Below are positions 1-64,000 of a DNA stretch of 64,000 nt, in pieces. The DNA lies in the NCBI GenBank assembly GCA_904063045.1, contig CAJFCJ010000004.1, forward strand, positions 1,853,713 through 1,917,712. The letters run 5' to 3'. Both the position numbers and the translations under genes were made by a program. The notes beneath the pieces were generated by a model. That model saw only the letters and a list, made by a program, of their open reading frames with translations, was not told where the DNA came from and ran no database searches. Each line of letters opens with the position of its first letter. Within the stretch, counting starts at the first letter, position 1. The DNA comes from Dimorphilus gyrociliatus (taxonomy: Eukaryota > Animalia > Annelida).

Positions 1-442
1 ATTTCTATTAAATCTTTATTTAAATAGTTAATACTCATATAAAATTACAGTTTTTTTTTTTATTATTGCAGTTTAAGCGTAGGTATCACCAGCAGCCCGT
101 TAACTGTCTAGGGTAAAGCTTAAACTGAAGGACATTCTACATTTAATCATAAAGAAACCTAGTTAAGAATTCCTGCTGACATAATCATTCTAAATAAGTG
201 GTTAAGGTATCGAGATCGCCAAGCAGCTAACGTTACAATTCTAAGAAGTGAAACACAGAGAGAAAACTTGAAACATTAGCAATTTCAATGATATACTATA
301 TAATCATTTAAAAGATTAGTTTATCTGTTAATTGTTTATTGTAATAATAAAAAAAATACTTCGTTTTTTGTCATGATTAGGTTAAAATAGTAAACATTAT
401 AAATCTAATGAGAACATAATATACTTGATAAAGATAAATTAC

Positions 443-1223
443 CTTCTGCAATAATATCTTCAACAGTAACCACATATTTGCCAACGGTAAAGTTTGTCCC
501 GCTATAACCAGATTGAGGTTTGGAGATTATCTTCTTCATTTTCAAGAAATTCTAATTTTCTAATATTAAAAATTGATTTAGATAGGCTGACTAAGAAAGA
601 TACACCCACGAGACGAAAATTATTGCTTTAATTCTTAAATGATACAATTGTATTCGAGTAAGAAGATATGTTTAAGCCGTAGCTTTCACAAAAATAGTCC
701 ATAATTTGTAATTACTACTGAAAATGAACTTTTTAGCGTTGATTATCACCTGAGTAATTCGACTTGTATGGCTTCTACAAATCTTCCGGCCATAGACGTA
801 AATGAGTGTTTTCGTAATAATAGATATTATTACTAGCGACATCTATCGACGCTATATGTCATTGCGTCTAAATAAATTGAATAGCTCAATAGATTCCTAC
901 TTTCGTTAAAAATTTATTTGTAAATAAACAAGCTATAATTTTAAATAGTTGATCGTGTAATAGAATTGTTCAATATAGCTATTTCAAGTATAAATATATA
1001 AAAAAACACTAGATGTCGCTTTAATAATATGGTTAATACCTAAATAATCTTCGTTGGTTCAAATATGACGTTAAAATAACATTTTATCAAGCGTTTTCAT
1101 AATACAAATGTTGACTAATAAAAAGTTTAAAATTTCCCTCTCGTCTCTGGGGGGTTTTTTATAAAATGTTACTGAAAGAGATGAATCATCATCTCCAAAG
1201 GAGAAAAATTTTTTGACAGACAT
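443..1223 (-). CDS. AAK1: AAK1/BMP2K (NAK family) kinase, first two coding exons (1173-1223, 443-551); gene continues beyond the left edge
   Basis: Spliced in-frame reading MSVKKFFSFGDDDSSLS|NFLKMKKIISKPQSGYSGTNFTVGKYVVTVEDIIAEG|gtaat. 'KKFF' and 'VTVEDIIAEG' match the N-terminus of NAK kinases (VTVDEVLAEGG). AAK1 versus BMP2K cannot be distinguished. Confidence 0.7.
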
Positions 1224-1658
1224 TTCAAATAGATAGAATAAAAAGAGAAGAGATAAGACAACCATAAATGTTTATATATTTATTAATAATCAATGAAAAT
1301 ACCTTCTTTTTCTTTTTTCAGCTTTTCTATTGAAAAACCAATCAATACTTTGCAATAATCTGATCGATATTATCCCTTTTTATATATAGTGATAGTTGTG
1401 TCGATAAATATATAATTATCCACAATATATATATATATATACTGTATATATACTAGAAGAAGCAAATATAAACCTAAAATCGATTCAAGATGCTCTTATC
1501 CGCCATTAAGGTCTTAATAGTTTACGAAATTCACACATTAATGGTTTTTATCGTTTTGTAAAAATATGCTTACATTCTATGAAATCTAATTTCATTATTT
1601 AGGACATTTTTTACGTTTAGAATTTCATTTCATTTGTCTAGTTTCTTTTTTCTTTATA

Positions 1659-1670
1659 TTTCCCGCCAAA
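1659..1670 (+). promoter_or_regulatory. E2F-like site in the AAK1/QSOX divergent intergenic region
   Basis: TTTCCCGCCAAA matches the E2F consensus; motif match only. Confidence 0.3.
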
Positions 1671-2158
1671 AAATATTAATTTGCATAAAAAAGAACTTGA
1701 GATAATATTCAATTATAATTATTTCTACTAAATTTTAATTTAATAATGACTATGCTTAAGAGGTAGTATTTTAAAAAAGAGTGCCAAAGAATTTTTGAAA
1801 CCTATGCTATAGTTCAAGGTCATTTGGTCAGCATCTCTTCCATTTACTCTTAGAAATAGCACTACCGAATATCGATCAATGGTAAAATTCTCGCTTAGAT
1901 AAACTATTAAAGGAAATAGGTAAAAATAATTTTAAATAGACAAAAGCAAAGAAAACAACTTTACGTAATTAATACTTTTATTCATAAAGCAAACTTAAAT
2001 ATAAAATATATTATATTCTGAAAAAATATAAATGGGCCTATTAACTTATTAAAGATTTCCACGTAAAATTATATGTAAAAACGTTTTAAAAGCTGTTTCC
2101 TTTATTTATTCCAGCTAAAAAAAGAATTTTATACCTAATCAATAAGTATTTATTGAAG

Positions 2159-4458
2159 ATGGAAGATCGTAGAATTTTTTCGCTTCTTAACATTATTCTA
2201 TTTTGTATGCCGGCTTTAAACGCTCGAATTCATCATCCTGTAACAGTTGATACTGTTTTATTTGATCCGAAGAAGGGTGTTGAAATTTTGGAAGCATCCA
2301 ACTTTACTGAAGTTGTTTTTAACTCCAAATTTAATCGTGTTGTCGTCTTCTATCAGGCGACCTGTGGAACTTGTAAGAAATTTGCTCCAGTTTTCCAAAA
2401 GTTATCAGATTATTGCAAAGAATGGGATCAGCTAGTTAAATTTAGTTCGGTTGCTTGTTCTAATATAAAAAATAAGCCTATATGTCAACGTTTTGGAATT
2501 GTGAGAGTGCCGACACTCCTCTTCTTTCATAAAGATTTTTCCGGAAAAGAGAAACCTATAGATATTCAATCAGGTAAAGATGTCATGCTGGGAAATATTG
2601 CTAGGTCATTGGCGAATTACTATCAGAGAAAGCAGGATTCGTTATCCGACTGGCCAAATCTATTACCTTTAAAGAGTAAGTATTAACAGAGTGGATACGC
2701 TATATATTTAAAAAATAGAGATTAGATATATTTTCTTTATGTAATTACTCCCTAGCTAAATACTGTTTGGAAGATCAAACTAATTAAGAATCGATATACA
2801 AATAGTATAATTATAAACCATTAAGTTAAACTAGCAATAAGAATACTTAAAAATAACGGCATTTAAATATTGTATTACACCTCTCATACTTAAAAAGAAT
2901 TATAAAAGATGCCAGAGAACGAATGTAAAATTTTAGCAGTTTATACTCTGCATAGTGTATAAAAGAATTATATATGTTTTATATATAAATCTGCTCTGGC
3001 GATGCCTACATTTTTCTACTGAATGTGCCACACAAGAATTTACAGCATTTTTCCTTCTCTCTCTCTCTTTTTTTCTTTTTACTTAGGCCTTTTTCACTTT
3101 TTATTGGGAGAATAAACTCTCATTTACTCTATTAGCCACTTCCTTTTTAATTTTTCTTTTGACTTATTACAGATGACGAATTTCGTAACGAATGTAAGAA
3201 GCATCCTAAAATGTTTATTATCATTACTAATGATCAATCGGAAAAGAGAGTTGGTCCTCTAGCTGTGCTAAATAGCGTCAAGATGAAAAATGCTCACGTT
3301 AGATGGATGCATGACTATGATGCACAATTCCTTAAATTTGAAAATCATCCCAGTTTATTACAAACAAATACTGATTGTACTGAAACTACTTTACTATCAT
3401 CGAAGCAGAGAAACGATTTTAATAAACTGATAGCCGATAAAGTTGATTATAAGACAGATAATTTATTTGCACCTATTGACGGAAAGATAATTATGGAACC
3501 CTCAAAAAAGCCAGTTATTGGCAAGCCGATCATCCCAAATGGTCTACATGAACAAGATTTAGAGTCGAGCTTGTATCATACACTTTGGCAAGAAATTTCC
3601 AGGCTGAAACACTTAAATGCATCTAGCCTTAATATTGCTAAGAGATATATAAAAAGTTTAATGTATGTTCCTTACCGTAAACAAGTATTAAAATTTTTGG
3701 GCGAAATTGATTCAGAACTAAGCGAATATTCTACCATTTCTACGGATCACTTTACTCAAATTCTTGAAAAAAATCTTCACTCTAAATCATACGTTCCAAA
3801 AAGAATAGTTTGGGCAGGATGCTCTGGTTTGTTTATTCATATTCTATGTTCTGTATATTGTTTACATAACACTGATTTTCTAACATAAACCGATACATTT
3901 TTAACCCATTATCTGACTATTGCAGGAAGCAAACCTGAATTTAGAGGATATCCTTGTTCTTTATGGATGACCTTTCACGCTATGACGATTGGAGGTTTAA
4001 ATAAGACGGATGTTGCACAAATTGTGAGAAATATACGAGATTACGTTGTAAACTTTTTCTCTTGTACAAAGTGCGCCCAAAATTTTGAGAAGGAAACAGC
4101 AGACTTGGATAAATCTATTGGTAAGACTGATAAAGATGCAGTACTCTACTTATGGAGAATTCATAACCACGTTAATGAGAGATTAAGTAAAGAAAAAGAT
4201 TCTCTAGTGGATCCACGACATCCTAAACTTCAATTCCCTGGCAAAACACTGTGCAAAGAATGCCGTATTGATGACAATGCTGATACTTTTAAAGAAGATG
4301 TAGTATTTAATTTTTTGCAAGACTTCTATGGAGAAGTCATTAGTAACAGAGCATCAATTAACTACGGAAAAGCAACTAATAACAAAGCATCATTTAATAC
4401 GGCATGGTTTACAAACATACTTGGCGTAATCGTACTACTTTTCTTAACCAATCTTTAG
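2159..4458 (+). CDS. QSOX: Quiescin sulfhydryl oxidase (3 exons: ~2159-2675, 3173-~3826, ~3927-4458)
   Basis: Signal peptide; thioredoxin domain with CGTC; GCSG|SKPEFRGYPCSLWMTFH; ERV/ALR domain FFSCTKCAQNF and LWRIHNHVNERL; hydrophobic C-terminus. Confidence 0.93.
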
Positions 4459-5129
4459 ATGAGTTTAAATTCATGATGAGCCATTGTATAGTTACATCTG
4501 TCATGCATTTCCTATTTAGTATAGTTTGCAGTGTGAACTCCTAATAGTTTTTAATACTCTTTTTCTTCATGCAAAGAATGAATTAAGAGGGATTAGCCGT
4601 CATAAAGTTTCATGTTTTATTTCCAATAGCAGGCTTATTCATATGAAATCCAAAAGGCAATGACAAAACTAAAACAATTTAACTCTAAATTTAGTTGAGT
4701 TATATTTATAGTCTACATCTAAAATTACAGATGATTACTTATAGTGTACAATACTATTGGATTTCGCTAGGTACTGTACACATTTATAAATATACATAAT
4801 ACATTTGTATTGATATATACTGTATATATATATATACATTTAAAGTGTATATCTTGTATTATTCGGTTTTATATAGTATTTTTTCTCTGTATTCCTTCCA
4901 TCAAACAAATTAAGACAAGAAAATTGCACTAAACATTCAAATTTATATATATATATATATATCATAACAAACGGTAACATTGTTCAAATATTCTTTTTCA
5001 TAACAAATTTGCAATTGTTCTTCTCATGCAAAACTAAAAAATACATTAACGCAAACATTGCATTTCTTACTTGAACAGCAAAGTTAAAATTGTAAAATTT
5101 ATCTCTTTTCTAGTGTTTTTGAATTGAAT

Positions 5130-7060
5130 TTACTCATTTCTCATTGGTTCTGCGTGCCTTTCATCAAAGTTATAATTCCAATCTAATTTATAAGTCCATC
5201 TCCAATTTTGAAAGGGATCTCTAATATTACACCGTGATAATTGTACCATTTGCTCCTTATAATGAACTCTGTGAACGTTTGTTACTTGAACAGCGCACAT
5301 TCTTTGTCTAGCTCCATGCGCATTTGTAAATTCAACACCTAATTGTCCAGTATAATAGCCATTGTGATTCATTCTCCAAATTTCTTCGTTTGGAGATGGT
5401 TCTTCGTCACTTAGGTACAGCAACCATAACTTTTTGTCTACTCTGACAAATTTTGATCCAATGAAAATATGACCTTTTACATTCATAGAAAGTTCATTCT
5501 GTGGCACTATTCTATGGAAGAAGCAAAAATATGTTATTCCAATAAAACCGCTGGGCTTGGGGAACCAACAGGCCTCCGATTTTACACTAAAGATTTCACC
5601 ATGATAAAGAGAGTAATCAGGAGGCGTAGGCATTTCAGGAATAATGTTTTCTAAGTACCAGCGAAAAGATTTACATTTCAAGTCCCTTCTTAATTTTTTC
5701 CTAGTTTGTAAACTCTGCTTTTCCTTCCTCGTTAGAAATGTCCTTTTTGGTACCCAAGCGTAGGAGATTGCGTAAAAATACTTGGCATAGTCATCCATCC
5801 AAGTTTCCGCCATTCTCATTAAGTTTTTTTGTACAATTTTCTCTCTATCCCCATCAAACTTATAGGAAAATGGTTTAAAAGTGTGAGCAACTCTAGAGCA
5901 AGGATGAGTTAAAACTTGACCGTGACATTGCCAAACTCTCCAAGCTAATTCAATATTTTCACCACCCCATATTTTCATATCATCGTCAAATGTACCAATA
6001 TGGTTAAAATAAGATTTTAAAACTCCAAAAGCACAACCTACTAATGTTGGAGTTCTAAACGGTAGGGAATCTGGTACAACACCAAGCTTCTCAGCTTCTA
6101 TTGTTACCCTTTGATTCTCATGTTCAGGCATCTCCATCCATGTATAACGAAGATCCCAACTAAAACCACCCCTTGGAACTATATTATTGCCGCCTTTATA
6201 TTCTATAGTTTGAGCATCAATTTGATCGACTTCTGGTTGAATTACAGTTCTGGGGTTTTTGATAACTTCCTAAAAAAAAAGGAATTTCATGAAGGAAATT
6301 ATAACGTATAATTGTAATTTCACCTGTAGTAGAGGTTGTAACCAATCAACATTTGCCTCAGTATGAGCATCTTGAAAGAACACAAAATCTCCAGTGGCCT
6401 CATGAAATCCAATTAATCTCGCTCTAATTAATCCTTCTCTCTGTGTGGTTTGTAATAATTTTACCTTTGGAAGATATCCAACATATTTTTCAAGATATTT
6501 CTGTTTTAAATGAAAATAGAACAATTAACAAACAATAAAGGAATTGAAATTGAATGCTTTAAAATTACTTTCAGATCTTTGTTAGAGCTATGATCATTAA
6601 CAAGTATAATCTCTTCTAATAATTCATCTGGAGTTCTTGACAATATTGAATGAACAGTTCTTAACAACATTGACAAGGCTTCGTTATAGAAGATGATAAT
6701 GACACTGGTTTTAGGCATTTTGGAGATGTCGTACACAATTTTATCACAACTTTGGGGTCTCGTGTCTGGAATTTCTCTTTCCAAGGGTATTTTTTCGCTT
6801 AAAGTGACATTTAAGTTATATACATGATCGGGTGGTCTATTTGGATTGACAAACATAATCCTTTGTAATTCTTTCAACTTTAATCTTCGAAGTTTGTTTA
6901 ATGAGGATTCCTGATCTGGTCGAAATCTTCTCTTTATATTCTCCATTTTAACGGGAGATTCAAAGTCACGATTTAAAGCAATCATAAGGAAAAATGTAGT
7001 ACATGCTGAAAGAGCAAAAACTTGAAGAATTAAGCGTACTATCCAACGAGGACGGAACAT
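5130..7060 (-). CDS. GALNT: Polypeptide N-acetylgalactosaminyltransferase (3 exons)
   Basis: Type II TM at the N-terminus; SVIIIFYNEALSMLLRTVHS; GLIRARLIG; DAH metal motif; WGGENIE...WQCHG; C-terminal ricin-like lectin. Introns at ~6522-6571 and ~6270-6322. Confidence 0.93.
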
Positions 7061-7250
7061 AACTTCTTCGTTGATGAGATTCAAGAAAATTATAAGCCAA
7101 AAGTGTGTAAGAGAAGTAAAACAGAAGAAAAAGCTGACGAGAAATTGTATTCGTGTGATCACGAGCCGGGCATTTTAGATCTACTCTCAGGGGCGGTCTA
7201 ATATTGAACAGCAAGCCAAATTCACGAAGCATGAAACTGTTTAACCTCGC

Positions 7251-7309
7251 AGATGGCGTTTTAGAAAATAATCGTGAGCAATACTAAAAATATTCAAGGG
7301 CGCCATCTT
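7251..7309. promoter_or_regulatory. Pair of opposed YY1-type motifs in the short GALNT/DUF885 divergent promoter
   Basis: AGATGGCG at 7251 and CGCCATCTT at 7301, in the ~420 bp between the two start codons. Similar (A)AGATGGCG motifs recur near other gene starts (e.g. ~13282). Confidence 0.35.
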
Positions 7310-7479
7310 CAAGGATATATTGACATAGTTTTGCAGCAGATCGTTTCGAACCAATATTATTAATATTTCTAGTAGAGATATCAGAAGATTGTAGGATCCT
7401 TATCGAGAATATTAACAATAGTATAAATAATAAGCCAATCTAGTTGTCTAATTTTTCGAAAAATAACTGACAGAGCGAA

Positions 7480-9324
7480 ATGTCTAATAATACTGAATTG
7501 GTTAAGCTATTCGACGATTTTTGGCAATGGAGAATGAAAGAGTTTCCAGAATTTTCAAGCTTATGTGGCTTTAAGAAATACGACAATAAATTAGATGACT
7601 TTTCATTACAATCATTTGACAAGAAGGCGGCAGAGGCTAGTGAATTTTTGGTCAAAGCAAATACAATAAAGCAGAGTCTAGACTTAAATTTTGATGATGA
7701 AATGAATCTATTACTATTCGAAGAGCAGCTAAAATGTTATATTAACGGTCATAAATACAAGATGTTGGTATAATTTACACAATAACAATATGATTTATGA
7801 TTATATTATATAATGTTGCAATTTAGGTATTTAATGCCAGTTAATTTCATGGAAAATGTTGTTGCCGATTTTCAACAGCTAAGTACTTGGACTACTTTCG
7901 CTGTCGAAGAGGATTTTAAAAATTATATAGAAAGACTAAAGGCTTTCCCTACAAAGGTATTAGCATAAATAAGAAATCAATAAGATTTATAAACCTACTT
8001 TGACTTTAATTGTTTAAAGCTTGAACAAGTAATTGGTCTTTTAGAAGAGGGTATTAAAACTGGAATTGTAAGTCATCATAGTTCATTGATGGGTGTTTGC
8101 GATAATATTGAAAAAGTTATTAATTCAAAACCAACCGATAATTTCTTCTATCAACCTCTTAAGGCATGCACCAGTCAAACAATAATTCAATCCGCTATAG
8201 ATTGTATTTGTAATGATATTCAACCAGCTCTAGAGAAATTTCAATCTTATCTGCAAAACGTCTACTTGAAAAATACTAGAAAAGAAGAGGGTATTCGTTC
8301 ACTGCCCAACGGGAAAGAAATATATCAAGCTTGTATAGATTTTCATTTAACTGATACCAATGTCCACACTGCTGAGGAACTCCACCAAATAGGATTAGAG
8401 GAGATTGAAAAGATTAAAATGAGAATGGACGCCATTATGAAGAAAGCAAATTTTCAGGGAAATTTCAAGGAATTTTTGCATTTTTTGAGGAATAATAGTC
8501 AATTTTATTTTGAATCTTCGGAAGAAACGCTAGCGGAGTACAAAAGAATTACATTTGACGTTATTAGGCCTAAACTAGAACTATTGTTCAAAAATATTCC
8601 CAAATCTAATCTTACTGTTGATATGACTCCCAGCAGCAAGCCGGATGCGGCTGTGGCTTTTTATTCTGCCGGAACACCCGATGGATCCCGTCCTGGGACT
8701 GTCTACGTAAATGTCAGAAATCCAAAGATGTTAGGGTCTTATGAGATGACAACTTTAGCCCTGCATGAAGGAGAACCTGGACATCATTTTCAAACAATGT
8801 ACTCTGCTGAAATGACAGATGAGCCTCAGTTCAAGTTAAACATGGAGGATATGAACTACTTTATGGCTCCTGCAAGATTCCCTATTTGTACAGGTTTTAT
8901 GGAGGGTTGGGGTTTGTATTGCGAAAGCCTTGGATATGAAATGGGCTTATACAATAATCCCTATGATGAATATGGTTGCTTATCCTTTGATGCTCACCGA
9001 ATTTGCAGATTGGTTGTTGATACTGGGTTGCATGTGCTCGGTTGGACTGAAGAAAAAGCTGTCCAGTACATCCTTGACAACACCGCTATTACAGAAAAAT
9101 TTGCCATTAACGAGGTTCGAAGATATATAAGTCTTCCAGGACAAGCGCTGGCTTATAAATTTGGTCAAATGAAAATAAGAGCGCTGAGGCAACTTATGAA
9201 AGACAAACTACAAGAAAAGTACGATATTAAAGATTTTCATGAATTGGTTTTGAAATGTGGATGTACGTCGCTGTCCGTATTAGAAAAAGTAGTAAACAAC
9301 AAAATTCGAGAAATATCTGAATAG
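7480..9324 (+). CDS. DUF885 family protein (bacterial-type putative metallopeptidase), 3 exons
   Basis: ALHEGEPGHHFQ, GFMEGWGLYCESLG, CRLVVDTGLH, EVRRYISLPGQALAYKFG and FHELVL are hallmark DUF885 motifs. Two short introns (~7766-7827, ~7956-8019). Confidence 0.88.
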
Positions 9325-9414
9325 TGTATTATATCACATGTTGATAGAACTAAATAATTACCAGAAACCTTTATTTAACTGCAAAAATTACACGACATAT
9401 AACATGACAAGATA

Positions 9415-9452
9415 TAATAATAATGATAATAATAATAATAATAATAATAATA
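9415..9452 (+). repeat. (AAT)n microsatellite between the convergent DUF885 and FUBP 3' ends
   Basis: Direct reading: ...taataataatgataataataataataataataataata... Confidence 0.85.
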
Positions 9453-10254
9453 TTAAGTTCAGTTACTGTTCAATCGGTCAAAGAAATAACAAACAAACAC
9501 GATGCCGAAACTTCGACCAAAACCCCCCGGGGCTGCTGATCATCTAAAGTGTAACGTTAATACAATCAAAGCATAAAAAATTAAAATGTCATAATTAATG
9601 CGAAATGTGTAAAAAATACATGCTTATATAAACATTATCGGCGAAAATGCAATGTATATATATATATATAAAATGTATAAAACATTATTATACAAAATGG
9701 GCAACATTTATGGAAATCTCTTACCATACGGCCCTTTTTTTGCTGCTCTTTGCCGACTACTGTAAGCAAGTTTAATTCAAAAAACATACATGTAATAATA
9801 TGTCCATGTAAAGATTAACGTTTTAATAATTTCGATGAACTTTAAGTGAGAAGAAAAGAATTCGGCCTCACCCCAACCGTTATCAAACCCATTAAGCAAA
9901 AGAAAAAAAAACAATCAAACAAAAAAGAATACATGTAATTAATGTAATATGTATAGTATATATATATATAAAAAAAATATATATATATGTATATATATAT
10001 ATATTGTAAATATAGACAACTATTATAATACACAAGGAAAACAATTAAAAAGTTCCGTATTCGTATAATGCATAACATATCAAATTTTTATCATCATCAA
10101 GATTCGATGAAGTAGTCCCGATTCTGCAGATATAACAACAAATTCGACGACGCATCGCGCAAAATATTTCGGTACATATTTACAAATGAACCTTATCTTT
10201 TATCTTACTTACCTTGAGATAAAGCCAAACTCACCTAATTTAAATAAATCTAAT

Positions 10255-13200
10255 TTAGGTTGACGGGTGTGGCTGAGGAGCAGTTGCAGCTCCTGGTTGA
10301 GATCCTCTTGCCTGAGCCAAAATCATGTCTGCGTGATAGTGCATTCCTTGTTGCCTATAATAATCGGCCCATGCTGCGCTGTAATCGGGTTGGCCAGTTT
10401 GAGGGTTCACTGCTTGGATAAAATTATGTAAACTAAAAGCGCAAGAAATAATCCTCTTACTTTGTGGTGCTAAATTTGACGATTGCGTCGACGGAACTTG
10501 CTGCTGGCCCTGCTGTGGCTGTTGCTGTTGACCTTGATAATATTGGCTATAATAAGCGGCCCATGCAGCCTGTTGATTAGGGTCTTGTTTACTTGGATCG
10601 GTTCCTGTCTGTTGCCAGTTTCCAGCAGCAGCAGCCGCCGCAGCAGAAGATCCATAAGCGTTATTCCAATTTGCTTGTTGTTGTTGTTGTTGCTGCTGCT
10701 GTTGTTGTTGGCCGTAGGCTTGTCCATATCCGGCGTTTTGGTACGCAGGCTGCTGATAACCAGAAGATCCTCCATACGAATTAGAAAATTGCTCTCTAGG
10801 GGGGGCTTGAATACCAGCTTTTTCGCTTATCAACTGTACCGCATGATAACACTGGTCAGGAGTCCCCTTTATCGTAAACTCCCTTTGGTCCGCGGTTTGA
10901 AGTTGATTTCTCTTTAATTCTATGTGGGCATTCGATATCCGGCACAAATCTTGAACGGTTTGTCCACCTGTCGCAATAGTATACTACGTTAGAAATGGAA
11001 AGAAATATTCCCAACGTTGTCGTTTCTCTATTCCTATATTAGTATGGCACTCTTATTACACCAGACATCTTTTATGATGTTAGGCTCTAGCGAGTGCAAA
11101 TATATTAAAAAAATTATCTAAAATTACCTTTTCCTATAACTAATCCACATTTTTCACGTGGGACAGAAAACGTATGTTCTACTTGAGACTGAGAAGGGGA
11201 TCCATAACCGCCAGATACTGAGTTTCCTCCTCCATTGAAATTTGGCATTTGTCCACCCTGTAGCAAAGTCTACTATCAAACGCTGTTTTAAATATTCATA
11301 CAGTGCTAGCGAAATCGATGCATTTATCTAGCACCTCATTTACTTAGCGTACAAAGACAATTAAAGCACACTTATAATAAAGTGCATGGTATTAATTATA
11401 GTATTAATCCATATGCTTCACTTACCGCACTAGTAATTAATTCGCTGATCATCTGAGCTGCTTGCTGTGCTTTTTCTGGTGGACCACTAATCGTACAAAC
11501 TCGGTCCGGTGATGAATTATCATCGGGCACAAACTGAACCTTTGCTCCAGTCTCCAATTGTATTTTTCTTATCATTTCTCCACTTTTACCAATGACTATA
11601 CCAACCATAGCTCTAGGTACTGATACTTCTAGCGGTCGGGTCATGCCACCTCCATAGGCATTCGGAGCATAAGCGTCTTTATCGGCCATTAACTTTCTAA
11701 CGGCTTCCATTGCTTGGGCGCATCTTTGGGGATCGCCAGTTATTCGAAGAGGTTTATCATCCGCCGTCGGCACATTTGACTCTTGTATCATGACCATTTT
11801 TACCTTGTGAAATTCTTGAAGGTTTTTAATAGTTTCTCCTCCTTTTCCTATGACAAGACCGACTTTATGACCTGGAATCATCAACTCTTGCATAGCTTGT
11901 CCAGTTTCTAATGGCTCTGGCAAACCGCTTCCTTTTTCGATGTAACTTTGAATCATTGCCTTAGCTTGACTGAAAGGCATAAATCAATATAATAAATTTC
12001 TTGAAGCAATTCTGTTATATAGAAATTGTTCTACTGCGAGGAAAGGTTATCAGATAAAAGCAGTCGTAATCACACGAACACAATTGCTAATCCTACCAAC
12101 AGAGTATTGGTAAAACAGACAAGAATATTGTCAGATGACACGCATCATATCATCAGTATATTTTATACAGGCTCATGTTTGCGATAAAGTTACTCACTCG
12201 ATAGAGCTTTTTGGACCGGTGATGATACATGGCCGATCTGGCTTTCCAGCAGCGTCGGGAGAAAATTGCACTTTGCAACCGGTTTCAGCTTGTATTTGCA
12301 TAATATGTTCACCTCCTTTTCCAATTACTGAATAAGGTAAACATAAGAATTTTTCAACGAAATATTGACCGGTCATACTCACTTAAACCAACTAGTCTAT
12401 CAGGAACAGAGTAATTTTCTGTAACTTGTGTAAGTTGTGACGGTACCGCTGGTACTCCCATCATAGAATTGTTGGTTGGATTTCCTAATTTTTGGTTAAT
12501 TTGTGCTGCAGCGGCGGCAGCAGCTTGAAGAGCCGGGTTTGTGGCGTCCATTCCAGCTATTCGAAGGACATTAAAATATTAACACACTCCGAATTAAAAA
12601 TTTAGAACTTACATTCTGATGCTACTTTTTTGGGTGCAGGTTCTTGTTTGTCGGAATCTTCGTGTGGTCGTTTTATAGCAGTATCAAGTTCTTTTTTCTG
12701 TTTGACTGCTTGAGCTGCCTGTTACGAAAAAAATTCATATTGAGATTTTGTTGCTAATTGACTTGAGTGACAACTTCGATAAGAGTAATACAAAATATTT
12801 CACCTAATTGCTCAAATGTAATTAAAAAGCATGGCTAGCCTATTACAAGGCCAATCACAATAAAATAACAATCTAAACAGTTAAGAATTTGAAATTAAAA
12901 CAGAAATTCGATTCTGTTACTAAATGAAACCTTATAATACTGTCTTTTTTGTGTACGATAGTCAATTAAACTTACTTTTTGATGGTAGGTTAACAAACTT
13001 GCTTCTATAAATAAAACTTTTGCTTTAAGTAAATAAACTTAATTGTTCAAAATTTTTTATGAAATAATTTTACATCTTAATTATTATCTACACAAGGTAA
13101 TATATATTAGATAACAACACGTGGTGTCTAATTTCCGATACATAAATGCTTACCTCAATTGAAAGTAATTATGTAACTTTAGTAACTTTATAATACTTCT

Positions 13201-13443
13201 AATATTTATTTATCGGTTGAAATATAAATATATTAGTTATTTGGCTTATTTCAGTTCAAACGCGCTAAACGATTGAAAACAAGATGGCGGAATGACCTAA
13301 ATCAGTATGACACTATTTTAAACTACAAATACTATTTGCAAACTCACTTGTCTAGCTTTAGAGAGGGCGTCTGCAAAAGCAGTTTGGTGATCAAAATCTG
13401 GAGACTTTTCTGAGGGTGTACTCGTAACAGAGCTGAAATTCAT
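10255..13443 (-). CDS. FUBP1: Far upstream element-binding protein (FUBP1/KHSRP/Psi family), 4 KH domains, multi-exon
   Basis: Exon 1 (13348-13443) MNFSS...AFADALSKARQ|gtgagt; four GxxG KH domains (VIGKGGEH, VIGKGGET, VIGKSGEM, VIGK|GGQT); C-terminal AAWAAYY / AAWADYYRQ repeats. Confidence 0.92.
10675..10710 (-). repeat. Coding CAA/CAG tract (12 Gln) in FUBP
   Basis: Plus-strand ttg/ctg run; ORF track shows GQQQQQQQQQQQQANW. Confidence 0.9.
10968..11097 (-). ncRNA. Candidate H/ACA-type snoRNA filling a FUBP intron
   Basis: Hairpin 1 (GCACTC/GAGTGC and ACATC/GATGT stems), H-box ATACTA (11040-11045), hairpin 2 (AATAG/CTATT, ACGTT/AACGT, GGGAA/TTTCC), then ACA (10969-10971) 14 nt from the pocket; ~130 nt in total. 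The ACA abuts the 3' splice site and no target was identified. Confidence 0.35.
12050..12155 (-). ncRNA. SNORD10: Box C/D snoRNA, SNORD10/mgU6-77-like, in a FUBP intron
   Basis: C box TGATGA (12150-12155), D' CTGA (12131-12134), C'-like GTGATTA, D CTGA (12050-12053). The guide ATGCGTGTCAT before D' is complementary to U6 snRNA AUGACACGCA, and the +5 rule points to U6 C77 (human numbering, recalled sequence). Confidence 0.8.
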
Positions 13444-13725
13444 GTCTAGTAACCGGCTAGGGTAGCCGACAACATGGTGAATGAATGAAAAAAGGTTGAA
13501 ATTCTTTTCGTATTAGTTGTAAATTTCTGACTTAAACGAAAAATGTATTAAATAAAATTTTTTTGAATTTATCGTTTGAAATTAAAAGTTACGCAGTAAT
13601 AAATTAAGTTGGATGGTTTTGGTTCCGCTTTTCGTCTGGTTCTTATTCAAATTGAACGTTTTTGACTCGCACTAATCTTTTAAGTTAACTTATATAAGTT
13701 AAATGTAAAGAATAATTTTTGAATC

Positions 13726-16700
13726 ATGAATTCAAGTAGTGCAAATGATACAGTAAGCTTTCATTTATTAAATTTATATTATTATCGTAATTTTTTGTTA
13801 TTGAGCGATAATAAGAGTTTTGCGGTTTTAGAATATTGCAGTGAATTTGGAGACTGATGTTCTAGGCGGTAGAAGAGAGAAATCACAAGTTTGTTAAAAT
13901 TCATAATTTTATTTTTATATATTTTTTAATGGAATAAATTAAAAATGTAGAGTGCAGCGGAATACCATGTCGAAAAACTTCAACGCTTGGTAAATTATTT
14001 TGAATTCCTTAGAAAAATTGAATTTTGAACAAATAATACTGCAGGTTAACGAAAATAATCGGAATTATGATGCTGTCTCCGAACTCATGGAAATTTATCA
14101 ATCAAAAAATAGTCCGCTTTTACAGGAGTTTTTGCAGAATGTTTCTAAGAATTTTGCTCTAACAGAGGGTAAGAATTATTGAAGTATAATTTAAGTTATG
14201 TCTATAGTTTTATAAGTAGTATTTAAATACGCAAATTTGACTTCAATAGATGTCTGGTATGATCTACTGCAAAACGAAATGCAAATTTTGGACGATAATT
14301 ATGGTGATACTGAAAAAGTACTTAAAATAGATCAACTAATGAAGAGAGCAACTGATGATCATTGCGCCTGTGAGTAAATAATGTTTTTAAAAATATTGTT
14401 TTTTAATTAATAAAGAAAATACTTTACTTAAAGCGATAAAAATTTGGGCTTACTATTTAACTTTCTATTACAAATGGAAATTACCTACTGGTGATATTGA
14501 ATCAGTTCGAAATTTATACGAGAGAGCATATTACTGGTGTGGATCAGATGTTTGTTTTGGACATATTATTTGGAATATCTGTCATGACATTGAGAAACAA
14601 TATTTTTGCTATATTCAAGCTGTAAGTGAGATAAGAGACTTGAACTTTATATTTTCACAAAAAAATAATTCCTGAGTGAAATTCAATAATTGTGATTTTT
14701 AGAATGACGATATATCCGAAGATGAAAAAGAAAAACTTTATGGCAGTATAGCAGATGCTAAAGCCGATTTATACAGAAATCAATGCCAATGTCCAGTTTC
14801 TGGTAAACTTTTTTAATCAATTTTGCAAAAAAACAATTATTTACATTTGAGTAAAACACTATGTATTCTACTTTTCCAGGAGTCGACGTTGCCCTAGCTG
14901 CAACAAAGGAATTAGGAGAAGATTTAGTAGATCAAGAATTTGAGAGTTTTGCTGCGGAAGCGATAGCTGCTCACGAAAATCGTTTAACAATGCTGCCAGA
15001 TTTCGCCGAAAGAGCTGAAGACAAAGAGATTTTGGCTGAACTTCACAAAAAGTATATTCAATTTGAATTAGAGGGAGATGAAAAAATGTGGATCCTTAAT
15101 GCTTTTAATCGGGCCCTTTTGCAATGTCCGTATGAAAAGGAAATATGGACTGACTATTTGATATGGTATTCAGAAAATGTCGTTAATGATCTGGAACAAA
15201 TCCTCAGAGCCCTTCGCTTTTTACCTAAATCCTGCCGCTTATCAGCGTTCTACTTGCTAAAGTTAGAAGAATCAGAAACCTGCTCCGAGGATACATTGAT
15301 AAATTATTATGAAGAATATCTTTCTATGCCTTTTGACGACATCAGAGAATATGGAAATTTATGGATACAGTACATCAATTTTCATAGACGAATGCCTGAT
15401 CTTGACCTAGCATCGGGTAAATAAATTTTAATTTATCTATAATTATGTTTTAGTAAAAATAAATTTACATAACAGAAGAAAATGAACGAAAAGAGTACTT
15501 GAGAGACACCTTAGAAAGAGCTGTGATGGCTTTAAAAAAGAGTAAGAAATTTTACAATCTATTTTTGAATGTATAAATCAAAAAGAAATATGTATATTTA
15601 AATACACATATATGAAATTTCCAGATATGAGAAGTGCTGATCCAAAATTATCAATTTTAAGACAACAGGCTGATATAGAGGTATATATACTAAAATTCGT
15701 AGGAAACTTGCAATGTACAATTATATTTTATTCAAAGGCTCGCTTGTTAAATATGCCTCGAGCAAGAGAGATTTGGGGTGAAGTTATGAATTTAGGAGGA
15801 CATCAACCTACCCTTGCAGATTCTTATATTGAATATATAAAATTTGAATCAGCATGGGGAGACACCAAACATGTTCTGAAATTGGTTAAAAAAGCTATAT
15901 CGAAAACTCCTGCTAATATTTCAAAAATTCGTCTTTATGATGTAGCTTTAGAAATTTACAATACTCAAGGTTAAATTGCATACTAAACTCAAACAATATT
16001 TATTATGTTGGTCTCTTTATCACAAAAGGTTCTCTAAAAAATCTTTTGAGTGAAGTCTTCGAAATTGAAAAGGCAAGAAATGAGACACAAAAAGAAATAA
16101 ATGCTAACAGAGAAAAGACCAAAGTGACAAAGACGACAAAAGAGAAAACATCTCAAAAGGATAGAAAGAAACAACAAACTACGAAATCAGAAGAAACAGC
16201 AGATTCAACAAAAGCTCATGAGTTTAAGATGCCAGCTCCTTTTTCAGGTTTGTCGTATTTTCAGTAAGATGAATATTTTTCAGTATCTGTATAATTTATT
16301 CCAGAGGCAAAGGCTAAAAAGAAAACTTTTGTTAAGGAAACTACTGACGCAAGTGATGATACTGTAAGCTCTAAAAAACGAAAATTATCCGAAGAAGAAA
16401 GTGGAGATGAACCAACTCCTCCAAAGATTCAGAGAAGTAATTAATTTGCATTCTACACTATTTTGACCACAATAGCTTAATTCAACTTGTTTGAACAGTT
16501 AACCTAGAGGAAGATGTTTCTGATAAACTTACAGCCTTTGTAAGCAATTTGGAATATTCAGTAACAGAAGAACGTATTCAAGATATATTTGAAGCTGTCG
16601 GTAAAGTGAAACAAGTTCGTTTAGCAAAAACAAATAAAAACACAAGCCGAGGATTTGCATATGTCGATTTCGCAGATGAGGTTGTAACTTTTCGTTTATT

Positions 16701-17588
16701 AATCTTTGAATCTTTTAACTCATCTGAAAGATTTATCACATCAATTTTTTTCAGAAATCTTATGAAGCCGCATTATCTATTGATAGAACTCTTATAGATG
16801 GTCGACCAATGTACGTTTCCAAACTAAAGAAAAAAGGTGATGAAACCAAGGTTTTCAAGGTAATATAAATTTAACATAATAGGCAATAATACAAGTTAAC
16901 CCGCAACTATATTTTTAAACTAGTTTTCAACAAATATGGAGAAAAATAAACTTTTTGTGAGAAATATACCGCTGGATGTACCGGAGAATGAGTTGCAAAA
17001 CTTGTTTGAAAAGGTAAACATTTAATTTCTTTAATTCCGTCTCAAATTGAATATTTAAAATTTTTTTATAATATTCTACAGCATGGTAAAATAAAGAGCG
17101 TTCGACTTGTAACATATAGAAACGGAAAGTCTAAAGGTTTGATATTATTAATATATTTAAACAACGTACGAAACCTTAAGGCTACTGACTTTATATATTT
17201 TTTTATAAATAGGAATTGCTTACATTGAATTTGAGAAAGATTCCGAAGCTACTGATGCTGTAATGAAACTAGACAATTTCGAGTTTAAGGGTCAAACTTT
17301 AAGTGTAGCAATCAGTAATCCACCACCCAGAAATCAACCAGTAAAGAAAACTTTAAGTCTTGGAAGCGGTAAAAAAGAAACTAATAAGTAAGTGTTGTCT
17401 CTAAAATTGATTAATTAATTGTACTAATATAAGCCTTGTTTACCTTCAATAGTAGAGGTAAGGCTCATACTCAGTTATCGTTCCTACCAACCTCTTTGAG
17501 GAAGAAGCAAGACGTAGAAAAAGTTTCAACAGATTCAAGCAAGCCTATGACCAATGACGAGTTCAGAAATTTCCTAACAAAAAAATAG
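13726..17588 (+). CDS. SART3: SART3/p110 U4/U6 recycling factor, many short exons
   Basis: HAT-like helical N-terminal region; two RRMs (AFVSNLEY...RGFAYVDF; LFVRNIP...KGIAYIEF); C-terminal LSm-interaction motif PMTNDEFRNFL. Confidence 0.88.
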
Positions 17589-17985
17589 ATTCCGTTTAAG
17601 GTTTCACAAAAATAATTTTATTTTTTTATTATTATTAATACACATACCTTAATTGCGAAATCGTAATGAGCCATGTTGTAAACTTTAAATTATAATATCA
17701 TACTGCTATCTTATCTTACTGAGGAACAGTTTAACGCTTGGTAGATATTCAAACTTACCAGTTTCTAGCCAAAATTTTTTACGTCACTTCATTTCTATTC
17801 ATGATTTGGGACTCCTCCCCCACCTTTTGAAAATACAAGCCGCAGCCATTTAGGTCTGATCAACAAAAGGAACTAGAAATTCTGGTTTCGGCCATTTTTT
17901 GATGAGTTTCACCATATTGTACATTTGAAATGTGTTAGTAGATGGTAAAAGATACATTAAATAGAGTTAAATTCATCAAGAAGAT

Positions 17986-20361
17986 ATGTATTTATTCAAG
18001 TTTACTTTCTGTTGGATATTGTTACTGAGTTTTCAACCAATTATATTTTGCAATGAAGACGTATTTACAAATGATTTTGCTGTTCAAGTAGAAGGAGATA
18101 GTGACGATGTAGCCAATTTAGTGGCGATGTCGCATGGCTGTCAAATTGTTAAACGTATAAAATCTGTAAATCTCTTTCATTTTAAACATCCTAAGCTAAA
18201 AAAACGATCCAAGAGAAGCGCTGAACATATATTGAATATTTTAAAATCAGACCCAAATGTTATTCACGTTGAGCAACAAAGACTTTTAAAGAGAGTAAAA
18301 CGGTTGGATGATTTAGATTCACTATTTGATGATCTACAAGATGACTCCTCCATGTTTAATGATCCAATTTGGCCAAAGCAATGGCACTTGTATAATGATG
18401 GACAAACAGATGGACCTCCTAGAATGGATATAAACGTGGAACCCGTATGGCACGCAAATATCAAAGGCGACGGTTAGTCACTATTTATATATATATATAT
18501 ATAAATAGTATGATAAATCTGAATACTTTTTTCCTTGTTATCTTTGAACAGGTGTGATAGTAAGCGTGATAGACGATGGAGTAGATTATACACATCCGGA
18601 TTTAAAAGATGCGTATAATTCAACACTTAGCTTCGACATAAACGGAAATGACAAAGATCCGTTTCCAAATGATACTCTTGATTCAAATGGGTAAGTTTTA
18701 TTAAAATATCTTTATTCAATTAGTTTTTTAGAAACATTGTTATGTTGTATTGTGTCGGCTTATTGGTATTATAAATAGGATGAATTCGAAAAACATACTC
18801 TTTGCCATAGTAATATATTAAAGATAGACATTTTTTCTTTGTCTTTGTTGAGAATTAATCAAACGTGTATTATTTTTTATATAGCCATGGAACCAAATGT
18901 GCCGGAGTTATTGCCTCAAAGCCAAATGATAGAGTGTGCGGGGTTGGTATTGCTCATAAAGCACAATTTGCTGCTATAAGAGCCTTGGATGGTCCAATTA
19001 CTGATTTAACTGAGTCAGAAGCGTTGGCTTATAATCTTCCTTTAGTTGATATTGTCACGGCTTCGTGGGGTCCGCCAGATTCAGGCAAAAGTTTCGAAGG
19101 ACCTCATCATTTTACTGCAAAAGTTATGAAAGAAGGAGCTGAGAGAGGAAGGAATGGCTCAGGAGTAATTTTTATCTGGGCTGCAGGCAATGGAAATTTC
19201 AGAGGGGATTTTTGCTCTTTCGATGGATACGTTAACAGCCTTTATACTATACCAATTGGTAGTCTAACTCATACTGGAGAGAAATCTTACTATTCCGAAA
19301 GCTGTACAGCTAATTTTGCAGCTACTTTTACCGGAGGGTTCAGTTATCTCTCAAGCAATATTTTGAACATAAATTTACCCAATAGGATAGTAACTACTTC
19401 TCTTCATCATAAATGCACTGAGAGCTTCCAAGGAACTTCTGCATCTGCACCTGTTGCCACCGGTTGCGCAGCTCTCATAATACAAGCAAACCCTTTCTTA
19501 ACTTGGCGAGATGTTCAACATATCATAGCCTTAACAGCAAGAGTAAGTAGCATAGAGGATCGAGATGATTGGACAATTAATGGAGCAGGATATCATGTAA
19601 GTCCAAATTATGGCTTTGGTGCTTTAGATTGTTCATCCGCTGTAGGTTTTGCTCAATTATGGGAAAATGTTGGAGAGCAGCAAAAATGCGTAATCGACCA
19701 CTCAGGCGACAATGTTATAATAGAAAATGAAGATAATAGGATATTTACATTCGATACCAACAATTGTAAAAATGTTTCCCATCTAGAACATGTTGTAGTT
19801 CAAGTAAATATGACTGTACAAAATAGGGGCGGAATAAAAATGACGTTAATTTCTCCTGCTGGTACTATATCAGTAATTATGCCTCATAGACAGAAAGATA
19901 CCGCAAACAAAACTAATGTATTTGGTTTTCTAACTGTAATGACTTGGGGCGAAAATCCGGAGGGCAACTGGACCTTGAAAGTCACCGCAAAAGATGCCAA
20001 AGTTACATTTAATAATTTAAGTTTAGTCCTATATGGAACTAATGACACAGAGAGAAAACCAAATATAAATTCGTTCACTCCAAATAGAGAAAAACTTTTA
20101 AAGATAATGGAAGAAGAAGATCAAAGAACTAAAAATATTATACCAATGAAAAAAACAGATTTGTATGAAACTTTAAAAACTGCAGATAGTATGAAATTGA
20201 AATTAAATCCAAGAGAATTAAGAGGAGTAGTAAATCAGTTAAATTATGATAAAAGAAATCAAGGAACAAATTGGGCAAAAGAGTTTAGAAAAAGAAGCCA
20301 AGCGGATCTTGATCTTAGGGATTTATCAGATTTATTGAATATGATTGATAAAAGATATTAA
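17986..20361 (+). CDS. Subtilisin/kexin-like proprotein convertase (PC1/3- or furin-like, no TM), 3 exons
   Basis: Signal peptide; prodomain ending RLLKRVKR; catalytic D (VIDDGVDY), H (SHGTKCAG), oxyanion N (AAGNG), S (GTSASAP); P domain (LEHVVVQV). Confidence 0.92.
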
Positions 20362-20905
20362 GTTTGTATACATGTTTTTATTGTCATTTAAAAAAAAAGA
20401 AATTTTATTGTCTGTTTTTAACATATTTTTTTAATTAAAACCTTATAGGCCTATACTCATGAATTTTATCAAATTAAATGCAATTAAAATGGGAAGGATG
20501 TACTGCTAAATAAAAATTTGTCTTGTTTTTTTTTTTATGCTCGAATGATTTTAACAGAAGAGTTTGTTGCGTTCAATATTAAATTTAAATCATATGAATT
20601 TTCATAGGCCTTTATATAACAATAGCTCTTTTGGAGGCTAGATAATATTTTCATTATGACTGATACTTTTTTTATGTTAAAATATAAAAAAACAACATCA
20701 GTTACTCTTTGTTTTTACTTAATAGCAACAAATCTTTGTAGAACTTTTCCATCCTTCATAATTATTGGTATTATCTTTCTTATAGGCTTTCTAATGAAAA
20801 TTGGATGATTTTTATCGTTATTATCTATTTTTGTCTATCATTTATAAGTCATTTTCATTTTATGAAAATCAGTTTCTTTTATTAAATCAGTCAGCAATGT
20901 AAGTT

Positions 20906-22614
20906 TTAACTATAGTCGTCCTTAAACTTCTCCATTTTTTTCAGATAATCGACGTCTGCTATTGGTTTTAGTTTGTTTAGAATTTTTAGCATATCACTCA
21001 AAGTTACTGCAGGTACTAATAATTCATTTTCTGAAATTTGCATAAAGGACATTTCTATGGCTTCTGGAACTTCAGGACTGCATGGAGTCAACAGATCTAC
21101 AATCTGCTCTTTGTTAGTAGGTGATGGTCCACTTACTGTTCTAAAATGTGTTGCATCTCGTACTTTATAAACTGGTTGTAAGCAAGCTTCACGTGTAATT
21201 TGATGTATCTCAGCTGCAGAAAATCCTTCAGTCTTTTCTCCTAAAGTTTTAAAATCGTCTTCATGTAACTCATTAACAGAATTCTCCATGTATAATTTAA
21301 ACAAAGTAGTACGAGCATCTTCCTCTGGTAATTGAATATGTATACGCTTTGTAAAATATTTGAGGACACGATAATCTAAAGTCCACGGAGTGTTTGTCGA
21401 TCCTATAACCCATACTCCATCACTTTCATGCCAATGTATACTTATTTGACATAGAATTTCAGTTTTTAACTTTCTTGCATGCTCATTATTGTCTTCATTG
21501 GAAAATAGGAAATCAATAGCTTCTAACAATATTATACTAGGTTTCCTTGCACTAGCCATTCTAAAGGTGTCTTTGATCACTTTTAAACCCTCTCCGTGCC
21601 ATTTACATATCTGAATATATATTACAAATATTCCAATTAAAATTACAAAAATACAATAATTTTATAAAATTACCAGATCAGCAGACGATATTGAAAAGAA
21701 ATTAGAACTATTTGCTTCAGTTGCAACAGCTTTCGCTAAGTATGACTTTCCAGTTCCAGGTGGTCCAAATAATAAAGTGCATTTCCCAGGTAGTTTTGTA
21801 CCAGTAAATAAATTTGGGAACTTTATAGGCAGAAGAACACTTTCTTTCAGAGCTTGTTTGGCTGCTTCTAAACCAATAACTTTATCCCATGGTACATTAC
21901 AACTTTCAAAAACAATTTCTTTTTGAAGTTGTGGATTGATTTCTCTCTTATCCGATTCTTTCTTATTGTCGTTGCTTATTAGATGATGTTATAATAAGAA
22001 AAAGAGTTGAAATTATAAAAGAACTATTACCTTTGATTATCCTTTTCATTTTTAATCAAATCGGCTTTCAGTTTCTCAGCTCTGTTGAGATATTGTAAAA
22101 CTTTTGCTCTAACCTGACTTTTGACTGCTTGATTTGTTAGTTCGTCTTGAAAAATTTGTATATTTTTTTAATTATTATAATGATTTTATATATAAAGAAA
22201 TATTAAGAAAATCTTACATTTTAAAGCATTTAAAAAACATTGAAGTCCATTTTTATATAATTTGAAAGCTTCCTCAAAGTTTTCTGCATAATCTTCTTCA
22301 ATTGCTTGTTTTAAATAAGTAATTCCTTTCTGAAAATGATGAATATTTGTTATTTTACATCTTTTTATAAGATTAAATGATTTACTTTGAGGGAGGGTGT
22401 CACCAAACCGGTTTCCTTCTAAAAAATATATACATTTATTTGTTTAAGCGTTCTAACAATTTTAATATACAAAGAGATTTACCTCTACAAAAGGTATTAT
22501 GGCAGCTTCATCCTGATGGTTTCATAAATTTTATACTCTCTATATCTTATACAAATGGATACTCACTCCGATAGAAGGTTCTTCTACAGTTAGTTCTTCA
22601 TTGGAGCCCGTCAT
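20906..22614 (-). CDS. VPS4 paralogue C: MIT plus AAA domain, Walker B and Arg-finger degenerate
   Basis: Intact spliced ORF (exons ~22567-22614, 22484-22513, 22220-22331, 22031-22153, 21675-21976, 20906-21610). [16 protein letters not shown]...YLNRAEKLK; Walker A GPPGTGKS; Walker B ILLEAID; LDYRVLKYF replaces LDAAIRRRF. Confidence 0.85.
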
Positions 22615-22902
22615 ATTTTAAAATGTTGCCTACTATTTCTATGGGATTTACTGCGAGTCTTTCATGTTGTAATAAGGATTCTCCCTATTAGTCACTTACA
22701 CGAGAAGAGTGAGATTTACTCATAAATCAAATATCTAGGGTTGGTTCGATTGTGAAAATATTAATTATTAATCTTATCAAAAATCAGATATTATTACGAA
22801 ATAACCTTAAACACCATAAAATATATGATTCTTTACATTATTAAAGTATTGTTTTCTCAGTTATCATTCAAACAAAAAAGTAGTTCAAACAAAACTATAA
22901 CG

Positions 22903-24123
22903 TTAAGTATTGGCATAACGATTGACAAATTCTTCAATTCTCTCTACTTCTTCACTTGAAATTGTTGGTTTGTATTTTTTGAATATTTTTAACACAACTT
23001 CCATCGAAATTTCAATTGTTGAGAATTTCCCTTCCGGAACATCTTCAAAAGTCATTTCTACTGCATCGCAGTCGTCTGATTCGCAAGGTAGCCAAAGATC
23101 AGTGTCTATAATTTCCTTGTTCTCTGGTGAAGGTCCAGTAACTTTTTTAAAGTGAGTAGCATTTCTCAAAATGTTAATGAAATCAAAGGAAACTTCCCGA
23201 ACAAAGCATGTTAAATCACTAGCGGAAAATCGTTCGGTTAATAAACCCAGCTTTGCAAAATCTTCTGCCTTTAGATTACTACGTAAATCTTTCATATTAT
23301 TTTTAATAATTAATGTTCTAGAATCTCTATCTTGAAGAGGAAGATAGACGATTTTTGCAAATTTCCTCCGAACAATAGAACATAATTTCCACGGAGCACC
23401 ACAAGCTCCCACTATAGAAAGTCCATTGTTATTATCAAAAGCGACACCATTTATTTGAACTAATAATTCTGTTACTATTCTATAAACTCTGGAACTTTCC
23501 TCAACCACTTCGTTAGTGAGAAATTCCAAATCATCTAAGAAAACTATGCATGGCTTAGTCTCTCTTGCAAAGTTGAAAAACCTCTTAACTAACTCTCCTC
23601 CGTCGGAAGCTTGTCCTGTCATCTGAGTTGTAAAATAATTAAGCATTATTACAATCGTTTATAACATTGCTATGGTAATCATTTGCTGTACTATGATTCA
23701 TCATTACATGATTGAAATGTATACTTACAAAATCTGCAGGATGAATATGAAATAGAGATATATTTTCTGCAATGCTAGCGATAGATTTAATCAGATACGT
23801 CTTTCCAACTCCATTTACACCGCAAACAAGCGTCTTTTTAATTGGTGTTGGAAATAATTTTGGAAATTTCAAAGGAAATATTGTGCATTCAAGCAATTGC
23901 TTCTTTATTTCAGGAGGACATATTACATCATCAAAGTGAACGGTACTTTTAACAGGTTCAATGAAATATTTCACACTTTTATCTAGGTCATCCTCCGTTT
24001 TGGTCTCTTTTATTTCTCGATCATTATTATCCTGTAATAATTAATTGTTATATAATTTATAAGTACAACTGCTATCTAGAAACGCTTAGATACCTGTAAA
24101 TGATAATTAGATATATTTTCCAT
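22903..24123 (-). CDS. VPS4 paralogue B: MIT-less, divergent AAA domain
   Basis: Exon 1 MENISNYHLQ (24094-24123) splices directly to the linker/AAA exon. GVNGVGKT, VFLDDLEF, GACGAPW, IVRRKF; VPS4 beta-domain retained. The intron after 'ADF|' is at the same position as in VPS4. Confidence 0.82.
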
Positions 24124-25195
24124 CTTATTGTGTGCATATAAAGCCAGATTAGTTATGTTTCCATTTCAGATTAGTGTAGCATGGTCGCTGAGGAATATAA
24201 TTTCGCAAGACAAATCAGTTATACATGAGTCATGATCATGTGATGTCAACAAAATCTATTTACTGGCAAAAACCATTCAAGAAAGGGTTTATTTTTAAAA
24301 GTTTAGATTGTAGATAAAAGCAAAAAAATAACATAATTTCATTAACTAATACTAATATTCTAATTTATTAATTTTTCAAGATAAATAGAAGCTCTTATTA
24401 CTTTCAACTTTGTTTACTTATTCTTTATATAAATTAAAATTTTTACTATTTATTGTTAGTTAGAGTGTAATAACTAGTTAGTTAATGAAGTATATCTTAT
24501 GCCATTTTTGTGGTCGTACCCTTATTTACTTTTAAATTTTAAATGATTTACAATTCATACTCAAGTATGATTTATATGCTCTCTCATTTTCCCCCATTTC
24601 GTATGAAAAATTATAGTGAGGATTTATCAAAAGAGTAGAAAATGAATCATAGTCACATGAATAGTGAATAAATTACGCACGAAATTCCGGTTCAAAATGA
24701 CAAAATGAGAAGAGATAAGATAGTAACTCTTCAATGACTAATACTTGAATTAGTAATTAAAATATAATGGGAATAGGTATTCGCCTATTTAAAAGTAATT
24801 AAATTATAAAACAAACAAGGAAATAGCAATTAACTATGAAGTTAATTAGTTGGAAACCAATTGTTTATTATTTTCAATCTGTAATAAATATAACTTAATT
24901 TTAGAAAACTATAAAAACAGAAGAATAAATTTCGTATCAATTAAAGCTTTACATATATACTGTCTATATTTATATAAATTTATATATATATTTATATACT
25001 TACGATGTAATTGAACTAAAGTATGAACAAGTTTTATTTTCCTTACTTCAACTTCATACGGAAATGAAGCAGCTACTCTTTACATACAATTTAAAAAATA
25101 TTGAATAAATCATTCATGGTTAAAACGAAATAAAATATATAATTTTTATGTTTTATTTTTGAGAGTAAATATTAAGCAGTTTGTTTCCGCTGATT

Positions 25196-27279
<2,084 letters not shown>

Positions 27280-27340
27280 TTCCTGTTCATTTACTCGTGA
27301 ATGGCACAAAAAATTCAGATAAGGAACAGTATAATATCAA

Positions 27341-27354
27341 GGCGGAAGTGACGT
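27341..27354 (+). promoter_or_regulatory. Overlapping ETS-CRE composite motif in the VPS4/MerB-like divergent promoter
   Basis: GGCGGAAGTGACGT, ~60 bp upstream of the VPS4 start codon; a known housekeeping-promoter composite motif. Motif match only. Confidence 0.45.
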
Positions 27355-27938
27355 ACAAAATGTTTTCGGATTCTGACTACTCCTCTAAATATTTATTATA
27401 CACATTAAGCATATAGATAATACTTAACAGCAATTCTACTTTAACAAAATAAATAAACATTGTAAAAAGTACGAAAATATTTTTCTTTCTGCTTTCCTCT
27501 TCCTTCAACTTTTCGTTGCAATTTTTAAAAATCTGCGTCTAAAGTTCTAAAAATTATTTTATATTTTAACTTGAAAATAAATTAATTCTGCAAAAGCTGA
27601 ATATGACTTTGGCAAGTAATATTATCATTCATATTTAAATAGTTGATTAATTTTAACTATCGTCTGTGAATTATTGTTGATTTAGTCGAAGATTTTTTAT
27701 GAGCACACTTCGTATTAGACCTCATCTCAAAAGCATAAAGCTACAAATAAATTATCATTATTTATTATGTAAAAATATGTGCATTTATATTTTAATTTTA
27801 CGAAAACTAATTAATTCTTTTTCAAGGTCTTGTTTGTTGCCTGAAATCATATTAAATTACGGCATACCGATATACTCATTGTTATTTAAAGTATAGAGGA
27901 GTATACATTTTGTGAAAAGAGTACTGCATCTCATTGTC

Positions 27939-28634
27939 ATGAGTACTGAAACCAACATAACGAATTCAACTTTGCATTACACTATTATTAAGACTGTCAT
28001 AGACAAAGGATATGCACCAGATTTAAGTAAGCTGTCTGAAATACTAGGTCAATCAGAAGATCAAATCAAGGCTGCGTTGTATAAACTTCAAAATGATCAT
28101 GGAGTCGTTTTGCATCCAAATGAACCTAAAGTTTGGGTTATACATCCCTTTTCATTAGCTCCAACAAACTTTTACGTTAAGTCGGAAAAAGGTGAATGGT
28201 GGGGAAATTGTGCTTGGTGCTCGTTAGGCATAGCTGCTATACTTAAAGAGAATGTTACCATAGCAACAAATATTGGGGGTGAAGACAAACATATAATTAT
28301 CGAAATAGTTGATGGGGAACTTAAAAACAAAGGTTTGTTCATACACTTTCCTATTCCTATGAAAGAAGCATGGAAAAATGTTATATTTACTTGTGGGGTA
28401 ATGCTTGCATTTGAAAGTGAAGATGAGGTTGACGTCTGGTCTAAAAAACATAACATACCAAAAGGTGATGTACAGCCTATTGAAAAAATATGGAACTTTG
28501 CAAAAAAGTGGTATGGTAATCATGCAAATCCTAAATGGAATAAATGGACAATTGATGAAGCTAAAAGTATGTTTAGCGAATTTCAATTGAATCATCCGAT
28601 TTGGAATTTGGAAAATTCAGAAAAAAACTTCTAA
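27939..28634 (+). CDS. Alkylmercury lyase (MerB) family protein, intronless, bacterial-like
   Basis: N-terminal helix-turn-helix-like segment; HPFSLAPTNFYV; WGNCAWCSLGIAA; VIFTCGVMLAF; FAKKWYG. The layout matches MerB-family proteins (PFS..PT.H, xWCAxD, FC motifs). Single exon of ~231 aa from the ATG at 27939. Confidence 0.8.
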   Translation: MSTETNITNSTLHYTIIKTVIDKGYAPDLSKLSEILGQSEDQIKAALYKLQNDHGVVLHPNEPKVWVIHPFSLAPTNFYVKSEKGEWWGNCAWCSLGIAAILKENVTIATNIGGEDKHIIIEIVDGELKNKGLFIHFPIPMKEAWKNVIFTCGVMLAFESEDEVDVWSKKHNIPKGDVQPIEKIWNFAKKWYGNHANPKWNKWTIDEAKSMFSEFQLNHPIWNLENSEKNF

Positions 28635-29031
28635 ATTTTAAAGTATAATAAGAGAAACTCTTAGGGAAAGAAAGAGGTTAGATAGTTGGAAAAACTTTTA
28701 TAGCCTTCTTAGCCAAAGTAGACCAAACTATTTGAAATTATAGTTTTGTCTTTGTCCTATATATGTTGAATAAAATTATAAAAATTTAAATAATGCATGG
28801 CACATTTTCACTTTGTATATCGGAAATGTCTTAATCGATATTTTACATAAGAAAGGTTTCCATAGTAAATTTCAATAGGCGAGCGATAATAAAATAATTT
28901 ATCAATTAAAACATTATTTAGGTTTCAATAAATTTTTTAAGCTTCAAGGATCTAGTTAAAAATCGTTAATATGAAAGTTTAAGAAAATTCACAAAAATAT
29001 TTTCGAATACGAAAATGACAACGAATTGAAA

Positions 29032-29042
29032 CTTCCTTTTCC
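29032..29042 (+). promoter_or_regulatory. 5' TOP / TCT polypyrimidine initiator of RPL36A
   Basis: CTTCCTTTTCC ~20 nt upstream of the ATG of a ribosomal protein gene. Confidence 0.6.
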
Positions 29043-29062
29043 GTTTTTCATCGGCAGTAAAT

Positions 29063-29612
<550 letters not shown>

Positions 29613-29981
29613 ACTCCGTTTCGTATGTTATGCTTTGCCTAATACATCATTCTGACGAGTAAGAGAGTCAAACTGTATTAGTTTTTATGACGTAGACAAT
29701 AGACGTAGGCAGGACGACTAGAATACTTGGATATGTTAAAAAGCTGAGAAAAGTTTTTTGAACACCGAAAATATAACAAAAGTATTTTAAAACTTGGAAC
29801 TTAAATTCTTTGAATATTTCAACTTGAGACAGTTGCTTATTCTACCCTTTTTCTCATAGAAGCTCCAATTTTGCTCTTAAATTAATGCACCAAGATCAAG
29901 GTGTTTAAGTAATAGTTTGTTAAATAATTTCTGTTCATCTTCAGAGAAATTATGTGAAGATTGATTAACAATTGTGTAGAA

Positions 29982-31333
29982 CTAGAACATAGGTTTAATA
30001 AGTAGTGCCAGTGTCTGAGCTGCTTTAGGTAATATAACAGAGAGTGTAACGCTTTGTCCTCTTGCAAGGGTTGTTACAGCCTCTTTCTGAACGTCCAGAA
30101 CTCTTTCATTCTGATCTTGCATTATCAGAGCCAGTTCGGCTGTTACATCATCGTGAGCTAGAACATGTACAACCCAATGCAAAGTTGAATCAATAACACG
30201 ATCTACTGCTCGTCTATAGGTAACCTTCCATTCTAGATTTCTCTCTTCAGAAGGTACAGAGCCCCTCCATGTTTTTACATCGGAAGCCAAACCGAAACGT
30301 CGAGTATTATGCACTTTTACACTATCAACTGCCGCTTCAACGTAATGTCTGGGTGTGTAACTAGAACCTTCAAACGTAACACCAGCTGGACATAGTGTTC
30401 GATATCGGTAAGCGTCGCTTAACAAACTGTACATTAGATCTCTGGTGTTTGAGTTTATGGCCATATCACTCTTTTCTACTTCTTGTAGATGATGAACGTG
30501 CATTTGCGAAAATCTGACAAGAGGTAGTAGTTTATCGGCCTTTGAAATGCGATCTTCGTTGAGCCACAAACAAACAGCCCTGTAAACTTTTAATTCATTT
30601 TCAACAACCAAATCATTACTTGACAAAAAGTCAACCAAAACGTCGACATCCATTTCCTTCCAGGCTGGTTCATCCATAACCATTTCGACATTCCAAGCGA
30701 ATGTCTTTGAACAAACTGCCATTAAATCATTCAACTGTAACACTCTGGCCCAAGGTAGCCAAGTCAGCGCATTAGTTACATTAGGTGATTGAGCCTTTTT
30801 CGTCATATACGTAACAATAAGGTTCTTAAGAGATTCAACTTGATATTTGTCCGCCAATCGTAGCAATGGTAAAGCTGTTTCAACGTTAACAATAGCTTCG
30901 CCAGTGTATAAGCACTTCATGAATGTTGAGAAAACTTCACAACAATCTGCATCTTCATGCAATTCCAGTTCACCCGAGCCTCCTTCGGCCCAATCTAAAC
31001 CGTACAACATTGTTCTGAAAACAATTGAGGATTTTGCAAGAACGAATCTATGCGACTTCCAAGTCATAGGCGAAGAAATATCGGAGTTTGATGAGAATAT
31101 ATTAACTACCACATCAGATAGCTCCGCTGAGTCGTAATATTTAGCTATATCGCTAATAAATACTGAATCGTCCTTGATCGTTTCGTTTTCAAGAGTGTTT
31201 TGGTCTTTATCTTCAAGCTCCAATTTGGCTACCTGTACAAAAAATTGAAAAATAAACAATGATGAAATCAAAGATACATTAAGATATCATTTCAACAAAC
31301 CTCATCATTTTGACATATTTCGGTGGAGGACAT
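29982..31333 (-). CDS. BTB-BACK domain protein, BTBD17-like
   Basis: Exon 1 MSSTEICQNDE|; BTB SDVVV...SHRFVLAKSSIVFRTML...DCCEVFSTFMKCLYTG...LRLADKYQV; BACK domain; YTPRHY. Confidence 0.82.
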
Positions 31334-32613
31334 AGCTAGCTTCTGAGTTTTGAACTATTCGTAAGGCGACTACCAATTACCCATTCAAATCGATAGCTAG
31401 AACTGTATACAGCATATTTAAGTTAAGCAAGTTAAGGACTATTAAAAAAAGGAGCGGGCAGGGACCAGTGTAAAGAGAACTGGAAACCAGTCATTCTTAT
31501 TGACTAGTTGTTTGTTGTTTGTTTCCCCTATCGTCGATGGAATCAATGAAAATTTTAAAAAATATTGAAAATTTGTTATTTATACAATTAATTTTAAAAG
31601 TGACTAATCATCACAACATGAAAATTACGTATTAAAATATACTTTTCCAAAGAATAATAAAATGTTCATTCAAAATGGCTGTCAAGGTTTAAAAACAAAG
31701 TTTCTTTAGAAATACGTAAATGTATTTCTATATATAGAAAAATTTTAAGTTCTTATTTTCACCTTTTAAAAAAATTGAATATTTACAACAGAAACTAGCC
31801 AAACAAACAAAAAATCATATATATTAGAATATATAGAGATAATCAACAGTCTTGTGTGTCATCTATTCGATATATCGTTAATTGCTTGTATATTGTATTT
31901 GAAATGTTTTCTGAACGGAATAAATTTACTTGAATCGTAGGAAATAAACAACGTCGATTCCTTTCTTTAATAATAATCTTACAATATATACACTATATCT
32001 TGTATATAAAGCGAAAAAATGGTTAAGTAAAGATCAATAAAGCATAAAGGTAAAGCTGAAGTAGGGAATAATTAAAGCATAAAGAAGGTAAAAGGATAAA
32101 AAATGTAGAAAAAGAGTTTTTAACGGAGAATTGAACGGAACTTACTTTTTAGATAAGAAGTCTAACAATACACTGTAGACAGTCTACAAAGCATATAATA
32201 AAACTAGTAAAAATGAAGTAAACCAAGTAATCCCTTTTCTCGTTGAGTAAATTTGAAGTTGGAGGTCTGTAATAATAGTGAAAATGAATAAAAATATATA
32301 TTTTATAGAGAAACCTACTACGCAGCGTATAGATTCATTATACCTATCCAAGAGAAAAAGAGTTCTTATACTATTTATCTTTTAGTACGTAATAAGTAAA
32401 TATTAGTTTATGTCCTTAATATTTTATTATATATTTATATATAAATAAATATAAACATAAATATAGTACGTATAGGGAGATTTGTATATTATTTTTACGG
32501 CTGAGGGAAGGTGAAGAAGGGGTTTAAATAACGTGAAAGAATATGTATATTTAAGAATTTTGATGATATTATGCTTTCTTCATTCCTTTATAGTATTTTA
32601 TCTAATTCTCTGT

Positions 32614-33016
32614 TTAGATGCTAAATACTGAATATTGTCCACGAGATTTCTTCTTCTTCTGTTCTTCAATTAACGAATGTTCTCTAACAAAGTGTCTAGT
32701 ATTTGTCTCTCTACTAAAATCTCCAACTTTTAACGCTTTGACAGGTTTATAAAGACCCTTAGTATTTCCATAGACCCGTTTAATTTCGAATGCTAAGGGG
32801 TAGCAGCCCTACGGAAGCATTTAAAAAAAAATTATTACCATTCATAAGTCGTAGTTTTATAAATTCTCTTCCAAAGAAAATACTTACTAACAGCATGACA
32901 GCTGCAATAAACACAGTTACCATAATAACGTGCATATACAAAGGAGTAAAAATTTTTATAGCACTTTCATTAATAGATTCCGTTGTTCTTTGTAATGTAT
33001 TGTTTATTAAAATCAT
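32614..33016 (-). CDS. Predicted 118-aa single-pass membrane protein (2 exons: 32839-33016, 32614-32792)
   Basis: A 46-nt GT-AG intron (32793-32838) joins two open frames: MILINNTLQRTTESINESAIKIFTPLYMHVIMVTVFIAAVMLLVSIFFGREFIKLRLMN|AFEIKRVYG...GQYSVFSI*. No family recognised. Confidence 0.5.
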
Positions 33017-33309
33017 TATTACATTTAATGTTCTATTTATATGATGGTTTATAGCTATTATTTTCGTAGACGATATCAACAATTTCTACAAGATGAGGGT
33101 GGTTTGAGGAGCTATTGGCCTTAAGATGGTGGCGTAAGAAAACTTTGATTGCGGATAATAGAATTGGTAGTGAAGAAAAAATATTTTGTATTTAAGTATT
33201 CTTCTCTCTTTGTCAATACGAAAGACATTTTTGAACGATGAAAGTGAATTATAAATAGATATAATACGGTTACGATTTATAAATTTCTTTTTATCACTTT
33301 ATGCTCGGT

Positions 33310-33381
33310 GGGAGCATAGCTCAGGGGCAGAGCATTCGACTGCAGATCGAGAGGTCACCGGTTCAAATCCGGTTGCTCCCT
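33310..33381 (+). tRNA. tRNA-Cys (GCA)
   Basis: Acceptor stem GGGAGCA/TGCTCCC, anticodon arm TCGAC-TGCAGA-TCGA, T-loop GGTTCAAATCC, U discriminator, downstream oligo-T terminator. Confidence 0.96.
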
Positions 33382-34402
33382 ATAAAATTTTTTTTTGTTA
33401 TTAGTTAATTTCTTATAAACTCTCATTATACTTTTTGCTGTTTGGCAATGGTTCTTGCATTAACATCTTTATAATAATTCCTTTTTCAATAAGTTAAAAC
33501 CAAATATTTCTTATTTTTCTACCTATGCAAGAGATGGCGTTACACGCTCTAAAATGTTGAAGATAGGCACTTGTACAGTACAAGTATAGTTTGTAGCTTT
33601 ATTTCTCTTTTTAAATTTGTATTTCTATGATTTTCAGATGTAGAAATGTAAAATTTTCTTCGTGCTAGATAACAGATATAAAAAATGGTAATGAAAAAAA
33701 TATTCGTTTCAAAGGAATCTTATATAATAAAAAAAGTATAGCATCTTTTTTCATCTTCTTACCTCGCGATATTTCTACACCAGATGTGTACAAACACGTC
33801 GCTCTTAGGCCTATTAAAACCTTCTAGTTAGATTATTGAATATTTACCAACGTTGGCTAAAAAATTGCAGTAAGTTTTCTTGGGTTTTCTAATGAAATAA
33901 ACGTTAAATACAATAGACATAAATATTAGATAATGATGTAAAATCATATGGAAAAGATAAAAAAAGAACGGGATTTCTAAGTGTACAAATTTTAGAGGTC
34001 ATTAGGTGCAGATAACAATATATAGAGTATGAAACTATTAAATAGTATAAATCAGTATTAGCAAAAGTTTTTTGAAGAGATTAAGCCTCTGCAAAGCATA
34101 TGCCTTCTCTAAACACTTTTAATAGACCTAGTTGTGCTATTTTTTTCACTTGTATTAGTATCATTTCAGAGATAATAAGAAAGTAAACCACTAGAAGAAT
34201 CAAGAAGAGATTGTTTAAAAATTGAAAGATTATTTTCAAACTGTTCGAAGAGAAAAACGGGATAACCATGAATATTTATTTTATGTAATTTTTTTTATAT
34301 AGAATATATATGAATAATTCAACTGGTTTAATATTTTATCTTATCTAAGACAGTATTGCTCTGACAAAATAACGAACTAATCTACGAATTAAATACAAGA
34401 AG

Positions 34403-36994
34403 ATGTCTCGCCCAGGGAATGAAAAATTTCTTAATCAAAGCTATAATAAACTGAAGAAGAGTCTTAAACAACCGAATGAGTTGTTCGTTGATCAAAAATT
34501 TCCTATGACTTCTATATTAAGAAGTTCTAATCAAAGGATTGAATGGAAGAGGCCGAAAGTAATATTTTCTTCGTAGTTGAATAATCTATTGTCTTCATTT
34601 GTCAATATATTGTTTATTAGTGTTTGTTTGTGTGTATGTTATAGGATATCTCAAGTAATCCAAGAATATTTGTTGATAACGGAGTAATATCTGTGAAACA
34701 AGGAGAATTGGGCAATTGTTGGTTTATGTCGGCTCTTGTATGTCTAGTTCGCCATAAAGACTTATTAAAAAAAGTTATGCCTCACTTAGAAATTCAGGAA
34801 TGGAATGCTAAAAAACCAGAAACATATAAAGGAATATTTAAATTTTCTTTTTGCAGGTTAATCATCTATTTTCGTTATCAAAAGATACAATTTATCTTTT
34901 TTCCTTATTTTTTTTATTAAAATTTATAAAAACGAATAGACTTGGAAAATGGATGGATGTTGTAATTGATGATAGACTACCAACCAGAAACAATGGATTA
35001 ATCTATTCGAGATCCAACAATAAGAATGAATTTTTTAGTTCTCTCGTCGAAAAGGCCTATGCAAAGTAATATTGATATTCAGTAGATACTGTGCTTATTA
35101 TAAACACTTTATAAAGTTGTTAAAAAACATGACTAGGCTTATATCAGAAAATAATAATTGTTTATTTATAGAATATTCTTTTAATTGGTGTTTAAATTAA
35201 CAGATTTCATGGCGGATATTCCGCAATAGAATCTGGAACATTATCTGAATCATTTTCGCACTTGACCGGTGGAAACACTAAAACGATAACCCTATCAGAA
35301 GTTATTAGGGGAAATAATAATGATGAAGTCTTCTACGAATTAAAAAAAGCTTTCAAGAGTAAATGTCTCGTAACTGCATCAAGAGAGGCGGTAATGAAAG
35401 CTCTGTTGACAGATATGAAAGATTATATATAGAAGATAATTAATATTATATTTTCAATTGCAGATACAGCATGCTTACGCTGTTATTGCTGTTAAAGAGG
35501 TGCCTCTTATGAAGAGAAGTAGGAAAAAGTATAAAAATAGTAAAAAACTAAAGATGATCTATCTCCATAATCCTTGGGGAGATGGAAATAGACATAGAGA
35601 TTCTGGTCTAACATTTTCTGATTGGGATGCCCTTAATAAATCTTGGAGAAAGAAGAATCAAAAAGTTAATGATAATGGTGAATACTGGGTATTATTTGAC
35701 CTATTTGTTCAAAGATTTAGAAGCATAGCAATTTGTACGATAAAATCGAGGTTAAATATTAAATTATATAATATAAATATTAATCAATAATGAAATTATT
35801 AAAAACAATGTTAGTAAGAAGGAACAAGTTTTTCATTCGTCCTGGAATAGAAAATCAAATACTGTTGGAGGTTGTGTAAATTCTAGAGAGAGTTTTCCAT
35901 TTAATCCTCAGGTAAGTAGAATATAAATAAACTATTTTGAGTAACAGTTACTCTAATGATTGAAATTCTACTTTTTATAGTTTCTTTTAAATGTCAAACG
36001 AGAAGAGGAGACGATAGAATGTTTCTTAACTCAAGATCACGAACGAAGTGGACGTAAGCCCCTTTTGAGCATGAATACCACGGTTGTTAAAGTTAGTTCA
36101 TTAATAATTTACACGCTTATAGTATTCTTAACAAGATGATAATTATTGTCATAATGCTATATATAGGCAGAAGTAAATAGAAATTGTAAATTTCATTCGT
36201 TAAGGAATCTAAAAGTAATTAACGATGGAAGTAAATTCACCAACCTTGAGACGACCTTTAATGAATATACGCTAAAAAAGGGAACTTATATACTGGTGCC
36301 ATCTACCTACGAAAGAGGAAGAGAAGGGAAATTTTCATTAAAAATAATCGGAAATGTTCAAGTGAAGTAGGCGCTTTTTATTTTTTTGTTATCATTATTA
36401 AAAGAATAATAATTTGAATAAATTAATTTTCAGAGAACTTTTAAGAGATACACCGAAAAGTAAATTATCATTTCCATTATCCTTATTTCAAAGTTCGAAA
36501 GGCTTCTCAGTCGTTACCAGTATTAAGATAAATCATATAGATTTTAAGGAGTCTAAAGGTTTTTGATAATAAAACAACTTTATAATTAATGAGACAATTA
36601 CATGATAACCATAAATTATTGCTTTAAAGATAATGAGAAATATACGGTTAAGTTCAGGTGCGAGAATAAAACGATTCTATGCGATTATAGTGAAAATGAG
36701 GGGATTAGCGTAGTATTCTATAGGAAAAAAGAAGATGTCCCAATTACCCTGGAAATTTATTCTAAAGGCTTACTAGGTCAAAAACAACTAGGAAAGGCTT
36801 TTTTTAACAAGAATCTAGAATCTATTGCTAATCAGGTTTGTTTTATTAATTTCCTATATCGTCATTCAAAGAAACACTAAGAAAATCAATATATGAACTG
36901 TTTGATACAGGTCTTCACCGAACCCATTGAAGGATCTAGGGTTGGAACGATTAGATTAATAGTCAATCAATCGACTAATCTAAACGCTTTATGA
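34403..36994 (+). CDS. Calpain-5-like (TRA-3 type) cysteine protease, multi-exon
   Basis: LFVDQKFP...IEWKRP; [13 protein letters not shown] (Cys); HAYAV (His); LHNPWG (Asn); domain III (GGCVN...[19 protein letters not shown]); C-terminal C2-like domain; no penta-EF hand. Confidence 0.88.
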
Positions 36995-37343
36995 TTGAAT
37001 TTTGTTGACAAAGAACATTCAGTAAATAGGGAATAAATAATATTTATTGAAAATCTGTATTTCGTATACTGCAATATATATTTTGAAAATTTTATGAACA
37101 CTGTATTAATCTTTTACCTAAATTTATACTATTTTTATAAAAAAGCATAGAAAATAAAGTGAAAAAAGTTGTTTTCTACTGTTAAGAAGCAGCTAATTAA
37201 ACGATAATGATTTATTACATAGTTTTTATCTTATCACCTTGTAGAAATTACGCACTGACAAACATTAGAAAATCCACTTTTTATCAGAGCATTATATCCC
37301 ATTCCTTCCTCTTTCAAATATTACTTTCTCTCTTGACACGAAT

Positions 37344-38530
37344 ATGGAACGATTCTCCGATCCTTTAAACGTTTTTGCAAAAGTTTATTATATAAGTATG
37401 GCTACTCTGGGATTAATTTTTAACATCCTAAATATTTTCATTCTGACAAGGTCTCGTATGATAAAGCATTCTTCGTCAGTTTATCTTCTCGGCCTTTCAA
37501 TAGCTGATCTCTTTACTGTTTTATTTCAAATTATATTCAAGTATATCGTCTACGGAATTCTAAACGTAAGAAAACCAGGATGGTTTTTCGTATTTCTGTG
37601 TGTTTACAATCACTGGTTCATTATTGCAACTATAAGAAGTTCCTTCTTTATTCTTTTGGCATTTACAATTCTCCGTTACGTCTCTATAAGATATCCTGTG
37701 AAAGGTAAAATATGGGGTAAACCCAAAACGGCAAAGGTTACTATCCTCTTTTTTCATTATGTAAAATATTAAACTTACTTATATATATATATTATGTATA
37801 ACTGTTTAAATAGTTCGTTATTGTTTTCTTATTATTTGCTGGTTTAATCTATGGAATATATGAAATCTTTCTGAGAAAAGTTCAAAATGGAATTTGTACA
37901 TTTACGAATTTTGGACGAACGACATCAAGACTCTTCAGTCGACTTACATCAGCTACTTTTATACTTATAATGCTATTACTCATAGTTTTTAACTCACTTA
38001 TCATACTACAGCTAAGAAAAGCTGGCAGAAATGTTATATCCGTTCAGAATCGTAGATTACGTAATAAGCACGTTCAACGAACAAAAGTAACGCTGACACT
38101 TAGTTTGGTGTCCTTTACTTTTGTAATATTGAATATACCATGGTTGCTCTTTTATTTAACTCAACGTATGCCAGATAATTCAGGTGGAATTGAAAGAAAA
38201 GTAGGTTATTTTATATTCTATATATATATATATATAAAAATTTATATATATGCTCTATATTATATTTATATACATATACATAAAAAATTTAATTGTTAAA
38301 ATTCTACTTCCCTAACAAAGAGACGCCTATTAACAATTGCGCAGTTTGTGGGAGTTCTGAATCCAATTGTAAACTTTCCATTATACTCCCTACTGAATAA
38401 AGTATTTAGACAACAATTGAAAAAAATTTTCCAGTTTGACGAGTGCTGCTTTCAAAAACAAAAGATCGGACAAGCTAAAGTAACGTTTGTACAAACAATG
38501 CCCGAAAGTTGTCCGAATGTACATATTTAG
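37344..38530 (+). CDS. Rhodopsin-family (peptide-receptor-like) GPCR, 3-4 exons
   Basis: TM1 GLIFNILNIFIL; TM2 YLLGLSIADL; TM3 AFTILRYVSIRYP; TM6 FVILNIPW; TM7 LNPIVNFPLY...VFR. Confidence 0.82.
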
Positions 38531-38659
38531 TTATTAATTAAAGATATCAATAAAGTATATGTGTTCGAAATCTGTGTTTGTATATTTCAATAAATATTTT
38601 GATTGTAACGAGAGACTTTAAGGTCATTCGTGGGTGTTTTAAACAAAAGAGTGTATTAT

Positions 38660-41600
38660 TCACCATTTCTTGGTCTTTCTAGAATTGTTTATTTCTAGTA
38701 TCTCTCTCTGTCGGTTTCTTTCAAAAATTTCTATGGAAGTATTTGATTTTTTTCTATGCTTACGTAACAAACGGAAATCTATAATCTTTTTCTTTCATTC
38801 TTCTTATACATTAAGAATAATAATCGTTAGGAATAAAGCAATTAATCCTAAGTCATTGAGAAGGCCAAAGTGATCAAGTATAAATAAAGTATATTATCAA
38901 TTTATATAATAAGTTTATTCTTTTTTTTTCTCTTTTTCAAAGATTTATATAAACGTTTCTTATCTATTTTCTTATTTAATAAATTACCTTTTAGTATATT
39001 TAAATGCATAGTTATTGTAGTTAAATCTAATAATAATATACTAAAAAGAATGAATAGCAGCAAACCAATTGCAATGTAGCCAAATGTATCTGAGTTGCTT
39101 GCTTCGTCTGGTTTTGGCTCCGTATATGGATCTTTGATAACAATAATAATAATAAGTAACAGTATTGGAGTTTGGGTAATACTAATGAAATAAGTAACTT
39201 ACTTTCAGAGCAACTTAATAATTTTGGCGACCATTTTGCAGATTGATTGCAAAATACATTTTGCGTTGAATTATTCCGTAAACATTGAACTCTAACGTAG
39301 CTTTCGTATTTTGTTGATGTTGAATTGATTGAAATACCATCCCACGTTGGTATTATTGGACAATGTTTTCCTGAAAAACATTTTACAATAAATTAACAAT
39401 CTGCCTTCAGTTTTTAAATAATTTATTTAATATTCACTTTTACAAAATATTGCTGAAATTTGCGTAGACCATTCTGATGTATGTTCGCAAACAATTGGTA
39501 AAGTTATCTCTTCATTATTTATTTTAAATCCTTCATTGCATGATAGCATTGCTGAAGATTTATAGACGTTTTGCCCTATCCATTCTCCATTATCAACTTT
39601 TGGAAGTATTGGACAACGCACAGCTAAAGTGAATTCAATAGATTGATTAACTACATCAATAACAAAGTATTATTATTTACGATTGCAACTATCGTTACCA
39701 ATAGACAGTTCCTTGTTAAGATTGCATGTTACATTCTTTAGGGGAGATAACTCAAATGTATAACCAGTTTCACATTCAAGTTCTTCCGTTTTATTGAATT
39801 GAACGTTTTTGTATGAATTTAAATGATTTAAATGTCTTGTAGTACATTCTTTAACTAAAAAAAGAAAATCCAATTATGGACAATTTTATTATGTATGTAG
39901 TTTAAATATTATGAATAGAGTTTGTTGAAAATAGAATTTTTTAGTAATGACATACTTTTGCATTGATTTTCTATGTTTTCCCAATATGTATTGGATAAAC
40001 AAGCGCAGCTTTTATTGACAGTGCCGTCGGAAAATTCATATCCTTCGAAACAAGTGAATATCAAAATATTCCCAACAGTAACATTGATTTTATGTTCAAT
40101 TTTAGCATTTTGTATCAGATTAATGGGTGAGGGACACCGATTTGCTGTTCATTAATGAAGATAATTTAATTTTCAAAATTTCAATTTATATCAATGTTTG
40201 TTAATATTGATAATCTTACGTTTGCAGTCAATATCACTTGAATTCCAAGATCCGTTTGGTTGACATATGATATCATTCCAAGTAAAACCGTCAATCATTC
40301 TAAAAGGCAAGTTAAATCCGGGTATACATGATAAATTATAAGAAGGTGTACCAAATGAACTTAAGCCTATATAGTTGTAGCGCGAATTTGCAATGGCTGA
40401 CAAATTATTACATATTATCTCTATAATGAGTAAAAATTATGAAAGTTATCTTAATAAAACACAATAAAAAGCAGAATGAAATATGGACTGAACCTTGACA
40501 ATTTTCAATATGACCTTCCCATTGTTGGGTTTCATTACATTTTATAGTTTTTGTTAAGTTAAAATCAGGAAATGTATAGCCAGGTTTACAAGTATATTTT
40601 AAAACAGTTCCATAAGTAACTGCAGTATCATTTATACTAGTAAAAGAGAATTTTGGGTTTGGAGGACATCTTAGAACTAGTTTAAAAGAAATTTATCCTT
40701 TAGAATTGTTATTTATACTAGATAAAAGTTTTGTTATTACTTTCACAAAAGCCCGCTGCATGAATTATCCACGATGTTGTGGAATCTTGTTCAATTAAAA
40801 ATTCTTCTCTGCCATCTTGTAGACGATGACCAATCAAACATTTTACATTTAGGGTTAAGAGATTTGTTGATTTATTCAAAGTTAGACCAGCAATTCCAGA
40901 ATTTTTTACATAAGGTGGGGGAACGCATCCAATTTCTTTATAAATTTTAAAGGGGAATGAAGAGCAACTGATTCTAATAAAAGATTATTTAATCAAACCT
41001 TTACAATGACTGGAATCCCAAGAAAATTTTGGTGTACATTTTGATTTATGATTATGAATGAATGATGTTAAACAAGCTAGTCTATCTTCCTCTAATGAAC
41101 ACTTTTCTGAAGGCAGAAATTATAACTTGTTAATAAAAATTTGTCTATTTATCCTCTTTTCTCTTTGTTTTTACCTTCGCATGAATCTACTTCAGAACTC
41201 CAATGGTTATTACCAATACACTCTGTTGTTCTTGAACTTCCTCCGTGTTTAAAAATTTTATTGTTAGTGCACTGAAATACTAGTGGCTTTCCTGGTGAGT
41301 AGAAGGATTTCATCTGCTTTTTATCGTATCTTTTTTCGGACATGTTGCATTGAGCGTTTGGTTCTATAACTTTAATAAGAAGTCGTAAGTACTAAAGTCT
41401 TAAATTTTCATTAACTCATCTTACCTATTACAATAGGATTTGTTTGATTTTGATCAGTTGGTAGAGTTATACTCACATTTAACTCTATAGGCTTTATGGT
41501 GGCTTTAGTTGTTTCTAAATATATAGATTTCATTGTCGTATCTTCATTTGTAGCAATTGAAGATATCTTAATATTATTCGTTGCATGGGAACTTGTCTGA

Positions 41601-43332
41601 ACCGATGAATCAATGTTATTGTTTGTTAATTTAAGTGTTGATGGTGTCGTCTCCGAAGTTGTTTGATCTGTAGTGAATTTCGTTGAAGTAGTGTGGACTT
41701 TTTCGGTTTTTGCAAATGTTGTAATAGATGAAATTTTTTTGTTAGTCGTTACTGTTTGAACATTAGTTGTTTCAACTGTAGTCTCAGATTCTTTTGTAGT
41801 TGTCGGTTTTTCGGTTGTTATAAGTTCAATTGTACTGGTAGGTTCCACTGTAGTCGTAGCTTTAGTAGTTGTTGGTTCATCTGTAGTAGTAGCTTTGACT
41901 GTTGTCGAGGATTCAGCAGTAGTGGTAGCCTTAATAGTTGTGGTAGGTTCAATAGTAGAGGTAGATTTAACAGTTGTTGTAGGTTCAACAGTAGTTGTAG
42001 GTTTAACAGTAGTCGTTGGTTCAACTGTTGTAGTTGCTCTGACAGTAGTGGTAGGTTTAACAGTTGTTGTAGGTTCAACTGTAGTTGTAGGTTTAACAGT
42101 TGTTGTAGGTTCAACAGTAGTTGTAGGTTTAACAGTAGTCGTTGGTTCAACTGTTGTAGTTGCTCTGACAGTAGTGGTAGGTTTAACAGTTGTTGTAGGT
42201 TCAACTGTAGTTGTAGGTTTAACAGTTGTTGTAGGTTCAACTGTAGTTGTAGGTTTAACAGTTGTAGTTTGTAAAACAGTGGTTGTTTCAATTACTGCAT
42301 TTAGGAAAAGTTAGTAATCTTAAATAATCTAATAATAATGAGTATACCTTTTATCTTGCAAAGCGTATCATATTCCTTAAAGCATTCTCTATCATTATAT
42401 AATCCATACTCCTCGTAAGGATGGTAAGACCTAGTTTTTCTATTCACCCTTACGCACCGCGAATTGTCGTTTGGACTCATCTCCCATAAACTATTCATTG
42501 AACTGACAACAGGAGATCCATCTTTCCAAACAAAATCACTTTTTGAAAAAGGTGGACTTTTTCCAAAATTAGAACAATGAAGACCAATCCAGAAATCCTC
42601 CTCATCCGGTCTGGAATGATATTTTAATTAACGAGAATATGCGCTTTTTATCAAACAACAGTATTAGTGAAATTAATAATTCTTATTGATACAAAATTGA
42701 AAGAAGACTTAAGAGTTCTTATCTTATTGACAAAATATAGGTTTCTTATTGATGCTTCTATTTACATAAAATACAAGATTACATATATAAATTTATATAT
42801 ATACTAATATATGTATACAGTATAGGCAAGATGTTTTAGGTCACTTTGTAAAAGTTTAATTTTTTAAATATTAAATATTAAGATATTACTGAATAACTAC
42901 TTTGAATTGATAATAATAATTATTAATATGTATAAATTAATATCTGTAATTTAGTAATATCTTTAAATTTTACAAAGTGGCCTAAAACATCTTGCCTATA
43001 CTGTATATTTAATGTTGGTATTATTGTTAAAAGATTTCATTGATGCTTTCAAAAAGTTCCTCTAAATAAGATGAAGTATATTTGTATTAAAAAATATATA
43101 CTTACGCTAGAGTGTTAACTATAAAATCCATTTCAGCTTCTGTGGTGACACTTGCTAAAATACCATCACGATCTTTGCAGTAACCGTCGGCATCTGAATA
43201 ATCTCTATCAGTAGTTGAGTATTTATAGCAAGAATTTGTTGTAGCCCAATAGGTCCATCCGCTTTTACATTGCCCATATAGAAATTTATAAAGGGGAAAA
43301 GAAAAGAAAATGTATAGCCAGAGTGACGACAT
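38660..43332 (-). CDS. Type I membrane protein: signal peptide, C-type lectin, Thr-rich mucin, ~8 sushi/CCP modules, TM, basic tail
   Basis: CKSGWTYW...CYKY, FWIGL, FVWKDGS (CTL); TTTV[K/E]P repeats; successive phase-1 exons with C-P...C..G...C...W...C; TM GYIAIGLLLFILFSILLLDL. Confidence 0.82.
41850..42280 (-). repeat. Coding 18-bp tandem repeat (TTTVKP/TTTVEP) with a 126-bp higher-order duplication
   Basis: Units like GTAGTTGTAGGTTTAACA / GTTGTTGTAGGTTCAACT; the block starting at 41991 recurs at 42117. Confidence 0.92.
42818..43003. mobile_element. Tc1/mariner-type MITE (186 bp) in intron 1 of the lectin gene
   Basis: ~41-bp near-perfect terminal inverted repeats CAGTATAGGCAAGATGTTTTAGG(T/C)CACTTTGTAAAA, a TA dinucleotide on both sides, AT-rich non-coding interior. 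Confidence 0.85.
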
Positions 43333-44073
43333 GAATTCACCGGAAATGCTCTATTTGATTTATAATATCCTTGTGTTAGACGCCGTCTATGTTTCAACTT
43401 ATATACATATAAATTTATATGTGTTTAAATAGCGTTATGTACATGGTGACGTTAATTAATTATCATTCAATAGAGATTAAATTAAAGCTTGAATGATTGA
43501 TGAAAGAGTAGTTTCTGTATATTTTGGTGGTTAAAATAATTTTAAGCAGTTTTTGGCAAAATATTAATAGAAATAAATAAAGAATTTATTTAAAATTATC
43601 TTTTCATGTAGAATTCGTGTCCAAGACAAACAAAACACTTGTTGTATATAGTATGTAAATAAAACAAGGGAAATAGACTAACAGAACAATTTCTATAACA
43701 AAAATTACTTAGTTATGTATAAATATCAAATAAGATTTCATCATCTAAGAAGGAAACACGTGTTCAAGATGAGTTTACCTTATAGTTAGATATTTCATTA
43801 TTTCTTACCGTGGAAATGTAAACATTAACCTTGAATTTTTATAAAAATAATTCGCTATTTATATATATATATAAAGCTTAATAATAATGTAATAGAAAAG
43901 GTTAAGGTTAATCCTTAACGCTAAATGACATCAATTCTAAACTATTAATTCAAAGTCCTTTTTACTAAATCAGTATATATATATCTATATATATATTTGT
44001 ATATATAAATATCTATGGAAGACACGATATATACTTTATATATATAACTATACTCACTGGCTATTATTCTTAG

Positions 44074-45691
44074 TTAAAATTCATCTTTTACAGTTTTCAT
44101 ATTTTTATCTAAATTCGAATAAGGTGTCTCTAAAGATTTTAGAAGATGTTTTCGGTTAGTTGTTGGAGGTAGGCTTTCGTGATCTAGAGGATACAAAGGT
44201 ACACTCCATTGCTCCGTGTTGATAAAAGCTTCTGGAGAGTAGTCCTCTTGAATATAATATGTCCAGTCAGTTTTTGGTTTATAGTGAAGAAAGGCATTTG
44301 CAAATATCTTTCCTTGAAAAGGATAAGGTCTTGCGTGTATCAGTCTCGTCGATTCGTAGAAGAGCATTTCGCCAGGACTAAGGCTTACATTTTTTTGATT
44401 ACCTTCGTAGTCGATAACAGTTAAAGGCCAATCTTCTTGGCCATCTAAATCTTTGTGAATCTATCAAAGGATGTAAAAAAATAACTTTTTAATCAGTTAA
44501 TTCTTTATAAGACGATCTAAAGGATTTCACCTGTAAAATTGTTGAAATGACATGAGTTTCAATTCTATCAACATGATATCTAAGCACAGCTCCCTTATAA
44601 TACTCCCTTATACCGTAAAGGGCTGTCATATCTAGTTCACAATTGCACCATTCTGATAGCATTGGAAGCAAATAGCTAGCAACTTCATACCTGATCTCAT
44701 CACCAAGCCAAACAAGAGTTGTTTTATAGTTTTGCTGATTAATTAAGCTATCTTTTGGATCCTTTTCGGTAAATCTATATTCAATATTATCATTATAAAA
44801 AGTAAGTATTTTGTTAAATATTTCTTCTGGAATTTTCAATTTATAGAAACCATCTTTTGTATAATTCTGAACAACTCTTGGTTGTTTTAAGTTTAATAGA
44901 CTTCTTTTAGCATTTGCCCAGTTTTCTATTTGGCGTATTCTCCCATTAGATACATCATGTAAATCTTGTACTTGTAGCCAAAAGCGTAAATCGTGCACCT
45001 CTTCTTGTTGTAATGTGATTTTATTATCATTCTCAATATTATAAGCGCTATAAAAGTTACCAAAACTATTGACAATTAATCTATCAAAATAGTACATTGA
45101 AACATTCTTCTTTTCATGTGGTTCAAGTGAAAAAGGAATTGGATAATAGTTTTTTCTTAATTTATCAGATTTTGAATCTAATAAAAACGAGACATCGAAT
45201 TTTCTTTTTGTTTCGTTTTCTACTAAAATATTCATTTTTAATTGGGACCAGGCCCAAGGGATAAATTCTTCTTCGTTGCCGATATTCCATATTTTAGCGT
45301 CGCTCCAATTTTCTCCTTTCTTAATGAAAGCGACTGATGGATAATCGAAAATACCAAAAGTCTCTGGTAAGCTTTTAAATAGTTTATACCAAATAAACTC
45401 ATTGCATTTAATATGATCGTGAATAAAAAAGGAAACGTATTGAGGGGGCGGAAGATAGTAGGAGCTTATCATATGCTCTTCTACAACATCTTCGCAATAT
45501 TCAGTTTTGAAAAGTAGAAATGTCGGACTCCTGGCTCCTTTTCCATCTAAAATTAGCATAACGTCCTCCAAGTGTTCTTTGGTATAAATCTCCTCGAAAG
45601 GCTGTTGAGTTTCCTGATAGTCTTTAATAGATTCATATAAATGCACTTTGTAGATTATACATGATATCAATAAAAATATAAAGGATTTCAT
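44074..45691 (-). CDS. Secretory-pathway 2OG-Fe(II) oxygenase superfamily protein (2 exons), C-terminal KDEF
   Basis: Signal peptide MKSFIFLLISC; YGIREY...LRYHVDRIETHVIS (HxD); DWPL...PGEMLFYES...HARP (distal His); ends KTVKDEF*. Confidence 0.72.
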
Positions 45692-45973
45692 GTCAGTGAC
45701 AGCAGGTCGACAAGATACAATTTTTAAGCGCGGAATGTAGATACCGCTTGAAAAATTTCTATACAATACAACGCATTTGATATTGTTCAATACAATATTC
45801 CAGGTCTACTTAAACCCTGCCCACGCTTCTCCTACTCCTATGAAGTCTAAAATATTCCGTAACAAAAGTTTATTTTACTGAACGTATATACATAAATCGT
45901 CATCAATTCAGGGCCTATATCAAAATGGATTCCTAAATAATCTATACATTTCAATAATTATTACAAAAGATAG

Positions 45974-46720
45974 TCAGTTTATGTTCTTAATATCAAGGTT
46001 TACAGAGAAATGTCGGTTAATAATTAAACGCATAATCTTTAATTTTCTTCTTGCTGAATACTCACTAATAGGCATTATGGATTTTCCAGCGAGAAAACCT
46101 TCAGATTCTGACTCTTTAGTATTCTCCAATGCTTCATAATTGGAGCATACGGTGAGTCTATCCAATAAACTTTTATGATAATTGTCTAACTGTTCTCAAA
46201 GAACCATCCAATAGTGCAGTAGATAACATGCTCCATTCGGAACTTTCAATGTCACGAAGTCTGAACCACTTAAGCCAGCTCACTTCTTTTCTTTTTAACA
46301 TTTTTCATTGATGGATCAAGTGACCTATCCATACATTCTTTCTCCTTTGATATAGCATCGTTAAATGGCAATTTATTTTTTATATAAAAGAATTTATTAC
46401 TACTTTACATTTATGATCTATTCATTTAGAAATAGGGTTCATTGCAGAAATAGGTAAATTAGAATATCGAACAAAAGAGTAATAATGTAGAAAAATAGAA
46501 GGAAATGTCTCAAAGATACGATATAGATCTGTCTTTTCTCGCTACAAACATGATCTAAACAGGCTGTCTGCTCTTTTTTCAATTTTAACGATTTTTAATA
46601 ATTTTGCGCAGACTTCCGATGAATGTTGATATTAAAGTTATATCTATGGTAAAGATTCAACAATAGGAATATAGTTGGTACGAGAATAAACCAAAACTCC
46701 TCTAAATAGAATTCTGAGAA
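45974..46720 (-). pseudogene. Degenerate third METTL24-like copy
   Basis: Exon-1-like remnant FWFILVPTIFLLLNLYHRY...*...TACLDHVCSEKRQIYIVS. Fragments at 46200-46380 align to 50440-50720 with large deletions and frameshifts; ESEGFL remnant in ORF 45974-46165. Confidence 0.72.
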
Positions 46721-47240
46721 TTTTAATTGTGAACTTGCACCTACAAAAAAGAATAAGGCGTCATAAAAATGTTAATTTCGACTGATATATGCTGATGGCT
46801 TAAAAATCTGCCTGATGAAATAGAATCATTATATTTGTTTGAATCAATGATTGAAAAGACATATTTTCGATCACCAGAGTTTTTTATGGGACTATACCAA
46901 TGTCACAACTATATAAAAACAGATAAATCTGATGTAATCTATATATTTCATTATTTATTTAAGAAAATAACAGTTTCTATTTTTAATATTAATGTCTTTT
47001 AAACAAATGTTTGTGAAAATTCTAAGATGTGATTTTACAATTTTGCAAAAGTGTTCAGTACAAGTTAATTCTAATTTTGATAACTTGAGATATCATGCTG
47101 TTTATATGCTTATTTATTAAATTCACAGTGGAAAAAAATGAAAAATAAGCAGAATTCATTAAGACATTCTACCATCAAAAACAACAAGGAAATTTTAACT
47201 CATAGTAATAAATTCAATATGACGTTTCTTTAATTACACT

Positions 47241-48808
47241 TTATATAATAAATTTTAGGTTTATGTAATAAACTTCTATACAATTTACTCTTGTTGATGT
47301 ATACTGATTTGGTTTCATTGTCCATTCATTTATATGAGTTTTCCATCGAAGGAAACCTTCAGATTCTAATCTCTTTAATAATTTCCAACGTTCAACAATT
47401 GGACGGTAAGGAGATCCTATACCGTGGAGCTCGAAACTTATTTGTTTCACTTTTGAAAACGAACCATCCACTAAGGCAGTTTCAAATAACAACCACTCCG
47501 AACTTTCGATATCAAATTTTAAATAATCTATTACCTTATCTTCATCGTTAAACGTTCTCAAAACTGATCTCCAACTGCGCATAGTCCACTGCTGTTCATT
47601 CACAAAATCTGAACCGCTTAAACCAATTTCATAAAACGAAACCAACTCGCTTCTTTTCTCTTTAACATTTCTCATTGATGGATCAAATGATCTAACTTTA
47701 CATCCTTTCTCCTTTGATATGGCATCATCGAATGAAAAATCGTTGTTAATACCGAAAGAGTATACTTTACAATTTTCTTCTGAAATTAAATTGTAGTGAA
47801 GACAAACATCCCAACCTCCATCATATGGTTTGCCAAATCTTTTGAAGACCGGACAATTAATAGTAGGTGACAGAATCCATTTGTAAAATCGTTCCATTAA
47901 TAACTCATTGTCTAGATATTTATGCAGATAGACTTCATACATGAGCTGCTCCGCTTCATAATTGAAAAATTCCACTTGAGAATTTTCGTCATGTCTTATT
48001 CTCCTGGCATAATCCATTTGAATCACAGGCTTATGTAAATGTAACTCCTTTTGAACAAATATATAGATATTATAGGGTGTGCTGAAGGCTTTAGAAGCAA
48101 TTGTCATCATTTCATGATCAACAAGAAATTGATTATACAAGGAGAGTTTTAATTTTGGTATCTTTAGAATAAGATATTTTATATGTCGAATGGCATCAGT
48201 TGCAATGGCGGTTTTTATTATATTCTCTAGATACTTTGATTCCGATAAATAGACTATATCGAGGATATCAGTTTCAAGTTGTTGAAATGCTGTGGCTAAC
48301 GAATACGAGTTGATATTGGCAATATAAGGTTTATGTAAAATCGGTCGTTTTCCTTCGGTTCCCGTTAAAGGAACATCGGTCATTATGATATCTTTATTAC
48401 TGTCTGATTTCCTAAGAACAAATTTATAGAATTGAATAGATTTAAGTTTAAATGAAAGAAGATATTGTAATATTAAAGTACTTTTTATCAAAAATTATGG
48501 CTCGAACTCTTTTTGCTTTGATTAATCTTTCATCCCATTCTGGACTAAGGTGTTTACTGAAACAGATAAATGAGAACAATGAACAAACTAGTAATAATAT
48601 ATTGAAATATAATTGAATACCTTGAAGATACGACATATATTTGTCTCTTCTCGTTATAGACGTAATCTAAGCAGACAGTTAAATTTTTTTCAATTTGAAA
48701 TGAATGCTTGCAGCCCAATCTCGAATTTCCTCTATGGATACTTTGAACTCCGTTTGTATAATTGATATTCAAGATAGTTATAATAATTATTAGAAGAATA
48801 TACCGCAT
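47241..48808 (-). CDS. METTL24-like (Methyltransf_22/FkbM-type) type II membrane methyltransferase, copy 1, 3 exons
   Basis: N-terminal hydrophobic anchor; DGGWDVC, CKVYSFGINNDFSFDD, GCKVRSFDPS, IDYLKFDIESSEW, VKQISFELH. Confidence 0.85.
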
Positions 48809-50217
48809 TTTTGTAGATTTTATAACTGAACATTTATAGTTCCAGCCCGAAGAAAATATTTTGATAACCACTCAGATGTATATTTGATACGAAGATTCTT
48901 TAAATGTGATATACTCAATATGCAAATGCAGCCTATAGACAAGGATTATACTCAATCGAACTCAACAGAGGAATGTCTGAAAGTATTTTCTCATATTTAA
49001 ACTCTTTCCTCAATCCTAAATTTTTCAAATTAGTGAACAGAGGACATAAGTAGGTCGTTTTAGATTAAACACACCTGGAACAATAATTGCTAGAAAGTTA
49101 GAGTCTTGTGTACAGGTAAGACAAGATTCAAGTATTACTCTTAACTTTAAGGAGAACATTTTGAATTTATAGCTATTGAATACTTATGTGATAAATTAAT
49201 AAAAATTGAGCTGTGATACAAATATCGAATAATAATTTTAAAACATTTGTTCGCTCATAATGAAAGTTCATACAACATACTCTTTTTAGTAATACCGAGT
49301 AAGTAATTTAATTATATATCTTCTTTCAAAGTTTATAGTACTGTGTTTGAAAGACATTACATCATTGATAAAATAGGAGTTATCGCGAGAAGACTCTTTT
49401 TCGCAAAATACCTATAATCTCAAAGTAATAATTTGATTAATTATTCTCTTCTTCGTCAGCATATTTACACAATATTCACCTCTGGCTAAGAATTCTAGAT
49501 CCTTCTTTATTTGCTTAGCATAAATTTTATTAAAGTAAATATAATGACATGCAGTTAAATTGCTTTTCTTTCACGTCATGATCATTTCAAATAAGAATTC
49601 TAAATTCTTAATTTCTTATTCATTATATTTGTTTGACGATTATTAACATCAAAATCATAAAATTGTTAAACTAATTGTCAGAGATTATAAAAAATTCAGA
49701 CTTTTCTATTTGTCTGACTTGTTCAATGACTATGCTAAAAAGGGAACACAACACTGTAAACGAAGCTATTTGTTTAACAAACCTTTCGTAATTACATTAC
49801 CATAAAGGAAAAACAAGCCTATTGTCTTCGTAGCCACCAAGTGCTTTCGTCTCCTTATACATATATGTATAAGGATGCCATCAACCAACAATCTTTCTAA
49901 ATAAACATAAAAAGTAAAAAGAACTATAAACGGAGAATAATTGCTAATTCTATGGAAAATAATGAAAAGATTCATCTTCTAAGAATTCCAAGTCATTATC
50001 ATTGACATCTACAGCATTGACAGTCAATAAATTGTAATGATGAAAGTACTTATGCTATAAGATTTTTATAATGATAAAACCTACAAAAAAAATTAATATG
50101 TTTATAAAATAATAATTTTCGAACCATTTTTAATAGAATACGATAATTAATCTAATTGATTACTAATCTCTTAAAGGTAAAGACTTGATAACAATAACAA
50201 AACCATGGTATTAAACT

Positions 50218-51811
50218 TTATTTAATATAATTAATGTTGATATAATATAGTTCTAAACAATGTACTCTCAATGTTGAGTACTCAACAGCATCCATTGTCC
50301 AGGAGTTTATATGAGTTTTCCATCGAAGGAAACCTTCAGATTCTAATCTCTTTAGTAATCTCCAATGCTTTATAATTGGAGCATATGGTGAACCAATACT
50401 GTGAACTTCTAGTGATAATTGCTTAACTTTTCTCAAAGAACTATCTGCTAGTGCAGTAGATAACATATTCCATTCGGAACCTTCAACGTCAAATTTTAAA
50501 TAATCTATTACATTATCTTCATCGTTAAACGTTCTCAAAACTGATCTCCAACTGCGCATAGTCCACTGCTGTTCATTCACAAAATCTGAACCGCTTAAAC
50601 CAATTTCATAAAACGAAACCAACTCGCTTCTTTTCTCTTTAACATTTCTCATTGATGGATCAAATGATCTAACTTTACATCCTTTCTCCTTTGATATGGC
50701 ATCATCGAATGAAAAATCGTTGTTAATACCGAAAGAGTATACTTTACAATTTTCTTCTGAAATTAAATTGTAGTGAAGACAAACATCCCAACCTCCATCA
50801 TATGGTTTGCCAAATCTTTTGAAGACCGGACAATTAATAGTAGGTGACAGAATCCATTTGTAAAATCGTTCCATTAATAACTCATTGTCCAGATACTTAT
50901 GCAGATAGACTTCATACATGAGCTGCTCCGCTTCATAATTGAAAAATTCCACTTGAGAATTTTCGTCATGTCTTATTCTCCTGGCATAATCCATTTGAAT
51001 CACAGGCTTATGTAAATGTAACTCCTTTTGAACAAATATATAGATATTATAAGATTTGTTGTAGGCTTTAGAAGCAATTGTCATCATTTCATGATCAACA
51101 AGAAATTTACCATAAAAGGAGAGTTTTAATTTTGGTATCTTTAGAATAAGATATTTTATATGTCGAATGGCATCAGTTGCAATGGCGGTTTTTATTATAT
51201 TCTCTAGATACTTTGATTCCGATAAATAGACTATATCGAGGATGTCAGTTTCGAGTTGTTGAAATGCTGTGGCTAACGAATACGAGTTGATATTGGCAAT
51301 ATAAGGTTTATGTAAAATCGGTCGTTTTCCTTCGGTTCCCGTTAAAGGAACATCGGTCATTATGATATCTTTATTACTGTCTGATTTCCTAAGAACAAAT
51401 TTATAGAATTGAATAGATTTAAGTTTAAATGAAAGAAGATATTGTAATATTAAAGTACTTTTTATCAAAAATTATGGCTCGAACTCTTTTTGCTTTGATT
51501 AATCTTTCATCCCATTCTGGACTAAGGTGTTTACTGAAACAGATAAATGAGAACAATGAACAACTAGTAATAATATATTGAAATATAATTGAATACCTTG
51601 AAGATACGACATATATTTGTCTCTTCTCGTTATAGACGTAATCTAAGCAGACAGTTAAATTGTTTTCAATTTTAAATGACTTTTGACATTCTTTCAGTGA
51701 CATTTCGACTATGTTGACATTAGATTGATATCCATGGTAAATGTTCAATAATAGGAGTATAATTGGAATAAGAATGAACAAAATCTTTTTGAAAGAGAAT
51801 TTGATTCTCAT
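50218..51811 (-). CDS. METTL24-like methyltransferase, copy 2, 3 exons
   Basis: Same motifs as copy 1 (IDYLKFDVEGSEW, VKQLSLEVH), at a constant 2977-bp offset. Confidence 0.85.
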
Positions 51812-52299
51812 ATTGAAGTTATTCTCTTATCGACAATGTTTCTTCAGAATTTTAATCCCAACTGACAAAATACTTTTGTCGAATATCTATAAGTCTACCA
51901 CTTATAATCAGGTGATTTTTGTTAATTATGTACTCATATTGAGTTCTGAACTGGTTAATGAAGGTTTGGTATTTTTTGTTTAATCTCTATTACGAAGAGC
52001 TAATACAATGTCACTAAGCCATGGTTTGCGTAATAGTAAAGGCTTATGAGTGATATAATGATACAAATTGACCATCTAAAAAAATAACTATATTTGATAA
52101 TATTGGTAATGACAAGCCAGTTATTAGATATTATAATGAGCGCTTTATCGTAGAAGACTTAAAACTTGATATCTATTATTGCTTCTAAATAGATATTGAA
52201 TTTAAGATTAGAAGCAACTTTCAGCATAAATAAATCTTAACAAGGCAACTCAAATTGAGTAGATTTGCTTAACTAAAGTAAAGCAGACGATAAGAACTG

Positions 52300-52930
52300 T
52301 TAAAAATATAAAAAGCTGATGACTATGTCGGTAAATCGTTGCTGAGTAGATCAAAAGTCTTTGAATGGATTTCATGGTTGAAATATGGGAAAAGAGATTT
52401 CCATGATAAGCCAACATCGGCATTTCCACTTTCCTCCAGTAACTAAAGAGTAGACAAGGAAAGGAGTGGTTAGCAGGAAAAATTGTTGTTATAGTTTTTG
52501 GGACAGTAAAGAGTCATCTGCAATGATTTTAAGAAGGGGAAGACTAGAGTTAACTATTCTACGATATTGAGAGAAAAGTTAAAGCCAGCTATAATGATAA
52601 ATTAATTTTGAAGAGAGTGCTCCTTCTTCAATAAGATGATACCATGACTCACACACAGCGCAGTTTACTCTAATTCAAGTAGAATAGACTTTTTGTAAAG
52701 TTTAGCCATAGTTTCTTTATCAATTTCTTATAAACAATCTACTCCTTAATTGTTATTGAAAGAGATTTTAAAAATTATGGAACAAATGCAAGGTGTGACA
52801 TTCAAACAAATTACAAAAGTTAAGAAATTAGAGACGCCTAAGGCGAAGAAGTCACTTAAGTAGAAGAAATACTAATACAATAAGAGAGGTTTTCCTTAAG
52901 AATGTATCATTATGGGTTGAATACATAGCT
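52300..52930 (+). mobile_element. Decayed mariner transposase fossil
   Basis: Broken-frame peptides LLSRSKVFEW...HDKPTS, AGKIVVIVFWDSK, LREKLKPAI and RVLLLQ..D...HT echo mariner motifs (SRTQVFEW, SAGKVMATVFWDSKG, LLHDNAPAHT). Multiple stops and frameshifts; no TIR identified. Confidence 0.72.
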
Positions 52931-53188
52931 TGATTTAATCGAATCAATCCATTATATATTGATTTAAAATGTATAAAATTATTATGCGACATTTGCTATA
53001 TAAATAAAATACTTTTTAGATTATATAAACAGCGGAAATGACCTGTTATGTTAACTCTAATTTTGTCTATAAAAAAGATAATTGATGGAATATCCACACA
53101 GTGCTAAATATGTTAATTGTTTATAGTACAAATGAGGAACTGTGCAAACTGCATAGTTACTTTAGTTATTGAATACTCTCTAACTTCC

Positions 53189-56100
53189 ATGGCTCATCAA
53201 ATACACTTGGTCTTTCTTCTAATTTTTGTAATTTTATTCAAACTTCTACAAGTATCTTCGGCTAGATGTTTGTATTTTCAATATTTTCTAAATGCGTATG
53301 TAATAAAAATGATATAATTTCTATCATCAGCAAATGGAGAAATAAAAAAGTTTGTTATTAATAGACATGAGCTTAATAGAAAAATTCTTTTCGAATATAC
53401 AAGATCGAAGGAATCAGTATGTTTCTTCAATTGATATAAACAATAATCTTTCATTGTGTTATTTCTTTTAAGGACAACTGTAGGCAATTATGGGAGATTC
53501 TTTATACAGCTCGTTTCGAACCTGGAACTCCTGCAATACCCCTCACATTTGAAGAAGTATCAAAGAATTTGTGCAGAGCATTTCACTTGTATAACAATAG
53601 TTTAACCGATAAAAAATACGTTATTTTCAACATTTCATCAACTGTTTCGAGAAGGCTAGTGATGCGTAAGATTATATCAAAGTATATTGATTTACAGTTG
53701 TTTTTTATAAATACATACTCTAAACAATAGCTTGTCCATTGGATAAATATGGTGAAAATTGTGAAAAGAGTTGCCATTGCTCTAACAACGTTTGTGATGA
53801 TAAGAAAATTGGAATATCGTTAAATAATACTTGTAAATTATGTAAAGAAGGATATTTTTGGCCAAAAACCGATAGGAAAATCGACAGAATATGCTTTATG
53901 GGTTCAATATTAATTCATATTTCTAAGAATTAAATATACATATACATATATACAGTATATAGATATATATATACTAAAATATTTGAACTCTACAGCTGAA
54001 AGTAAAGAACCAAATGTCTACCTACATCCATTTTTTGAAGATGAAAATAAATTTATTTCTTGCGAATTGTTTTCAAAACCAGTTGCTAATCCCGATGATA
54101 TCAGTCTTCGTTTAAGTAAAACTATCACAATTGAAAGATACAGTATTAATAAATATATAGAAGATAATATATTGATTGTGAAATATGAATTAAAGGAAAA
54201 TTTTACAAATATCAATACATTAAATGCTTCATGCGTATTTGATTCTCGTATATTTAATACAACAAAAGTTACTACTAAACTACTTGAAATTCATCATGAA
54301 AAATACTGTAGTAAGTTGATTATAGATCTGTCTATTTATTCTTTTAAATGATTTAGCAAATGCATTCTTTCTATTATTAAAAAGGGAAAACAAAACCACA
54401 AATTTCATTGTTTCGAGGAGAATATTTAGTTGTATTGATTGAATGGAAATATAATATAGACGATTTCAAATGTGTAAATCTATCAAAAATGAACTTAAGC
54501 TTAACTCTATTAAATACTGAAGAGGAAAATGGAATTATATATAATTATTCATTATTCTTACAAAGTCGAAGATATAAATTCGTATTGCCGGGAAATGGAA
54601 GTTATGAACTCACTTTTAAATATTTATATCCAGATTCAATTTTAAATGATCTATCAAGAAATCATTCAACAATTACTGTTTATAGAACAAAACAAGTTGT
54701 TAAATATATAAGAAACGTTCTTGCAACAACGGCATCTGGTTTATTATCTTTGTTATTACTAGTTATTTTAGCTGGTATATTAATACACAGATATAGACAG
54801 AAAAGATACGAGAAGATAGAGGCATATAACTATTTAATTTTCTCTTCGCAGAAGAAAGCTTTGAGAGTTGGTTCTGTTAAACCTCAGAAATTTGAATATC
54901 TAAAGGATCTACGCAATACTTGGAATGATCCAGGTATATTATATATGTAGAATAGTAGAAAACGAATATTAACGGTTGTTCATGTAAACTCTTTTGGCAG
55001 TTCAAGAGACATTTCCAATCAAATTAAAACATTTAGCAGAACATGTAAATTTCTTGGAAGATAACCGAAATTTCGCCAATGAGTATAATGTAATTATAAG
55101 TTGATATACTGTATATCTATTATGTATATATCTCATTATTTCTGTCAAGAGTATTGTAAAGGAGACAAACAAATCTATGAATATTGGTACTCGCCGAGAG
55201 AATACTGTAAAAAATAGGTACAGAAACATTCTACCTTGTACGTATTACTCTCTCAGTATCAAGATTATTTAATCTACAAGATAGCATCTAATTATAATTT
55301 GTTTCACAATCGTTCAAGATGATTCAAACCGCGTTGTTTTAACTGAAAAGCTTGGAGATGAACATTCAGACTATATTAATGCTAGTTATGTTGATGTAAG
55401 TAGGCTTTGTTTAGTGTTACTGTTGATAATTTCATACTTTTTATACCGAACAAAAAGGGTTTCGAAATGGAAAGAGAGTTTATAGCTGCTCAGGGACCTA
55501 CTAAAGCTACTATTAATGATTTTTGGAGAATGATTTGGGAATGTAATACTAGAATTATTGTTGTTTTAACGAGATTATTAGAGAATGGAATGAGGGTAAA
55601 TTAGAAGAATTTTATTAATTACTTATTTTAATTGACATAAATAAGTTAGAAATGTGATAAATACTGGCCTGAAGATAGTCAAGATGAATTTGACGAGATA
55701 ACAGTTAAACATAGTAGTACTACTCATCTAGCCAATTACCTAGTTAGAACCTTCGAATTGAAATTTAGAGAGGAAAAGAAAAATGTTGAACAGTACCATT
55801 ACGTTTCCTGGCCTGATCACGGAGTGCCTAGGAATCCCGCAGTTCTGTTAGATTTTTGGAGGAAAGTTAAACAACGATATTCCAGAATGTGTATTGTATC
55901 ACCAATCCTAGTACATTGCAGGTAATAATAATAATAATAATAATACTATATTGTAGTAATGATTACTAAGGATTTTACGTATAGTCTATATTTTTCTTTT
56001 TAATCAGTGCCGGAGTGGGTAGAACCGGAACTTTTATGTCGCTAGACTATCTAATAAATCAAGCGAATAGAGACGATGAGGTTGATGTGAAAGGTTGCGT

Positions 56101-57664
56101 AAAATTGTTAAGGGAACAAAGGATATATTCAGTTCAAACACTAGTTAATTGTTTAATTTAGTTAAGTTTTATTAATTTTATAGAATGTTTTCAACATTTA
56201 TAGGATCAATATATATTCTTATATTATACTCTATACGAATATACTTTATATGGAGAAACTACAACAACTTGTCAAGCATTTCACAAGAAATTCAAACTAA
56301 ATTCGGATAATTATTCAACAATTTGTAAAGAATTTAAAGTATTTAATCAATTATTATTATTTTATAATAAATTATATACGAAATATTATATACTATTTAC
56401 ATTCTATAGTTTCTTAAACAACATGTTAAGGAGATAGATATAATAAACGAATGTAAAGTTGCTATGCACGCCTCCAATATTGAGAAAAATAGTATTGTAC
56501 CAAGTTAGTATATACAATTTCAAATGATGTATAACATTGTCTATATACACTGTATATATTTAAATTGTTAGTATATTACATGATCTATATCTTAAACTCT
56601 TTTAATCCTCAGGAGACGATGAAAGATTTCGTTTAAAAAGTCTTGTAATGGAAAAAGGAGATTATGTAAATGCTGTCCTAGTTTCAGTACGAATATTCTA
56701 AATTACTTTATTTATTCAAAATATCCTCCAGTCACTAATCAACTTAAAATTCCTCTCTTCTTAAAAAACAAAATAGAGTTATCTTCGTGAAATTGGTTAT
56801 GTACTTACTCTGGCACCATTCGATTCAATATTAATAGATTTCGTTCGACTTTTATGGGATACAGACATAACTTGTATTGTAAAATGTTATAGTGAAAATA
56901 TAAATGTAATTAATTAATTAATTAAATTAATTAAACTATTTTAAAGATTTACTATTTAAATATTTAAAATAGGAAGAAGCTAACCCATGGGATAATTTAG
57001 AGTTAATTGAACCATTCACTTCAAGATTAATTGGGGAAAAAGTTCAAAATAACATAAAAATAACAGATTTTTCTGTAGAATGGAATGACAAGGTAAAATA
57101 GACTATTTATATAAATAAAAGAATAATAATAATGATAAAACGATAAATTAAAAATAAAGAAAAAATGTTTCCGTCAAATTCAATTTGACAATTGGAAATC
57201 AGATGTTAACGTTCCAAGTGTTGAACAAATGGTTACCGTTAGATTGTGTATGAGAAAATTACAACGGAAAACAAGAGAAAGTGCAGCATTAGTGTGTTGT
57301 CCGTAAGTTTTCGTATTAAATATATATTTAATCTATTTTATTAATACCTATTTATGTTATTTCTATCGTTTTTAAACTATGTAGAAATGGAGCAAATAGA
57401 AGTGGAACATTCTGTATTCTAAATACAATACTCGAAAGATTAGATCTGGATAGAGAAGTAGATATATTTCAAGCTTGTCGTACTGTTGCTGAAATAAGAC
57501 CTCAAATATTAAAAGACAAGGTTGTTTTCTCTTGTTCAGATATACATGTTATCTTATAATAATTATTCTTTAATTATTTCCCAAAATAGACCCATTATAT
57601 GGATCTCTACAATTTTACCAATCAATATTTGGAAGCATATAGTAGTTATGCTAACTATAAATAA
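53189..57664 (+). CDS. Receptor protein tyrosine phosphatase, copy 1 (EGF-like, Ig/FN3-like, TM, D1, D2)
   Basis: CPLDKYGENCEKSCHC; TM; KNRYRNILP, YINASYV, AAQGP, WPDHGVP, VHC|SAGVGRTG; D2 with CPNGANRS but no WPD; ends YANYK*. Start codon assignment tentative. Confidence 0.85.
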
Positions 57665-58165
57665 ACGTTTCTTCTCTTGAAGTAAAAGATATCTTGAAGA
57701 TGGTTACAGCTATTGTCATTTAGAGGACGCTTTGGTCTTTATACTAATTCTTTGTATTATAGTGTATACTATAGCTAGTATTGTTCGTATATAATTGACT
57801 AAACAAAGAATAGGATGATAAATTTAGCTACTCCTTTTTCTTTATCATTTCTGTTTTTGTTCTTTGGTTTCTATAAATATAAAAAAAGAGACTTTTTTAT
57901 GCTTCGCATTGTCTATCGGAAGATAAAAGAGAACAATTTTCTTTATTAATAAATCTTATATCAATAATTTTAGTTAATTATTTTGGAAATAAACGGCAAA
58001 AATTAACTATAAAATCATCTATAGGCTTATTTTGTGTCAAATAAATTAATTCTGTACCAATATAGATAGGACAGAGCAATTAACTGAGCCAATTATATCC
58101 GCTTATTCGTTAAACGATGTATAGATTACCAACAACAGAATCGAATAGTATATTATTAAAAAAGG

Positions 58166-61100
58166 ATGCTACGAAAAGACTTTATCAACTATTCACCGAG
58201 TAATTTTCTTCTCTTCTTCATCATACTACTAAATTATTTGATCACTGCACAAGAGATACTTGATTTTAGTTCAGTTTTAAATTGATTCAATACGAAAATA
58301 CGTGTTTATTCTATTTTTGTCTATAAACAGCACAGATAAAATACCAAAAAAATTCCTTGGAGATATTAAGAGAAATAGATGGAAGGATAGCTCGCTTTAA
58401 GTTTTCTACCTTTCCAAAATTTATAAAGAATCAAGTTATTATTTTATCATTTAATTCATATGTTTTATTAAGTATTTACTTTTATATTATGTTATTTATA
58501 AATGTGTTATACATCTATTTAAGAAATACACCGGAAGCGCTTGTTCCTTACTCGCTGTCAATAAAGATGGTGAGAAAACAATCATCTCAGGGAGCTCTGG
58601 TGGAGTGAAACCTATTGAAAACAGAGATGACTGGTATTATCTGTATGAAAAATTACCGAAAGAAAAAACTTTTACTACACTACAATCATTCACATCGATT
58701 AAAAACAGGGTTTTGGATGAAATTGACATTCGTATATAGCTTTCATTTCTTTAGTTTAATACGAATGAATGAAATTCATATTTCTTAATTAAATTTTCTC
58801 TCTCTCTCTCGCTCTTATATTTGTTTTTCTTTCCAGCTTGTCCATTCGATAAATTTGGAGAAAACTGCGAATTCTCATGCAATTGTCTAGAAAATATCTG
58901 TAACAATACATTGATTGGCATTGATGAAGGGCTGGAATGCTCTAATTGTCGCAATGGTTTCTACTGGAAAGATAGTTATCGTAAAAGCGAACATCGAATA
59001 TGTAACAGAGGTATAGGCAATACTTTTTTGTTGCTATTATAGCAAAATAATCAAACATCATAAATTAGCTGAATATGATCACATGAACATCACACTCGAT
59101 CCATTTTTTAAGAATGAGCGACCAATTATAAGGTGTTCCGTCCTAACAAGACCAATATTGAATAAAAATGAAATATTTGCCTTCACCAATGACACTATTA
59201 AATTAATTAGAAAGAATTCATTTGTAAGCTCTACCAGTGGATTAATTGTTTCTTTTGAGTATCCGTCGATGTTAAGTCCTAATGAGGAGAGTTTGCGCGT
59301 AGCTTGTCAAATTAACTCTACAAAAAGTGATATAATAGAAAAAGAAGAAGAATTCTTTACGAAAATTAGAGAAAAACAATGCGGTACGTATCTTCTCCAA
59401 AGAGAAAAACACATAAGCCTACTATATAAACATGTTTTTTTTCCTTCATAATCATTATTTAGTTAGAAATAAGCCAAACGCACTACCTTGGACTTTTCAA
59501 AGTACAGTTAAAGTAGAGTGGACATTTAATAGCGATGATTTTGTATGCATTGATTTGAAAAACGTCTTTTTACACGTTATTATTCAATATACAAAAAATT
59601 CTGTTGAAGAATTAATGAATTTGGAATATTCAATACCAATTATAAAGAAATCAATTGAAATAAAACTAAATCAAAGTGGAACTCCAACGAAAATGTTGGC
59701 TTATTATATATATCCTAAACCTTTAAAAAATCATCCAACTGATGAATATACGACAGTAAAAGTAATTAGTAAGTTGTTAATAAACAGTATTTAAAGAATG
59801 ATTCCAGGTTCTTTTCTCTCGAATCAGAAATTCCAAATGGTGAAAAAGTTAAAATTATTATTGGCGCTGCCGTCTCCGGCAATTTGTTACTTTTACTAAT
59901 TGTCTTAATTGTAACCGTTCTATATTTGAGAAGATCGAAGAAAAGAAAGTATAATAAATACTTAGTTAAAGAATTTATGGAATACGAAAATTTTTCAAGA
60001 TCTGCCAGATACGAATCTAATAGATCTGTTAAGTTGAACAGTTCATTATTAAGGAAAAAAGAGGGTATTAAATACCTGATGGATTATTCTATTTTTATCT
60101 TCTGCCTTTTTGTTTTTTACAGAAGATATCGATTTTTCCAAACTGGGTAATGGTGAACCTATTAAACTAAAGGATATAAGTAAACTTATAAACCTCCTGG
60201 AAATGGCAAATGGAAGAGGATTTAGACAGGAATATAATGTAATCAACACCTTCGTTGTTCTTTCGTATTTATTTATGTATATACATGTTATTTTCAATTT
60301 CAATTTACTCAAAGTCAACTCCATGCTTATCATAATTTTTTTTGAATATCACATCGCAGAGTATCTTGAATACTCCGCTTTCTTCCATGTCTGCTGGACA
60401 AGAGTTGAAGAATTGTAAAAAAAATAGATATACTAATGTTATCCCCTGTTAGTTAATTGTGTTTAATTAATGGATTATTGTAATTGAACTAATGAAATTT
60501 ACTAGATGATCATAATCGTGTAATTTTAAACGATATGCCTGAGGTAGAAAATTCAAATTATATAAATGCCAGCTATATTAAGGTGACATTTTCTATTTAA
60601 TCAAGTACTTATGCTAAGATCTTCTCACTTTTTTCACAGGGATATGAAAGGGATAGAAAATTTATTGCATGCCAAGGTCCTCTTAGGAATACGCTTCAAG
60701 ATTTTTGGAGAATGGTCTGGCAAGAAGATGTTAAAATAATTGTTATGCTTTGTAGATTGTACGAAAATAAAATGAGGGTTGGTTTCCTTCTTTAGATATA
60801 AAGAATAAAAGGGAAAGCTTATAATTTATTCTTAATTAGAAATGCGAAAAATATTGGCGGGAGGATAGTCATCAATGGTACGGAGAACTTTCCGTTTCGC
60901 ATAGTGGAACAACAAAACTAGCTAATTATTTTGTGAGAACATTTAAAATAACGAAAGGAAACGCAGTTAGAAACGTAGAACAGTATCACTACGATTCTTG
61001 GCCTGATCATGGCGTACCAAGTAATCCTACAGCATTTATGGACTTTTGGAATAAAATCAAGTTAAGACTTAGCTCAACTAATTCAATTAGCCCAGTTCTC

Positions 61101-63015
61101 GTTCATTGTAGGTAAATATAAAAATTCTTATATTTTCACTACAAGATTAGGATAGGTTAAAATCTTGAATATTTAATAGTCTTTATTCTTTAACTATATT
61201 GAAAAGAAAGAATTCCCCGCAGAAATTAAACATTAACAAAAAAGAAAAACTGAATTAACCTTATTAATTTCAATTAATTATAAAATATCTTTGAACCAGC
61301 GCTGGTGTCGGCAGAACTGGAACTTTTATAGCTCTGGATAATTTAGTTCACGAATCGCTGGCTACAAGAACAGTTTCGATCAAAAAATGCGTAGAGAATT
61401 TAAGAAATGACAGAGTTTTAATGGTGCAAACACCAGTTTGTAAAAAAAAGATGTTTATACTAATTAATAATTAATTTTTATTTAAACGAAAATAAACAGG
61501 ATCAGTATATTTTCGTTTATTATACACTATTTGAATTGAGTCTTTATGGAACAACAACAGTTTCCTGTAAAGAATTTGATAAAAAATTTTTAGCTGCCAA
61601 TCTAAAAAATTCGGCTATCTTCAAAGAATACGATGTAAATAATAATTTTATTCATTTATTCATATATTGACAAATTTTTTTCGTATTAAAAAGTTCCTTA
61701 GTAAACGTATTCCTCAAATCGATATGATAAAAGAATGTAAAGTGGCAATGCACACACATTGTGGGGATGTAAACGAAATATTACCAAGTACTGTAAAAAT
61801 ATTGCTTCTATTTATATCGCTGTTATTACAATTATTGTTAAAATAATAATATAAACACTTTCAATAGGAGATAGTGAGAGGATCGTGTTAAAATCCTTGG
61901 TAGAAGAAAGGGGAGATTATATAAATGCTATACCTGTCCCGGTAAGAAGAAATAATACCAGAAAACGCATAATTTTTGTTGATTCTTTAATTAATTATTG
62001 TATTAAATGTTTATAATTGAAATAAGTAATTTATAGTTGAAATAAGGAAATTTCATTGCAGAGTTACAGCTTAAAACTTGGCTATATATTAACAATTGCA
62101 CCGAGAGAGGAGACTGTATTGGATTTTATCAGATTGATATGGGATCAAAATGTTACATGTATAGTTAAATGCCATAATGAAACTATTGAAGTTAGATGAT
62201 AAAAAAAACAATAACAATACTCTCTGTTCTATTTATTTCACTTTTTCTTTTTTGAACGAAAAAAACAGTCTGAAGTTGAGATTTGGTCGAATTTATCGTT
62301 AGTTGAACCATTTATTGTTAAAATAAAACGTGAAAAGGTAGTTGACAAATTACTGATAAGAGATTTAGAAGTTTCATGGTCTGATATGGTTAGTATTTTA
62401 TTTTTTTTTATATAAAAACTATTATATGATTATTAATAGCAATAATCCTCCTAAACTAATAGGTTAGACAGGTGAGACATGTACAATTTTTATGTTGGAA
62501 TAAAGATGCAACTACACCTGGACTGGATGATCTTACAAATGTGACAAAAGAAGTAAAAATATTTCAACAGGGTTTATATGAAAGTAGAGTGGTTGTTTAT
62601 TGTTCGTAAGTAATCTTCACAAATAATGAAAAGAACTTGTAGGTCGAGTCGGGCAATAAAGCTACAATTTTTTGTTATAGTGACGGCGTCAAAAGAAGTG
62701 CTACTTTTTGTATACTAAACGCAGTATTAGAAAGAATCGACCTTGACAGAGAGGTTAATATCTTTCAAGCTTCTCGTCAAGTAGCTGAGTTAAGACCACA
62801 GGTTATCTCAACCTTAGTAAGTAGTATACTGTGTAGAGAAAATGTTGCTTGTTATTCATTACTAACAATCAATATAACATATATACTATACATACTGTAT
62901 ATACACTTGTATATGTAATCTTTCTATAATTTATTTGAAGGAAAGCTACAAGGATCTTTATAAGTTGATTTCTAAGTATCTACAAGCTCACAGTGATTAT
63001 GCTAATTATGAATAG
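58166..63015 (+). CDS. Receptor protein tyrosine phosphatase, copy 2
   Basis: Signal peptide; CPFDKFGENCEFSCNC; TM; KNRYTNVIP, IACQGP, WPDHGVP, VHC|SAGVGRTG, MVQT; D2 CSDGVKRS; ends YANYE*. Intron positions shared with copy 1. Confidence 0.85.
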
Positions 63016-63536
63016 ACTTTCATGTGAACGCCCTATATCATATATTCATTCTCTTCGCTATTTACCTATACATCTATTTATTAGTCTCTTATTTCTATTC
63101 TTACGCTTTCTTACATATTAGCTGTCTTTATCTCTTTTATGAAAAGAGAAATATAGGCAAATTAGCGTTAATAATAAAAACAATACATTAATAACGTTTA
63201 ATGAGAATAAATGGGTCCGTATCGAAATAAAGCTATTTTGCAAAGTTTATCTATACTGTATATAAACCGTCTATGTACAGTATATACACTCTATGTGTAT
63301 ATTAGAATACATATACACCTTAGTAAAATAGTATTTAAAAGATTTTTATTCATTATTTCCAGGTAATTTTTATACTTTTGTACAACGAGATATAACTATT
63401 TTATTCGTAATCATCATGATACGACGAAAATAAAGGTGGCGCTAAATCTTTTAATATGCTATTTATATCATTAAAAAACTCCAGTTAAAGGCCAATTTTA
63501 TTATCGTCGAGGTTCACTTTCAAGAGTATTTTCGAA

Positions 63537-64000
63537 ATGAGTGGATCTAAGGAAAAATGCAATGATCGCAATGGTAACTCCAATGGAAATGGTTAGTTGT
63601 TTATGAAATAATTGGTTTCCTTTCACTCAAGATTATATACATGTTTTAAGCATGCTGTCGGGGTCCAGGATTTGAGACACCTTTGGACGCTATGAAGGGT
63701 CCTAGAGAAAAATTGATATACCTTCCATGTATATCAACAGATAGTGAAAAAGCAGACTATTTGGCAACTGTGAACGTTGATCCCGAATCAAAAGATTACT
63801 CTAAGGTTAACAATTTTCTTAGAATTTTCTTTATTCATAGTTTTTTGTATACTGTCGCCACAATAGGTTATACATAGGCTTAAGATGAGCAATTTGGGAG
63901 ATGAGCTTCATCATTCCGGATGGAATGCTTGCTCTAGCTGTTATAACGACAGTTCCAAGTCTCGTTCAAAACTAATTCTACCTGCACTCGGTTCATCTAG
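63537..64000 (+). CDS. SELENBP1: Selenium-binding protein 1 / methanethiol oxidase, 5' part (runs off the window)
   Basis: [26 protein letters not shown]...[16 protein letters not shown]|VIHRL...[14 protein letters not shown]. Confidence 0.93.

What the first reader, a model, noticed from the sequence alone, without database searches (positions are those of the whole stretch)
27939..28634. Intronless bacterial MerB-like (organomercurial lyase family) gene in an animal genome, with a Cys-x-x-Cys active-site variant
Seen: a single-exon ~231-aa ORF between intron-containing VPS4 and RPL36A, with host-like AT content and head-to-head with VPS4 across an ETS-CRE promoter. Motifs are PFSLAPTNFYV, WGNCAWCSLG and FTC. 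Established: MerB cleaves C-Hg bonds using Cys96/Asp99/Cys159 (xWCAxD motif), is essentially prokaryotic, and a Ser99 variant binds copper. Here the Asp-equivalent position is Cys. Inference: a horizontal transfer (the sequence resembles Bacteroidota-type MerB-family proteins) that may give a sediment or interstitial animal organometal detoxification or metal-binding capacity. No MerA is in the window, so any Hg(II) product would need another sink.
Basis: partly seen in the sequence, partly recalled or inferred. Interest (0 to 1): 0.86.

Follow-up and report, generated by a model that had tools for sequence, protein, structure and literature searches.

The report
Bacterial MerB-like gene in a worm
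A small marine worm carries and transcribes an intact gene taken from bacteria that encodes a three-cysteine relative of the enzyme bacteria use to break methylmercury, but nobody has yet measured what this version does.

Summary
An intact 231-codon, single-exon ORF lies at 27939-28634 (+), between an intron-containing VPS4 gene and RPL36A.

- **Family and fold:** it passes Pfam MerB (E 6e-32). The predicted structure (pLDDT 96) matches only MerB and MerB2 crystal structures.
- **Active site:** a profile alignment puts Cys91 on MerB Cys96, Cys94 on the proton-donor Asp99, and Cys152 on Cys159. These are the only three cysteines in the protein.
- **Linkage and expression:** a short-read DNA contig joins the gene to both host neighbours without a mismatch. 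Two spliced RNA data sets from different studies hold an unspliced ~965-nt transcript (27826-28790) that ends 16 nt after an AATAAA.
- **Origin:** the nearest relatives are 226-aa Bacteroidota proteins at 63-67% identity. The worm protein sits inside that clade (99/94 support). An AU test rejects grouping it with the fungal homologues (p 5e-06).

- The Cys-x-x-Cys site is the norm for a large uncharacterised bacterial and fungal subfamily, not an animal novelty.
- MerB-family genes are already known as horizontal transfers in fungi.

No activity has been measured. I favour carbon-mercury bond cleavage or soft-metal capture at the three-cysteine site.

The parts
27826..27938 (+). 5' untranslated region of the MerB-like transcript. 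It holds no ATG and has an in-frame TAG at 27894.
   Evidence: RNA contigs start at 27826 (X2) and 27841 (X3). ATG and stop scan.
27939..28634 (+). Single-exon coding sequence, 231 aa plus TAA stop: MerB-family protein of the three-cysteine (99Cys) subfamily.
   Evidence: (no joints inside the transcript).
27963..28094 (+). N-terminal three-helix, winged-helix-like domain (residues 9-52).
   Evidence: Model helices H9-23, H29-36 and H40-52. Weak profile and Foldseek matches to GntR, LexA and MntR DNA-binding domains.
28149..28517 (+). Pfam MerB (PF03243) domain, residues 71-193, covering the whole 126-position profile.
   Evidence: 110.7 bits, gathering cut-off 27.
28209..28220 (+). Codons for Cys91-Ala-Trp-Cys94. 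Cys91 corresponds to MerB Cys96. Cys94 corresponds to MerB Asp99, which is Ser in MerB2.
   Evidence: Profile alignment to PDB chains 5c17 and 3f2g. Both residues are invariant in 183 close homologues.
28392..28394 (+). Codon for Cys152, which corresponds to MerB Cys159.
   Evidence: Cys in 181 of 183 close homologues.
28374..28376 (+). Codon for Lys146. This is a rare substitution at a position that is Asp in 164 of 183 close homologues and aligns with an Asp of canonical MerB.
28635..28790 (+). 3' untranslated region. AATAAA lies at 28769-28774, and both RNA contigs end at 28790.
25196..27291 (-). Upstream neighbour, lying head-to-head: the intron-containing VPS4 gene. Its 5' end is near 27291 and the ETS/CRE-like CGGAAGTGACGT lies at 27343-27354.
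29064..29660 (+). Downstream neighbour: the intron-containing RPL36A gene. Exon 1 is ATGGT at 29064-29068 and RNA depth is very high. The end coordinate is approximate.

Best explanation
**What it is.** This is a real nuclear gene of the animal. It was acquired by horizontal transfer from a Bacteroidota-like bacterium and inserted between VPS4 and RPL36A. It now runs as a eukaryotic single-exon gene:
- It uses a new start codon five codons upstream of the bacterial one.
- It has a 113-nt 5' UTR.
- It has a 156-nt 3' UTR with AATAAA.

**The protein.** It encodes a 231-aa protein with no N-terminal hydrophobic stretch, so it is presumably cytosolic. It has the full MerB fold. Its only three cysteines (Cys91, Cys94, Cys152) occupy the positions of MerB's Cys96, Asp99 and Cys159.

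**How it most likely works (inferred, not shown).** The three thiols form a trigonal soft-metal site. An organomercurial (R-Hg+) binds Cys91 and Cys152. The third thiol, Cys94, takes over Asp99's job as extra ligand and proton source, and the carbon-mercury bond is cleaved by protonolysis. Hg(II) stays held by three thiolates until cellular thiols remove it.

**My odds.**
- Horizontal transfer, integrated and transcribed: about 0.95.
- Kept under selection as a working protein: about 0.8.
- Acts on a soft metal or organometal at the three-cysteine site: about 0.6.
- Specifically cleaves C-Hg bonds: about 0.4.
For: **Family and fold**
- Pfam MerB E 6.3e-32, covering the whole profile.
- A family profile hits MerB2 (5c17, E 1.3e-22) and MerB (3f2g, 1s6l; E 1e-10 to 1e-11), with the residue mapping given above.
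- The AlphaFold2 model has pLDDT 96. The top 11 Foldseek PDB hits are all MerB or MerB2, with TM 0.48-0.70.

**Integration in the host genome**
- A 6415-nt short-read DNA contig covers 26035-29900 with 0 differences. Its depth (267) is like that of other host contigs (194-256).

**Transcription**
- Runs X2 (2017, another study) and X3 behave as RNA. They show spliced VPS4 and RPL36A joints and RPL36A depth in the tens of thousands.
- Both hold an unspliced contig, 27826/27841 to 28790, with 0 differences. Depth is 196 and 28, against 877 and 180 for VPS4.
- The contigs end 16 nt after AATAAA.

**Bacterial origin**
- The best non-self hits are 226-aa Bacteroidota proteins at 63-67% identity (E 1e-105), in bacterial gene contexts.
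- The protein is nested in a 20-row clade of 18 bacterial rows (mostly Bacteroidota), one unnamed metagenome protein and the window's own. Support is 99/94, with bacterial outgroups.
- The AU test rejects a window-plus-fungi clade (p 5e-06).

**Constraint**
- 0 of 20000 shuffles keep the frame open.
- 93 of 104 columns conserved in 183 bacterial homologues are kept, including all three cysteines.

**Mechanism**
- Three-thiol model compounds perform protonolysis of methyl- and ethylmercury (Melnick and Parkin, as reviewed in PMC10114901).
- A horizontally acquired fungal MerB homologue (MMD) is a proven MeHg demethylase (PMC9704736).
Against: - No activity has been measured for any member of the 99Cys subfamily that I could find.
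- In canonical MerB, Asp99 is essential. The natural 99Ser form (MerB2) does not degrade MeHg and has limited activity on other substrates (PMC10114901).
- The bacterial homologues are stand-alone genes. They share no conserved neighbours, and no HMA-motif (MerP/MerA-type) protein lies within three ORFs. This argues against a classical mercury-resistance role.
- No NCBIfam model reaches its cut-off. The only hit is SaoL, at 36 bits against a cut-off of 140.
- The worm protein deviates at 11 of 104 conserved columns, against a bacterial median of 2. The changes include Asp146 to Lys, and the protein sits on a longer branch. This could mean relaxed constraint or a changed function.
- Producing Hg(II) without a MerA-like sink can be harmful (PMC8261052).
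- The poly(A) tail itself was not seen. Contig ends are not exact transcript ends.
Confidence: 0.6

Rival explanations
1. The gene is a working horizontal acquisition, but its job is not carbon-mercury cleavage. The three-cysteine site would bind or buffer a soft metal such as Cu(I), Zn, Cd or Hg(II). Alternatively it acts on another organometal(loid) such as tin, lead or arsenic, or it works as a Cys-x-x-Cys redox site. The function of the bacterial subfamily would be equally non-mercurial.
For: - The bacterial homologues are very common, stand-alone genes without mer neighbours.
- Replacing Asp99 with Ser turns MerB into a copper binder or cripples MeHg cleavage (PMC10114901).
- MerB-family sites are known to accept other metals (10.1101/2022.07.06.499078).
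- Atlas structural neighbours include NosL-like and thioredoxin-fused MerB domains.
Against: - The whole MerB fold and both catalytic cysteines are kept.
- Three-thiol coordination is the chemistry that activates Hg-C bonds in model compounds (PMC10114901).
- No alternative substrate has any direct support.
Confidence: 0.3
2. The gene is an integrated and transcribed but functionless relic, drifting toward decay.
For: - Its end branch is longer than those of bacterial homologues: 0.59 against a median of 0.21, and 0.37 in the tree, where its nearest bacterial rows have 0.05-0.3.
- It deviates at 11 of 104 conserved columns against a bacterial median of 2.
- It carries rare changes: D146K, S153G, L196A and R230N.
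- No orthologue in another animal is available to show conservation over time.
Against: - The 231-codon frame is open in AT-rich DNA, where 0 of 20000 shuffles stay open.
- 64 of 68 near-invariant columns and all three cysteines are kept.
- Most changes are conservative.
- A new start codon and a defined 3' end with AATAAA are in place.
- RNA depth is about a fifth of VPS4's in two independent data sets.
Confidence: 0.08
3. It is bacterial contamination or a chimeric assembly, so the gene is not in the animal genome.
For: - The gene has no introns, and its closest relatives are all bacterial.
- The best DNA run may be the sample the assembly was made from.
Against: - One short-read contig runs from VPS4 exons through the gene into RPL36A with no mismatch and at host-like depth.
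- RNA contigs from two studies carry 113 nt and 156 nt of the host's own flanking sequence and stop after AATAAA.
- There are no bacterial genes on either side.
- The nearest bacterial protein is only 67% identical.
Confidence: 0.01
4. It is an old eukaryotic gene inherited vertically, shared with the fungal MerB-family genes and lost elsewhere.
For: An ascomycete clade of similar length (about 230 aa) with the same C-x-W-C motif exists.
Against: - The fungal proteins are only 22-30% identical to the window's, against 63-67% for Bacteroidota.
- The fungi form their own clade (100/100), far from the window's protein.
- The AU test rejects uniting them (delta lnL 69, p 5e-06).
- No other animal protein appears among the best 120 hits in 5.8 billion clusters.
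Confidence: 0.01

Closest known systems
Bacteroidota 226-aa 'alkylmercury lyase family protein' (for example in Flavobacterium terrae DSM 18829, Lacibacter luteus, Maribacter litopenaei and Saprospiraceae MAGs; uncharacterised)
   Same: - 63-67% identity over the whole length.
- Same domain order: winged-helix-like N-terminus, MerB domain and a Trp-rich C-terminal tail.
- Same three cysteines.
- The worm protein is nested inside this clade.
   Different: - The worm gene has a new start codon five codons upstream, eukaryotic UTRs and host neighbours.
- It sits on a longer branch.
- It carries rare substitutions: D146K, S153G, L196A and R230N.
Canonical organomercurial lyase MerB of plasmid R831b (PDB 3F0O/3F0P, 1S6L; EC 4.99.1.2)
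   Same: - Same fold: Foldseek probability 1.0, TM 0.57-0.67.
- Profile E about 1e-10.
- Cys96 and Cys159 are conserved as Cys91 and Cys152.
   Different: - Only 12-15% identity in the structural alignment.
- Asp99 is replaced by Cys, and Cys117 by Ile.
- There is no Cys160.
- There is an extra C-terminal tail of about 35 residues.
- It is not in a mer operon.
- A single-sequence search of the PDB finds nothing.
MerB2 of Bacillus megaterium (PDB 5C17), the natural 99Ser variant
   Same: - It is the best solved relative by profile (E 1.3e-22) and by structure (TM 0.63/0.70, rmsd 3.4).
- It also lacks Asp at position 99.
   Different: - It has Ser, not Cys, at that position.
- MerB2 sits in a mercury-resistance transposon alongside canonical MerBs and has weak activity (PMC10114901).
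Fungal MMD (Metarhizium robertsii MAA_09685) and the ascomycete MerB-family clade
   Same: - These are MerB-family genes acquired by a eukaryote from bacteria and kept as working nuclear genes.
- MMD demethylates MeHg in vitro and in vivo (PMC9704736).
- The ascomycete clade that I could retrieve has the same C-x-W-C motif and third Cys.
   Different: - These were independent transfers (AU test), with 22-30% identity to the worm protein.
- I could not obtain the MMD sequence, so I do not know whether MMD itself has Cys or Asp at position 99.
SaoL, the selenocysteine-containing MerB-like lyase of anaerobes (NCBIfam NF040728)
   Same: It is another MerB-family branch with a non-canonical metal site and a suspected non-mercury or wider organometal role (10.1101/2022.07.06.499078).
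   Different: - The score is 36 bits against a cut-off of 140.
- SaoL keeps Asp at the 99 position and has a Cys-Sec pair at the 159 position.
- The worm protein has neither feature.

Membership tests
Pfam MerB family (PF03243) and MerB fold | Score above the Pfam gathering threshold over the domain | tested here: met
   110.7 bits against a cut-off of 27. Residues 71-193 cover profile positions 1-126 of 126.
Pfam MerB family (PF03243) and MerB fold | Three-dimensional fold of MerB | tested here: met
   The model has pLDDT 96. The top 11 Foldseek PDB hits are all MerB or MerB2, with probability 1.0 and TM up to 0.70. The next hit has E 0.06.
Canonical organomercurial lyase MerB (signature used by Christakis et al. 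2021, PMC8261052) | Cys at position 96 | tested here: met
   Cys91 aligns with Cys96.
Canonical organomercurial lyase MerB (signature used by Christakis et al. 2021, PMC8261052) | Asp at position 99 (proton donor) | tested here: not met
   Cys94 aligns with Asp99. The position is Cys in 183 of 183 close homologues.
Canonical organomercurial lyase MerB (signature used by Christakis et al. 2021, PMC8261052) | Cys at position 159 | tested here: met
   Cys152 aligns with Cys159.
Canonical organomercurial lyase MerB (signature used by Christakis et al. 2021, PMC8261052) | Cys at position 117 | tested here: not met
   By the profile alignment, Cys117 falls on Ile112 of the window's protein. The protein has no fourth cysteine.
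Canonical organomercurial lyase MerB (signature used by Christakis et al. 2021, PMC8261052) | Cleavage of Hg-C bonds (EC 4.99.1.2) | not testable with these tools
   Needs recombinant protein and an organomercurial assay.
Canonical organomercurial lyase MerB (signature used by Christakis et al. 2021, PMC8261052) | Genomic association with mer genes (MerA, MerR, MerT, MerP) | tested here: not met
   Across the bacterial homologue loci (387 neighbouring ORFs), there is no conserved neighbour and no HMA-motif protein within three ORFs. The window holds no MerA-type redox motif. Both checks are crude.
MerB-like variant 99Ser (MerB2 type) | Ser at position 99 | tested here: not met
   The residue is Cys.
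SaoL (NCBIfam NF040728) | Score above the curated cut-off; Cys-Sec or Cys-Cys pair at the 159 position | tested here: not met
   36.2 bits against a cut-off of 140. The sequence reads T-C-G at 151-153, with no in-frame TGA.
Horizontally acquired, domesticated bacterial gene in an animal | Physical linkage to host genes in reads or contigs independent of scaffolding | tested here: met
   A 6415-nt Logan contig spans 26035-29900 with 0 differences. Caveat: the run may be the assembly's own source.
Horizontally acquired, domesticated bacterial gene in an animal | Phylogenetic nesting inside a bacterial clade, with no vertical eukaryotic alternative | tested here: met
   Clade support is 99/94. 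The AU test rejects window plus fungi, p 5e-06.
Horizontally acquired, domesticated bacterial gene in an animal | Transcription as a eukaryotic mRNA | tested here: met
   Unspliced contigs in two spliced RNA data sets from two studies end 16 nt after AATAAA. The poly(A) tail was not seen directly.
Horizontally acquired, domesticated bacterial gene in an animal | Purifying selection after transfer | tested here: inconclusive
   The frame is open and 93 of 104 conserved columns are kept. There is no second animal sequence or polymorphism data for a dN/dS test.

The most novel reading that the evidence does not exclude
This is the first animal-encoded organomercurial lyase. A meiobenthic annelid would enzymatically demethylate methylmercury, or cleave other organometals, with a three-cysteine MerB variant taken from Bacteroidota. 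That would also reveal the activity of a very large, so far ignored, bacterial and fungal '99Cys' MerB subfamily that current merB surveys filter out.
Probability: 0.35. Interest if true: 0.85.

Novelty: new variant of a known kind. Interest (0 to 1): 0.62.

Why it matters
**Animal demethylation.** How animals demethylate methylmercury is an open question. It is usually ascribed to gut microbes or non-enzymatic chemistry. In the literature I could search, MerB-family genes are reported in bacteria, archaea and fungi but not in animals. An integrated, expressed MerB-fold gene in a laboratory-cultured annelid makes the question directly testable.

**merB surveys.** This finding points to a very large bacterial and fungal subfamily in which the catalytic Asp is replaced by a third Cys. 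The signature used in merB surveys (Cys96, Asp99, Cys159, Cys117) excludes it. If these proteins cleave organomercurials, environmental estimates of demethylation potential are too low. If they do not, the MerB fold has a second, widespread function.

**Horizontal transfer.** This is a clean, well-supported case of bacterium-to-animal gene transfer in a genome that appears to hold several others.

Tried and rejected
- **Single-sequence PDB search:** phmmer found nothing. Only the family profile reached MerB.
- **Locus search with the wide alignment:** A1 was too diverse. I repeated it with the closer set A2.
- **Metarhizium MMD sequence:** I wanted to read its residue at the Asp99 position. 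Two homologue searches seeded with fungal members, the paper's supplements (none held) and a text search for the locus tag all failed. The link to a biochemically proven enzyme is therefore untested.
- **Names and organisms:** cluster look-ups gave names for only a few representatives. AlphaFold DB hits had their organisms hidden.
- **Function from bacterial gene neighbourhood:** there is no conserved neighbour; the commonest family is in 7 loci.
- **Composition:** GC3 and codon usage are host-like. Some Bacteroidota homologues are just as AT-rich (8 of 81 have GC3 as low), so composition does not discriminate.
- **Insertion footprints:** I looked for target-site duplications, terminal repeats and structured RNAs around the gene. 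Only short AT-rich chance repeats turned up, and no Rfam hit.
- **Run X6:** this 2024 run has the same species label but shows only C-to-T differences and no usable coverage of the gene. It is uninformative.
- **Scan notes:** a search of the scan's notes for mercury-related genes in this genome was blank.
Full report
**1. The observation**

The ATG is at 27939 and the TAA stop at 28632-28634, giving 231 aa. An in-frame TAG lies at 27894, and there is no ATG between 27826 and 27938. In this AT-rich sequence an open frame of that length is not a chance event: 0 of 20000 shuffles of the ORF are free of stops.

The quoted motifs are at residues 70-80, 88-97 and 150-152. The protein has only three cysteines, at 91, 94 and 152.

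**2. The surroundings are eukaryotic**

- **Upstream, minus strand:** VPS4 exons. RNA contigs splice them with 50-66 nt introns that have CT..AC ends on the plus strand, which is GT..AG for the gene.
- **Downstream, plus strand:** RPL36A. Exon 1 is ATGGT at 29064-29068. The spliced continuation reads on as M-V-N-V-P-K, the introns are GT..AG, and RNA depth is in the tens of thousands.
- **Further downstream:** a BTB-type ORF.
- **Organism:** I did not verify that independently. The intron sizes fit the median of 66 bp published for that species (PMC7854359).

**3. The gene is part of that chromosome and is transcribed**

In run X1 (DNA), a 6415-nt contig assembled from the reads alone covers 26035-29900. 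It runs from VPS4 exons through the ORF into RPL36A with no difference, at depth 267, comparable with other host contigs at 194-256. That run may be the assembly's own source, so this rules out a scaffolding join but is not an independent sample.

Independent support comes from RNA. Runs X2 (2017, another study, another organism label) and X3 (2020) are labelled '?' and 'DNA?'. Both behave as RNA, with spliced VPS4 and RPL36A joints and extreme RPL36A depth.

- Each run holds one unspliced contig over the gene: 27826-28790 in X2 and 27841-28790 in X3, both with 0 differences.
- Depth is 196 and 28, against 877 and 180 for VPS4.
- Each contig carries 113 (or 98) nt and 156 nt of the host's own flanking sequence.
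- Both contigs stop at 28790, 16 nt after an AATAAA at 28769-28774.
- I did not see the poly(A) tail itself.

Weak RNA contigs also lie further upstream (27493-27770 and 27641-27863), so some transcripts may start earlier.

It lies about 50 bp from the VPS4 5' end (27291) and about 480 bp from the MerB-like 5' end. The two genes are divergent neighbours, not clearly partners on one promoter.

**4. What the protein is**

- **Family:** Pfam MerB matches over its whole length (E 6.3e-32, 110.7 bits against a cut-off of 27).
- **What does not match:** no NCBIfam model reaches its cut-off. Only SaoL appears, at 36 bits against 140. A single-sequence search of the PDB is blank.
- **Profile search:** a profile of 39 family members finds MerB2 (5c17, E 1.3e-22) and MerB (3f2g, 3fn8, 1s6l; E 3e-11 to 3e-10).
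- **Structure:** an AlphaFold2 model built on the same alignment has mean pLDDT 96 and pTM 0.92. Its 11 best Foldseek matches in the PDB are all MerB or MerB2 (probability 1.0, TM 0.48-0.70). The next match has E 0.06.
- **N-terminus:** residues 9-52 form a three-helix, winged-helix-like unit with weak matches to GntR, LexA and MntR domains.

**5. The active site**

In the profile alignments the window's C-A-W-C lies on MerB's C96-A-L-D99 and on MerB2's C-A-I-S. T-C152 lies on F-C159. The mapping is:

| Window residue | Canonical MerB position |
|---|---|
| Cys91 | Cys96 |
| Cys94 | Asp99 |
| Cys152 | Cys159 |
| Ile112 | Cys117 |
| none | Cys160 |

It is not peculiar to this gene, though:

- Cys91 and Cys94 are invariant in 183 close bacterial homologues, and Cys152 is present in 181 of them.
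- Among 103 cluster representatives at 50% identity, 84 have Cys at the Asp99 position, 8 have Asp and 2 have Glu. 66 show the full Cys/Cys/Cys pattern.
- The 11 aligned members of an ascomycete clade all have the C-x-W-C motif as well.

The largest published merB survey screens for Cys96, Asp99, Cys159 and Cys117. It names only '99Ser' and '117alt' variants (PMC8261052). This '99Cys' subfamily therefore seems to be uncatalogued and uncharacterised.

**6. Where the gene came from**

The best non-self hits among 5.8 billion protein clusters are 226-aa proteins at 63-67% identity (E about 1e-105). Where named, they come from Bacteroidota: Roseivirga, Flavobacterium, Lacibacter, Flagellimonas, Algoriphagus and Ekhidna. 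Two that I looked up sit among bacterial genes.

A scan of one genome per prokaryotic species returned 255 relatives. The best 80 are almost all Bacteroidota (Saprospiraceae, Flavobacteriaceae, Chitinophagaceae, Cyclobacteriaceae and others).

The trees give the following:
- **First tree, 89 rows:** the window's protein falls in the mostly Bacteroidota clade (91/94) without a resolved sister.
- **Second tree, 60 rows:** this tree adds 11 fungal and 28 diverse sequences. The window's protein lies in a starred clade (99/94) of 20 rows: 18 bacterial genome rows, one unnamed metagenome protein and the window's own. Successive bacterial outgroups are Thalassomonas, Pyrinomonadaceae and others.
- **Fungi:** they form their own clade (100/100) elsewhere in the tree.
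- **AU test:** forcing window and fungi together costs 69 log-likelihood units (p-AU 5e-06).

I conclude that this was a transfer from a Bacteroidota-like donor, independent of the fungal acquisitions. The donor family is not resolved, and the rows were chosen as best matches to the query.

No closer animal sequence appeared in the databases, so the transfer looks lineage-specific. The run index finds only near-identical DNA and says nothing about relatives.

**7. State of the gene**

- Of 104 columns at least 90% conserved in 183 bacterial homologues, the worm protein keeps 93. That is 64 of the 68 near-invariant columns.
- It deviates at 11 columns, against a bacterial median of 2, a 95th percentile of 6 and a maximum of 12.
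- Most changes are conservative. The rarer ones are Y53D, E130N, D146K (just under that 90% threshold: Asp in 164 of 183, and aligned with an Asp of canonical MerB), S153G, L196A and R230N.
- The bacterial start Met is now Asn6, and translation starts five codons upstream.
- Its end branch is longer than those of bacterial rows: 0.59 against a median of 0.21, and 0.37.
- GC3 (0.273) equals the mean of host coding stretches in the window. Some bacterial homologues are just as AT-rich, so this is consistent with adaptation to the host but is not diagnostic.
- I found no repeats, target-site duplication or RNA elements around the gene.

Together this looks like a functional gene that has evolved somewhat faster since transfer. 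A formal selection test needs a second animal sequence or polymorphism data.

**8. How it most likely works**

Shown here:
- The MerB fold.
- Two catalytic cysteines in place.
- A third cysteine in place of the proton-donor Asp.
- No signal-like N-terminus.
- Transcription.

Established knowledge (review PMC10114901):
- Cys96, Asp99 and Cys159 are essential in MerB.
- The engineered D99S mutant of MerB binds Cu(II).
- The natural 99Ser MerB2 did not bind Cu(II), does not degrade MeHg and has limited activity on other substrates.
- Model compounds with three thiol ligands do carry out protonolysis of methyl- and ethylmercury. That work was the basis of the MerB mechanism.

My inference is that Cys91 and Cys152 bind R-Hg+. 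Cys94 supplies the third sulfur ligand and the proton, R-H leaves, and Hg(II) stays on three thiolates until glutathione or other thiols take it.

Precedent exists in a eukaryote. Metarhizium MMD, a horizontally acquired MerB homologue, demethylates MeHg in vitro (Km 3.9 uM) and protects the fungus (PMC9704736). I could not obtain its sequence, so I do not know which residue it has at position 99.

Evidence against a classical mercury role:
- The bacterial homologues are stand-alone genes with no conserved neighbours. No HMA-motif protein lies nearby.
- The family is far more common than mercury-resistance operons would predict.

I put C-Hg cleavage at about 0.4 and any soft-metal or organometal function at the three-cysteine site at about 0.6.

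**9. Comparison and novelty**

The protein is a member of the Pfam MerB family and fold. It is not a canonical MerB, because Asp99 and Cys117 are not met. It is not a 99Ser MerB2 type and it is not SaoL. Its true family is the uncharacterised Bacteroidota-type 99Cys subfamily.

Horizontal acquisition of MerB-family genes by eukaryotes is known for fungi. I found no report for an animal in the searchable literature, and the Dimorphilus genome paper does not discuss horizontal transfer.

I rate it a new variant of a known kind, with interest 0.62. The transfer itself is solid and the organism is tractable, but the function is unmeasured and the 'variant' site is inherited from the donor family.

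Noticed in passing
window 26665-27291: The two RNA data sets splice the VPS4 5' region differently. X2 joins 26665 to 26716 (a 50-nt intron) and runs on to 27291. X3 joins 26665 to 27262, skipping 596 nt. This looks like alternative 5' splicing or intron retention.
   Followed up: no
window 27493-27863: Low-depth RNA contigs lie in the space between VPS4 and the MerB-like gene: X2 at 27493-27770 (depth 19) and X3 at 27641-27863 (depth 5). The second overlaps the MerB-like 5' end. These may be longer leaders, which would contain the 65-codon ORF 27699-27896, or a separate unstable transcript.
   Followed up: no
window 20906-27291, minus strand: There are three tandem VPS4-like genes. The ORFs lie at 20906-21580, at 22903-23974 and in the canonical copy at 25196-27291. 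An earlier first-reader note flagged these (s1-080429).
   Followed up: no
window 28374-28376 (Lys146): The window has Lys where 164 of 183 close bacterial homologues have Asp, and where canonical MerB also aligns an Asp six residues before Cys159. The significance is unknown.
   Followed up: partly
P0226, P0298-P0322 (fungal proteins): A monophyletic ascomycete clade of MerB-family proteins of about 230 aa carries the same C-x-W-C motif. It includes Orbilia, Colletotrichum, Penicillium, Aspergillus, Lipomyces, Trichoderma and Trichophyton. The clade looks wider than the 15 fungal MMD homologues listed in PMC9704736.
   Followed up: partly
run X6 on window 25900-29900: This 2024 run with the same species label shows only C-to-T differences on short matching pieces. 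It looks like a bisulfite or enzymatic-conversion library and gives no usable coverage here.
   Followed up: no
L006 and L007: The MerB-like proteins of Flavobacterium terrae DSM 18829 and of a MAG labelled 'Chitinophaga' are almost identical (branch lengths 0 and 0.004). This is either recent transfer between bacterial families or a mis-binned contig.
   Followed up: no
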